Shown one piece after another: positions 1 to 64,000 of a stretch of DNA of 64,000 bases. Below the pieces are notes generated by a model. It saw only the letters and a list, made by a program, of their open reading frames with translations. It was not told the origin of the DNA and did no database searches. Source of the stretch: Hydrolagus affinis (Eukaryota). Position 1 is the first letter of the stretch. The number at the start of each line of letters is the position of its first letter. Position numbers and translations under genes: made by a program. The stretch is from positions 1 through 64,000 of the forward strand of contig JAAILG010000015.1 in assembly GCA_012026655.1 (NCBI GenBank), read 5' to 3'.

Positions 1-45
1 ATGTGTGTGTTTGTGTGTATATACTGTATACGTATATGAAAGAGT

Positions 46-179
46 NNNNNNNNNNNNNNNNNNNNNNNNNNNNNNNNNNNNNNNNNNNNNNNNNNNNNNN
101 NNNNNNNNNNNNNNNNNNNNNNNNNNNNNNNNNNNNNNNNNNNNNNNNNNNNNNNNNNNNNNNNNNNNNNNNNNNNNNN
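46..179. other. Assembly gap (N run)
   Basis: Run of N characters. Confidence 1.
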
Positions 180-1100
180 AAGCCGGGTTTGAAGAGCTGG
201 GGCAAGAGAAGAAAGCTGTACAAACCAGTGTGTGTACTTTTTTTTTCCTCTAACCCTCCATAAGACTCTCTCCTTTGCCCTGGGAATAGCCAGTCACTGG
301 CTGACTGCAGCCTGTGGGGTTGTGGAGCTGCGGATAATCAGATCACGTTCATTTGATTTTTCTCCCCCCCCCCCCCCCCACCTTGGCTGTATCTCAGGCA
401 CACACACAGAGACAGAAGAGACTGCGAGAGAGAGAGAGAGAGCAAAGCACAATTCCTCTTTCATTTGGGTTCTTTTTCTGTCGCTTTCAAGGAACTGGGA
501 TTTCTTCCATGTGTGTTCTGTGAAGTGGGACGGGGAGGGAGGCAGAGACAGAGGCAGAGTGAGGGTTGGGGGTGGGGTGTGATGTGTGTTTAACAAGTGG
601 AAGTGAGTGGGGGGAGAGAGAGATGGAGAGAGTTTCTGAGGCTAGTGTAGCTCTCAGCATCTTCCCATTAAATGGTTGGGTGGTGGGGGAGAGATGGTTA
701 GATACCAGCAGTTTCTCTATTGCACCCGAAGCAATACTCGCGTAACGTTCCCTTCAAATATTGAAGATTTGCTGTTTACTGTGTGAAACCTGGCAGCCAA
801 ACTACAGCTGTTTTGTGTGTGTGTGTGTGAGTGTGTGTTGCTTTTTCGCATAACGATGGTATTTATCGCCTCTACTGTAATAATTCATTAGATGCCAACA
901 GAATGAAGATCGTGTGGCTCGGTGGTACACTTAAGAGGTGATGCAAGGCTAGACGTGGAGTCGGGCAAGGCTCTTGTTTTTTTTTAAATCAGGTAGAAAT
1001 AAACAGGGCAGCGAAGCCGACACTTACTTTTTTGTTTGAATGTGTGAAGAATGCGCGATGCCTGGGCGCAAAGATCTTTGTTGTTGTTGTTGTCATTTTT
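180..1100 (+). promoter_or_regulatory. Candidate promoter / non-coding first-exon region of LRRC4C
   Basis: Repeat-free, with GA/GT microsatellites, G-tracts and retained CpGs (e.g. 738-748, 846-868, 1052-1068) against a CpG-poor background. Consensus donor AA|GTGAGT at 603. Assignment to LRRC4C is inference. Confidence 0.4.
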
Positions 1101-2613
1101 GTCCCAAGTACCATTTGCAAATCACTGCTCTCTGCTTAGGCGATCATCAGTGTTATTTGGGCAGTGGTGGTTGGTACAGTGTTCCAGACATATCACCACA
1201 TTTCAAGATGCTTCACTAGTTATTATACAGTAGATATATATATATATAATATGCATATAAAGGAGCCTTATTCAACCAACCCCGCCTTCGGCTGCTATTT
1301 GCAGCAATAACAGTCTCTCCTGAACATTGTCAGAGAAAAATCTAAAACTCCACGTTCCTGCCAGACAATAACGATGAGATGCTAATGTATGACTTGACCC
1401 TGATTCTTCTAATGTGAACGTTCGCTTGTCTTCACTGTGCGGTTCCTATGCAGATCTAGAATTAGTACAGTTTTAAGGTTACTTAAGTGTCTTGGAGTCT
1501 GTATTGATGCCGGTTAAAATATTAGATTGCAGCTCCGTTGACTGCTAAATAATCCCAAATTGTGTGTATTCGGTTGCGTTCATTCATTGGAAATTTTTAC
1601 AATTCATAAAGCAGTTCTCTTTTTTAAAAAAATTATGTTAAGATACACACATTCGACAAGACAAACCCCTTGTGTAATATAGTAAATTCTGACTGTACTG
1701 TACAGTAGTTTTGCATTCATTTCCCCCCAGGGTATTAGGTTGGATTTCTTGAATCATTCAGTGTTTAAAATCTTGATTATTGTGTTCGCCGTGTGTGTGT
1801 GACAAGAGTAGCAATGTTTACTTTATAATGAGTACAGTGCTCTGTATTGTATTCTTAACAAACCCTACAGGATCAATATGCACCATTTTGCATGAGTAAA
1901 CAGGATTGCAGTATAAAGGACATGTAGAAGTACAGTGTTGGAATATAATTCTACAGTTTTCTTTTCTCTTCAGGCTTGTATCTGGCAGCACTATTGTACT
2001 CCAGTGTTTCTGATGCATATATTTGAAGATATGCCTTGTGAGATTTTAGTGCCAGATTCGGATTTATAATCACATCCCAATCCAGACTGTTTAAAAGGTG
2101 TGATTAAATTCATTATCACCATAGGGTTAATCTGGCTTGGCTCCATTTTATCTCATTGCCCTCAGTGTTATTAGTTTCAATGCCACAGTCAATCAGGGAA
2201 CCTTCGCTGCTGTAGGTAGGTTAGGTGACTTATTTCAGGAGTTCCTTGGCCTGCTAACTCCAAAGTAAAATACGATTCAGAAAATCCCTTGGGCCGTTTC
2301 TATACAATGGCTATGCACGCCTCCGAATGCCTGGGTCGATCCCAAACTATTCGCAACAGTTCATGGTTTTGTCAAGTTAATTTGGCAGTCACATGATTAA
2401 GGATGATCTGCCTGGTGTTAATGTGATCAATATTATGGATGTGAGTGATTTTCCCCTCCTTCCAGGTTCTTCACAACCAATTGCACCAATTCTAGTTATG
2501 TTAATTTCAATCTTTCTTTTTTTTAAAAAAAAGTTACAAACCTTTCCCACCCGCTTTGTTTAACTGTAGCTGATCTTAATTTCATCCACCATTAGATTTA
2601 AACCCCTTCCCCG

Positions 2614-2877
2614 AAAAAACGCAAAACACTGCAGATGCTGGAAATCTAAAACGAAAGCAGAAATTGCTGGCAACGCTCAGCAGGTCAGGCAGCATCTATG
2701 GAGAAAGGAAAAGTGAGTCAATGTTTCGGGTCCACGACTCTTCGTCAGAACTGAAATCATGTAACCGTTCTGACGAAGGGTGGTGGACCCAAAACGTTGA
2801 CTCGCTTTTCCTTTGTCCATAGATGCTGCCTGACTTGCTGAGTGTTGCCAGTGATTTCTGTTTTTGTTATTAGATTT
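2614..2877. mobile_element. Palindromic Penelope-like-element terminal repeat remnant (inverted pseudo-LTR pair) with minimal hammerhead motifs
   Basis: Arms ~2642-2751 and 2767-2877 are reverse complements around a 15-nt spacer. Each arm contains CTGACGA-stem-(G/A)AAAC. Flanking direct repeat attagatttaa at 2591-2601 and 2869-2879. PLE assignment rests on family knowledge. Confidence 0.72.
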
Positions 2878-3099
2878 AACCCGCCTTGTTAGTAAATTAT
2901 TATTTAAAAAGAAACTCATTTGCAAAAATAACTCTGAGTTTCTAGCCATATCCTGAGTGGAATGCACAAAGCTGAACATCTGTTGTTTCTTATGTTCTGT
3001 TGTAAAGTGAAAATTTAAATGCAACCAAGATTATTTTTAACCATCCGCTTATAAATGAATCCTTTACATAAAAGATTAAGTCAATGATGAGTTGAATTG

Positions 3100-5070
3100 T
3101 ACCTGTAGTGTAAGTAATATTGTAAAACTTTCATCCTGCACACATAATGAGTAGGAATTTGAATTTATGGGCAAAGACTCCCTGTTCCAAAAAGTACATT
3201 GTAAAATCTTCATTGGATATAGGATTAGAGTATGGATGCAGTGAGATAAATATCTTCAATTCAATACTGTCCGAAGGGGCAAACATATTCCACATTGACA
3301 TCCACTCCAGAGACATCAAACCATTGAGTGTTAAGTAAATTACCGAAGCAAACTCTTAGAGATTACTCCCTAGTGAGGATCTCAAATGGTTTAAGATGCT
3401 GAGCCACTCTCATAAACCAAAATTTGCAACTCGACATTTGGACAGTTATTTCCCCCAGTCTTACTCATTATTCTGATCATTATTATTATAATAATCCTTA
3501 AGTTTGATAATATGTCTTTCAACAAGAACTTATCAATAACAGACCACAGTTCCACTCATCTTTTATATGGCATCCTTAAGCACACTGTGATGCTACCCAG
3601 CGTTAAGGGCGCTATATAAATGCGAATTGTTGTTGTAATGTCGTGAGTGTTTTCATGTCAGGAGGACATTTCAAAGTGCTTCACAGGCTAAAGTAATAAA
3701 TTGTTGTGACTATTTTTGTTGACAAACTTAGTTTTACGGTTAGTTGTCTGTTTGTCTGTTGTTGTTTGGCATAGAGATCCTACAGAGTTACAAGACAGAA
3801 ATCATGTAGTTTGTAATACTTGCTGAGATCAGAAGTCAATATATGTAGAGCACCCCAATCTTTCTAGGAGGTCAATGCATCCAAATTTCGTATCAGGCAG
3901 AACGATATGGGGGGAAGATAAAGCCCACACTGATTATTCCATCTGCCCTTGATTTGGCATCCATATTCAGTTCTTTCCTTTTCTAAGGAAATTCTGTTTG
4001 TATGTTTGGAGGCAACACCCCAAATGAGAAGGATCCCAACTACAACAAAATTACATTTGTTTAGCGCCTTTTGCATTGGGAGGATAACAAAATCAATTGA
4101 GGAAGGATTCACCTTGAGTATGGAATTGTGATGTATGGAGTTTAAAGTCATTGGCCTCCATACCATAGAAAATCCAAGAAATATACATAATTCAGTGAGG
4201 TCATGAGCAATTTGGGGAACTTGAATTCTCTGATCTGTACTGAACATCATCCTCCAGTTAAAATGGAAAACTTGAGTGACACACGGGAGTTAAGGATGTT
4301 GCAGGGACAAATTACTATGTATTGAAACTAGTCTGTACAGAAACTGCTGCAAACCAGCTATTAGTGAGCTAAATAATATGAATCGTCCAATTTGTTGAAG
4401 GAGTTCATGACGAGGACTATAGCGCCCTTCACATGTGGTAGCGTTTTGGAGCGCTTTACCCACCAAATTAATTGCAACAGTAAAACCCTTCCGAGTTGGA
4501 CTATAAATAATAGAGGCATTGTGATCTTTTGTTTGCATATTTGATGACCAGTAAATATGTAAGTAAATTCTGGAACCTAGATTCAGTGAGAAAGCCACTT
4601 CTGATGTCAATCAACACACTCCAGTCATTCAATAGAATAATAATCTTCAAAGAATGCCTTGCAATTGGATGGTGACAAATGGAGCGCAACCTTTATCTAA
4701 GAATGAGTGAAAATACAAAGCAAATAATAATGAATAGAGGATCATCTCTCTAGCTGAGAATCCTTCGATACTTGAAATGTTATGTCCTTAGATTCCAATT
4801 CTAGAAAACCTCATTGGGCTGATCAATGGATCCTAATCGTTCAGGTTTATTGTGCATTTAAAGGCATGTACTGGAGTCTAGCTATCACATGAACCAACTT
4901 GGTTCTTCGGTTTCCAGAGAGTTTTTTCAATGATGGATGAAGAATTTTCCTGAAGTGACTGGCAAAACATTAAGTCCTTGTTTAAAGGTGTGTTTACAGT
5001 AGCTGAACAAATGTTGACCATCATGTTCCTACCAGTGCACAAATACAATTGCAATGATATTGCCGAGCCT
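3100..5070 (-). mobile_element. Highly decayed L1/Tx1-type LINE ORF2 (AP endonuclease + RT), interrupted by younger inserts
   Basis: Minus-strand peptide relics occur in the expected order: MVNICSA (~VNIYAP, ~5010), HAFKCTI (~GDFNC, ~4860), FS...SRI...KDHNA (~SDHNA, 4510-4600), LEWMSMW...YSNP (RT, 3220-3315). Many stops and frameshifts. Confidence 0.5.
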
Positions 5071-5643
5071 TTGGTCGGGAGGATATCTCAAAACACTCAA
5101 CATTGTTGGCCATGCATAGAGCTAGAACTAGAAATTGATATCACAGAAGAAGGCTGATCAGTCAAGATCAATTATTTCAGTCCAATTTACCTGACCTTTT
5201 CCCCATATACCTGTAGATGCCTGAAAATGTATTCAAGCGGGTCTACTTGTAGCTGAACTGCCACCAAGGTGACATGACTGGCATTGGAATATAGGAATCT
5301 AGCCAGCCCTCTGTGGTGGTCTCAGTAGTCAGCCTTGAACCAGGCGGATCCGCAGGACTCCAAGGCACTGCTGATGATAGCACAGCCAGCCCGGCTCATC
5401 GGCATAACCTGGAAGGGCAGACCAGTTAATTGGACCAGGGAATCAACCAACTCAGCTCCTGTTAACCCTGCAAGCCCCCAAAGCTCTAACGGGTGATCCT
5501 AGCCGGGAAAGCTAGCAACACAGCAATATCAATGGTAAGCTATGTGGTTTTAACTGATTAGACTCCAGCAGTACCCCAGTGTACATTTTGGACTCCCCAA
5601 GGCTTGGCTGTTGCCAACCAGCACTGAATACTTTCCGAAACTA

Positions 5644-5838
5644 CAGCTAATTGTGCACAGCAGTGTCCCACCAACAGCCGTGGATTGAAACGAACAATTT
5701 AGTGTTGCTTTTTTTTCTAGGGATTATTATTAGGTGTGTGGAGTAAGGAAACTTGCCCAAGGTTTCGCCCTGCCTGGAATTGAACCCGGGTCTCCTGCTT
5801 GTAAAGCAAGTGCTCTCACCACTGAGCTACAAGCCTCC
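5644..5838 (-). mobile_element. tRNA-derived Deu-domain SINE (young family), head + core, no tail
   Basis: Reverse strand reads GTAGCTCAGTGGTGAGAGCAC (A box) ... GGGTTCAATTCC (B box) ... GGGACACTGCTGTGCACAATT. Matches other copies in the window. Confidence 0.85.
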
Positions 5839-7911
5839 GTGACTCCGTATAGGAATTATCTTATAAAATCGAGATATTGGAGCTTTGTATTGAATTCTAG
5901 CCAGAAACAACTTGGATTTATATAGAGGCCTTCACTCGAGTTGGCGTCCTGAAGGGCTTGATGTGGTGGAGACCGGCCTCAGTTTTTGGATTGCAAAAAC
6001 AAGCTCTCAGAGTCTCATTCCTTGACACATGTCAGTCGTTTCAGTGTTCAGTCCAATGTTACGGGAAACTACCAGCAATGATCCTGTGTTTGGGTGGCTT
6101 TACAAGGAGATTGGCTGAGGCCAGGGTTACTCACAGTCAAGCCACTTTTTCTGGACGCTAAACATGAAATGCAGGAAAATAATGAATCTTTGCAAAACTA
6201 CATGTGAAGCTAATGTTGAACCTTATAAGGCTTAGTGACCAAGGATAGTGGGATCATTGTTGAATTTTTGCTTGTTTGAGTAGGACAGCTGTAAATGGAC
6301 CTGGAGAAAGATCTTCTGGGTGGAAAGGAAATACATGAACAAATATGCAGGAGCTTATGCAGTTTCTATTCAATCTTACCTGTTAAGGGTAGCCATTAGA
6401 AATCTTAGCAATGCTGCTTTATATTTACGGCAATTCTAATTTACTGAACTTGACTTGTGGATGCCAGATTTTCTATAGAAATAGCACTTGGACTATTAAT
6501 AAGTGCTAATTAGATTAGTTTCCCATAAATAATGTCTGGGCCAGTAACATTACAGGTTTTTCCCTGACCAGTGTGGTGCATTTACGTGATTGAAATTGGG
6601 TTGATTTCATTTCCAGAGTGGTGTGAAACCTCAGGAGATAGATAGGTAGATCGACTGACTACGCTTTCACTGAGCATTGAGCATAGTAAAACCAGAATTA
6701 TTGTAAACTGGACTCTCTCCCTTTTTTATTTATTAAGGTTTCAAAAGTGCCCTGGATTGGTTCCACAACCTAGCACTAGGCATGTGAGTGCATACACAGT
6801 GCTGCACTTTACCCTAGCGCAGATGCGGAGGAGCTATCTAAATGCAAGTACTAGGTCGACTGGTCATATGACTACAGCACCAAACAATTAATGGGATGTG
6901 GTGGTGTTCCAAGTTGGTTAAAATGTCCGGGTTCCTAAGTGAGGAGAGATGTGATTCTTCACACTATTAATTTTAAATGTAAGACTTTCAATGGCAAGGT
7001 CGGTGGGTGGCTGGGAGGTTGAACCCTTGTAATGAGAGTACTGTGCTAGGTTTGAAGGGACAGCGTGAGTATTTGAAGTGGAAAGATGCCTGTAAGTAGG
7101 AATTGATTTTTCCAGTGCAGAGTTGTAAGATAGACTGTTCTTGCGTCTCAATACGGATGATGATTATTAAGGCTGTGAGAAATGATGAAGGGACTGAGGC
7201 AATTTACTAATTCCTGGAGGAACATAGGGGAAGGAATGAGGTTTGGTAAATAAATGAAGAATCTATAGTAAAAGTAATAGGAAAAAAAATAGAAGCCTCC
7301 TCTCCCCAGGGACATTGTAATGCCAGAGTGGATTCAACTTCTATTCATAGCGATTGTAATTAACATATGAGGTAACTAATTAGTATTGGTCTTTTAATTT
7401 GTCGCCTGTTAACCCTTCAGAGTGTAAGCAGTTTTGTTGGAACTGAAAAAATAGCTGTATGGAATCCAGGTTTTGTGGAATAATTTAGTGTAATTGTGTT
7501 TTGGATTTATTAAGGTGATTTAATTCAATATTGTTTTCAGGTTAATGTTGTTTTGGGCTATTTATCGGTTTCTTTTGCAACAGTCGAAACCTAATCTGAC
7601 TGCCATGAGGTTTTAATTATAGTATTTTCCATTTCCTTGCCCAAGCATGTAAGCAATTGTTTTCTGTGCAAAGATCAGGTAAAATTAAACAATCAAGGGT
7701 CCTATTGCCTTTTAAAATAATGTGGGTGGAACAATTATTAAATCCATTGAAATAAACACAACTTACTTTGCAAAAAAGAAACTCCTGAATGTATGTATTT
7801 CAGTAGCATTTCTTCATCCACATATGGAACATAAGCGTAAGTGACTGTTATCAGAATTAATCTCACAGGATAATACAAAAATAATAATAATCATTTGTTT
7901 ACTCAAACAAC

Positions 7912-8045
7912 AACTGTTTGTAGGACACTTGTGCCACGTTTCGACCATAAAAATAGTCATTTAACTTTACAGTATATTCTGTGAAGCACTTTGAGATGTC
8001 TAGAAGACATGATAAGATGCTACATGAAATGGAAGCATCATTATA
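7912..8045 (+). mobile_element. SINE 3' fragment (young family)
   Basis: ctttacagtatattctgtgaagcactttgagatgtc... tail motif shared with full-length copies. Confidence 0.75.
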
Positions 8046-8502
8046 TTGTTTTAAGTGCAAGTTAAAAATATGGCTGCAATTTAATTGAGAAGATTCAAAT
8101 TTGCATTGCAATCCAAGCAGAATGGTGGACTATTTCACTCACACAAAAGCTCTAAACTCTGAGGTTACATTGCAGCTTTTTGTAATTCAGAATTGTAACT
8201 ATATAAAGTATCCTATTAATTCCATTGTAATTGCAGTAATGTGTGATTCTCATCCCTAAAGCAAAATTACAGGGACAAACATAACTTAAAAACAGGACAT
8301 GTAATTATATCGGTTCTGGACCACTTTAATTGGAAACTTTACAAATAAGACAAATCTTTATTGTAAAAGATTACAATAACTTCCTTTAACAATACAAGGG
8401 AAATCATTCTGTACAGATACCCAATTGGCTCGTTAGTTAAAAACTGGTTCAAATCATAAAAATTCCAGGTTTACTGTTGTCACCTCCCAACCAAGATATC
8501 TT

Positions 8503-8640
8503 TATCCATGACTTGCAAGCAGAGCACTGCTGTGTGCAATTGGTTGAAGCATTTTGCCCACAAAATATACTGTCAGTTCACTTTACAGTATATTCTGTGA
8601 CATGCTTTGAGACGTTTTGAAGATGTGAAAGGTCACTAAT
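8503..8640 (+). mobile_element. SINE 3' half (young family), tail interrupted by the next copy
   Basis: Deu core cactgctgtgtgcaattgg plus tail. The rest of the tail (tcaaatacaagaattattatt) resumes at ~8970-8990. Confidence 0.8.
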
Positions 8641-8962
8641 AAAAATAATGTTTGCATTTGATATAGCGCTTTTCACACCTTATCGACGTCCCAAAGCACT
8701 TCACAGAATGTTCTATGAAGTGAATTGCCTGTATATTTGTGGGTGAATCGCGGCAGCCAATTGCGCACAGCAGTGTCCCACAAATAGTCATGGATTGAAA
8801 TAACCAATTTTATTATTGTGGTTTTTTGGGATGGATTAATATTAGGCGTGTGGAGTAAGGAAACTTGCCCAAGGTTTCGCCCTGACCTGCCTGGATTCGA
8901 ACACAGGTCTCCCCAGCTTGCAAGACAAGTTAGTGCTCTAACCACTAAGCCACAGGAGCTCC
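8641..8962 (-). mobile_element. Full-length tRNA-derived Deu-domain SINE (young family)
   Basis: Reverse strand: GGAGCTCCTGTGGCTTAGTGGTTAGAGCAC ... GTTCGAATCC ... Deu core ... GTGAAAAGCGCTATATCAAATGCAA and an AT-rich tail. Flanked by an actaat direct repeat. Confidence 0.92.
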
Positions 8963-9204
8963 AACTAATTCAAATACAAGAATTATTATTCTAACCTCTA
9001 ATGTCCAATGTGAATCACATGTTTGAAGCTGTTCAAAAAGATCCTTGCTGTGGAAATCTCTCGGAGGGTGATGTCGCTTTCAATGTTCACAACTTCTTAG
9101 CAATGGGGAACATTGCATTGATTTCACTTTTAACAAGCACGCTTTTGGTTTGGGGCCTGTGTAAGATGTCTTATGGATGATAAAATCATTTATTATCCAT
9201 AAGA

Positions 9205-9448
9205 CAGCACCTTTCGTGTCAGGATGATGCCTCGAACTGCTTCACAGTTCACAGAGTGTATTGTAAAGTGCAGTGACTGTGTATGTACTGTATAGGCAAA
9301 TAAGTCCACCGATTTTCAACCATGCTGAGCAAACAGTCATGTTCCCAATGATCAATTTTAATTTGCGGAATGTTGGCCAACACACCAAGAGAAACTCCCT
9401 TATCCTTGTGAATAGTACCACAACATATTCAGCCTCCTTTTGAACAGG
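9205..9448 (-). mobile_element. Older long Deu-domain SINE (SacSINE1/AmnSINE1-like) fragment
   Basis: Reverse strand contains GGTACTATTCAC..GGGAGTTTCTCTTGGTGTGTTGGCCAACATT and a degenerate tail, similar to 22888-23270. Confidence 0.6.
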
Positions 9449-12400
9449 TAACTATGAACAATAATGAGAATGTAACGGATTTGAAGACAAATATCTTCAT
9501 GTAATTGGCCACATTGTGCAGGTTTTCTGTCAAGCCTGGGTCGATAAATTGATTTTTTTTAAAATCCTTTTTCCCCCCAAGATAAGCGGGTAATTCTTAA
9601 ACCCAAGCTTTTCTATTGTCGGTGTAAGGCAGCACATTATGTAGAGTCTGAGGAATTCTCTGCTTCAGGGAACATAAGGTCAGGCAAATCCTAAGCAAGA
9701 GTTTCAAGGAGCCAATTGTATAATGTGCAACATTTGGATTTCTTCTTGTTGTATGAATGCAGGGAATATTTACCACAGTACACCGTGGACAAGTGTTCAC
9801 ATGGCAATCCAGGGTTTAAATTGTAGTGTGAAATCAGCGTTACCTTCACTCAATACTGTATCTGCCCTTTTTTTTGTGGAACATCTACCCATTAATGATG
9901 CCGTTTCTGCGCTTCATTAATAATTTACAACACAGGAATCAACAAATAACATACAAAAATGCAGCCCTTAGAACGAGGACAGATGAAAAGAAGCTACTGA
10001 GAGGGAAGCCATCAATCTCCATAAGGTAGAAGTGGATACTTGGCACCTACGACCTGCAGCGTAGCGTGCAAATGGATAAAATATGAAAATCTTCTCTTTT
10101 CTGACACACTCTATAGGCTTCAGATAAAGACTGCAGGGCAGGTACAAGATATTAGTTACAGTTTCATTTCCATGGCTTAGAAGTCACGAATCTGGGACCA
10201 GGGTAAAGTGGAAATCTATCACGGTGCTGCAGGGAGAGGTCGGAACACACTGAGAGCCAAATCTCAGTTATCGAAAATAAATAAATTAAGCTCGAATTCA
10301 TCTTAAGATAAAGATCTCCATGACTAAGGATACTGCTGAAAGATTTGCCTGTTTCAGCGAGATGTTGCAGTCCCGTACAAGCACCAGATTGAAATGAAAC
10401 AGAATTGGTAGATGATAAAAGGCTGAAAACAGAGCTGTCAAGATTGCAGATTAATTTGTAAATCACCTCCTCCTCCTCCTCTCCCCAAACCCCCGCAGAC
10501 ACTCATTTCTGGCAAAATAGAATGGATTTGTACATTATGTCTGAATCCTTGCTCCCCCAGCAAGATTAAATCCTGCAGTTGACTTTAGAGCTACACCAAA
10601 GGAGCATTTTTTTGCTTCCTTGTTGATAGTTTTTTTTTGTGCTCTTAATCATTGTTTGCTTATGAAATACACAATCATACAGTGAATCCTGTTTTGATTA
10701 TGTGATAATATAATATAATATTCTATGTCAAATGCAAGAATTATCCTTATTTTTATTTTGGTCAGCAGGTGAACGATTGCAGCTATTATTTAGAACAGTC
10801 TAAACGTCAGTCTCAGTTTCAACAGGCACTAACCAAGGCTAGAGTAGATTGTCGGTCTGTCACAATCTTCTCAGTATTGCTTTTGTTTGAAAAGCTTCCT
10901 GCGGGAGTTTTGGTAATAGAAGATGCTGTATGAAGATTGCACTTTTGAAACTTTTGAAATTGGTATCAGGGGTTTGGCTTTTCATCATACAGTTTTCACA
11001 TGCAACTTTCTACTCGGGGAAATCAGATTTATGCTGAGCATGCAACAAACTCTGTGTGCAGCAGATACTTTAAAACAGACCGTTTTATGTACTTGTAGCC
11101 AGTCTGTTACAGGAAGGGTCTACACTAGAAATCCTCCTCCCCAGGCAGAGGTAGAATTAGACTTGTTACAGTACAGGTAAGACATCCCAAGATCACAACA
11201 GTTGAAACAATTACATTTTTAGCTCCAGATTATCATCCTTCTAGCCATGTGAGATTGGTTTTGATCCAATTCAGATGGAAAGAAAGTCTTCTTTTTGAAT
11301 TCCTCCCTCTTTTACCAGGGAAATCTGAAGCGAAGTGAGCTTGGTTCGACTCAGAAGATCATTAAGCATCCAATGAAAAAAAGGACATTTGGCCCATTTT
11401 GACATAAAAGCAGAAACCTATTGTTGGTTGGGAAGCATTTTGTTGGCATGTGCCATACACTGGGTGTGTGCAATCGTAGGGGTGGTACGGATGCCTTGTG
11501 ACAGGGGTCGCCCTCTAGCACTAAAGCTTGTCACAATAGCAGGATGGAGCAATGTGACCTTATCCATTATGTTCAATAAAAATCCCATTTGTTATTCACT
11601 GAGCAGGAATATACAGTGGCAGTGAACGTCATTGGGCACAATTCTTCTTCCAACTGCTCACAGTACCTCAGTAAATATGGAGAAATTTTGCACCAGTTGA
11701 GTTGGAATGGGTGCATTCCGCCCAGCTCAATATTGGTGTAAATGGAAAATTAGACTTGTTACACACCATAGGCACTGCTATAAAACCCAAGTGAATCTCA
11801 GTAATAATAATCCTTACATTTGATACAATGTAATGTATCCTTGTCACCGCTTCAAGAGGTCTCAAAGCGCTTTGCAGAATTTACCGTGAAGTGACTGTAT
11901 TTTGTGGGTGAAACAAATAAAATTTCTCTTAAGAACACACTTTGGGGAACATAAATGAGCATGAATTCTTCATCCCTCGATCATAGTCCCAGTAAATCCA
12001 GCAGAGTACAATTATTTCTCAAAGTGGTTTGTTTTATCAAGAATTTGTAGTGATTGCTTGTATAGAGCACTTGTTGGGAGTCCTGATGATTCAGCCTTTC
12101 ATGGGCGATCTTTAATGTCAAAAGGGTTCAACGGCCCAAACACTGGCTTTTAGCTTTGTATGTAATGTGTACAACATCACCTTCTGAGAAAAATGGATGT
12201 AACATAGCGTTAAAGTATTAAAGCAATGTCAGCCGAGGGTGGTGAAGCGAGGTGAGAATCAGATTACTTTAAAAAATGAGCACAAATTAGCAATTTCATT
12301 CCTCTGTGAGGGGTAAGTGTCTGAGTCGGTATGGTCTGAAAACCAACCCGTTAAAGTTCTGCCTGAGGGCATGTTATTAGGGATAAGTGCTGGTATGAAT

Positions 12401-15400
12401 GCTTTGTAGACATTTAAGCTATGCTTGCAGTTATGGAAGAAATGTGTAAATTGGAGGCAGTTGTTTTTTCACTCCCATAATTCTCACGTACCAATTTCTT
12501 TTCAAGTCTATATTCTACTTAAATTCTCATAAAATAAAAGCCACCTGTGTCCCTATTTATTAACTTGTTGGGGTTTCAAGGACAAGATTGTCTCTATTAC
12601 ACAATAAAAGTATTATTTTCTTTATACAGTACATAGTGAGTTTCATCGAATGATAAATTAAAACCATTTCCCATCCCTCAACCTGGAACTTAATTGTGGC
12701 ATCAAAATCCGGCTACGAAAATGGTGAGACTCTTTTGAGGTTGTAGATTTTGGATGGGTGCTCTGGTGATGGTGGTGGTGGGTAGTGTTTTAGAAGAAGA
12801 ATATTCCTGTCACCCATACTATGACTTCTGCCTTATTTACAAAATACAACGGTGCTCGTAATGTTGAAAATGCTGGTTGAAATCCGATCATGTTTTAGCT
12901 GCTCATCAGTCTTAACACCTTAATTGTCCAGGTCCAATATGTAAGACACTTTAACATTGAAACAGATTTATTAAGGTTATCCCACCAAAGGGATAAAACA
13001 ATGCGGCAATTTTTAACTACGTTCTTAATAAGGAAACCAAATGAAGAATCCTTCTGGTAACTGAACTTTCTCCACACTGACTTGCGCAAACTCCACTTTG
13101 AAAGTCTTCTGCTTCAGTGAGGAGATCCCATGAGTCAGAGTGATCTAGTTCCAGTCACTTATTAAGGAATTCCATTAGAAGTTGCCACATCTTAAACCCA
13201 TTTGCCGAGCAAGTAAGGAGAGGGGAGAGGTCATTCTATCTGTCATACTTACCCTCCACAAACTCTATAGTATTTCTCCTAGGATTAACTCTACGATGCA
13301 ATCTCCTGTGAGTCAAGTAACTGCAAACACTGTCGCTAAAATAACGCTCTCTATGAAATTTTCTTTCTAAACCCAGAATGTAATTACGTGAAACTCCAGT
13401 ATATTAATCTACTTTTACAGCGCATAGTGTTCAACTCCACCTTCATGTAATGTGCAGATGACAAATCCATTGTCCCAGCAGCACACGAGACAACATGTTT
13501 TATCGACTATTTGATCACTGGTCCCCATCCTGATCCTTATAAACCTTCAGTCCCATTCTTAAACAGATAGTTATCCAACCCATAATGATGGAAATTTTCA
13601 ATAGAGCATTAGCTGTTTTAGCTGAAGTCTGCTTTATATATTCGCTACTCCACAGGGGTCAAATCTTCAGTTTGTAGTCTCACTTGAGGCTTGTTAAGCT
13701 TTGAGTTCAATTGATCAGTTAAATTGACTTGCCTCAACATTTAAATGCATCGATGTTGATTCCTTCCAGTCTTATTTAAATGATGAGTTGAATTCTTCAG
13801 AATTACTGAGATGAATGTTGCATTTCAGAACTTCCAAAGTGGCAGTTACATTTGTCTGAATAACTTCAATGCGTCAATGCTCTTTTGCAGCAATGGCTCC
13901 AATAGCATACATAAGGATCACTAAGAAATATTTAATTATTGAATCTCAAGGGTTCTCAGGGGGAATTTTTTCAGTTCTTTCTATTTCAGACACATCGAAG
14001 TTTTCCAAATTCAAACATTTGCAAATTTCACAAAATCTGCAAAGAAATACCAAGAGGTAAACCTCAGTAATCTCAACGTGGTGTTTATAAGTGAGTTACA
14101 TGGGTATAAACTTTCAATTTGATTGAATGCTTTGTTTGTTACTTAAGGCAAATCCATAATCACTGGCACCTGAACCCCAATTACTGATTCTTGTGGCCTT
14201 TGTGCTCTTTAAATGAGCGGCAATGCCAAAGGCTGCAGTGCTCCACGAATGCACATATAAAGCACTCAGCAAACATTAAGTTTGATCCACAGTACCTGTT
14301 GATTGTGTGATTTTTTTTTGTAAACGGGAGGCGAAGGACAAGCGTTGTGTTCTTTGTTATCACATGCCGTTTCACTGCATGCCACATTTGCAGAGCAGAA
14401 ATTGATGCAATTTGCAAACCGCTTTGGGGATCTCAGTCCTTGTTCTCATTGCATACACAATCTATTGAGTCACACTCTTTGATCCAATTCCCCAAAAGCC
14501 AATTCTCTATTTGAGGAGCGTTACGACTTCCAGTGCAAAATATGTATGTGGCTGTGATAGCTTGGTTGCCTCTGGTGTTTTCTGTAATAATATGAATCAG
14601 TTCAAATGTTCAACATCTCATAAACGATGAGAGAATTTGTCCAGCTTAAACCTTGTGCTGAAGGAAATTAAGACACGGTTGTGAGAGGTGGGGGAGGGAT
14701 AAGTATTTTTAATGCAAAATACTTCCTTCTAAACCCAGATAGTTGTAGCTTAACGGCTCTTACCAGTTTCTGGCCACTTGCTGCTAATCCGTTATATCAG
14801 ATCTCCAGAGGACGCGCTCAACTCACACAGATTCTGTCAACGAGTGCCTCAGAGTCCAGTTTGCCATCCCTCAGGTCCTGGGCACAAACACTGCGGAGTT
14901 CCACTAGTCTTTTAAAACTTCTGTGCTGTGTGAATTTCACAAGAGTGTTGAATTATAACCAAACACAAAGAATTTGTTTTCTAAACAAAATTGTCTCGGG
15001 TTGCAGTCACACTATAATTGTTCAGCGCTCTGAGATGCTACCCCATGTGAAGGGCACTATGCAGTTGCAAGTTTGGATTGTTATTGCTTATATTGACTAA
15101 TGTTAGCTGTATACCCCTGGTAAATGTAACCCAATAATAGAAAATCAATTACACACTTAACAAGAGTACAATGCAGCAAGAAGTTCTGTCGAAAGGCAAA
15201 CCACTGTTCAGTGTAACTCAGTCTCAATCTTTTCATCAAGGACTGGCACCAATTTTCCTTGTAGAATAATTTAATAATGTTTATGGTGCTCCCCAATGCT
15301 TTCCAGATTCTTTTTAAAGAAAGCCGATTAATAATTTATTGTGAATGGTTCCGTTGACATGTGTCGGTGAAGCTTTTGGAACATTTTTAATCATTCTCTA

Positions 15401-18400
15401 GATACTTTCAGATTGACATCTTTGTTCCACCCTGATGCTGGTGCTCTTAAGTCACAAGTAATGTTCCCCTTATCTCAACCTCCCTACCTACCCCCTAACC
15501 CGCATACATACATAGACAGACAGACAGACACACACACACAGAGTTTGGGAGTTTAATTTGGTGATCCAACCCTGGAGAATGTTTTTTTCCCTGTGAGACC
15601 AGAGGACAGCCCAAAGTAGATTGAGTTTAATGGAGCAGTCTTGTGTGTGAGCACGTCTTACATACTAAACACATGAGAAGCCCGCTGAGCTCGTGTTACA
15701 CGTTACACCTCAGTACATTTCCATGTACTGAGCAATATCAAAACTTTGTCATTTCAGTTGTAAAAGGATTATACGATGATATCTTCTTGTAGCAGTTGTA
15801 ACACTGATCTCAGGGTTGAATACATCACCTTCACCCTGCAGTACAGCTTCTTCTTATTAAGATTGTAGTGTAAATTAGAAAATAAAAAGATGTATGTTAG
15901 GCAATGAATAGAAAAGGGTTGCATGTCGTCGCACCATGTTCCAGAAGAGGGTTGAAATATCCCCCTGAATCCTTCACAGACCCATCACAGTTCTATAAGC
16001 AATTGAGGAAAATGTTCTCCTGTTATACGGTAACACAGTACATCTTAAATAATTCACGAATATGGAACTTCTACTTTATTTTGCAGTTATTGATTTAATG
16101 AGGTGTTAAAAGTAACTCATTTAGATGAATAATTACAGTGTATTCCGTGAAGCACTTTGAGACGCCTCAAAGCGGTGATAAGGCGCCATATCAAATGCTA
16201 AGGATTATTGTGTCTGCAACAAAACTAATTTCAGCATTTTAGCTCTGGGAACTTTTGTTTTTAGAAAGAAGCGTTCTGCGCGCTTTGAAACTCAGATTGG
16301 TGGTGGAGGCGGGACAATAAAATGGGGCGTGTTATGTTGTACAATTATCGCAGGTGGTTCAGCCCGAAGCCGTTGGTTTTAAGGGACAGCGGTTTAACTA
16401 AATCTCTGACGACCTTAATGGCGGCAGTCAGCAGCTTTGGGCCAATCTACTACATTCAAGTCATGGGACTAGGGCTTCCCAAACTTTAGTTACCGATTAC
16501 TTTAACCCCCAATTCTCTGTTATATAGTCAATTTGCGACATGCCACATTTCATACTGATAGACCTGGGTGGTATCAGAGTCAATTTGTGTTTGATTGGAC
16601 AAGGCAATTCTATGTTTCTAAATGACCTACCCGCATGCAATCAATTTGCATTTATACTTTAATGATACATGGATTCTCATACCCATGTTGAATAGTATTA
16701 TAACAAAATGATCTCCAAATAATCATTAAAATAAACAGCTGAAATTAACGTGAAGGATTTCCATTGAGTTTTGCCTCAGTTAATGCCTCAGTTAATATGT
16801 GCGGAGCGATGCCAGTGATCGAGCGGGTGGACCAGAGTTCACTGTCAACCTGTCCACATCTATTGGGAATTGATTCCGTGATTCCCACAGATTGGCATTA
16901 TATTTGTGACTCAAATATGTTTCAATACGTGCTTTCCCTTTGGGACACATTGCTTATGTGTTTGTTGTGCATCAATGGGTGAGACAATGAACATGCTCCG
17001 ATGTTATGTTATAACCAGTACATGTCAAATAGTTCTTGGTTCAGGGAAAAATTGGATTCCATCATTGGAAAGGCTGTTACACTAAATTTCTCATGTCAAT
17101 TTGATGTTTTTTTTGCATGTAGAAAGGTGAATGTACCCCAGGCAATAAACAGAAGATTTAAGGTTTCAGCATGGCATCACATGGCACATACTTGCTTTGG
17201 CAGAACACAGGAAGGACTAACCTTACCTCTGAATTGCAAGCTTGGTGGTGTTCTTGAGTCAAAGAGTCATCCAAGTGTGTGTATGTGTGTCCCCCATTCC
17301 CTCCCACACCTCTTGTTACTTTTTCAAACATTTCTGCCAGGACAAGGCGTTAAAATGTAAGCATTTGGGAATTTCTTTTAAGAATGTTGGTTTGGTGAGA
17401 ACAATTAATCTTTTTGATTTTTCTCCCCTTTGGCATATGCTTCTAGCTAACAGCTTGTCCCCAGTCTCCTCTCCCTGGGCTGCTGTTCCGTAGGCACTGG
17501 TTTGCAATCCAGCATGCCACCCAAGAGGCCATTGTTTACGTGTGATCCTTCTCAGTGAGTGTCGGTCAGTCACTTGACTGGAGAGGATGTCAAGCCATGA
17601 ACCTGACCTTTCTTTAACCATCTGCTCTGTGCGCCTACTACCAGGATGTGGAGCCCTGGGTTTATTATCCCTGCCTGAGTCTGGGATGGCTGGGGTCAAT
17701 TTAACAATAATAATTTCCCCCATTGCAGCCCCAGCAAAGACCAGTTACTCCAGCGCAAAGCAGGATTTGAGCCGGTGAGCTTCTGATCCATAAGCAACAC
17801 CATCATGGCTGCCTGCCCTCCTCCACTAGTCGTGTTTCCTTTTCCAATTGTTTTAAATTACTCCTGAAATTGAAAAGAAAGTAAGATTCTGATGCTGCTT
17901 TTATAGGATCCATCCTTTTAATTGTGTGCGTAATGGCACATGGATTTAGCAGGAAAGCAATATTGAGTTAAAAGAAGAATGATGCACAGTGCAGTTTCTG
18001 CCTCAGGAGGTAGATTCAAAGGCCATTATACTTGATTCGTACCGTTTGTTTAATGGATCTCTCTCAAGTCGTCCTTTCTCTCAGTCTTCCTTCCTCTCGT
18101 GTTACCGATGGCCTCCTTCCATTTTCCATCCCATGGTGTGCATCACCTTTAACAAGGAAGCATTGAGAAAACCAACAAAGCAAGAATGCCATGGCCATTA
18201 TCAAGAGAAAGGTGAGGGACCCAGGTCAACTAACTACCCATGTCCCCACTACCAAATGAGGTTGACGTGCTTTGCCATTGCATTGCACAGCTGCTGGCGG
18301 TCCACATGGGGAAACACTGAATTGCTGAAGGCCAGCGAGCCCTTCACTGTTGCGAAGCATCGGAATATCTCTCAAAGATAATTGGTGGCAGGAGGCAAGG

Positions 18401-19004
18401 CTGTGGTTCTGGGAATTAATTAGCATCATAAACAGATTCTTAAAACGCACATTATCGAGAGTGTGGCTCCTGCTCACCAAACATTTTCCTAATCTGCTAA
18501 AAACGACTTTCTGTGCAACCATCATTATTCTGCAAGCAACCAGGCATACAACAATTAGCCCAAGACATTTTTTTTTGAGCATAGTAAAAAATCTGCTTTT
18601 TGATAAAGCGTTTATGAAAATGACATCAGTCTCAATGTCTCTAGTTTCAAGATAGTCTCAATCAATTATTTATGTTCAATGAAAAATACATTCAAGCTGC
18701 TTCGCAGATTCCAGTTACAGAGTACACGCATTATAGCTGCTCTTATTAGAGCTACAAGCCTCCATAATTAATTTTTAAAATGCATTTCATCGTTAATCAC
18801 TGTCTTGTGCCTTGTTAAGATTGTTCTGATTGTAATTAAAATCTCATTCCTAATACAATTTTGGGCACTTGACATCACTGGGAAGAATGCACCAGCAAAT
18901 AACAGTTCACTTTTAGTGTCGTTATTTTTGCATTTATGTTTTTTTTTAAAAAAATGAAATACTTGTACATAATTGTGCCTATTTATGTTTTGAAATTCCT
19001 TTTC

Positions 19005-19187
19005 GAAAAATAATAATAGTAAATTGGTCACTCAATCCACAGCTGTCTTAGCGGGACACTGCTATACACAATTGGCTGCCTTGTTTCACCCACAAAATAC
19101 ACAGTCACTTTACAATATATTCTGTGAAGCGCTTTGAGATGTCTCGAAGACATGATAAAGCGTTATATCAAATGCAGTGAAGATTAT
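19005..19187 (+). mobile_element. 5'-truncated SINE (young family)
   Basis: aaattggtcactcaatccac..gggacactgctatacacaattggctgcc..ctgtgaagcgctttgag..tatatcaaatgca. Confidence 0.85.
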
Positions 19188-19672
19188 AACTCTGATATCC
19201 GGGACCAAAAGAGAAGCAACCTGATGAGGACTGTTACATAACTATGAGGCTGTGCAGCTTTGACTGGCAAGGTGGCAAGGAATCTTTCAAGATGATAACA
19301 TTCACTGTGTAAAATGAGTGTTTCTCAATGTCTAGGATCTTGGAAAAGCCATGTTTAAAAAAAGTAACTGTGCATAGATGAATAGTACAGAATGCAATGT
19401 CAGACTGGGGTTTTGCAGATCCAAATACAGTATGTATATCAGGGAAAATGGAAGAACCAATAAGAAATGGAAGCAAATTGGCAAGTGGATGCGGTTAAGC
19501 AAAGTCTTTTCAATGTAATTGGTTGGACTTTAAGGGAGTCACATTCCTAAGCTTTGTGCTTCTATCTTTAAGTACAATAGACTAAAAAATTATATTTGTA
19601 TAGCACCTCTCACGTTGAGATGAGGTCCCAGGTTGCTGGTGAAACATAATACTGGTAGAATAACTATATAAT

Positions 19673-19762
19673 CTCTTTTCGGCGGCACATATACTAAAAT
19701 TGGAACGCTACAGAGAAGATTAGCATAGCCTCTGTGCAAGGATAACACACAAATTTGTGAAG
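19673..19762 (+). pseudogene. RNU6: U6 snRNA pseudogene, 3'-truncated (U6 nt ~4-93)
   Basis: ttcggcggcacatatactaaaattggaacgctacagagaagattagcatagcctctgtgcaaggataacacacaaatttgtgaag aligns ungapped to U6 with ~10 substitutions, several of them CpG decay. Lacks the 3' end and oligo-T terminator, and has no TATA box at about -30. Confidence 0.93.
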
Positions 19763-20203
19763 TTATTATTTCCCTCTACCTCCCCCTGCCCTCCATGCTT
19801 GGGTCCTGACCTCTAACTGTCCAGGACGTCCTCACTGGGTACCTAAGGGATTTTCTGAATTATTGTGGTCAGAAGAAAGCCCCTTTGTAGCAATTTCAAA
19901 ATAAAGTAAAATACAAATACTGGGTTGCTTATTAACAATAGACCTTTGTTTCTGTGTTAACCCTCCCCACCCCCACCCCAGCTTTCCTACCAAAAATGAC
20001 TGGGTAGCAGAATTGATTAGCAGTCTTTCCTTTCCGATCTGGGCAAGAGGAAGGAAGATATTCTGTGCCCAGCAAACTGAGTCTGAGCATTCTTGAACTC
20101 AGTATCAAGCGATCTGTCTCACACTTGTGTTCAAAGGCTTTGTGGTCTGTGAAGTGTAAAAAAAAACTCACTTTTATTTAAACAACAAAATTTAAAAAAA
20201 ATC

Positions 20204-20842
20204 TTTGCGTTTAATATAATGGCTTTCACAATGAGAAGACGCCTCAACGTACTGTGAATTCGCTGTGAATTATGGAGACTGTATTTTTGTAAGTGAACGT
20301 GGCAGCCAATTTGGGCACTGCAGTGTCCCACAAACAACCCTGCACTCAATGATCACATTTATGCAAGGGATCATTGTCGAAGACACTGAGAGAAGCTTCC
20401 TTCTCTTTTTGAATAGTACTTTGGGATCTTAAAAGTCCACCTGAATAAGCAAACGGGGTCTTGGTTTAATGTCTCATCCAAAGGACAGCACCTCCCAACA
20501 ATGCAGTGAACTTCCAGCACTGCGTTGGAACATCAGATTACCCTAGACCATGTTACCCTAGATCTTTCTCCCTCATCTTCCTCCCTGACCTTACCCCACC
20601 CAACCTTTCACTCCCTCTTCCCCCTTGCCCTCTTTCCCCCCTTTTCCCTTAATCCCACTTCCATGACTGTTTGTGGGACACTGCTGTGCACAATTTGGCT
20701 GCCGCGTTTCGTCCACAAATATACAGTCAATTTTCCTACTCTTCTTCATCCTGCCCCGACCCCTCCCTCCCTGCTCTTGTCCCTACCTAACTGTACAGCG
20801 AGACTTCCTCTCGATGTGAAAGGCGCTATATAAATGTAAGGG

Positions 20843-20878
<36 letters not shown>

Positions 20879-20940
20879 GGCTTGAACCCATAGCTTTCCG
20901 ACTCAGAGGCAAGAGTTGTACTAACTGAGCTGGGTTGACA
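20204..20940 (-). mobile_element. Older long Deu-domain SINE split by a nested plus-strand insertion (~20560-20877)
   Basis: Head on the reverse strand at 20877-20940 (CAGCTCAGTTAG..GCCTCTGAGTCGGAAAG..GGGTTCAAGCCCC). Body at 20204-20550 (GAGGTGCTGTCCTTTGGATGAGACATTAAACC..CAGGTGGAC..AAGATCCC). Confidence 0.82.
20843..20877 (+). repeat. (TTGA)n microsatellite forming the tail of an L2-type 3' fragment
   Basis: About 8.5 perfect units directly after gtgaaaggcgctatataaatgtaag. Confidence 0.95.
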
Positions 20941-21339
20941 CCATTTAAACCTACACCCTTGAATAATTCTACCTGCCGTCATACACGTGCATCTATGAAA
21001 TTAGTATTTTGAAGACGTGTGTTTCTAATATCGGGAGATTGCAATTTGTGTGTTAAAGGTTGCTGTCTTTGGGAAAAGCATTTGCTCAGCTTTTTCACAT
21101 TAGAGAGGGAGAAGAGCTGTCATTTTCCTGCAGTGTCAGCTTGTGCCAGCGATGTGCCTTCAAAACAATTATACCACGGCATGCGTGTGTATTTGTAAAC
21201 GAGCAGAAAAACAGAATCACCCTCTTCTTATGAAGACCATTGCCCTGTAAAGAGTGCGAAACTCAGGACGTGAAGGAACATTGCACATAAATGATGGATT
21301 CGTAAATTCTATTTTTTGTAACTTCAGTGATTGTTTATG

Positions 21340-21545
21340 TATTTTACGTAACCTATCAATGCGTTATCACCCCTGTCCAAATGAGTGATTGAAGCAGATT
21401 GCCTAGATGTATTTAAGAGGCACAAGGAAGAGGGAATAGAAAAGGATAATAGAAAAGGATGGTGGGGTGGGGGGAGGTGGGAATGGGAAATTTGTGTGGA
21501 ATACAAACACTGGAAAGGACTCATAGGGGACAAATAGCCTTTTCT
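21340..21545 (+). mobile_element. CR1 LINE 3' fragment (degenerate)
   Basis: gtgattgaagcagat..ctagatgtatttaagagg..ggaatacaaacactgg..ggggacaaatagcct resembles the CR1 ORF2 end and 3'UTR. Confidence 0.5.
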
Positions 21546-22887
21546 TCAATCACCAGTTTAACAGGCTAACAGTTTAACTGCTGTTGAAAACTCTTAGGAA
21601 GTCATTCCACATGCGGGAATTCCCAGTCACTCCACATGACACACATGTGTCACACACACTTTCTGAGGTCTTATAGTTTGTTCAACGTTGTGTTCCATGT
21701 TTTCTAAAGACATTTGGGGAGGTAGAGTGAACCTGCCTTTCTATGGTAATGAGTCCCATCTGTACCTTTACCCGTTCTGATCATCTTGACATGCCCCTGA
21801 CTGCAGTACCTGTGAGTTACTCCTTTGTTTCATACCATTATAGCAGCTGCCGCACTCTTCGATGGCAAAGAGATTGTCTTGGGTCTTTTAATGCAATCCC
21901 CTGCCTTTGCATGTTAGCGTACTCTAACATTAAACCTCTCTTTACTGTTACCCAAATATTAGTTAGTCTTCTGGGGATCTGTCACAGATCAAGTGGGAAC
22001 ACTAGCAATCTTTTTGCTCCATGTTTATAATGTGATCGGTAGTTGATGTACCTCTTTGTCCTGTATTGAATTGTTCTTGTAGTTCACCTCATTATTCTTC
22101 ATATTGCTGAATACAGTGGTGTGCAAGTGTCGCACTGACGCATGATTATACTGTATTAAGAAACCAACCCACAGAATATTTGCTGCCTGTACAATTTGCG
22201 AGCTGCAGACAGCATGGGCATGCCTCTGAAGTCAAACACAATATGTATTAAGATGGCTTTTCTTACGTCTTTAAGGGCTTTGCCTTTCAAGGCATTGCTT
22301 TCCACTGTGTCCTGCCATTTACAGTGGCAATCGTGGCCAGATTGGGTGTCTGGATGTTTCATGTAATAAAATGATGAGCCAACTCTTGGGATGATTCAGA
22401 AATTGCCCTGAAGAAACGCTCGCTTGCCATAGACAAAGTGCCAGGTTTCCTGGCGGTTTTGTGGAGTCCTCAACATTGTGTTTCAGTGGAAAATGTCCTC
22501 ATTGCTGCCAAGAGTCTTGTCTTGTAATCCAGTTTAGGAAGATCCCAGTTACTCACCCATCACCTCAGATTTTAGTGAAGCAAATACCTGCTGAGAAATA
22601 AGCATTTAAATAAAACCTTTTGCTAAATCTGCAGGTGTCCTTTTGTGAGTCTTGAGATGAATCAATACTGATACTTCTGCTTGGAGAATTGGAGCACTTT
22701 GCTGCACCATGAGCTGATTCATAGCTGTACTGCTTGTATTCATCTATTCAGTGTGTGGCATCTTCTGGCAGAGTTCATTTTATACTAGGGAGTTGCGAGT
22801 TGACAGAAATTAGAATGATATTTCTTAGGAGGGAATAAGTTGAGAGATAATACAAATTAGACCCTATTGATAATAAAGAATCCAATG

Positions 22888-23270
22888 TGTCAGGCTGGCT
22901 TGCAGGTTCAAGCCCCACATCAATATACTGTATTGAAATCATAGTCTAAGACTGATACTCCAATGCAGTGCTGAGAGAGTGCTGCATTGCTACAGCTGCC
23001 ATCATTTGGATGAGACGTTAAACCAAGGACCCATCTGCCTGTTCAGGTGGACTTTTACAGATCCAAAGGCACTATTCAAAGAGAAGGGAGTTTTGCTCGT
23101 TGACCAGGCCAACATTCCCCCAAATCAAATTTGTCTCATTTCATGGCTATTCATGGGACATTGCTGTGTGAAAACGTGACTTGCCTACAAAAAAAACAGT
23201 TACTGCCCTTCGCATTAAATTCTGTGAAAGTTCTTTGCAATTTCCTCCTGTGAAAGGCACTATGTAAAAG
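22888..23270 (+). mobile_element. Older long Deu-domain SINE (SacSINE1/AmnSINE1-like), near full length
   Basis: B box ggttcaagcccc; gagtgctgcattg..ggatgagacgttaaacc..ctgttcaggtggac..ggcactattcaaagag..gggacattgctgtg; tail gtgaaaggcactatgtaaa. Confidence 0.85.
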
Positions 23271-25823
23271 GAAAAAAATAATCTCACACAGGAATACGGG
23301 GATTGTTAGAATGTAAAACAACCAGGGCCCTGGAACGCTTTAAACCATGCAGGAAAATAGTTACTTTGCGGTTCTGTGGTTATCCGTGTCGTCTTTTGAC
23401 TGAAATAAGTAAAATGTATTGCTGATTTTAGCTGGGAACAGGCATGGCCAATTACACAGGCAGATGCCTCATTTTGATACCGCAGCATTAAGATAAATGG
23501 TTGCCTTCAGGTATAGAAATGAAAAGAATTAGGAAATTAAAGATGATATGAAGCTGTTTGATATCACTGCCGAAGATGTAGCGCTAGCTGCAATGTCCCT
23601 CATTAACAGTACTCAGCATCCAGTGCTCGGTCCGCCCGTCTCCCAGTGATCGATGCAAAAAGTAATAATTTTAAAAGTCTCTCGGCAAAATCCACAAAAT
23701 TGTGCATTACAGCAAATCTATTACTGACCGAGCCTAAAAATCTTCATACATGATTTATATTCCTGGATTCTAGGATCGCAATTAAGATCAACTCAACAGT
23801 ATTTCTGAATTGTCTTCCCATACGACAGTACTTTTAATGAGGCACTGTGCTGGTAAAATGAGGATTCATCAGTCTTCAATTTGCTGGGCCAACTTTTGAC
23901 CTTGGCTTTCGAACAGCGCTTTAGCTCTTCTGGAACCAAGTGGCAGGATTTCCTCTTCATCCATCGACTCTCCCCCTCCCATTTCCAGACCCCCACTCCC
24001 TCCCCCACCAACACACACACAGACATTCCAGGATCCTTATCACCTTTGCTTCCCCGCCCCCCTCCCCCGCCTCCCGCCCGAAAAAAAAATAGGATTCAAA
24101 CGATCTATTTGATTGAGGATCATTGAGTCTGTTTGATCTCGACCTTCCAGAACACTCTGTTCTCTCATCACAATATTCAAACTGTATCAACCACCTTTCC
24201 TTCTGTCCCGTTGCATCTTTTAATTGCCCCCAGGTAAAGCAATATATCCTGGTGTCTGCCCTGAAATTACTCTTTGCAATGCTGAATTTGTGGCCTCCTG
24301 TTCTGTGGATTTGAGAATATTGTTCTGTGTTTACTCCCTCCCTCTAGCCCATTTTAATTTTTAGATACCTGTAAGATCCCCTCTGAGATGTCACCTTTCA
24401 AGCCTGAGAAGCCCTAGCTAGCGTGTCTAATTGTCGTTCGTAGCTCATTCCTCCAACACTGAACCCTTTTTCTACAGCTTCTCAGGTGGATATTATTACT
24501 GGTCTTCAAAGTTTCAATGTAATTGTTAAATGGGGATTCGGCAAATCATGAGTGTGCCAAACTGTCAGGGGGAGAATATCGCACAGATTTACTGAAAGAA
24601 TGTGATTGAGTTACACAGGGCTCTGGCTGCCAATGTCGCCGCAGCCATATAGGGAAATAAATGTCAATTGTGAATATAAAGAAGAAATATATTCCCCCAT
24701 CTATGTGTGCACAAATACATACATATATGTCGCGAAATCCAGGTCTGATTGCCACATGTGTCTTCAGATAACTTCAGATAACATTTCCGTTCATAAGAAA
24801 ATATATACCGTACATAATTATTCATTAAGCATAATGGATAGTGCTTGTGAAATCAGAATAATTATAATGTAATGGTAATTAATAATAATAATCATTAGCA
24901 ATGAATATTTGAAGACATTGGCATATTTTTCCTGGGATTTCAATTGTTTATTGCCTGTGCTTTGACACCGGAACTCGAGACAAGCATACAGGTTCTAATT
25001 CCTAAATATTTAATACAAGAGAAAGTGGATGTGCCCAGAGGTAAAAAAAATGGGCTTTCCTGTTGTTCTAACACCAGATAAACCCTCACCACTGAATTCA
25101 TTGTCGTTTGATTGAAATGTGAATGTGCCCTCTAATGAGTCCATTTTCATCTGTTTCCCAATCTTGTCATCGAGGCTTGGCTTCACAGTGGTTGTTGAGG
25201 TGCAAAACAAGTCTGGTGTTGAACGAAACAAATTCCTATCTAATCGAAATCCTCCTTTATCTTTAACCACGCTCCTGATGAATATTTTTTTTTGAAAAAA
25301 GAAAAGCGGAACTAGCGCTACAATAGTGCTGAGTCTCTTTAGGAGATGTGACAGTGAGTTTGAATTTTATTCTCCATTGACTTCCAATCCATAGGCTTGG
25401 ATTGCCAGTCCCACTTAGTTAGTGTTTGGCCAGTGCAGAGGGATCCATTTCTGTATTCCAAGTGTGGTCGCTGGTGGATTAACTAAAGAACTGCACTGTA
25501 GACATTTTCATGGGGTGGATTATTCGTAACGTCTTGACATAGTAGAGAATGAATATGAGGCTTATTCATGTGTAAAGATTCACTATAATAACACATTTAG
25601 TATTGTTGCAAAGTCTTACCTAATATCACTTGACTTTAATTGCGCTTACTAAGGTTTTAACAAAATACACTGAAAACACTCAATATAATAATAGCTTAAT
25701 TTTACAGCTCAATTTTTGACAATGGGGCCTTGATTGCATTATTCATAGATTGGAGTTATTGAGCTAATCATGGTTTGTAGATTGCAATTACTGTATCTGA
25801 TTAGTCGATTCCTTTACTCTCTT

Positions 25824-26238
25824 CCATCACCCAGATTCAATTCAAGATCCTGGTCCTCACCTTCAAAGCCCTCCATGGCTTCGCCCCATCCTACCTTTGC
25901 AACCTACTAACCACCTACCAACCTGCCCACAACCTCTGCTCAGCAGGCTCCGGCCTGCTCTATATCCCCTGACCCACTCACCTCATCATCGGTGGGTGAG
26001 CCTTCAAGCACTCTGCTCCCAACCTCTGGAATTCCATCCTGCAGTCCCTCTGCATCGTCCCCTCCCTAGCCTCCTTCAAGTCCCGCCTCAAGACTCTTCG
26101 ACGGTCCAATCGGTCACCCCAAATCCCCTCCTTTCTCTCCACCCTCCCCAATACCAACCCCAGCTTAGGTCTGAAACATTGACTGTCCAGTTTCTTAGGA
26201 CGTCCTCCCGACGTGAAAGGTATAATTTTGTTGTTTGT
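25824..26238 (+). mobile_element. L2 LINE 3' end (ORF2 C-terminus + 3'UTR)
   Basis: Translates to IQFKILVLTFKALHGFAPSYLCNLL...AFKHSAPNLWNSI...SFKSRLKT with stops. Followed by a C-rich UTR, ggacgtcctcccgacgtgaaagg and a (TTG)n tail. Confidence 0.92.
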
Positions 26239-27989
26239 TCAGACATTGCTAACTTGCGATACACAATTTGCTCTCTGACAATTTTGCAATCTGACATTTG
26301 CTTATACTGTATTGTAAATTCTGTCTGAATCTACAAACGTTTTGCTTTCCTTTGCTAACATACCTGATACTTCGTTGCATATGGCTAATTGCCCAACAGT
26401 ATATAATGTGAAGCGTTTTGAGAAGTTTCAACAATGTGATATGGCATTATATCAAATGTAAAGTTTATTATTATATGATGTTTTATAATGCAACACTAAG
26501 CCCCTGATATTCTCTGCAGCCAGTTCGATTATAATGGCCCCAAAACAGTGTCATAATGCAAACCTAAGCTATACCCATGTTGAGACTTTTAAAAATTGAA
26601 CACAACAAATTTATTAACAGTACTATTGAGCCACACACTATTTCAGAGATCTTAATGGCGATATCTAATACAGTCTAATACAGCACATTATTTCTGAAGC
26701 CTATTGTATCAAAGAGGGGGAAAAATGGGTTGCAGGGGCTTGACGATTGAGCTTGTTCAAAGCTCTTTGTGATCGCTGCACTGTGGTGAGGCAGCAGCAT
26801 TCTTCAGGATGTAATGCAAGTGGTGGAGAGCCTTGAAATGGTCTCTATAGGAGTAGTTGACATGTAACAAGAAGGTCAAGGGTAGGATTCATCAGCCTGC
26901 CTGCCACTCAATTTGTACGTGGTTTGGATGGGTAACTTCAATCGTCTTCCACTCATTGATTCATCCTGTAGATTGTATTGTGTAGAGTGCTATAAGAGGT
27001 GCCGTCTCGGGGAGAGATAAGCACGGCCGAGTAAAGGAAAAGGAGGAAGAAAAATTTGCTGTAAAAGACAGATGGCGAGGGACGGGATGGCTAACTTGCA
27101 ACAAGCTAATTTGTCAGGCACGTTTCTCACTTGGTTTGCGCGAAGCTTGCACCCCCTCCCAGCCGTTGGGAGATTGGTGTCAAAGGCTACAGCATTTCTG
27201 ATGCTACCGAAGTGTGCAAGACTCAGTCTCGCTGCCAGGTCAGTCAGTGAAGGCTTACGGTTTGTACAGTATGTGCAGTGAGTAAAACATACACCGAGTC
27301 AGGGTTACAGACCATTGTGGTACTTTCATTACTCGATGGATATCGCAGTCAAAATGGACTAACTCAACTTGACAGGTCTCATTTGATATTTTTAGCTCTG
27401 GCACAAAATGAGACTTACCAGTCATCAAGTGTTTTGCTGCTCAATGCAGAAGAGCAAAGAATATATAAAACAGCATCCCCTCCCCCTCCCACCATAGCGA
27501 AAACAGCCCTGTAGCAATAACAAATCATTATCACATGCCAATGTATTGCCAAGTTCACCTCATAAAATTGGGGTACAGAATGGGATACAGTGTGCTCGTT
27601 TTGCTTTATAAAAAAAACTTACACAAATGTTTCAAGTAAACTGTCTACAATGTTGTGAACGTTGTGCCGCTTTTAACTTCGATATGTTATCATCCACCAC
27701 TACATTTTCACCTCAGATGCCAAAAAATTAGTCTGGAAAGCAGATCCTACAGGAGAAAATAGAAGCAATGAGATTTCACGGCCAAACAACAGATAAGCTT
27801 TTGCTGGGAGTATGTTACGTCTATCTCCTGGTCGTTTTCAAATTCTTCTTATGTCTAATACATCTTTTTAATTTTTAATCTTTACAATTCCTAATCCATA
27901 TTCTTTTGCCCTTATGCTCTAAATCAATTAACCTGCTATCAGATACATTCGCTATTGAATTGAAGAGGTAGCACATTTTGTGATAAGTA

Positions 27990-28103
27990 CCATGTTTCGC
28001 CGAGAAATATACAGTCAATTCACTTTACAGTATATTCTGTGAAGCGCTTTGAGGCATCTAGAAGACGTGCAAAGCGCTGTATCAAATGCAAGGGTTATTA
28101 TTA
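27990..28103 (+). mobile_element. SINE 3' fragment (young family)
   Basis: atatacagtcaattcactttacagtatattctgtgaagcgctttgagg..atcaaatgcaagggttattatta. Confidence 0.85.
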
Positions 28104-28965
28104 TGGGCAGAAGTTGTCGGACTCTGCTACTGTAAAGCCCTATTGGCCTCTATCCATGTAAATGCAAGTTGCTGCTGTTGTGTTCTAGAGTCACGTTATT
28201 TACCGTGTGTGCTTGAAACTCAAGGCTGCCGTCAACAACAACAACAACTTGCACTTATAACAACACCTTGCAAGCAGGGTAACGTCTCCGGAGTATTCTG
28301 AGTAGGGTCGACAATGAGTATTCATGAAATGGATGACATAATTTTTTTTAACCACATATTTAATGTGCTTGGCAAAAAAACAACAACTTGAGTTTGAGCT
28401 TCTGTGGTCATGCCCACACTTGGTGGTGTGCGTGCGCGATGGTGCAATCGAGCGATTGACTTTTCAAGTTATGACCTGCTAAAAAAAAATATTGGGTCCC
28501 ACCGATTGGATGATATTTACGTTTGAAGTATTGATTTTGCTCGTCTGCTCAGGCAGTTGACCTTGATGTAGAGCCTCACCATGACCACAGTGTAGCTATT
28601 GTCCCATATTTGTCACGCTGACACGTTTCAAGAGCTGCGCTGTCATACGAGCTCTGATTTTCTAAGCAGCCGGACTAATGTATGGAAGTTTTTTTTTATT
28701 TGTGTGATACTCATTTTATTTTTAGACGACAGTCAAAATAATAATCAATTGGAATAAAAGAAATGATGGCAAACGGTCAACTTCCTATACTGAACAGAAT
28801 AATAACTTTCACATGTATAAAACACTCCAGCCTTCTACCAGCAGCAAATGTTTTGAATTCCACTGCTCCCGACCTGACTGTTCTGCGCTTTGGGACGTCC
28901 TCCCGACGTGAAAGGCGCCTTATAAGTGCAATTTTGTTGTTTGTTGTTGTTGCTTGCAGAGTCAG

Positions 28966-29295
28966 GCAAAATGTCTACACTCAGATAGTTTTGGGGATGT
29001 GGAATGCCCTGCCCGATAAGATGGGAGAGACAGAGTCCACGACTGGCTTTAAGAGGGAAACAGTCATGTATTAGAACAGTAGAGCTTGAAAGGGATTGGG
29101 GATAGAGCAAGGCAGCGAGATTGAATGTATAATAATAATGGTCCTTGCATTTGTTATAGCACTTTATCACAACATTGAGACATCTCAAAGTGCTTCGCAG
29201 GATATATTGTTAATTGAATACCTTGCTCAAAGACCCAGTGCAGACTCAATGTACTGAATGGCCTTGTTCTTTTCTGTAAATTTCCATGATTCTAT
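28966..29295 (+). mobile_element. CR1 LINE 3' end with nested minus-strand SINE tail (~29128-29215)
   Basis: Translates to YTQIVLGMWNALPDKMGETESTTGFKRE (CR1 FTQRVV..WNALP..FK). Ends gaatggcct...ccatgattcta, the CR1 ATTCTATG-type tail. Confidence 0.85.
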
Positions 29296-31065
29296 AAGTT
29301 CTCACAGATACAGAACTTCTTATTTTAATCTTAATAGGCAGCATTGAATTGGTCCATTTGCCTGTCTGGCCTCACCTAAGTGCTACAGTAATATTCCACT
29401 ACTGATGGCATGGGATGATTCTGAACTGCTTTCCTGTTCAGTTTCTGGTTGAGTTGAGCATGTTGATAAGAAACTAAGGGAACAGCTCGGCATTGACAGT
29501 GTAATGTAAGGTATTAATTGTGTAAATGCAAACCACTCCATTTTAATCAAAGAACCATGAACTTGTTAGGATCTTCAAAGTGCTTGGCTGGATCTGGAAT
29601 TCTTTCAGTTGATCAATCCTAATTATTGCTGGAGTGCTTTGAGTTATCATCACAGGCAATGAGGACTAGATCGTAGTGTAATGTTCTGTCATCCTGCAGT
29701 TTTGTGATTGGATTTGTACATCACTGTCAGTTCTAAAGTTAGCTAGATTAATGTCCATTCCCCCAGTATTGGTCACTTGAGGAATTTGCTGACCAGAGTA
29801 AAACCGAGCCACACATCCCAAAGGCACTTAACTCTGTTTGGGTTCTGTGCTGAGTAGGATGATTATTGTAGACTGGAGGAGAGAACAATCTCCAGTGTCT
29901 TTAGTGGGGGGTGAGGAGGGCAGAGGCAGGTTGGAAATTAGTTCAGCTTATTTTTAAATTCCACGTGGAATTTATTGCATTGCAGATCTGGAATAAAAGC
30001 TGCCTAGTCCTGTTTCACACAATTATAAGCATTGCTGTGAGGAACGAGCCTTTCTCTGCTGAGGTGTGGAGTCACCATTAATTGGGTCCATCCATGTGCA
30101 CTGACTCAGATGCAGTTTGAGGCAGTCAAGCACGCTGCCGGGAAGAAAATCCTCTTTGCGCTAAGCGTGTTGGCTTTGCTAAAGCATGATTATAATGGCA
30201 AATCATCATGACAGGATAAACAGGTTGATAGAATATTTCCTGTTTGCTCTTGGGGAAGAGATAAACGGTACACTTTAAGCATATCAGATTTGGGGATGTA
30301 AGACATTTAAATGCAGATGTAAGATCACGCTTGTATCCCTTCTCTTCCCATCCAACTCTCCTCCCCTCCCCTCCCCCCCACCCACCCCCACCACTGGAGA
30401 AAAAATATTAGAAAAGGTACTTTTCAGTGGAATATTTAATGCAATATTCAAATTCTGAAATGTTTTACTGTTCTTTCTCCTTTCAAATAATTTCTGAACA
30501 ATGAGCTTTAAATCCACATCTAAGCAGTTATTGCACAAATGTTGTGCTTCACTATCACTGAGCAGCCATAGCCACACTCAGTACAATGGAGTGAGAACTC
30601 CAGCCTGAAAGAGCAGTGCTAAACATGTAGCAACGTGAAACGTAAACGACCAGTGAATGAACATTTGCTGTTCATTCGGCTTTCAGTGCCACAGAGTGAG
30701 GCTTGGCCTACAATATGGTCTTAGTTGCTGCCAGGGATTTAATTTCAGCGTGGAAGCAACCTTCAGTCTCATTGAGTCAAAAGTTATTTGGCTGGAGGCG
30801 AGAGGTGAAGGGCAGGTTTGGGAATATCTGAGTGGCCTGATTCCCATCAAGTCATGAGAGCTATGGGGGAAGCTGGGTGAGGAATCTATTGGGTGGCGAT
30901 TACAAAAGGGAATCCTTAAGAAAGAATCCTAGCAAAAAGGATTCCTTCTGTCACACCAAGCTTGGGGACTCTGCCTCAAAAGCAAAGTGCCATAGAACGG
31001 AGTTCCTGTGTGTCAACGCGACACATTTATGCTTTATTGGGAAATCCTGGTAGAAATATAATATA

Positions 31066-31457
31066 AATATAATAATCCTTGCATTTGATATAGCACCTTA
31101 TCATGTTGTTGAAGTGTTTCAAAGTGCTTCACAGAACATATAATATAATAATCCTTGCATTTGATATAGCGCTTTTCACATCTTCTCGATGTCTCAAAGC
31201 GTGTCACAGAATATACTGTAAAGTGAATTGACTGTATATTTGTGCGCGAAATGCGGCAGCCAATTATGCACGGCAGTGTCCCACAAACAGCAGTGGATTG
31301 AAATTACCAATTTTATTATTGTGTTCTTTTGGGAGGGATTACTATTAGGCGTGCGAAGTAAGGAAACCTACCCAAGGTTTCGCTCTGACCTGCCTGGATT
31401 CGAACACAGTATCAAGCTTGAAAGGCGAGTGTTCTAACCACTGAGCTATAGTACTCC
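31066..31457 (-). mobile_element. Full-length young SINE (31143-31457) plus an adjacent second tail (31066-31140)
   Basis: A box TAGCTCAGTGG and B box GTTCGAA on the reverse strand, Deu core, and two successive aatataataatccttgcatttgatatagc tails. Confidence 0.92.
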
Positions 31458-32338
31458 ACGTATTGAAATGACTGCATGCTGTATTAGACTCGGTTACAGT
31501 ATTTGGATGGGGAGTTTTGAAGTTGAAATCCCCGCTTTGGCCTAGTGCAACCCCTCTTTTAACAGCGAATGACGTGACCCTGTGCCAAAGCTGCCACATG
31601 GGGCAATCAGCTCCCTTTCACAAGCATTCTGTGTCTTTCATGTGCCAGCCAGCACGCACTGTGATGAATGCCAGCTGCAGGCAAGTAAATTTATCTTTTG
31701 CATGACGTGGAATGATTGAGGAAATTCAACATCGACGATCAACATGAATAATATTGTAGCTGTCCGGTATTTAGAGCAAGTTTTGAAAACATTTCTGGTG
31801 CGAAAATAGATCCAATAAATTTCCAAGCCGTGGACGAGACTGTACAATGGCACTTTCCTTAGAACTCCCGACACTAGTATATCGCCTAGTGGTTCTTAGT
31901 GGCAGAGACAGAATCTCAGTGGTTTGGAGCTAAGGCCTCGGGTAGAGCCCAAGAATCTGCACAGAAGTGAGCGAGGGAGGGAGAATTTGAAATCTCCTCT
32001 ATTTGTGTTGCATTCACACGCAAGCCGGATGTGAGTGTTCACCTAACCACCTCTTTAGCACGGGATGCCATTGTATAGTTGTCCTGGCAGCTGGGTGCTC
32101 TGTAGGAGTAGTCTGGGCACACGGCCCTCTTGATTTATTGTTGACGTCTGTGCAGGATCACGGAGCTTCCATTCGCAGCCGTTCTGTGTTAGACCAGCTC
32201 AGGTAGGAAGCAGTCGGATCTCCTAGAGGGCCACTTGCACAATGGAAACTGTTAATCTATCCCTCTCACTCGAATCCTGATTAACCAGTTTTTTCTTAAC
32301 ATCAATTTAAGAAATTTGCCACTTTAGAAATTCCACCT

Positions 32339-32413
32339 TCCCCTCCCAACCACTCCCCGCCCCACTCCCCCCTCCCCCGCCCCACCCCCCCCCTCCCCCA
32401 TCCCCCCTACCCC
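32339..32413. repeat. C-rich low-complexity tract (G-quadruplex-prone on the minus strand)
   Basis: More than ten runs of 3 or more C. Confidence 0.8.
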
Positions 32414-33739
32414 TGCAGCACAAAGTAACTTTCCAATGCCCACCTCCAGTCACTACAATTTACAGTGTATCCCATGAAGCGCTTTAGGACGTCCTTCTGG
32501 CACTATCAATATGCAAGGATGATGATTATTATTATTGTGTACCCTCGCTTAAAACAACTCTTATCTAAGTAGCTTCCATCCATGTAATGTCTTTCATGGA
32601 AAAGAAAGCACTTGGGAACCAAAGCCGGGGAGTTTAGAGATTTAAACACGTTGACCGATGGCGCGGTTTAGACATGCGTTGACGACATGGGAGCCGAGGC
32701 AGCAAGGCAAATTGATTTGGGAAGCGCGTGGCAGGCAGCAGGGATACAGTGATTGAAAACGAGTGTACAAGTGTTAGATCACTGCTGAATATCCAGTGCG
32801 ATCCCATTCTCCTATCAATCACTGCCTTCGCACAAAGGAGAAAGTGTGGAATTGGGGAAAGCCCAATTGCCCAACCAGTTCTTTCTACACATTGTGCACC
32901 ACGTGCCCTATGCATTTCATCTGCTGCAGGAAATGTTCTGTAAACTATCTCCCTGACCTTAAAGGTAATGAAGTGAAGCCAAACACGTACAGGATATGCC
33001 TCCATTATTCCTCTCTGGCCTCCCGCTTTCCATCAATGACATTTGAATGGTTGAAGGGTCCAGCAGCACAGGGATGAACCATCACGCTCCTCAGAATATT
33101 CGATCATCTTTGTCTTTTCATATCTCTATAACCTTCGGTCTGATTCCTAATGAGATATTTGACTAGCTCATTTTATTTTCTTTAAAAAAAAGCTGATTGA
33201 CAGCGTACTTTTTCTTTGACGAAGGAGCGATAAAGGGTTATGACTTTCTTGTGAGTTGCAGATTTCTCAGCAAGTGGATTGTTTCCTGTTCAAATAAGGT
33301 GAAAAATCATAAGCCGTGTAGCCCATTCTTACATGCACAATACAATTTACAGTGACATAGCGTCTTTTATGTCAGGAGGATGACTCAAGCATGAGTTTGA
33401 TTAAAATGGACAACTTCCGGGCCATTAGACGACTACCACCAGTCATTTAATGCTCGGGGCAGCAAAGAAGTGATGTCGGTGGTGACCTGATGTCCCGAAA
33501 GTCTGGCTTGTGTGGCTGATGCACGGGGAAAGCGCTGAAAAGCTGGATCCTCGCAATGAAATCAGTTATTGTGTCTCACTATAACGTGGGTTGGGATTTT
33601 ATGGATATAATGAGGCTCCAGTGTCTAGCCTACGCAGTGGTATATGTGATTCAAATGTCGGCTGATCTTTATATGTCTTCCTGGGCTTTTATAAACATTG
33701 TTTGTCATCATTTGAAGCTCTTGATGTGACTACAACCGA

Positions 33740-33970
33740 GAATGTGTGGGGCATTGCTGTGCGGAAATTGTCCATCACCTTCGCCCACAAAATGCACATC
33801 CGCTGCACTTTACAGTATATCTTGTAAAGCTCTTTGAGGCCTCCTCCCAATGTGAAAGGCGCTTTACCAAATGAACAACAGCAACAAAATTACATTTGTA
33901 CTGTATAGCACCTTTCATGTCAGGAGGACGTCCCAAGGCACTGGACATATTAAGGATTATTATTATTGTT
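33740..33970. mobile_element. Plus-strand SINE 3' half with a minus-strand L2 tail (33873-33946) inserted in its tail
   Basis: gtgaaaggcgctttaccaaatg | aacaacagcaacaaaattacatttg..ggacgtcccaaggcactggac | ..aaggattattattatt. Confidence 0.8.
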
Positions 33971-34493
33971 TTAAACTTGCTACTTCGCATTATTCTATGG
34001 TTCAGAGCTGACTAATTTATTAGTAAAATACCGATAGATTAAACAGCTCAGGCGTATGCAGCGATTCACAAGATGCACAGTGTTTAATAATACACAGTAA
34101 CATGATTACAATGTCCCAGGGGATACACAATTTGTCACAATACAATGGAAGAAGCGGTTTGAAAAAGAGAGTTTGCAAATTGCGAAGTGTGGGCAGATCT
34201 GTCGCATATGCTGCTGTTTTGCGAAAGAGTTCCCGTGGAAACCGAGGCAGGGAATTTTGCTAATCACCCCAGTTACATCAGCAACCTTCTGTTATTCCTA
34301 AGGCAATACCCAGTAACGTAGCCCAGACATCTCTTCTAGAAAGTCCTCTTGTTTGTGCCATTTTGGTTGTCTCTGCAATACTGCTTTCTGCCCCACTATA
34401 TTCTGAGAGAAGCCATACATCACACATGTGTGGAGTGCAACATAATGGCGCAAGAGGTTAACACTGTAGGCCTCTGATGGATTTTATTTTGTA

Positions 34494-34711
34494 GTCAGCC
34501 AAGCTTAGTTGGCAACACCCTTGCCTTTGAGTCAGAAAGTTGTGGGTTCAAGTCCCATGTCTCATATTGGGACTTTGAGATTATGTCCTGGGCTGACATT
34601 GCAATTCTCAGAGTTTGCTGTCCCACAGATGAGATTGTTGAAGCGAGATCCCGTCTGCCTGTTCAGGATCTGTTCAAGAACCCATTATACTATTCTGAAA
34701 GAGAAGGAGTT
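34494..34711 (+). mobile_element. Older long Deu-domain SINE, 5' half
   Basis: gtcagccaagcttagttggcaacacccttgcctttgagtcagaaagttgtgggttcaagtccca head; cccgtctgcctgttcagg body. Confidence 0.8.
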
Positions 34712-37700
34712 TAGCCTGTCATTAGTCTGTCAAAAGAAAAGTTTCACTTTGCAGTTCATACGTTAAAACGGAAGTGTTGCTCGAGGAATAGTCTTGAAGA
34801 CTATGGGGGAAGAGAACTAGAACTTGGGGATAAATTAAATACAAAGCAATCAAGAAAAGCAGTGACATTCACATCATCTCCCCTTGGTGCCCAAAATGTC
34901 CTTTTCTTACAAGACGTTTTGGCTGGTTTGTAAAGTGAGAAGTGCACAACAAATCGAATCGTTAGCTTGGCAAAGGTTTTTGTTTAAAATGCTGAATCTG
35001 TACCAGCATTGAGAGGCAATTTTGTAAAATAATGTGTTCTGGCAAACATTTGTTGTAGACAGAGTATTACAGATAAGTGGACATAAAAGGCAGTTGTATT
35101 TCATTCATGATTGTGACTGTCCTGGTACTAACGTAGAATCCCCCAATCCACATTCTGATTCCATTAAGGAAAGTAACCTCTCAGCTCTATACCCCACCTG
35201 AGACGGGAATGTGATATCAAGACATACTGTGATAGATATGTATCAAGAAAGGGCATCAGATTAGAACTAAAAACAGAACTAAATAAAGTAGATAGCCTTT
35301 TTTTAAAAAAACAAGAACAAAGGACTCCACATAAAACCTAAGCATGAACTAAAAAACTTAACTGGTGTCTTTTTTTGCTGTGTCAGGCTAGCCTCTGTCA
35401 CCTGATTAACTTCAACCAGAGCTGACAGGTTACAGTGCTCAGAATCTACCTTTCCTGGGATTTAGGAACTAAGCTTGATGCAGCAACAACAAAATTACAT
35501 TTGTATAGCGCCTTTCATGTCGAGAGGATGTCCCAAGGCATTGGAACGAACTCACACTGCCTCTGTCCTGCCGCCTCATAGGAAGCAGCCGTAAAGAAAA
35601 TGCATATTTTATTACCTTTCACAATCAAGTATGTATTTCACTTTCATTATTCACGTACCTTCTCGGCAGACCCGTCACTGAGACCCTGTCAGGCTGAATG
35701 ACGCACCATCTGATGACCCCTTTCGCATAGGAAGCCTGCGAAATGGGGTCAGGCTACAGGTGGGAGGGGTTACGGAGCTGCCTCTCTGTTGGGTGACCCA
35801 TGGTGGAAACCGTGACTGGGGTAGCGAGTGCCTCCGCTCTCAACCATAAAGCAAACGGATCATCTACCATGCAGCTGACCTTCTCTGTGATAAGACACTG
35901 CAGTCCTATCGGTCGGTGCCTGCCAGTACAACCGGTTGAGTAACGTACAACCACTTTAGGAGCTAGTACCAGTATTGTGAGGTTATTTTTAAAATTAGAA
36001 CAATGTGTTTGATATTGATATTGGTATTACAAATATAAAATGCAGTTGTATTTTATTCACTATTCATCGTGACATTCCTGGTACCAGGGTAGAATTTGAC
36101 CCCCCGCCGCTCTTTGAAGAAGAGCAACATCCTACTTCGCTCTCCTCTCTCCCCCGCCCCTCCCTCCCACTGGACTGAGAGTAAAATGTACTGGTAAATG
36201 CAACGCTTCCATGACTTGTGCTCTGGGAGGCTATCCTGTGTGAGAGGCACTATATAAATGGAAGTTGTTGTTGACCTGTCAGTCAAACACAACCCATATT
36301 CTAATTTAAACACTTTAAGCACAGCTAGCATTCAGGAGAAGCATATGTGGAATAAATCTGTAAAGGTGAAAGTGGGGTAATGCAGCACATCGAAGGCTTA
36401 AGCATGAATCATTGCCGAAAGCCTCAGCTGCCTTGTGGTGTGAGGAATGGAAATGAAACAGTACCTCAGGGCAACTCTTCATCTTCCTGAGATGCTGTAG
36501 GCCTGAAGCAGAATTTCTAGTTTATTTCCGCTTGCAACTTACTGCCCCCATCCCACCCCACATTGCTTAGGTTTCCGCACCATCTCTGTGAAACACAGAC
36601 ACGATCCTTTACGTGAAGGTACCATCCAATTGCAAGTTGTTCCCGAAATGTTAAAACCCAGAGCTCTTGGGATGTCCGCTGGTGGAAAGTCTGTAAATCT
36701 CCACAATTTCCAACCCAAATGCTGTTTGCACACCTAGTTTATTTGCAGATTGTAATGGTACCCTGGCATAAGAGATTTGACTGAATCTTGTACTGCTATT
36801 TATCTTGAAAACTATCTGTACAGTAATCAGGCAAGTACAGTGCCCTTTTTTTGTAACCAAATGTAACAACCACTTTACACTTGAAGTCCATACCCACAGA
36901 ATGTAGGATATTGTCCATAATTTTCGTACCTGGTCTGTTCTCTGGAAAAGCCCAGTTAAGTAACAGATTAAACCGAAGGAAATTGCAGCAGTTCTCAAAC
37001 AGGCAGTACTTTAGTGTTGTCTTTATTGAGGTCTGTATCATGGAAGGAAACACAAGGAAGTTCACTATCCTGCAGATCCTACCCTGGCATCAGATATTGA
37101 GCATGTTTGGGTTCATGTGTTCACTAAATATACTACTGGGACGGTGGGGTTAGACGGTTCTGTGCACACATTGCAGCAAACTCATTGATGTGGATTAAAC
37201 ACTGTTCTGCTCTGTTTGCTAAATATAGTACATTTGTTTCCTGTGTGTCTATAAATAGCTAATGTATTTTTAAGTTTAAAAAAGAAATTCTAAATGCACA
37301 ATTGTATGATAAATCTGCATTCACCACAGGACAAATTTCCTAAATTTACCCAAAAAAACAACAGTTTTAGCAGAAGCCGCATCAACCCTGAAGTAACCAG
37401 TGTCTCTATAAAAACAATGTTGATGGCATTTCATTTGAAGAATGACTCATTATCATTTCACCGCTAAATGTTTGTTCCAGGTTTGTTAAGGAAGTGCGGC
37501 ACTGCAAGATAGCAGCTCCCATTAAAGGTAACACAACTAAATTGATACACTGGGGAAATTTACTCATATGAATTGACTCTCGGGTAGCTTGCTTTGAACT
37601 GGACTAACCTTTAATAAAGTGTGCATTTGTCAGATCAATTATTAGCCACAAACCTGAGGTGCTGGCCACACGGACAGTGATTTAAGCATTGCCTGCATTT

Positions 37701-39031
37701 CACTTCAGTAGTTACAAGGCACCGAGTAAAAGTGCCACCAGACGATAGGAGGAACAGAGCACAGGCAAATAAATGTCAGTATTTATTGGGATCAATTTTT
37801 TTTATTATCTTGTTATTAGCAGTACAATTATATTAAAAGAAATCTGATTTGCACAACTAGAAAATTCACGCCCCGTCCTCCATAATAACAGTCCTCCCGT
37901 TTGATTTAATGCTGTCAAGCGAGAGCATATTCTCAAAGTGCTTCACTTGCAAAGGTTAAAGTGGAGTGACTGAATACATTTTGCGGTTAGATTTTGTTAG
38001 ATAAACATTCAAAATAAAATCTATACATGAGGCGGAAGCAAAGAGAAGAACATGAGAGGGACGGAAGAGTGGTTTGAGGCTCATAGGATAATAATTTTAC
38101 TACTCATAAATACCCTTGCATTTGATTTATTGCGTTATCAAGTCATTGAGACATCTCAAAGCGCTTCACAGGAGTAAAGTGGATTGACTATTGTCATTTT
38201 GTGGATGGTTCTGTCCTTGCTAGCCACCCATCACCACAAGAATTCACTATTTTGTGTTCCGACTTCAGCTGATGAGAGTTGACTGCTCTGTGGTGGGAGG
38301 CATTGGGGCTGGCACAGTACTCTGCACAATACTGGGCAGAATGATGCACAGGATGAGGTTACCTTGGTAATGAGATTTCAGGTCACAGTAAGGAGGAGGT
38401 GAAGCAGATGCTGTTACATATTGGACTGAAATATCTGGAAATAAATAAGATTTCGATTTAGTTTATTGACTCCTGCCCTGTATTGTGTTCTCTTTTACTT
38501 TGATGTTTCCCTGAATGAAAGTGAGTGATCAGTCAGCCTTGTTGGTGTTGGTGAAGATGTATATTCCATGCTATTCTTTAAAAACAAGCATTTTTCATAT
38601 TTTTTTTCAAAATAGCTCTGATCAGGTTTGGTGATTAGAGAGCAGTAAATCATCATTTTCTAGGTTAACACGGAACTTAGATTCCAGTTGTGTGTTAGGT
38701 TATGTGAGTCAGTTCATAATGTGGAGAATAGTGTGCATCTGGGAGTGTTCTACAGGTTTTTTTTGCACACTTGAGGAACTTTGATGGTAGCATAAACAAT
38801 TAGGTTGATGACGTATGGCCTCATTGGAACCTGCCGAATGTGTGAAATCTTTCAGCCCATTAACAGCCCATAATCTTTCAATGCCTCTCTCTTCTTTTAA
38901 TAAGTGAGCGCCCTTGTTCTGCCACCGGAATTTCTTTTTTAACCGTTAACCAGTAATTTTCCTATTAACGTCACTTTTTCTCTCATGTGTTTCACTGTCC
39001 TGCTCGACATTTTGCATCTGCGGGAGTTATA

Positions 39032-39120
39032 CAGTAGAAGCCCGTTTATCTGGCACCCACGGGACCTGACCAATGCCGGTTAAAGGCGCCTGCCGGATAT
39101 TCGGGCGGCCCGTGGCCGAA
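39032..39120 (+). mobile_element. Tigger/pogo-like DNA transposon end
   Basis: TA followed by CAGTAGAAGCCCGTTTATCTGGCAC, a Tigger-type TIR, with tgccgg subterminal motifs. No matching right TIR was found. Confidence 0.55.
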
Positions 39121-39278
39121 AACCCACCACAAAAAAATTAAAGTTCTTTTTACACACACCATACACACCAGACTAAGTAATGGCAGATAGTGACAGAATG
39201 TTGTGTTGATGCTTGTTGTTGGGGCTGCTCTCTTGCGACAATGTGGGTTATATATTATACATAATATTTATTATATAT

Positions 39279-39422
39279 ATAATAATAATAACTTGCATTT
39301 TATATAGCGCGAATGGGAGTAAGGAAACTTGCCCAAGGTTTCCTTATTGGAATGCCCTGCCTGGAATTGAACCCAAGGTCTCTTGCTTGCCAAACGAGTG
39401 CTCTAACCACTGAGCTCCAGGA
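39279..39422 (-). mobile_element. Internally deleted young SINE (tRNA head fused directly to terminal tail)
   Basis: Reverse strand: GAGCTCAGTGGTTAGAGCACTCG..GGGTTCAATTCC..AAACCTTGGGCAAGTTTCCTTACTCC, then directly GCGCTATATAAAATGCAAGTTATTATT. Confidence 0.8.
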
Positions 39423-39685
39423 TTATATAATATATAAAATATAAAGGCAGACAAAGCATGCTGCCCTCATACAATAAGATAATTCTGCCCTTGCAAATTA
39501 GCACCCATTGTTTGGAGGTCTTTGAGAGTGTTCAACAGGCTGAGGTATTATTGAAACACTCTGAGACGCCGTCCAGCGTGGAGGGAGCTATACAAATCAA
39601 AGTTGTTGTTGTTTTATTACATTAAATACCAGATTATGATGCCAGGAAATGAACACTGATGAATGTAGGATATTAGGACTCTGTA

Positions 39686-39795
39686 TAGAGTGACCAAACA
39701 GTGGTGATATCATTAGAATGTCTGATGAGTCTTTTATAAAAAAAAGATTTTTTTTTAGATAATAATATAGATATTGCAACTGTTTGGCCACCCTG
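39686..39795. mobile_element. Tc1/mariner-type MITE, 110 bp
   Basis: 26-bp TIRs: TAGAGTGACCAAACAGTGGTGATATC versus the reverse-complemented right end CAGGGTGGCCAAACAGTTGCAATATC (20/26 match). TA at both flanks (39684-85, 39796-97). Confidence 0.72.
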
Positions 39796-39989
39796 TATTA
39801 ACCTGTCTTCTCTATTTGTCTGCATTATTTGTATGGAAATACTGCATTGCACAGCTCGGATGCTTGAAAGGATTTCTGAGGTGATGTTGACGACAAGTAG
39901 ATCAGAAGATGCATTGAAATCTTCTCAGGAAAGCAGCAAATAGAAAGATGCAGAATGGAACAGCATCATGCTGGACCAATAGACTAAAT

Positions 39990-40018
39990 CTTGTTTTGTT
40001 TTTCTTCTCTCTTTTTAG
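39990..40018 (+). promoter_or_regulatory. LRRC4C: Splice acceptor (polypyrimidine tract + AG) of the LRRC4C coding exon; exon starts at 40019
   Basis: cttgttttgtttttcttctctctttttAG lies 50 nt upstream of the ATG. LRRC4C is known to have non-coding upstream exons and one coding exon. Confidence 0.88.
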
Positions 40019-40068
40019 ATTACAGCGATAAATTGAATTTAAGACAACAAACATCCAATAAATTATGA

Positions 40069-41991
40069 ATGTTGAACAAGATGACATTGCATCCACAGCA
40101 GATGATGATAGGTCCAAAGTTTAACAGGGCCATATTCGACCCCTTGTTTGTGCTGCTGTTGGCTCTTCAACTGCTGGTGGTGGCTGGTCTGGTCAGAGCT
40201 CAGACCTGCCCGTCTGTGTGTTCCTGTAGTAACCAGTTCAGCAAAGTGATCTGTACGCGACGTAATCTCCGAGAGGTGCCAGATAGCATCTCCATCAACA
40301 CGCGCTACCTGAACCTGCAAGAAAACGGGATCCAGGTCATCAAATCCGACAGCTTTAAGCATTTAAGGCACCTGGAGATTTTGCAGTTAAGTAAGAACCA
40401 CATCCGACAGATTGAGGTCGGGGCCTTCAACGGCCTGACAAACCTCAACACCCTGGAGCTGTTTGACAACCGCCTTTCCACCATCCCCAGTGGAGCTTTT
40501 GAATACCTATCGAAACTGAAAGAGCTGTGGTTGCGGAATAATCCAATTGAGAGCATACCCTCGTACGCTTTCAGTCGAGTCCCTTCGCTTAGAAGATTAG
40601 ATTTAGGCGAACTGAAAAGGCTGGAGTACATCTCGGACAGAGCCTTTGATAGCCTCTCCAACTTGAGGTATCTGAACCTGGGAATGTGCAACCTGCGCGA
40701 TATCCCGAGCCTCATGACTCTGCTGAAGCTGGAGGAGCTGGAGCTGTCGGGGAACCGTCTCTCCCAGATCCGGCCGGGCTCCTTCCAGGGCCTGACGAAC
40801 CTGCAGAAACTGTGGATGATGCATGCTCAGATTCAGGTGATTGAGAGGAATGCCTTCGACGACCTCCAGTCCCTAATCGAGCTGAACTTGGCGCACAATA
40901 ACCTGACTCTGCTGCCTCATGACCTCTTCACCCCACTCCACCACCTCGAGCGCGTCCACCTGCATCACAACCCGTGGAGTTGTAACTGTGATATCCTGTG
41001 GCTCAGCTGGTGGCTCAAAGAGATCGTGCCCTCCAACACAACCTGTTGTGCTCGCTGCCACACGCCCCCTAATTTAAAGGGCAGCTACATTGGGGAACTG
41101 GACCAGAATAAGTTCAACTGCTACGCACCGGTTATCGTCGAGGCCCCTACGGACCTCAATCTGACCGAAGGGATGGCCGCAGAGTTGAAGTGCCGGGCGT
41201 CCACCTCCATGACGTCGGTGAGTTGGATTACCCCGAACGGCACCATAATGACTCACGGAGCCTACAAAGTGCGGATCTCGGTGCTTAACGACGGCACATT
41301 AAATTTTACTAATGTGACGGTCCAGGACACGGGGCTGTACACGTGTTTGGTGAGTAACTCTGCAGGGAACACCACGGCTTCGGCCACGCTCAACGTGACG
41401 GCGACGGAGAACAGCACCTTCACCTACTTCACTACGGTCACCGTGGAGTCCATGGAGCCATCGATACAGGTACACACGAGCGACGACAAGTTCAGGCCCA
41501 CGCCGTTCAGCGACTGGGAAACGACCTTTGTGACCACTTCCCTGACTCCTCGGAGCACAAAGACGACAGAGAAGACGGCCACAGTGGCCATCACCGACGG
41601 GGGGGACAACATCATGCCCGGCCTGGATGAGGTGATGAAAACCACCAAGATCATAATCGGGTGTTTTGTAGCCATCACGCTGATGGCGGCTGTGATGTTG
41701 ATCATTTTTTACAAAATGCGCAAGCAACACCACCACCAGAATCACCACGCTCCCATCAGGACCATCGAGATCATCAACGTGGAGGAAGAGATCGCGCGAG
41801 GCACTGCCGTGGAGAGCCACCTGACGATGCCCGCCATAGAGCACGAGGATATGAACCATTATAACTCGTACAAAGCACCGTTCAACCATACCACCACAGT
41901 AAACACCATAAACTCAATACACAGCTCTGTGCATGAGCCATTATTGATGCGAGTGAACTCTAAGGACAATGTGCAAGAGACACAGATCTAA
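40069..41991 (+). CDS. LRRC4C: Leucine-rich repeat-containing protein 4C (netrin-G1 ligand, NGL-1); single coding exon, 640 aa
   Basis: Uninterrupted ORF. Long signal peptide [49 protein letters not shown] ([16 protein letters not shown]), LRR array, LRRCT (NPWSCNC...CCARC), one Ig domain (LKCRA...YTC), Thr-rich stalk, TM helix ([20 protein letters not shown]) and C-terminal PDZ-binding ETQI. The N-terminus and cytoplasmic tail match LRRC4C rather than LRRC4 or LRRC4B. Confidence 0.98.
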
Positions 41992-42600
41992 CAAAACAAA
42001 AAACGGATTATATTAAAAAAAACACACAAAGAACACACAAATTTACAAATGACAAACAGGACAAGGCTGACTCTACTGTTTAAAAGAAGTGTCTTTAAAG
42101 AGGTTTATTTATTAAAAAATAATTCTATTGTGATCTAAAACAGAGACAATGATGTGTATTCTAAACACCAATTTGACATACAATGCTGCGCCCATTAATT
42201 TAGTCATCGCTATGTTTTTCATAAGAGATTTTGATTCTCTGAGGGATTGTTCAAATATTTTGTAAGGATTCTGTTTCACATGGGGTTTTTATGGTGAATT
42301 CTAGTGGTGAGATTCAGTCTGTTTTGTCTCATTCTGTTATTTCATAAGCTCTTACAACTGGTTATGACAGGGAATGCAGTATTAGAGGTAGATTTATATT
42401 AAATCTTTTATTTTCCATGTACCATCTTGTTCTATATTTACAAACCAAACCATTCTGTGAAGATTGCTTTACATGTAAAAAAAACATACAAAAAAAATCA
42501 CATACCCATGATCTTTTAAACAAGTCTAGACTCAGAATTTGTAGTTCAAATACTAAATAAGATTATAAATAAACTATTGTTGGTTTTCAGTACTTTCAAA
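41992..42600 (+). terminator. LRRC4C: LRRC4C 3'UTR with candidate polyadenylation signals
   Basis: ATTAAA at 42111-42116 within TTTATTTATTAAAAA. AATAAA at 42568-42573 followed by a GT-rich tract (tattgttggtttt). The actual cleavage site cannot be determined from sequence. Confidence 0.55.
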
Positions 42601-45600
42601 TATCTAAATTAATGATTCTGAAGTCAAAGTTCGACAACCTATTTGCAATTTTCTGTAACATATTAACCTGACTGCAAAGAGAACGAACAGTCAGGATTTT
42701 GATAGTGCAAATCTAATTTACTCAATACGGTAGCTGGTTTTCGGTTTTCATATTGTTATGAATAATGTGCCACGGCGTATGTTGATATGGCAGCTCTTTA
42801 TTCTGGTGCAACAACTGCTGTGTTCAAAAAGGGATATGCAAACAATTTTGTTTTCCTCTTAATGCTTACACAAAGTTTAATGCTGGATGCCCGATGCGGT
42901 GATGCTCTCCGCAGCTCAAAAGATCTCAACCGTTCAAACAAGACAAAGACACAAGACTTCTCTCCCAAGAAAATGTGCTCAACCTTACTACCGGTAGTTT
43001 AGTGACCCAATGTACGGCGTCAAAGGTGCTGCAATGTTAGAAGCACTGACCTTTGGATGTGATGTTAAGTCTTGTCATCTGCCCTGGTTTGCCAAAGGTG
43101 GCATTGTTCCCATCACAGGGAATAGGCGTTAACACAGTTTCCTGGATAATATTTCCCTAAGAATGCAAAAGGCAAGATTCCTTGTTTCTCCCAAGCGTCT
43201 TTAGGCAATCCTGATTAAATATCTTACTAGAAATATAATGACCCAAGCTCATTTTGTTAATCGGCGGGCGGATTAAAATCACCTAGCTCCAAGGAGGCAA
43301 AGCGGAATATACGTTTGAACAGAACCACATACAGTTTGTGTAAAGATGTATTTAAAGGGCAATGTTACCGCAGTCAGTTAGTATAAAATAAAGACCAGTT
43401 TTCCAATCTCTCTACCAGTTTTAAGGTTTAGTAAAAAAAAAATTAATGCTTTGAAAGAATGCATCAGAAGACATTCGGAATTAAATTGTCTCTTTCTCTG
43501 TGCCCTTTATTTTTTAAAAAAATCAGGAAATACATGAAGCTTTATGTTCCTTAGAATAATCATGCGAACAGGCCAAGACTTTTCCTGTTCAGAGGATGAA
43601 AAGCCAGCATGAGAGTTGAAGAAAATTTTGAGCAAGAGCTTTCCTCTTTATATTCTTCTGAGTGCACATGAAGCCAGTCCCAGTGATCATAACAGAGCAT
43701 TGCACCAGCAGAATGAACAGTGTGTTTATTGTGAACACTCGGAACTTTGAGAGTAAATTTACAGAGAATTCATGATGAATTGATCAATACGTTTAACCAA
43801 GAAAATGGTATGATAGCTTCATAAAACGGTTGGGTTCCTCAACCAATTAAGAAATCATACAGGGTGAACCACTTTTAAGTCCAGACACAGATATGATCCA
43901 GTACATTTTTGACATGAGAAATTCACGGAATCAATTGGCGTGTGGTTTCACAGTCCGATTGCATAGTTCCCATTTACTCCCAAATCGCAATGGGCTACAG
44001 GTGTCAGTTAGGACCATTCTGAACATATATTTTTTTAAAATTAAATGACTTCTTTAATCGACTGTGTGCTGATTCGTTTTATTTTGTGGGGGGGAGGATT
44101 GGTAAGAGTTGAAAGGTGGGACTCCAAAGGAATAGGATTTGGCTTTGTTACGAGTTCTGGCGGCAAAGCTTTAGATTGAGGAATGCAAACCAAGCTGAGG
44201 ATATCAGTGTTTTGTTATATCTGTACTCCCTAATCTGAAGATTCCATTCCGCAACCAAAATATTGTGCTCACCGCATCAGGATAGAAGGGCTCCTGATCT
44301 CACTCTCTTGCCATCCCTCCCCCCTCCCCCCACCCCTTTAAACTCTTTCCCATATTTCAAGAGAGATGGACAATCACTGGACCTCTGTGGAAGCAAAATG
44401 TCTCGCATTGGAGTGCAACAAAGAACACATCGTAAATTGAAAGGAGCGGGCACTCAGTAATATAAAGTACTAATTATGTGTGAGTGAAAGAGAAAGAATC
44501 CAGAGGAGATGTGCCAAGTATTCATCCCAGTGTCATGCATCATACTGTCAGACTTCCTCTTTGTCTTTGCAATGTTCTCCTTACAATTAAAGGTGCTATA
44601 TCGGTGGAAATTGTTGTTGTTGCTGAGGTTTGTGGCACAAGAAAGTAGTCGATTGATGTATGTAATAAACATGCGGTAAAGAGCTCACCAAATAGCTTTC
44701 CGGTATAACAACCAGTCATGAAGACGTCACAGTGCAAACACATGTTTAATAAAGTTGGTGATGTGCACACTACACGGTAGGATCTTATCGGGGGTAAGAA
44801 TGCCAAATGGGTCAATATCATCTGAAAGAGAGGATTGGTAAAACCCTAGAAGTGAATGGAGATACAGTACAAACAAAATGACGCTGAGAACGTACTGCCG
44901 TGATCGCAAGCTAAAAATCAATTGATGAACTGTGCTGGCTTCAGAGGTGCAGAAGAATGCATCAATAGGCAGGGTCTTAAACATTCTGAAAATTATTGGA
45001 AAAAGGGGTGTAAACTGAGAACCGTAACTGCTCCTTGAAAGAAATGTCCATGATTGTCCGAGGAACTCATCAACTCACCTTGCAGGTTGATGGAAATGTG
45101 ATGTGCAAACTAAAGTCGGAAGGATTATTATGGGTTTTTGTGCATTGCAAAAAACAGCCTCCTCTGCTTTGTCAGCAGCAGTGTATTCACAGTGCTTTCT
45201 TTGAACGGTTTGGGTAGAGCTAAAATCGGAACAAATGCCTCGGGGTTAATCTTGCCAAGTCAGTGGTCAATTCGTGTGAATATATATAAAAACAATCTGA
45301 GAATTCCCTGGACACCAATGACTATTTGGCATCAAAAGAAATGCTGACAGAAAATTACCATCGCTCTGTGACTGGACTCAACAATCAGTTATTCTCTTCA
45401 GTTTGTGCAGGGTACAGTATTTGCTTTTTTTTTCAGCAGGTGGGAATGAGGGAGTGGTGTGGCAGGTTCTATCTTACCATTTTTGACACAGTATAAAGTA
45501 GTAGATTGGTGCTGAAATCTTAAGGTTATCTATCTCCTCCTTTTATAGGTTTCTTTGGCGGGAAAAAAACCGCTGTGTGATAATAGTTTTAATAATTACA

Positions 45601-47344
45601 ACACTGTTCATTTATGGTGTAACGGCTGAGTCAACAGTGTTGCTTTGTTGTGTAGCAGTGAGTTGGCAGGTTTGACGTCACACCAACTCAAGAGTCTGTT
45701 GCTTGGGACACACAAGGCCAATATCAAACCATAAGGAACCACAAAGAGTATGTGGGTTGCCGATGAGGAAACAGCTCAATGTGATGCGAAAACAAATTGT
45801 GTCTCTACTTGAACCTATTCTCTGAATTTTTAGCAGGTATCAAATGAGGAGAAACTGCCATGCATAAATAAATGGCAAACCAGGTTCCTTGCAGCACGCA
45901 CCACTTGACGCTAGCAGTAACCCAATGACCAAGGCATCAGCCATTTTCCATTTCCCATCTGTGTTGGCTGCCATTTTGGATTTTCTGGGCTAATAAATAT
46001 CATGTCCGTTTCGAGGAAGAAGATATAAAACGTTACCCATGTGCGGTAGAGAGAGTCCTTCAGTATAAACTATTTATACTACTGCACGATTATGCTCAGT
46101 AACCAAGGATGGTTGATACAAACAAATAGAGCACACCACTCATTCACAACCGAGCAGAGCTTTCATTGTACTAAAAATAATAAATACCTTGAGAAAAGGT
46201 ACATCTACTCAACGTGCATCCCTGCACCATCATATCGAACCTTTTCGGGTTTTACAAAGCCTGCTGGACACATTTGCGCACATAGAGCGTGTTTGAGTGT
46301 AAATTAATCGGGCAGAGTTAAATAGTGATTCTGAAAAAAAACATGGTGCACAAAGTGGAATGTTAATCCATTCCCGACCAGCATTTCAATAGATTGTTTC
46401 CATCCCAGGTCAATGCTCCGGGCTACAATGCAAAATGGAAACTAATTCCCAGCATCGCACGCACCATGTCGCTTTACTCATGGCAAGTTTGCATCAGGAC
46501 ATGATAGTTCCAGTGTGATAGGAAAGTGGAGGCATCAAGCAACGACTAAATAAATGGAAGGGATGGCAAGATGAGCGGAGGGAGATCAGACCTAAACCTC
46601 CCTTGATTCCAGTTTGGGTGCAAACCCTTAACTGTCGAGTGCCTTAGGACATCCTTCCGATGTGAAAAGCACTAGACCTAAGTGTCACTTTTTTGTTGGT
46701 CTAAAATTGACCTCAATCATCGTGTAATACATTTGGTAGTTCCCAGAATACAAAATGATGTTGGGAATACCGGCAAATATATGGTTGTACAATGAATGGG
46801 CTAGGAAGTCCACAGAGATGAAAGGTTGTCTCACAGTAACGTTAATCTGTGGCCCAATTGTGACCTTGAAAGTCTTTAGCGGGAAAATGGGTGAAGTACC
46901 AATAAGGCAATGAATCTGGTAAGTGGCTGTCTATGTGATGTTAACTTTTACATTTTGATGGCAAAATCTATATTTTTAAAAATTTCAATTTGAGTGACCT
47001 ATGATTTTCTTTTTGGACATTATCTGCCTTCTCTGACTATACTATATTTTGTATTCTGAATGAATACAAAATGCTAATATGCAGCCTTTTTCTTTACACA
47101 GATGAAACAGAACTTCCTGGAGGTACAAGGAAATGCAAAGTAAACATGGATACCAGAATCCATGTTTCACATCCAACCCATTGAAGCATCAACTGAGGCT
47201 AGAGCCACTGAATTATAAATTACTACCTAAGGAGCTTAGAACTTTGAGTAAACAACAACAAAACTACATACGTATAGACCACAAAGTGCACAAGTTGGCT
47301 GTTTCTAAATATATTTCTTACGGATTCTTTAATAAAGAAAGTTG

Positions 47345-47550
47345 AAATAATAATCATTGCATTTGATTTCGCGCATTTCACGTTTTCTAGACGTCTTAAA
47401 GTGCTTCACAGAATATAGGAGTCAGGAGAATGTGGCATTACTGAGATAATAATAATCCTGTTGTTTGATATACAGTACTTATCATGTCATCTCAAAGTAC
47501 TGCACTGAATATATTGTAAAGTGGATTCATTGTATTTTGTGGGTGAAATG
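47345..47550 (-). mobile_element. Two tandem SINE tail fragments
   Basis: aataataatcattgcatttgat..cttcacagaatat (47346-47416) and ataataataatcctg..tattgtaaagtgga..ttgtgggtgaaa (47446-47548). Confidence 0.75.
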
Positions 47551-47902
47551 TTTGAACTACAGCACCAGTCCTGGACAGACAGACAATCAAGGAAAAGAAA
47601 TGTGATTGATGTACGCACTCTGTACAGTAAGATTTTCATGATTGGTTCCAGTATCTTTTTTTGATTCCTCTAGAGGTTTAATCTAGGTTTAAATTTTGTT
47701 TCTTTTCAAAGTTGTGACTTAAAAAGAGACTGAACGTCACCTTTGTGATTTAATTGAGTTTAACTGCAGCTCTGAGTTGCTCATGAGAAACAATGAAATC
47801 GGTAAATAGGTATCTCTGAGTCATTAAAATGGATACCATTGAACCAAACTTGAAATATTACCAAGCTTTCAGAGGCACACATACTCATCCACCTGAGATC
47901 AT

Positions 47903-48208
47903 GGAGTCCTGAAGCTCAGTGGTTAGCGCACTCACCTTTGCAAGTGAGAGACCTGGGATCAATTCCAGGCAGGGCAAAACCTTCGACAAATTTCCTTACT
48001 CCACACGTTTAATAATAATCTCTCAAAAAAACAACAATAAATTGGTCACTTCAATCCATGCCTGTTTGTGGGATGCTGCTGGGCGCAATTGGTCACTGCA
48101 TTTTGCCGCCAAATACAGTCAATTCACTTTACAGTATATTCTGTGAAGCGCTTTGAGACTTCTAGAAGACGTGAAAAGCACTATATTAAATGCAAGGATT
48201 ATTATTAT
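47903..48208 (+). mobile_element. Full-length tRNA-derived Deu-domain SINE (young family)
   Basis: ggagtcctgaagctcagtggttagcgcactcac (A box), gggatcaattcc (B box), tgtttgtgggatgctgctgggcgcaattgg core, gtgaaaagcactatattaaatgcaagg(att)n tail. Confidence 0.92.
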
Positions 48209-48699
48209 GATCCAATCACGAGTAGCATTCACTAACAGAAGTTAGATTCTAGTAGGTCAAAATTTGGTGTACTTCAGATACAAACCAATTTCTGCATGAA
48301 TTGTTTTTGCTTTGTTAATAGTGAGAGACTATGCAAACTCAAAAAACAGTCATCATTTTTTTCTAAGAACCATTATTCACTGAACAGTGTCTCGTGGGTC
48401 TGGGTCCAAATGCAGTATACCCTGTAGAAGCACAACTCAGGTATTCCACTGAATAACTTCGCCCCATAACCTCACTTATGGTGGACTGCAGTTTCTGCAG
48501 GCTGCCAAACAAAATTAATCTTAGGGAATACAAATGCAGAGTTTTAAACCGAGGATGTTCTATCTGGCTGATCATCAAAAATCAATTTCACTGTTAGAAA
48601 GCGATTCTTAAGATCAGTTAAATTGCAAAAGATCTTGAATCAACCTCAACACCCGAGTGAAGAACAGGCTGGGAAATGTCACATCAATTAATACTATCA

Positions 48700-49000
48700 T
48701 TAACTCAACATGCTTCAGCTGTGTGCATGTTAATTTAGTCACATGGTCCATTTGGATAAAGAAGATTCTTCAGCTCAGTTCATTCTTATCCTCCATAACA
48801 GCATCAAGCCCGCCTTTTTTTTGGAAAAGAAATGAGTCCAGAGCCTTGGTCTCAATCACTCTTCCTGGCAACATATTCCAGTTGTTGATTACTCTTCCCG
48901 GTAAAGTAAATCAATCTCTGCTAGCGTTGAGTTCAACATTTCCTCAAATCCATGTGTCCCCTCTCCATGTCACTGGAAGGAACTTGTTAAAATTATTTCC
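48700..49000 (-). mobile_element. CR1 LINE 3' fragment (degenerate)
   Basis: ctcaatcactcttcctggcaacatattccagttgttgattactct is the reverse of the RVI..WN.LP..VIE region. Similar fragments occur at ~24120-24480, ~50910-51060 and ~53745-53930. Confidence 0.6.
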
Positions 49001-49348
49001 CCCTCCCTCTCTCAAAAAGACAAAGGATCTTAAATTCCTTTCGGCTTAGTTGACTTCAAATGTGATACTGACGGTAAGATTTAAAAATTTAAAAATCTTT
49101 AAAAAAAATTAATTTAAGATTTTCTTTAAAAATCTGGACTGTTGTTTTGCACTTTATAAATTGCAGGAAATGCTACGGCTGTATACTGTATTTGGTTAAA
49201 ATGGATCTTCTGGAAAGAACATAGGTTTTTGGACTTGGGCTTTCAAAATGCTTATTAGCTGCAATGTTGGTATTTCTAAGACATCGAACAAAGGTGATTT
49301 TTTTATCAGAAGATGTTTTAATACAATTTATGGTTACTTGTGCTGAGT

Positions 49349-49840
49349 GTGTCGGCTTGGCTCTATTGTTAGCACATTCATCTCTGTTCAGAGGTTGTGT
49401 TCCGCAGTGGGATTTCTCATCATTAGTCTAGGGTTTATATTCCAATAGAGTGCTGCGTTATCAAAGGTCCTGCCTTTTGGTTTAGACAATAAACTGAAGT
49501 CTCATTTGCTATATTAAAAATTCCATGCACGTACAAATGGCTGCCATGTTTGGCTGCAAATACAGCCACCACCTTGACAGCAATTACCTTTGAAATGCAT
49601 GAGAAATGTTTCGATGTTATGTTATAAAAATACTTATCTTTCTTTTTCCTACGCTGTGAGGTTAGAATAAAATGTTACCCTTGATTGACAATTGAAAATT
49701 GCGCATCTTTAACATTCACCTGAACAGGCAGCTGAAACGTCAGTTTAGTGTCTGTTCCAGAAGCAGACATTTCTGACAGTAAAGACTCCCCCAGAAAGTC
49801 TACTGCATTGGTGTGTCAGCCTAGTCTATGAACTCAAGCC
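49349..49840. mobile_element. Two degenerate older Deu-SINE fragments (plus 49349-49630; minus 49704-49840)
   Basis: gtcggcttggctctattgttagcac head, gagtgctgcgttatc, aaatggctgccatgtt; reverse fragment ttcacctgaacaggcag..gtgtcagcctag. Confidence 0.6.
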
Positions 49841-51067
49841 CTTAGCAAACTGCCAGGGGAAGCAGTGTATCATGTGCTTGCAACACAAAATACATTTTGC
49901 CGTAATTTCACACTCCACATAAAGGTAAGTGGTGTTCCGGTTCAGAGACCAGACACGTTATAAATATTTAATGTCTTTTATAGTTTGAGGGGAATCAATA
50001 ATGTTGGTGCCCTTTTTAACGTGAAGCCTGTCAACGTATGGGTAGTTAAGCCTAATAAGAGAAATGCTATAGTTTATTTTGAAATAATGAAGCACTTGAA
50101 GAGGATGGTGAAAAATAACCTTTCTCTGTTTGAGATGTGACTCACTTCACATTTTACATTTCTATTGATTTTACTGAATGGAGAAAATATCTTAACTGGT
50201 GCCTTCTGGTGTTTTTCAACCACTGTCGTCAAACCAAATCAAATTAGATTTAACCACATCTTTTACAAATGAGTGGGGTTACAACACACACATTATGCTT
50301 TGGGGGTAGGTGATTTTTTAAAAAAGAAAATTGTGATTGCATTAATAATACATATTCAATATTATCCTGACTGATAATCCCCCAGATGAAGTTGACATTC
50401 AATTCATGACTGTTTTGTGGTACATTGCTGTATGCAACCTGGCTGCCACATCGATGGCAAACTGTACCTCTATCTGAACTTTCTTCTGGTGTCCTGTCCA
50501 ACAATTTCCCAAATATTGAAACATTAATGATGATTTAATCTTAAAAAAAAACCTTCCTTGTCTTAACGGTTCAAGGAACCTTTATTAAAATTGGAACTGA
50601 ACACTGAGCTCATCGTTTGCAGGCCAGGGATGTGGCAAACCATTAGAATTTTACAGCCCAGAAGAAGATCCTTTCAGTTCTGCTGTATTTGTGCTGCCTC
50701 TTTAGAAGAGAAATCCATTCAGTCTTATGAACTTGCCATAAAGCTGCAAATCATACCTCTTCAGAAACCTATCCAATTCTTTCTTGAAAACTAATGCATG
50801 ATTCTGCCTTAACCGATGCCAAATTGCAATCATACAGTACTTTTCATGTCGGGAGGATGACTGAAGGCGCTGGACAGTCAAGGTTTTGCATTTGAGCTAG
50901 GTGGGGTTGGGGTCATTCCAAACAAAGCATTCCACATCCTAACAAAACTGCGTTTAAAAGAAAAATCTTTTAAATCTTCCTCTTTGAATCACCGTAAATG
51001 GATGCCCTGTGGTCACTGAATCAATGATCAGAGGAATCAAATTCTCCCTATTAACTCATCAAGACAT

Positions 51068-51535
51068 GGAGCTCAGTGATTAGAGCACTCGCCTTATAAG
51101 CCGTAGACCTGGGTTCAATTCCAGACAGGGTGAAACCTTGGGCAAGTTTCTTTACTCCACACATAATAATAATAATCCCTCAAAAAAAATTAATAAAATG
51201 GTCTTTTAAATCTACATTTGTGGAACATTGCTGTGCGCAATTGGTTGCCACATTTCACCCAAATATACACAATCAATTCACTTTACAGTATATTTGTGGA
51301 GTCCTGTAACTCAGTGATTAGGGCACTCCCCTTACAAGCATAAAACAGACCTGTATTTCGAATCCGGGCAGGTCAGTGTGAAACCTTGGGCAAGTTTCCT
51401 TACTCCACATGCCTAATAATAATCCGTCCCCAAAAAAACTATAATAAATTTGTTATTTCAATTCACAACTGTTTGTGGGACATTGCTGCGTGCAATCGGC
51501 TGCCATGTTTCACCCACAAATAGACAGTCAATTGA
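51068..51535 (+). mobile_element. Two head-to-tail young SINE copies (51068-51297; 51298-51535), both lacking terminal tails
   Basis: Each has an A box (ctcagtgattag), a B box (gggttcaattcc / ttcgaatcc), aaaccttgggcaagtttc and the Deu core. Confidence 0.9.
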
Positions 51536-52588
51536 CGGTCAGGTCAAATTCTGGGCAGGCACCACCATGGACTTCTGAATGTGGTCTCACTTCATGATGT
51601 ACCCAAATGAATGACATTTGAGTATCGCCACCAAGGCAAGGAGATCGTGCTGTCTTATTCGATAGCTTTCTTTTATTATTTCACAATGCCTGTGCTGAAA
51701 TAGCTATGCAAAATAAACATATGTCCACAGGCAGTAAAAATGCAGTCACATCACAAAGCAGTTTCATCTGATTTTTTTTAGGTTAGAAAATTGACACACA
51801 AATACTCATTAAAATTTATTTCACTGGGTTGAAAATACACTACAAGCGTTTCAAATAGATCAGATCATGGACATTCCTGTGATATGACAAATATCTTCGC
51901 TCGCGAGGCTGACTGTAATCCATTCGTCACTTTGTCACTGCTGAGTTATCCGGTCAGCTGCGTTTGGGGCAATATTCATCATGTCACACTGCTTGCTGTG
52001 ATATATTCTCTCCTCCGCATGCAACTCTCTTTGTTACGTGCTGCACTTTGATAAATACATTCAAAAAGGACAATAGGGAAGTTACTCCTGCAATCTTGCC
52101 GTCACTCCATTGTGTAATATCGACACTGAAGACTGCACCGCCTGTATGTCATGGGCCCCAGAGGATTTAACTTGATATTTTAGGGTAGTAGTATTCTAAG
52201 AGAGTTTTAAAACAAAAAATAGATGCAATAGTCCCAAGGCTGGAAGCATGTCTCGCACAACAGTCAGCATATTAGAACCTATTATAAAACTGGCCATTTC
52301 CCACGCCAAGTGAAAGCACTGTTAGAAGGACAGTGCAATCAGATTCAATCTTTGCAAAGTTATCCCTGGACTTCATCTTCTACCCAACCCAGGTACAGTG
52401 CAACTAACTGAAGATTTTGTCAGATTAATTTTTAATGCAAATCCGAGGGATTTCATGGAGCTTTGGAACTGATACCAAACACGGAAAGATACAAAACAGC
52501 AACGTAAAAAGCTTCTGAGATGCAGCAGCTGCATAAAATATTTATCTGAATGTGAGAGTAACATTTTTAATGAAGACGTCATTTGAAG

Positions 52589-52760
52589 AAACAACAACAA
52601 CAAAATTACATTTATAGAGCGATTTCACGTCGAGAAGACGTCCCAAGGCGTTGCCCAGTTAGGTCGGGACCCAAGCGGGGGCTGTGGGGGGTGAAGAATT
52701 GGGGTAGGGGCGGGAGGAAGGAGAGTAGGAAGGGGGCAAAAGTTAGGAGGGCAGCAGAAG
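52589..52760 (-). mobile_element. L2 LINE 3'UTR fragment
   Basis: (CAA)n aaattacatttatagagcgatttcacgtcgagaagacgtcccaaggcg plus a G-rich tract; reverse-complement match to 26120-26235. Confidence 0.8.
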
Positions 52761-54536
52761 GAATAATTGGTGCAAACGATACGAAGCACTGCAAATAGTA
52801 TTGGAGCTAAAGTTTTCCTGGGTAGATGCACCGTTATAAATGCTAGGGTGAACCTGAGATTAAAATGAAATTCTGTGTTAAAAGCACTGAAATTTAAGTG
52901 AGTGTATTGGTGTTTTGAATTTTCCTCCTTCTTCAGCTGTGAGTGTGTAGGTGTCTTTCTATTGGGAAGAAATGTTTTCGGTTATTGTGTGGAGATTAAA
53001 ACATGCAATGCCATGTGGGGGAAAGCTGTCTTGAGACACGATTTGGTCAACATTAGGAATCATTTAATATAAACTTACACAATTGGGGGTCTGCAGATAG
53101 AATTTTAAACATCTTTTACAGTGAACCATAAACCTACAATATACCTATGTTTTAGGATGAAACCTTGGTTCAATGATGAACATTTTTTCTAAATGGCAAA
53201 TAGTAAGGCAGTGCTGCTTTGTGCATTTGGAACTAAATCTGGACGTTTCACTTGATTGAAACAACCCTGCTTTCACTGCTCTCCACATACATTCCAGGAT
53301 TGAGCTCACTGAAATGTTACTTCATTAAAATAAATGCAAAAATGAAAAAAAAGGTGCACTGCCCATTTTCCTGAATAAATTTGAGTTCCGAATACATTTG
53401 ATTAGTTTTAAATAATTAAACAAAGAAGTGTGTACAATATGCACAATCAATTAATATTTATGAGTTGGGTTTGAATGGCAGCCCAGTGTAAAGCAGCTGC
53501 AAGGCTGATCTATGGTAATATGGTTCCATCTCTGGAACACATTGCTCTACCCAATGAACCTTGTCCTTCACCCCATATACAAAATGGCAATTTTGATGAA
53601 GTGCCATCAAGACTGATTTCTATAGGAGTATCATTAAGTTGAATTCGATAGAAATAATAGGACTGCTATGTTTTACTTGATGTCTCCTTGTAAAATAACT
53701 ACTGTGGGCCATACTCAGATTGGAATATATTACACGGAAATAAACAGAATTGAAACAGCACAGAAACAGTCCATGCAATCCAATTAGTCCATGCCAGTTT
53801 ATACTCTACACAAGCCTCCACTCTTTCCCCACAAACCCTCTCCTGATCCCCTATATTCCCTCCTCCCTCCTGTATGCGTCATGTTTCCTCTTAAATCCAT
53901 TGATGAATATTCCCTTAAATGTAGACCACTCCAAGGACATTTAGAAAACATTTGATTTTGACACCAATTAATCTGAAGTGGAGAGAAGTGTAAATTTTAA
54001 TATTTTAGATTATGGTAATATTATCTTTAATGATCTTTAATATACCAATCCCGCAATATCCACTGAGATTTGGCATCAACTATTTTGTGAGTATCTGAGA
54101 TTAGTCCTTCATGCCCTTTTGCAGGACGACCTCAAGCTCTGCGACCATGACACTGTTTGAATTTCTCGTACTGATTAATGTGTAAAGAAGTTCATTGATT
54201 CTTTTGAACATTAAGAATTTACAGGCGTCGCCTGGAAACTGCAAGATATTATGTCTGGAATAAATTAATTCCTCTTACAATACAACAGTGAGTCAGTGAT
54301 GCTTTATTTAGAAGATGTAACTCGATGATGAAAAGCAGCAAAGGGACAACACTTTTATCGATATAATTCACCTGCTTGTCCATACCTGGTGTTGGCATGT
54401 TTGCAATATTTAAACTTCACCTATGACTTTCCATATGAACTCACTATTCAATAATAACCAATAGTAAACCATATATTTGAAACAATCACTTTCATGTCAG
54501 GAGCTCGTCTGAAAGCACTCAGCGGGAGTTACCCTA

Positions 54537-54900
54537 AATAATAATAATAATCATAATCCTTGCATTTGGAATAATGATAATCCTTGCATTTGATGTAGTG
54601 CTTTTCATGTCTTCTAGACGGCTCAAAGCGCTTCACAGAATATACTGTAAAGTGAATTGACTGTATATTTTGTGGCACGCAGCAGCCAATTGTGCACAGC
54701 AGTGTCCCACAAACAGCCGTGGATTGAAATGACCAATTTTATTATTGTGGTTGTTTTTTGGAGGGATTATTATTAGGTGTGTGGAGCAAGGAACCTTGCC
54801 CAAGGTTTCTATAGCACCGTATCATGTCCTTGAGACATCTCAAAGCATTCCACAGAATATACTGTAAAGTAGATTGACTGTATATTTTCTGGGTGGAATA
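54537..54900 (-). mobile_element. Headless young SINE (54537-54809, duplicated tail end) plus a second tail fragment (54810-54900)
   Basis: Near-consensus tail and Deu core, ending at cccaaggtttc. Confidence 0.9.
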
Positions 54901-57900
54901 TGACCAAGCCTTCAATTCCTACATCTTGTACTGCTGGAACTCCTCTATAATTTAATTTCCTCTTGTTCCTGAGTTTTGTTTTGTTTAATGTGCTGCAACT
55001 GGGTATAGTATTTTGTCGGTGAATGCTTACATACTTTCCCAATGTGGGAAAGAATGCTTCAGTTCACCCACATTATCTCTTGGTTTATTCCAAAAATGTA
55101 AGCCCGGCTGGTGAAACTTTACAATGAAATAAGCAACAGTTTATAATGTATCAATAAATTGAAAAGATAGGTTTTGTGCGTCAAGCTGCATTGTCGGATG
55201 CTGTTAATGCAAGTATTTATACCAGCAGAGAGGTTTTTCCTGTGTTAAGTGAAGGATATTTGATGCTAACCTGTCCTTATTGTATATAGATTGCATAGTG
55301 CCTGATTAGAAGTTGTACTATTGTATTTCAATGAGGAGGGGAGGGAGAGATGACGGTAAGCAAGGTAGGTTTTTAGGTGGAATTTCAAGTCAGGTGGAAA
55401 AGGAGGGAAGTGGAGGTTGGTGCGGAAAATAAACCTGGGTTTGATAACACTGAACTACAAGCTTGTAAACTGCATGCAGCATTTTGACCATTTACAAACC
55501 ACTAAGCTTGAGATACTTCAGTTTGAATGGCAAACATATTCGCTGCAAAGTTAATGAATTCAAACTGTGTTGGCTTTAACATGCACAATCAATTAGAGCT
55601 GTCAACTGGCAAGTGAAAGTGTCCCACCAAAAAAAAAGTTCTTAATTGAATTCAAGCCCTGATCAGGAATCATGTTTCCACCGTTACTAATTAATCTAAA
55701 ATAAGAACCAGCAGTCAATTGTTTCTTGTGCTGTGGCTGCATTTCCAGCTCATAATCTAATGCCTATGAGATACGGTTTTGAAACCCAGATAAACCACGT
55801 CAACTGCAATGTAAAAAGTGTCACTTCAGCCCAGTTTCTCCTCATCATTCTTTTCTTAAAGTGTATTCATTTATATTGAGCCATCCTCGAGTAACATCAT
55901 TAACAGTGCAGGAGCAACGCTGCGTTGTCAGAGGTACCATGTATGTACCCGATGAGGATAGGGATCAGAGAGCCTAGTTAATACTGTAATGGATGGATCA
56001 AGCTCAGTGTACTTACATGCGTTGACAAACCTTTCCAGGGCATAGGCATGTGACCAGTGAAATCAACGCAAAAAGTCCAGACAAAATATTCACTCACACA
56101 TGAAATTTTATTGGCGTTATGTGTTTTCTAGATTAAAGGTGAGATTCTGAGCAGAGGAAAAATCACTGATTTCTCTGTTGAATTAGAGAAACGTTTAATA
56201 ATCGTTTTGACAGTGGAATCGGTGCTGGTTTGATGAGGTACAATTGCTTCATTCCCAATCTTCCAAAGTGAGCACCATTTGTGACAGTTAACGTATCTGA
56301 TGTTCTGCATCGAAGCTGTGTCCGATTGTACAGTTGAGCTTACAGGTTGAGCATGATTCGGTTGAATGACCCAAGGTGTAAAGGGGCTATACACTATTTT
56401 TAGCCTTGTCAATCCATTCCTCTGAGGGACTAACAGGAAAACTCGATTCAAATCATGGAGCCAGATGTATGATGGTTTGATTAGATTAATCTAGGCCTTG
56501 CCCTTGAAAGCTTATATCTGACACCCTTAACTAAATCTACCGAGATATTAGCATCATCTGGAGAGAATTATTGAAAGCTCATGCGATTTTACACATCTCC
56601 TTGGTTAACATTAGTAATATGATGAAGCATCTGTGTTAACAAGCCTGCAGCTGTTAACCCATGGCCTGTTAATCAAGGACCTCTACCATGTTATTCAAAT
56701 GCATTTTTAGTGAACTAAAGGTTAATTGTCAGGCGATGCATAGTATCCGCTGGGATCTAGCCTGGAGGGAGCTTTGATGTGTTGTGTGGAGGAATCCACA
56801 TCAGGCGACTCGTCTTCGGAGAAGCTACAACGGTTTGGGGAGAAGAGGGACTGGACGTCACCTTCAGAATGGGAAACTCAATTAGCAACACAAGGGGGCC
56901 AACCGATTCGTGGAATTGGTGCTTCAGTCTGCAACAGTTTACAAGTCAATGATTCCACGCCTAGTAAGTTGATGACTTTGTTATCAGGGAAAGATGCCAG
57001 GCAGATGCCAAACGCTCCCTCTCAGGGAAGAGGGAGCAGACAGAGGGTGAATGACTTAATGCTCCTTTCAACAAATCCTTGGCAACCCATAACAGAGCAG
57101 CAGATGTTGGGATATAGGATGTCTGCACATTTCCTCAACTCCAAACAATGTGTGGTTGAAGTCTGAGAAAGAGCAAAGGAATACAATGATTTATAACAAT
57201 TCTAGCTCTGCTAGAAACAATAAATAACAATGCTAATGTTTCAAAGCCCTATCTACAATATACAATATACTAAGTCTTTATGAAACCATTCGCTTTCCAG
57301 TTCAGTCAAGTTTGGTCTTTCAAATATCTTGCAGTGTCTTGCAGTAATAGTTATCCTTTTATTCCAAAGAAAACTGAACCGGGCTGACAGATGGGACCAA
57401 AGTATTTGCACATACTTTACATATGGAGCATGATACACATGTGTTTAGGCGGAGTTGATACAATAAACATCAGCGCTAATGAGAGAATATTTTCCACTGT
57501 TTCAGATAAATAGTGCCTGGTACAAACCTCCTGAGTACGGTCTGTAACGTGTTTCGCTGCACGCTCTTCTATGCTTCAACACAATGTATCTTGTGGTTTG
57601 GCTCCCAAGTACACAAATCATTTGTCAAATACGCAGAAATATTCACCGGCAAGTTTTGCAAATGTGCTCAATCCTATCAAAGCAGCTACAGTGAAGATTT
57701 ATGCTATGAAATATTAGCTGCTCAGCAATGTATAAAAGAGGCATTGATTAAGCACTGTAATTATTTGTAATGGGAAAAGGAGTGAAATGCATTAAATGAT
57801 CAATCTAATTATCCAACTTCAAAGGAAAACATTCTTTTGTCTAATAGCAAATGATTTTTAAACCTAGTTTTATCGGAACTTAATTAAAATCCTGGGGGAA

Positions 57901-59139
57901 AGCTGTGTACTTTGGTCAAAAACGACAACAGATTTATAGTTCCTAATGTGTGGAGGTAAAATGGCCATCAGTTAAAAATAATGAAAATGTAAATGGGGGG
58001 GAAACCATCAAATCTATTGCTTTTCCTCATATAAAATTCACCACATTCAAATCATATTTCCATTACCGCTATAGAAATGCTAGCGTCAACAAACAATGAG
58101 ATTATACAAATCAGGGCAGCAATTATGATAGTTATTCTATCGCTAGATGCAGTACAAACAGAAGGTGAGGGTCTGCTTAGAAATGGGTGGGTCCTCAATC
58201 TTGCCTGCATTTGGTGATGTGAATTAGCAGTGAAAGTGAAAATTGGCTTTAGTGATTTCATTATTATTCACTTGTAAAAAAAAATTTATCCTCACATGAT
58301 TTCCATAGCGCACTGAGGGAACACGGCGGAGGTTGTGAACTCACTCGAAGAATAATGGGCGAAGAAACTATGCCCTGTCATTCTGACGAGCAACATGTTA
58401 TATGCACTTAATCCTGAGTCAATGCTAACTAAACCCAGGAATTAGCACACTGAAATTGATGTCTGATGAATATGCATAAAAATGACCTTGGGGAAAGAGA
58501 AATGAGTGCTCTGCATCCATGTTACACTTGAAAGCAATCCTCAGCCTAAATCTTAAATGTAGGCCAATGCAGTACTATTTTGCCTTTAGCCCGATTTTCA
58601 TACACTTAAAATTTAAGGAATGATTAGCAGCAAAAAGAAATACACCTCCTCATTGTAGTGAGGCTGTACCTATCACTATTATAAAAGGACCAGGCACCAG
58701 TAATTATTGATTAGATAGTTAATCTCTAATCTGGTAGAAATATTTATCCAGTCACACTGAACTGCAGGACAATTGAATTGAGTCACCTTCTCTTATACTG
58801 TCTCCCTTTTCTCTTTGATAAACTCAAGGATGTATGAGGTGATGTGTTTCGTATGTTACATAACCATGATTGTGAGATACCAGATTGCTTGAAGCTGTTG
58901 CAATATTGATGTGGATTTGATTTGTTAAGCAGAGAAGCTGCCCAGCATGTATCTGACCACTGTGAATCCTTATTGAAGCAGGTATGTTCGCATTGAATGT
59001 AATTGCCATTAGTTCAAGGCCACACCAAGATCTGAAATTTTTGACCAACAGCTAAGCTTCCCTAATGAATAAAATATTTTTTTCCCCAAAAAAACAAGCC
59101 CCGATAAAAGGGGAAAGGCATGTATATTTCGTGTCAACC

Positions 59140-59515
59140 CACTTTACAGTATATTCTGTGCAGCATTTTGAGACATCTAGAAGATGTGAAAAGCGTTAGA
59201 TCAAATGATAGGATTATCATTATTATTATAAAAAAGCAAATCAGCAATCATAATCATTACAATCCGTGCATTTGCTATAGTGCCTTTCACATCGGGAGGA
59301 TGCCTCAAACAACAACAATAACAACAACAAAATTACAATTGTAGAGCGCCTTTCACGTCGAGAGGACGTCCCAAGGGGCTGAACAGTCAGGGGCTGGTGG
59401 GAGAGTTGGAGGGTGGCAGAAGGCATGATCGAAGAGGATGGCCTTGAGACCGGCCTTGAAGGAGACAAGGGAGGAAGCGAGGTGAAGGGACTGTGAGATG
59501 GGGTTCCAAAGTCAA
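59140..59515. mobile_element. Cluster: plus SINE tail (59140-59230), minus tail (59246-59308), minus L2 3' end (59309-59515)
   Basis: Three recognisable terminal motifs with (ATT)n / (AAT)n / (CAA)n ends. Confidence 0.8.
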
Positions 59516-60249
59516 ACCTCTTCATAGAATACACTGTAAAGCATAGTGATTGTGTATTTGTAGCAACAATATTTTGCACATAAATAGCATTTTTTCACAT
59601 AAGGGGATCATCTCAAAGTGCTTTACAAAGATGGAATAGGAACCCAAGCTGGGAGGGAAATAATAGCAATAAGGAAGAATGTGACTGAAGGTAGAGTTAT
59701 AGAGATATTTTTTAGATGTGTTTAAGTAAGCAGAGAGCGAGTGGTCAGGGCTGTCGCTTGCAATGCATCAGATGAATAAGAACCAGGAGACACAGAGAAT
59801 AATGATCTGTGCAGGGATCTTCAGTGACTGAAGATTCATTTTTGTCAACAAGACTACAGTCAGGAGCCAAGTGCAGCACTGTTGATGTTGGGACTTAAAA
59901 AGCTTTTTTTCACATTGTTATACAGTATCAGTTTGATCTCTTGGGTTTTCCTGCCATTCCATGCTTCCTGTACAACATTATTTTTCAAACATAGCTATAT
60001 GTAAAATAAATATATATGAAAATAATTGTTAGTCTAAGTGTTTTCATTGTCTGAAGGATTGTTGAAACACGAGTACTCAAAAATGCGATGAGTCCTTCAG
60101 AGCTTTTGATTGCTAAATAAAAGCAGAAATGTTATTCTAGATTAAATAGCTTAGTGCAGTCTCCAAGGTTTTCTGGAATTCACATCATTTATGTTTCAAT
60201 TTGTCTAATAGTTCCTGTTTTCTTAGATATGTTTAATATTAATTCGTAT

Positions 60250-60548
60250 TCCCAACGACTGTTTGTGGGACACAGCTGTGCACAATTGCCTGCCATGTTT
60301 AGCCCATTGGAATCTGACCAAACCTTGGGCAAATTTCCTTACTTCACATGCTTAATAATAATCTCTCGAAAAAACAATAATAAATTGGTCACTTCAATCC
60401 ACGACTGCTTGTGGGATGCTGCTGGCGCAATTAGCTGCCGCGTTTTGCCGACAAATAGTCAATTCACTTTACAGTATATTCTGTGAAACGCATTGTGACA
60501 TCTCACATCTCAAAGGCATGATATCAAATGCAAGGATTATTATAATAA
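60250..60548 (+). mobile_element. Deu-core fragment plus 5'-truncated young SINE (60320-60548)
   Basis: aaaccttgggcaaatttccttact..aaattggtcacttcaatccac..ctgtgaaacgc..atatcaaatgcaaggattattat; close to the 47903 copy. Confidence 0.88.
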
Positions 60549-61744
60549 TAATAATTTTTATATTATTACTATTCCATAACATTTTTACCTGCATAAAATT
60601 TGGTGGGTGGGGTGGGTGGGGGGTGTGGAGGGGATGTCAGCAAGGTGTCAGATAAATGTTGAACTCCATCTTTATGCTTAAAACTATCCAAACTAGAGTG
60701 AAAATTCTACATATGTCACTGTATATCTACAGAGCTCCCCAATGCCTAATGGGCAAAAACAAAGATGTAAGTCAAGTGAGGACAAGGTACTGTCTTGGCA
60801 GTGATGCTTCCCATGCTCAAATTCCCTGCCAACACTCACCGTCAACACGATCTCATTAATAATAGCCAGATAGTATCTGTGATTTTCCATTATAATAGGG
60901 ACACACACACACGCGCAAAAAATACCTTCATGAAAGTATGAAGGAAGAGGAACAAAGTTAGCAGAAAAATTATGGTGCAGACCAGTCTGAGAGATAAATG
61001 AATTTTAGCAGGAAAAACTCAGCAGATATTGACTTACATATTGTAGTTGAGTGCGTTAATGGTCACAGGTGTTGGTTGGTAAAGGTACAGTTCTACTGTT
61101 CTCCAACTGTTTTTCCAATGCAACAGGATTTATTGTGTTGCAGCTTTAAGGTCTATGTGTTTATTTTTTCTGAGTGAGACAAGTGACTATTGATCACTGC
61201 GTGTTACCACTTTCATGTTGAGGAACAATGTTGATTGTAGCTGTCAATCATTGTTAGGCAATGTGATTTGCATGTAAATGAACACCAATTGGTGTTTAGT
61301 GCATGCAACTGAGTAAAACTGCTTGCTAATGTTAGGATTGTGTGGAGGTAATTGTCTATTATCGGAAGATGTCTTTTTAAACTAATCTGCCCTTTCTCAA
61401 AAATGTATAGCCAACTAAGTACCGGAGGGCTCATGTTTAGAAGTGTTACGAATTCCAAAGAAACTTGCAAAGAAATTGCAAATCATATTGGAATCTTTTT
61501 TTTCCGTATCCTTCGAGTGCAAAGTATCCCAGAAGATATGTCTGCAAAGACGTTGAGTCAATGAACTTAGATCCAAGAGTGGAAAAAACCCATCTACTTT
61601 TAGCCTTGACATTGACCGTATGTCCAGATGATTTATGCTGAACAGCAAATATGACTGTAAGGATGGAGATTCCGCTGTTAACCTCTACGCATGTCCTAGT
61701 TCCATTAGATTGCGAATTCTCTTTCTAACTCAGTACCCTCCACA

Positions 61745-62105
61745 CTGCCTCAGGGCTCTGTCCTTGGTACCCTCCTCTTCACTCTCTATATGCTCCCCCT
61801 CGGTGACATTATCTGCATGTTCGCGGATGACACCCAACTCTATCTCTCTGCTGCCACCCTCAACTCCAGGACTACCCGTGTACTGATAGAAACCTTGTCC
61901 ATGCGTTGTCCATGCATTCGTCACATTAAGGCTCGACTATGGAAACTCCCTCCTCATCGGCCTTCTCGGCTATTCCTTTCACAAGCTGCTGATCATCCAG
62001 AACTCTGCAGTTCATGTCCCCTCTTGCATTAAGCTCCAAGACCACATCACTCCCACCCTCGCCTGGCTCGCAGAGGATTTAATTCAAGATCCTCGTCCTC
62101 ACTTT
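61745..62105 (+). mobile_element. L2 LINE ORF2 relic with RT core, heavily deleted internally
   Basis: [35 protein letters not shown] (PQG and FADD motifs), then DHITPTL and FKILVLT. Confidence 0.9.
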
Positions 62106-63002
62106 TTGATTTTTCAAAGTTTTTCAACATTGTGATGCTTCAAAGTTTTTTTTTCACATGTAAAAGTTTACTTGGAGTGAGCTTCAGCAGAATGAAGCTA
62201 TAATTATGCTGCAGTAAAATTGAATCGATTTGATTTCAACAGCACTTTATAATCTAAATTACTTCCATGAATGTGAATGATACTATACATTAAAATGAAT
62301 TTGATGTGAAAACTACACTATATCAACAAAAGCTTCAGAGTATAAAATGATATCAATAAATCTCAAAGTTTCAATATTGTGCATGTTCTGATGGGCAGAT
62401 TCTTCTGTACACTTTATTTGAGAGTAAAGGGTAATATGAAGACTGCTGTGTTGTACCTGATTTCATTGCTGTCCTTGGGCTCTCGGGCCTCCATATAAAA
62501 GCTGAGCAGAAGCTGAAATCTGAATTGAACCGTTAACTGACCTACTCCATCTTATCTACAAAATATACAGTTATGCACTGTACAAAATATCCTGTGAATC
62601 GCTTTGAGAAGTACTCTTGAAGTGAAAGTGTTAACTCAATTGAAACAATTATTATTACTCTACCCCCTACCAATTTGGATTGGGTACAGATTTAAAGTTG
62701 AACACAATTCTGGCATATTTAGATATTTGTGCAGATGCAAAAATGCTTTACAAATGTACAAGATGAACTCCAGGCTATATGCAGCTGTATGCAACTTTTT
62801 ATATCTTTAATCCTACTGCTTGAACCATGGATTCATCAGTAAAATTAGTTAGCTGGATATGGCCACTGAACGTTTAACAAAGGTCAGTGTCTTAGGAGAA
62901 TGGGAAACTTTGTGTACAAATGCATCTGCAAGGCTGTGAGGTGATGTTTCTGTTATTCTGCCAGATGGACCGGAGAGATGAAATGGAAAGAGAGGAAAAA
63001 TT

Positions 63003-63105
63003 AATAATAATAATCCTTGCACTTGGCAAGATGTCCCAGAGAGCTTCACTGGACATACAGTTCTGTAAAGTGCAATGACTGTGTTTGTTTGTGTGTGGGC
63101 GAATA
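63003..63105 (-). mobile_element. SINE tail fragment
   Basis: (AAT)n ccttgcac..agcttcac..ctgtaaagtgcaatgactgt. Confidence 0.65.
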
Positions 63106-64000
63106 AGACCATAATGGCCATAATACACTCTCAGCACACCCACGCTTATGATTTTTAAAATAAAACCAGTGTCGAGACACTCTTTTAAAATGCTATTGTT
63201 GACTTTCCATCATATTTGATCTCTGGTTTGTGCCTATTTTATGCTGAGTTCATCTCTGCGGTGGTGGTGATGGTGGACGGGGGAGTTGTTTCATATGTAT
63301 CACTAGAAAGAGGAACGAACATGAGCCAGGATTTCTACTCCTGGTCATTATTCTTTTACCCCTGCTTGTAAATGATACATGTGTGGATGGATCTGGGGAG
63401 AGGAATGGATTAAAGTTGTTTGCGAGGACTCTTTGCAACCATCCACACTCCCATCCCATGCCTCCACCCCTTCTCACCCCCTCCAACCTCACACCCCCAT
63501 CAATGAATATCAATCCCATCAACAACCATTCTCTGGGGATTGCCTATGGACGATTGCCATTCAGATACAGAGGCAGATGGCCGGTAAAAGGCTGTGCGTG
63601 GGCCCATAAACCAGCAAAAGTTACTACCATGTGGAGAAGAGAAGAAAAATATTGAAATGTAGAGATTAGCATCTTAAAGGTTAGGGATAGAAAGATCAGC
63701 TGTGCTCTTTCACATTAAATATTTGGTTCAGTGAGTTAGAGGAGGCTTTGATTATTCAACCAGCCGTTTTTAAGATCATTAGACCTGTGTTGCTATGGAG
63801 ATTGGAAATCCGGATCAGAATATTTTAACCCATGGCTTGCGCCCCATTTCCAAATCGAAGGGTTAAATCTTCGACTGGCGCGCTTAGGAAATCAAAATAG
63901 TCTGAACAGCTTGATGCAGATCTCTTCACGGGTTTTAATCAATGAACATACCATCACAGGTGTCAGGCACATAATTTAATACCGCATGAATTGACTCCGC

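Follow-up and report, generated by a model that had tools for sequence, protein, structure and literature searches.

Head-to-head ends of a Penelope-like element as the probable origin of a hammerhead-bearing palindrome in Hydrolagus affinis

Near the start of the window (the whole stretch of 64,000 nucleotides of Hydrolagus affinis DNA that was analysed), two minimal hammerhead ribozyme motifs face away from each other in a palindrome, which raises the question whether this palindrome is a mobile element in its own right or the product of another element's insertion. The original prediction favoured the former and described a non-autonomous, ribozyme-bearing palindromic retroelement in the probable intron of an LRRC4C gene. 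A single-ORF LRRC4-family gene of 640 amino acids is found 37 kb downstream of the palindrome (40069-41991, plus strand), with LRRC4C as its best match (PDB 3zyj, E 1e-240; LRRC4B, E 3.3e-228). The palindrome itself, in our judgement, probably consists of two head-to-head, hammerhead-bearing ends of an autonomous Penelope-like element (PLE) inside one 14-bp target-site duplication (TSD), which would have arisen in what was likely a single insertion, with both cut DNA ends priming reverse transcription. It was likely built afresh at the site and not copied as one palindromic element.

The inverted repeat is formed by two arms of 102 nt each (2650-2751 and 2767-2868) that are 88% complementary and separated by a gap of 15 nt. 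The whole unit spans 255 bases (2614-2868) and is asymmetric, the left arm being longer by about 33 nt. This long arm (2614-2752, minus strand) is the 5'-truncated pseudo-LTR (pLTR) end of a Neptune/Nematis-type PLE, with 80-86% identity to the full arm found behind GIY-YIG ORFs. The additional 33 nt or so correspond to the PLE tail (2614-2649, minus strand), which is delimited by the family alignment and by the bimodal 3' ends of the family, runs into the ORF in autonomous copies, and in the window copy reaches the distal 3' site (about +133, counted from core C3). The short arm (2767-2868, plus strand), defined by the inverted repeat and the family alignment, is the same pLTR end without the tail and stops at the proximal 3' site at about +100. 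Between the arms lies a central spacer (2753-2766) that is copy-specific and represents junction filler. The unit is flanked by a 14-bp direct repeat (2591-2604 and 2869-2882, both given on the plus strand; 93% identity), which the TSD statistics of the family identify as a TSD, and about 9 nt of filler (2605-2613) separate its left copy from the unit. The first bases of the right TSD copy also resemble the element's next bases, possibly a trace of priming microhomology. The palindrome proposed originally is thus real, although the arms of 110 bp and the extent of 2642-2877 assigned to it need correction, as the tail reaches outside these coordinates and positions 2869-2877 also begin the TSD. 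Each window arm diverges by 6.9% from the family majority, and the locus is a decayed insertion without sign of function.

Both minimal type I hammerhead motifs were located where they had been predicted, at 2767-2802 on the plus strand and at 2752-2716 on the minus strand. Each carries the distinct core lesion foreseen for it (G12>A and G16.2>A, respectively), and each has one helix II mismatch besides. Judged by sequence, both copies are predicted to be inactive, in keeping with the earlier expectation that they are dead: an intact core together with helix II and a palindromic helix III was present in 13 of 86 arms of the family, and neither window arm was among them. The majority sequence of these 86 arms retains the core boxes CUGANGA and GAAA, one extra nucleotide before helix II (between 9 and 10.1), the G10.1-C11.1 pair, a 4-bp helix I, and palindromic positions 15.2-16.2, which is the layout given for the minimal hammerheads of metazoan PLEs (PMC4209133). 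The assignment to the minimal type I hammerheads of PLE pLTRs therefore stands. The same source also notes minimal hammerheads paired on opposite strands at distances of about 100-700 bp, whereas only 21 nt separate the two cores here; further differences are a helix II of 5 bp and a predicted GUU cleavage triplet, and the motif is known here from its sequence.

Covariation of the helices, which had also been anticipated, is real but limited, and is best read from the alignment as one compensatory event between subfamilies and not as many. Among 93 copies with A at position 10.1, the partner was T in 24 of 26 copies of one loop type versus 10 of 55 of the other (Fisher p 1e-10; counted by hand, with 12 copies of other loops left out). 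In one hammerhead subfamily the basal pair of helix II is accordingly A-U instead of G-C, and three of its members (L192, L194, and L195) have also changed a G-U pair of helix I to A-U, so that helix I is fully Watson-Crick. The same variant was also seen in loose ends of the runs X1 and X2. Minimal hammerheads have a dimer requirement, as reviewed in PMC6765202. One transcript of the unit comprises one motif and its complement, and since the motifs occupy opposite strands, no tandem dimer is possible within one transcript. Near the predicted cut site, at +25 to +33, 10 of 32 5' ends were counted (p 0.049; 9 of 31 and p 0.09 when one internal deletion is omitted), which amounts to a marginal excess.

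The arm comprises the final 100-140 nt of a PLE pLTR together with the tail, and it occurs both behind and before the ORF of that element. Among 20 weak-scoring GIY-YIG loci that were fetched, 15 contain the arm in sense orientation, 293-875 nt past the start of the GIY-YIG domain; two of the other five belong to another GIY-YIG family and three have no arm. The 30 top-scoring GIY-YIG loci also belong to another family, and the arm was found in 0 of 30. This second family (L031-L060) shows long open stretches in several copies (e.g., L033, L034, L036, and L047), and its 3' regions, devoid of the hammerhead arm, pass into hexamer repeats of the telomere type or into a 10-bp satellite. A CX4CX2C linker precedes the GIY-YIG domain in L064, L070, L071, L075, and others of the arm-bearing kind. 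Such a CX2-5CxxC linker is given as characteristic of the Neptune and Nematis clades (PMC8557442), and, judged by it, the parent is a PLE of Neptune/Nematis type.

The parent ORF has a Pfam GIY-YIG match that passes the cut-off (E 1.9e-5), and one locus (L075) preserves the succession of tail, broken ORF with RT-like motifs, GIY-YIG domain, and pLTR. The RT piece gives a Pfam RVT_1 match below the cut-off (E 0.018), with RT-like motifs in broken frames; its atlas neighbours at 0.96 have RVT_1 in 13-45% of their members, and a PDB search with it produced chance matches only. The link of the arm to an element with RT and GIY-YIG domains, and the existence of longer copies bearing them, had been proposed from the palindrome, and the partner was found in the form of a GIY-YIG plus RT-like ORF. 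No intact parent ORF was found among the copies sampled. The ORF-linked copies belong mostly to a sister subfamily, with the variants of the window in some only (L066 and L072). Of 25 loci containing the start of the ORF, seven reach the start of the hammerhead, all of them beginning at -2 to -6 and none extending into an upstream UTR. Four of the copies with pLTR and ORF start (L203, L204, L205, and L212) have a common upstream flank, which indicates one insertion duplicated within a larger repeat, and the seven loci count as four independent events. The first likely ATG of the parent would be situated after the tail.

The family is large. Searching the genome with its own palindrome yielded 5,815 candidates, 40 of which were scored, and exact matches numbered 996 for a hammerhead 23-mer and 3,439 for a 24-mer further downstream, with none for the reversed controls. 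Two samples of 89 copies each were picked by exact motif in contig order, with nine loci common to both. The window copy itself and one of the pair L092/L093 were left out of these samples, and L173 and L185 were left out of the palindrome/arm set as duplicates. The former pair (G000:C46) consists of the same insertion with its flanks twice, 37 kb apart and inverted, which may result from local duplication or be an artefact of the assembly. An inverted partner, ranging from the tail only to full length, accompanies 38 of 89 and 49 of 89 arms in the two samples. Within 400 nt, 51 of 89 arms of the first sample lack such a partner, and full palindromes with two hammerheads make up 8 of 89 copies in the second. 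The sampled copies grade from solo arms through tail-only inversions (e.g., L098, L111, and L290-L292) and partial inversions to full palindromes, all colinear with the end of the autonomous element. In 43 palindromes the spacer between the cores measures 6-51 nt, and none of the 903 possible pairs is identical. A long arm is paired with a short one in 37 of these 43, and in 8 of 13 in a subset picked by the centre alone.

The ends of the copies are informative as to how they were made. Their 5' ends accumulate just before the core, at -6 to -2 in 45 of 89 copies of the first sample and at -7 to -1 in 36 of 89 of the second. A further apparent pile-up, at -34, reflects the point where a reference copy stops and was disregarded. 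A spliced leader was considered as a cause of the 5' pile-up and rejected, as the copies have no common upstream sequence and often retain a genomic AG or CAG (48 and 26 of 87, respectively). Non-templated bases at -5 are G in 11 of 22 cases, for which a cap-derived G and a fold-back of helix I are both adequate explanations. A TTAAAA box lies 33 nt before the core in four of five long copies checked, and the bases at the helix I start of the copies presumably fit an initiator-like motif. In raw reads and contigs the arm is covered about equally on both strands, and no molecule starts, ends (including at the cut site), or splice joints were seen there; these sequences stem from many dispersed copies, perhaps of another organism, and were used neither for nor against any reading. 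The 3' ends are bimodal, at about +100 and about +133, a distance of about 33 nt. Of the pairs in which both arms could be classed, 24 of 27 in the first sample (Fisher p 7e-5) and 35 of 37 in the second (p 5e-8) have one arm ending at each site. A TSD was present in 34 of 62 copies, compared with a mean of 1.6 and a maximum of 6 in mismatched-flank controls; this count omits 27 of 89 copies with a long upstream extension or unclassified ends. TSD length varies from 8 to 16 bp and is mostly 12-14 bp.

These features agree with what has been published for insertions of EN+ PLEs, namely an inverted 5'-truncated pLTR, a tail of 30-40 bp at one end, and a TSD (Pen2a_Av, PMC3846280; PMC8557442). 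The window unit resembles them in its head-to-head pLTRs, one-arm tail, flanking TSD, and parent with a C-terminal GIY-YIG domain and a putative RT domain. It differs from rotifer Pen2a_Av in being a minimal case without an ORF between the pLTRs, in a TSD of 12-14 bp versus 8-10 bp, and in that many copies have the same fixed 5' endpoint in both arms. The steps by which PLEs generate inverted pLTRs and tails are described as still undefined in PMC8557442.

The preferred origin by priming from both cut ends starts from the finding that the arm is the element's pLTR end, which also precedes its ORF. The RNA would start where the 5' ends pile up, at approximately the first nucleotide of helix I of the hammerhead. 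The GIY-YIG nuclease would make a cut staggered by 12-14 nt, after which the two target ends would prime at different sites, one at the distal site (about +133, including the tail) and one at the proximal (about +100). On the 5' pLTR of the RNA, each cDNA would then run only 100-140 nt before reaching the end of the RNA, and the two cDNA ends would finally be joined with filler or by microhomology. Tail-only inversions are what such twin priming predicts. In vitro, an anole PLE cuts and extends both DNA strands, and its reverse transcription begins at two internal positions that delimit the tail (PMC11167929).

From genomic products alone, double priming is not distinguishable from fold-back of a single cDNA, in which the same parent would supply the first arm while the second would arise when the first cDNA primes itself, or else on an antisense template, before being joined to the other target end. 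We regard fold-back as a serious but distinctly less probable account. Self-priming on an antisense template was preferred by Arkhipova et al. 2013 for head-to-head pLTRs (PMC3846280), and fillers often repeat neighbouring element sequence. In addition, the two arms of a copy share variants in excess: subfamily-diagnostic bases coincide at three of five columns (p about 1e-5), and 10 of 85 private variants and 29 of 74 CpG decays are shared, against 0.27 expected, which fits one template, fold-back, or later gene conversion. Finally, 11 genomic copies (L315-L325) join the antisense arm end to +30, filler-free, via 3-nt helix I microhomology, and the reversed pattern occurs in none. These junctions fit fold-back, but they likewise fit the joining of two cDNAs or joining to the cDNA of a ribozyme-cut RNA with its 5' end at +29. 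What fold-back leaves unexplained is the opposite use of the two fixed 3' sites and the tail-only inversions whose inner end lies near +90 to +110. Double priming may even be extended to a more ambitious reading, which we put forward tentatively and consider doubtful: the stubs would form a genome-wide record of PLE integration, with both target ends primed, one per fixed RNA site, with RNA starting at helix I, and with the 11 exact junctions joining a full-length cDNA end to a cDNA ending at the ribozyme cut site. If true, these 11 junctions at +30 would show minimal hammerhead cutting in vivo.

The element proposed originally, a palindrome transcribed and retrotransposed whole by PLE enzymes, could account for the TSDs of the units and for the same long-plus-short layout in 29 of the 30 best-scoring loci, a sample picked by likeness to the query. 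It is nevertheless unlikely, as the spacers of different copies are never identical, full palindromes are a minority in the motif-chosen samples, and over half of the arms in the first of these lack an inverted partner nearby. The 100-bp hairpin of its RNA would moreover bury the ribozyme: the long hairpin has a folding energy of -184 kcal/mol compared with -51 kcal/mol for the halves folded separately, and a transcript through the unit is predicted to form one long hairpin that hides both ribozyme copies. Spread as a unit was therefore not borne out. Very unlikely, too, is a short single-arm, SINE-like source RNA, running from the hammerhead start to the tail, that would feed most stubs in place of the 5' end of a full-length RNA. 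The stubs do vastly exceed the ORF sequence (3,439 exact 24-mer matches), and the summed contig depth, which is not a copy number, drops more than 100-fold just past the tail; yet ORF-containing copies begin at the same base, the stubs are colinear with the ORF-linked ends, and internal initiation alone accounts for short products (PMC11167929). A MITE, that is, a non-autonomous DNA transposon, would be short, palindromic, and high-copy as well, but it is scarcely credible given the unequal arms, the variable TSD of 8-16 bp, and the solo arms, and the linkage to GIY-YIG and RT-like ORFs already refutes it.

Among better-known relatives, Poseidon of Anolis carolinensis (PAc, PMC11167929) is comparable in that its RT initiates at two internal sites, which delimit the tail, and both DNA strands are extended, as established in vitro for PAc, and in that its hammerhead precedes these sites by about 100-140 nt. 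In contrast to PAc, the parent here has the CX2-5CxxC linker of Neptune/Nematis type, and while the PAc hammerhead overlaps the ORF start, the first likely ATG here would come after the tail. Non-LTR retrozymes (10.64898/2026.07.22.740005; PMC7229834) are alike as non-coding, PLE-derived carriers of type I hammerheads; according to the former source, they form head-to-tail tandem arrays, whereas the copies here are solo or inverted. Classification as a retrozyme was rejected, as the window contains one inverted pair and the sampled loci are solo or inverted, with no head-to-tail tandem units. Our literature search returned no paper on such miniature palindromes, and Repbase, Dfam, or paper supplements may list such families. 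The family provides thousands of natural products for testing how PLEs make inverted pLTRs and tails.

The family also scatters long dsRNA-forming hairpins across the host genome. The RNA hairpin of the palindrome in the window, which had been foreseen in case of transcription, reaches -192.7 kcal/mol (z = -28), and 0 of 200 shuffles folded equally well. Annotators could mistake such palindromes for microRNA precursors or MITEs, although they are neither. A search of 2000-3600 with Rfam covariance models, suggested originally as a check of the ribozymes, gave no hammerhead match even at E values up to 10; the window copies are mutated and devoid of loop III. Rfam hairpin (miRNA) matches, including mir-3202, stayed below the gathering score and were dismissed as a product of the palindrome; the mir-3202 match at 2694-2824 scored 51.9 bits against a cut-off of 90. 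Elsewhere in the window, a pair of 25-nt inverted repeats (3592-3616 and 4418-4442), 801 nt apart and 80% complementary, possibly marks the ends of a small DNA transposon.
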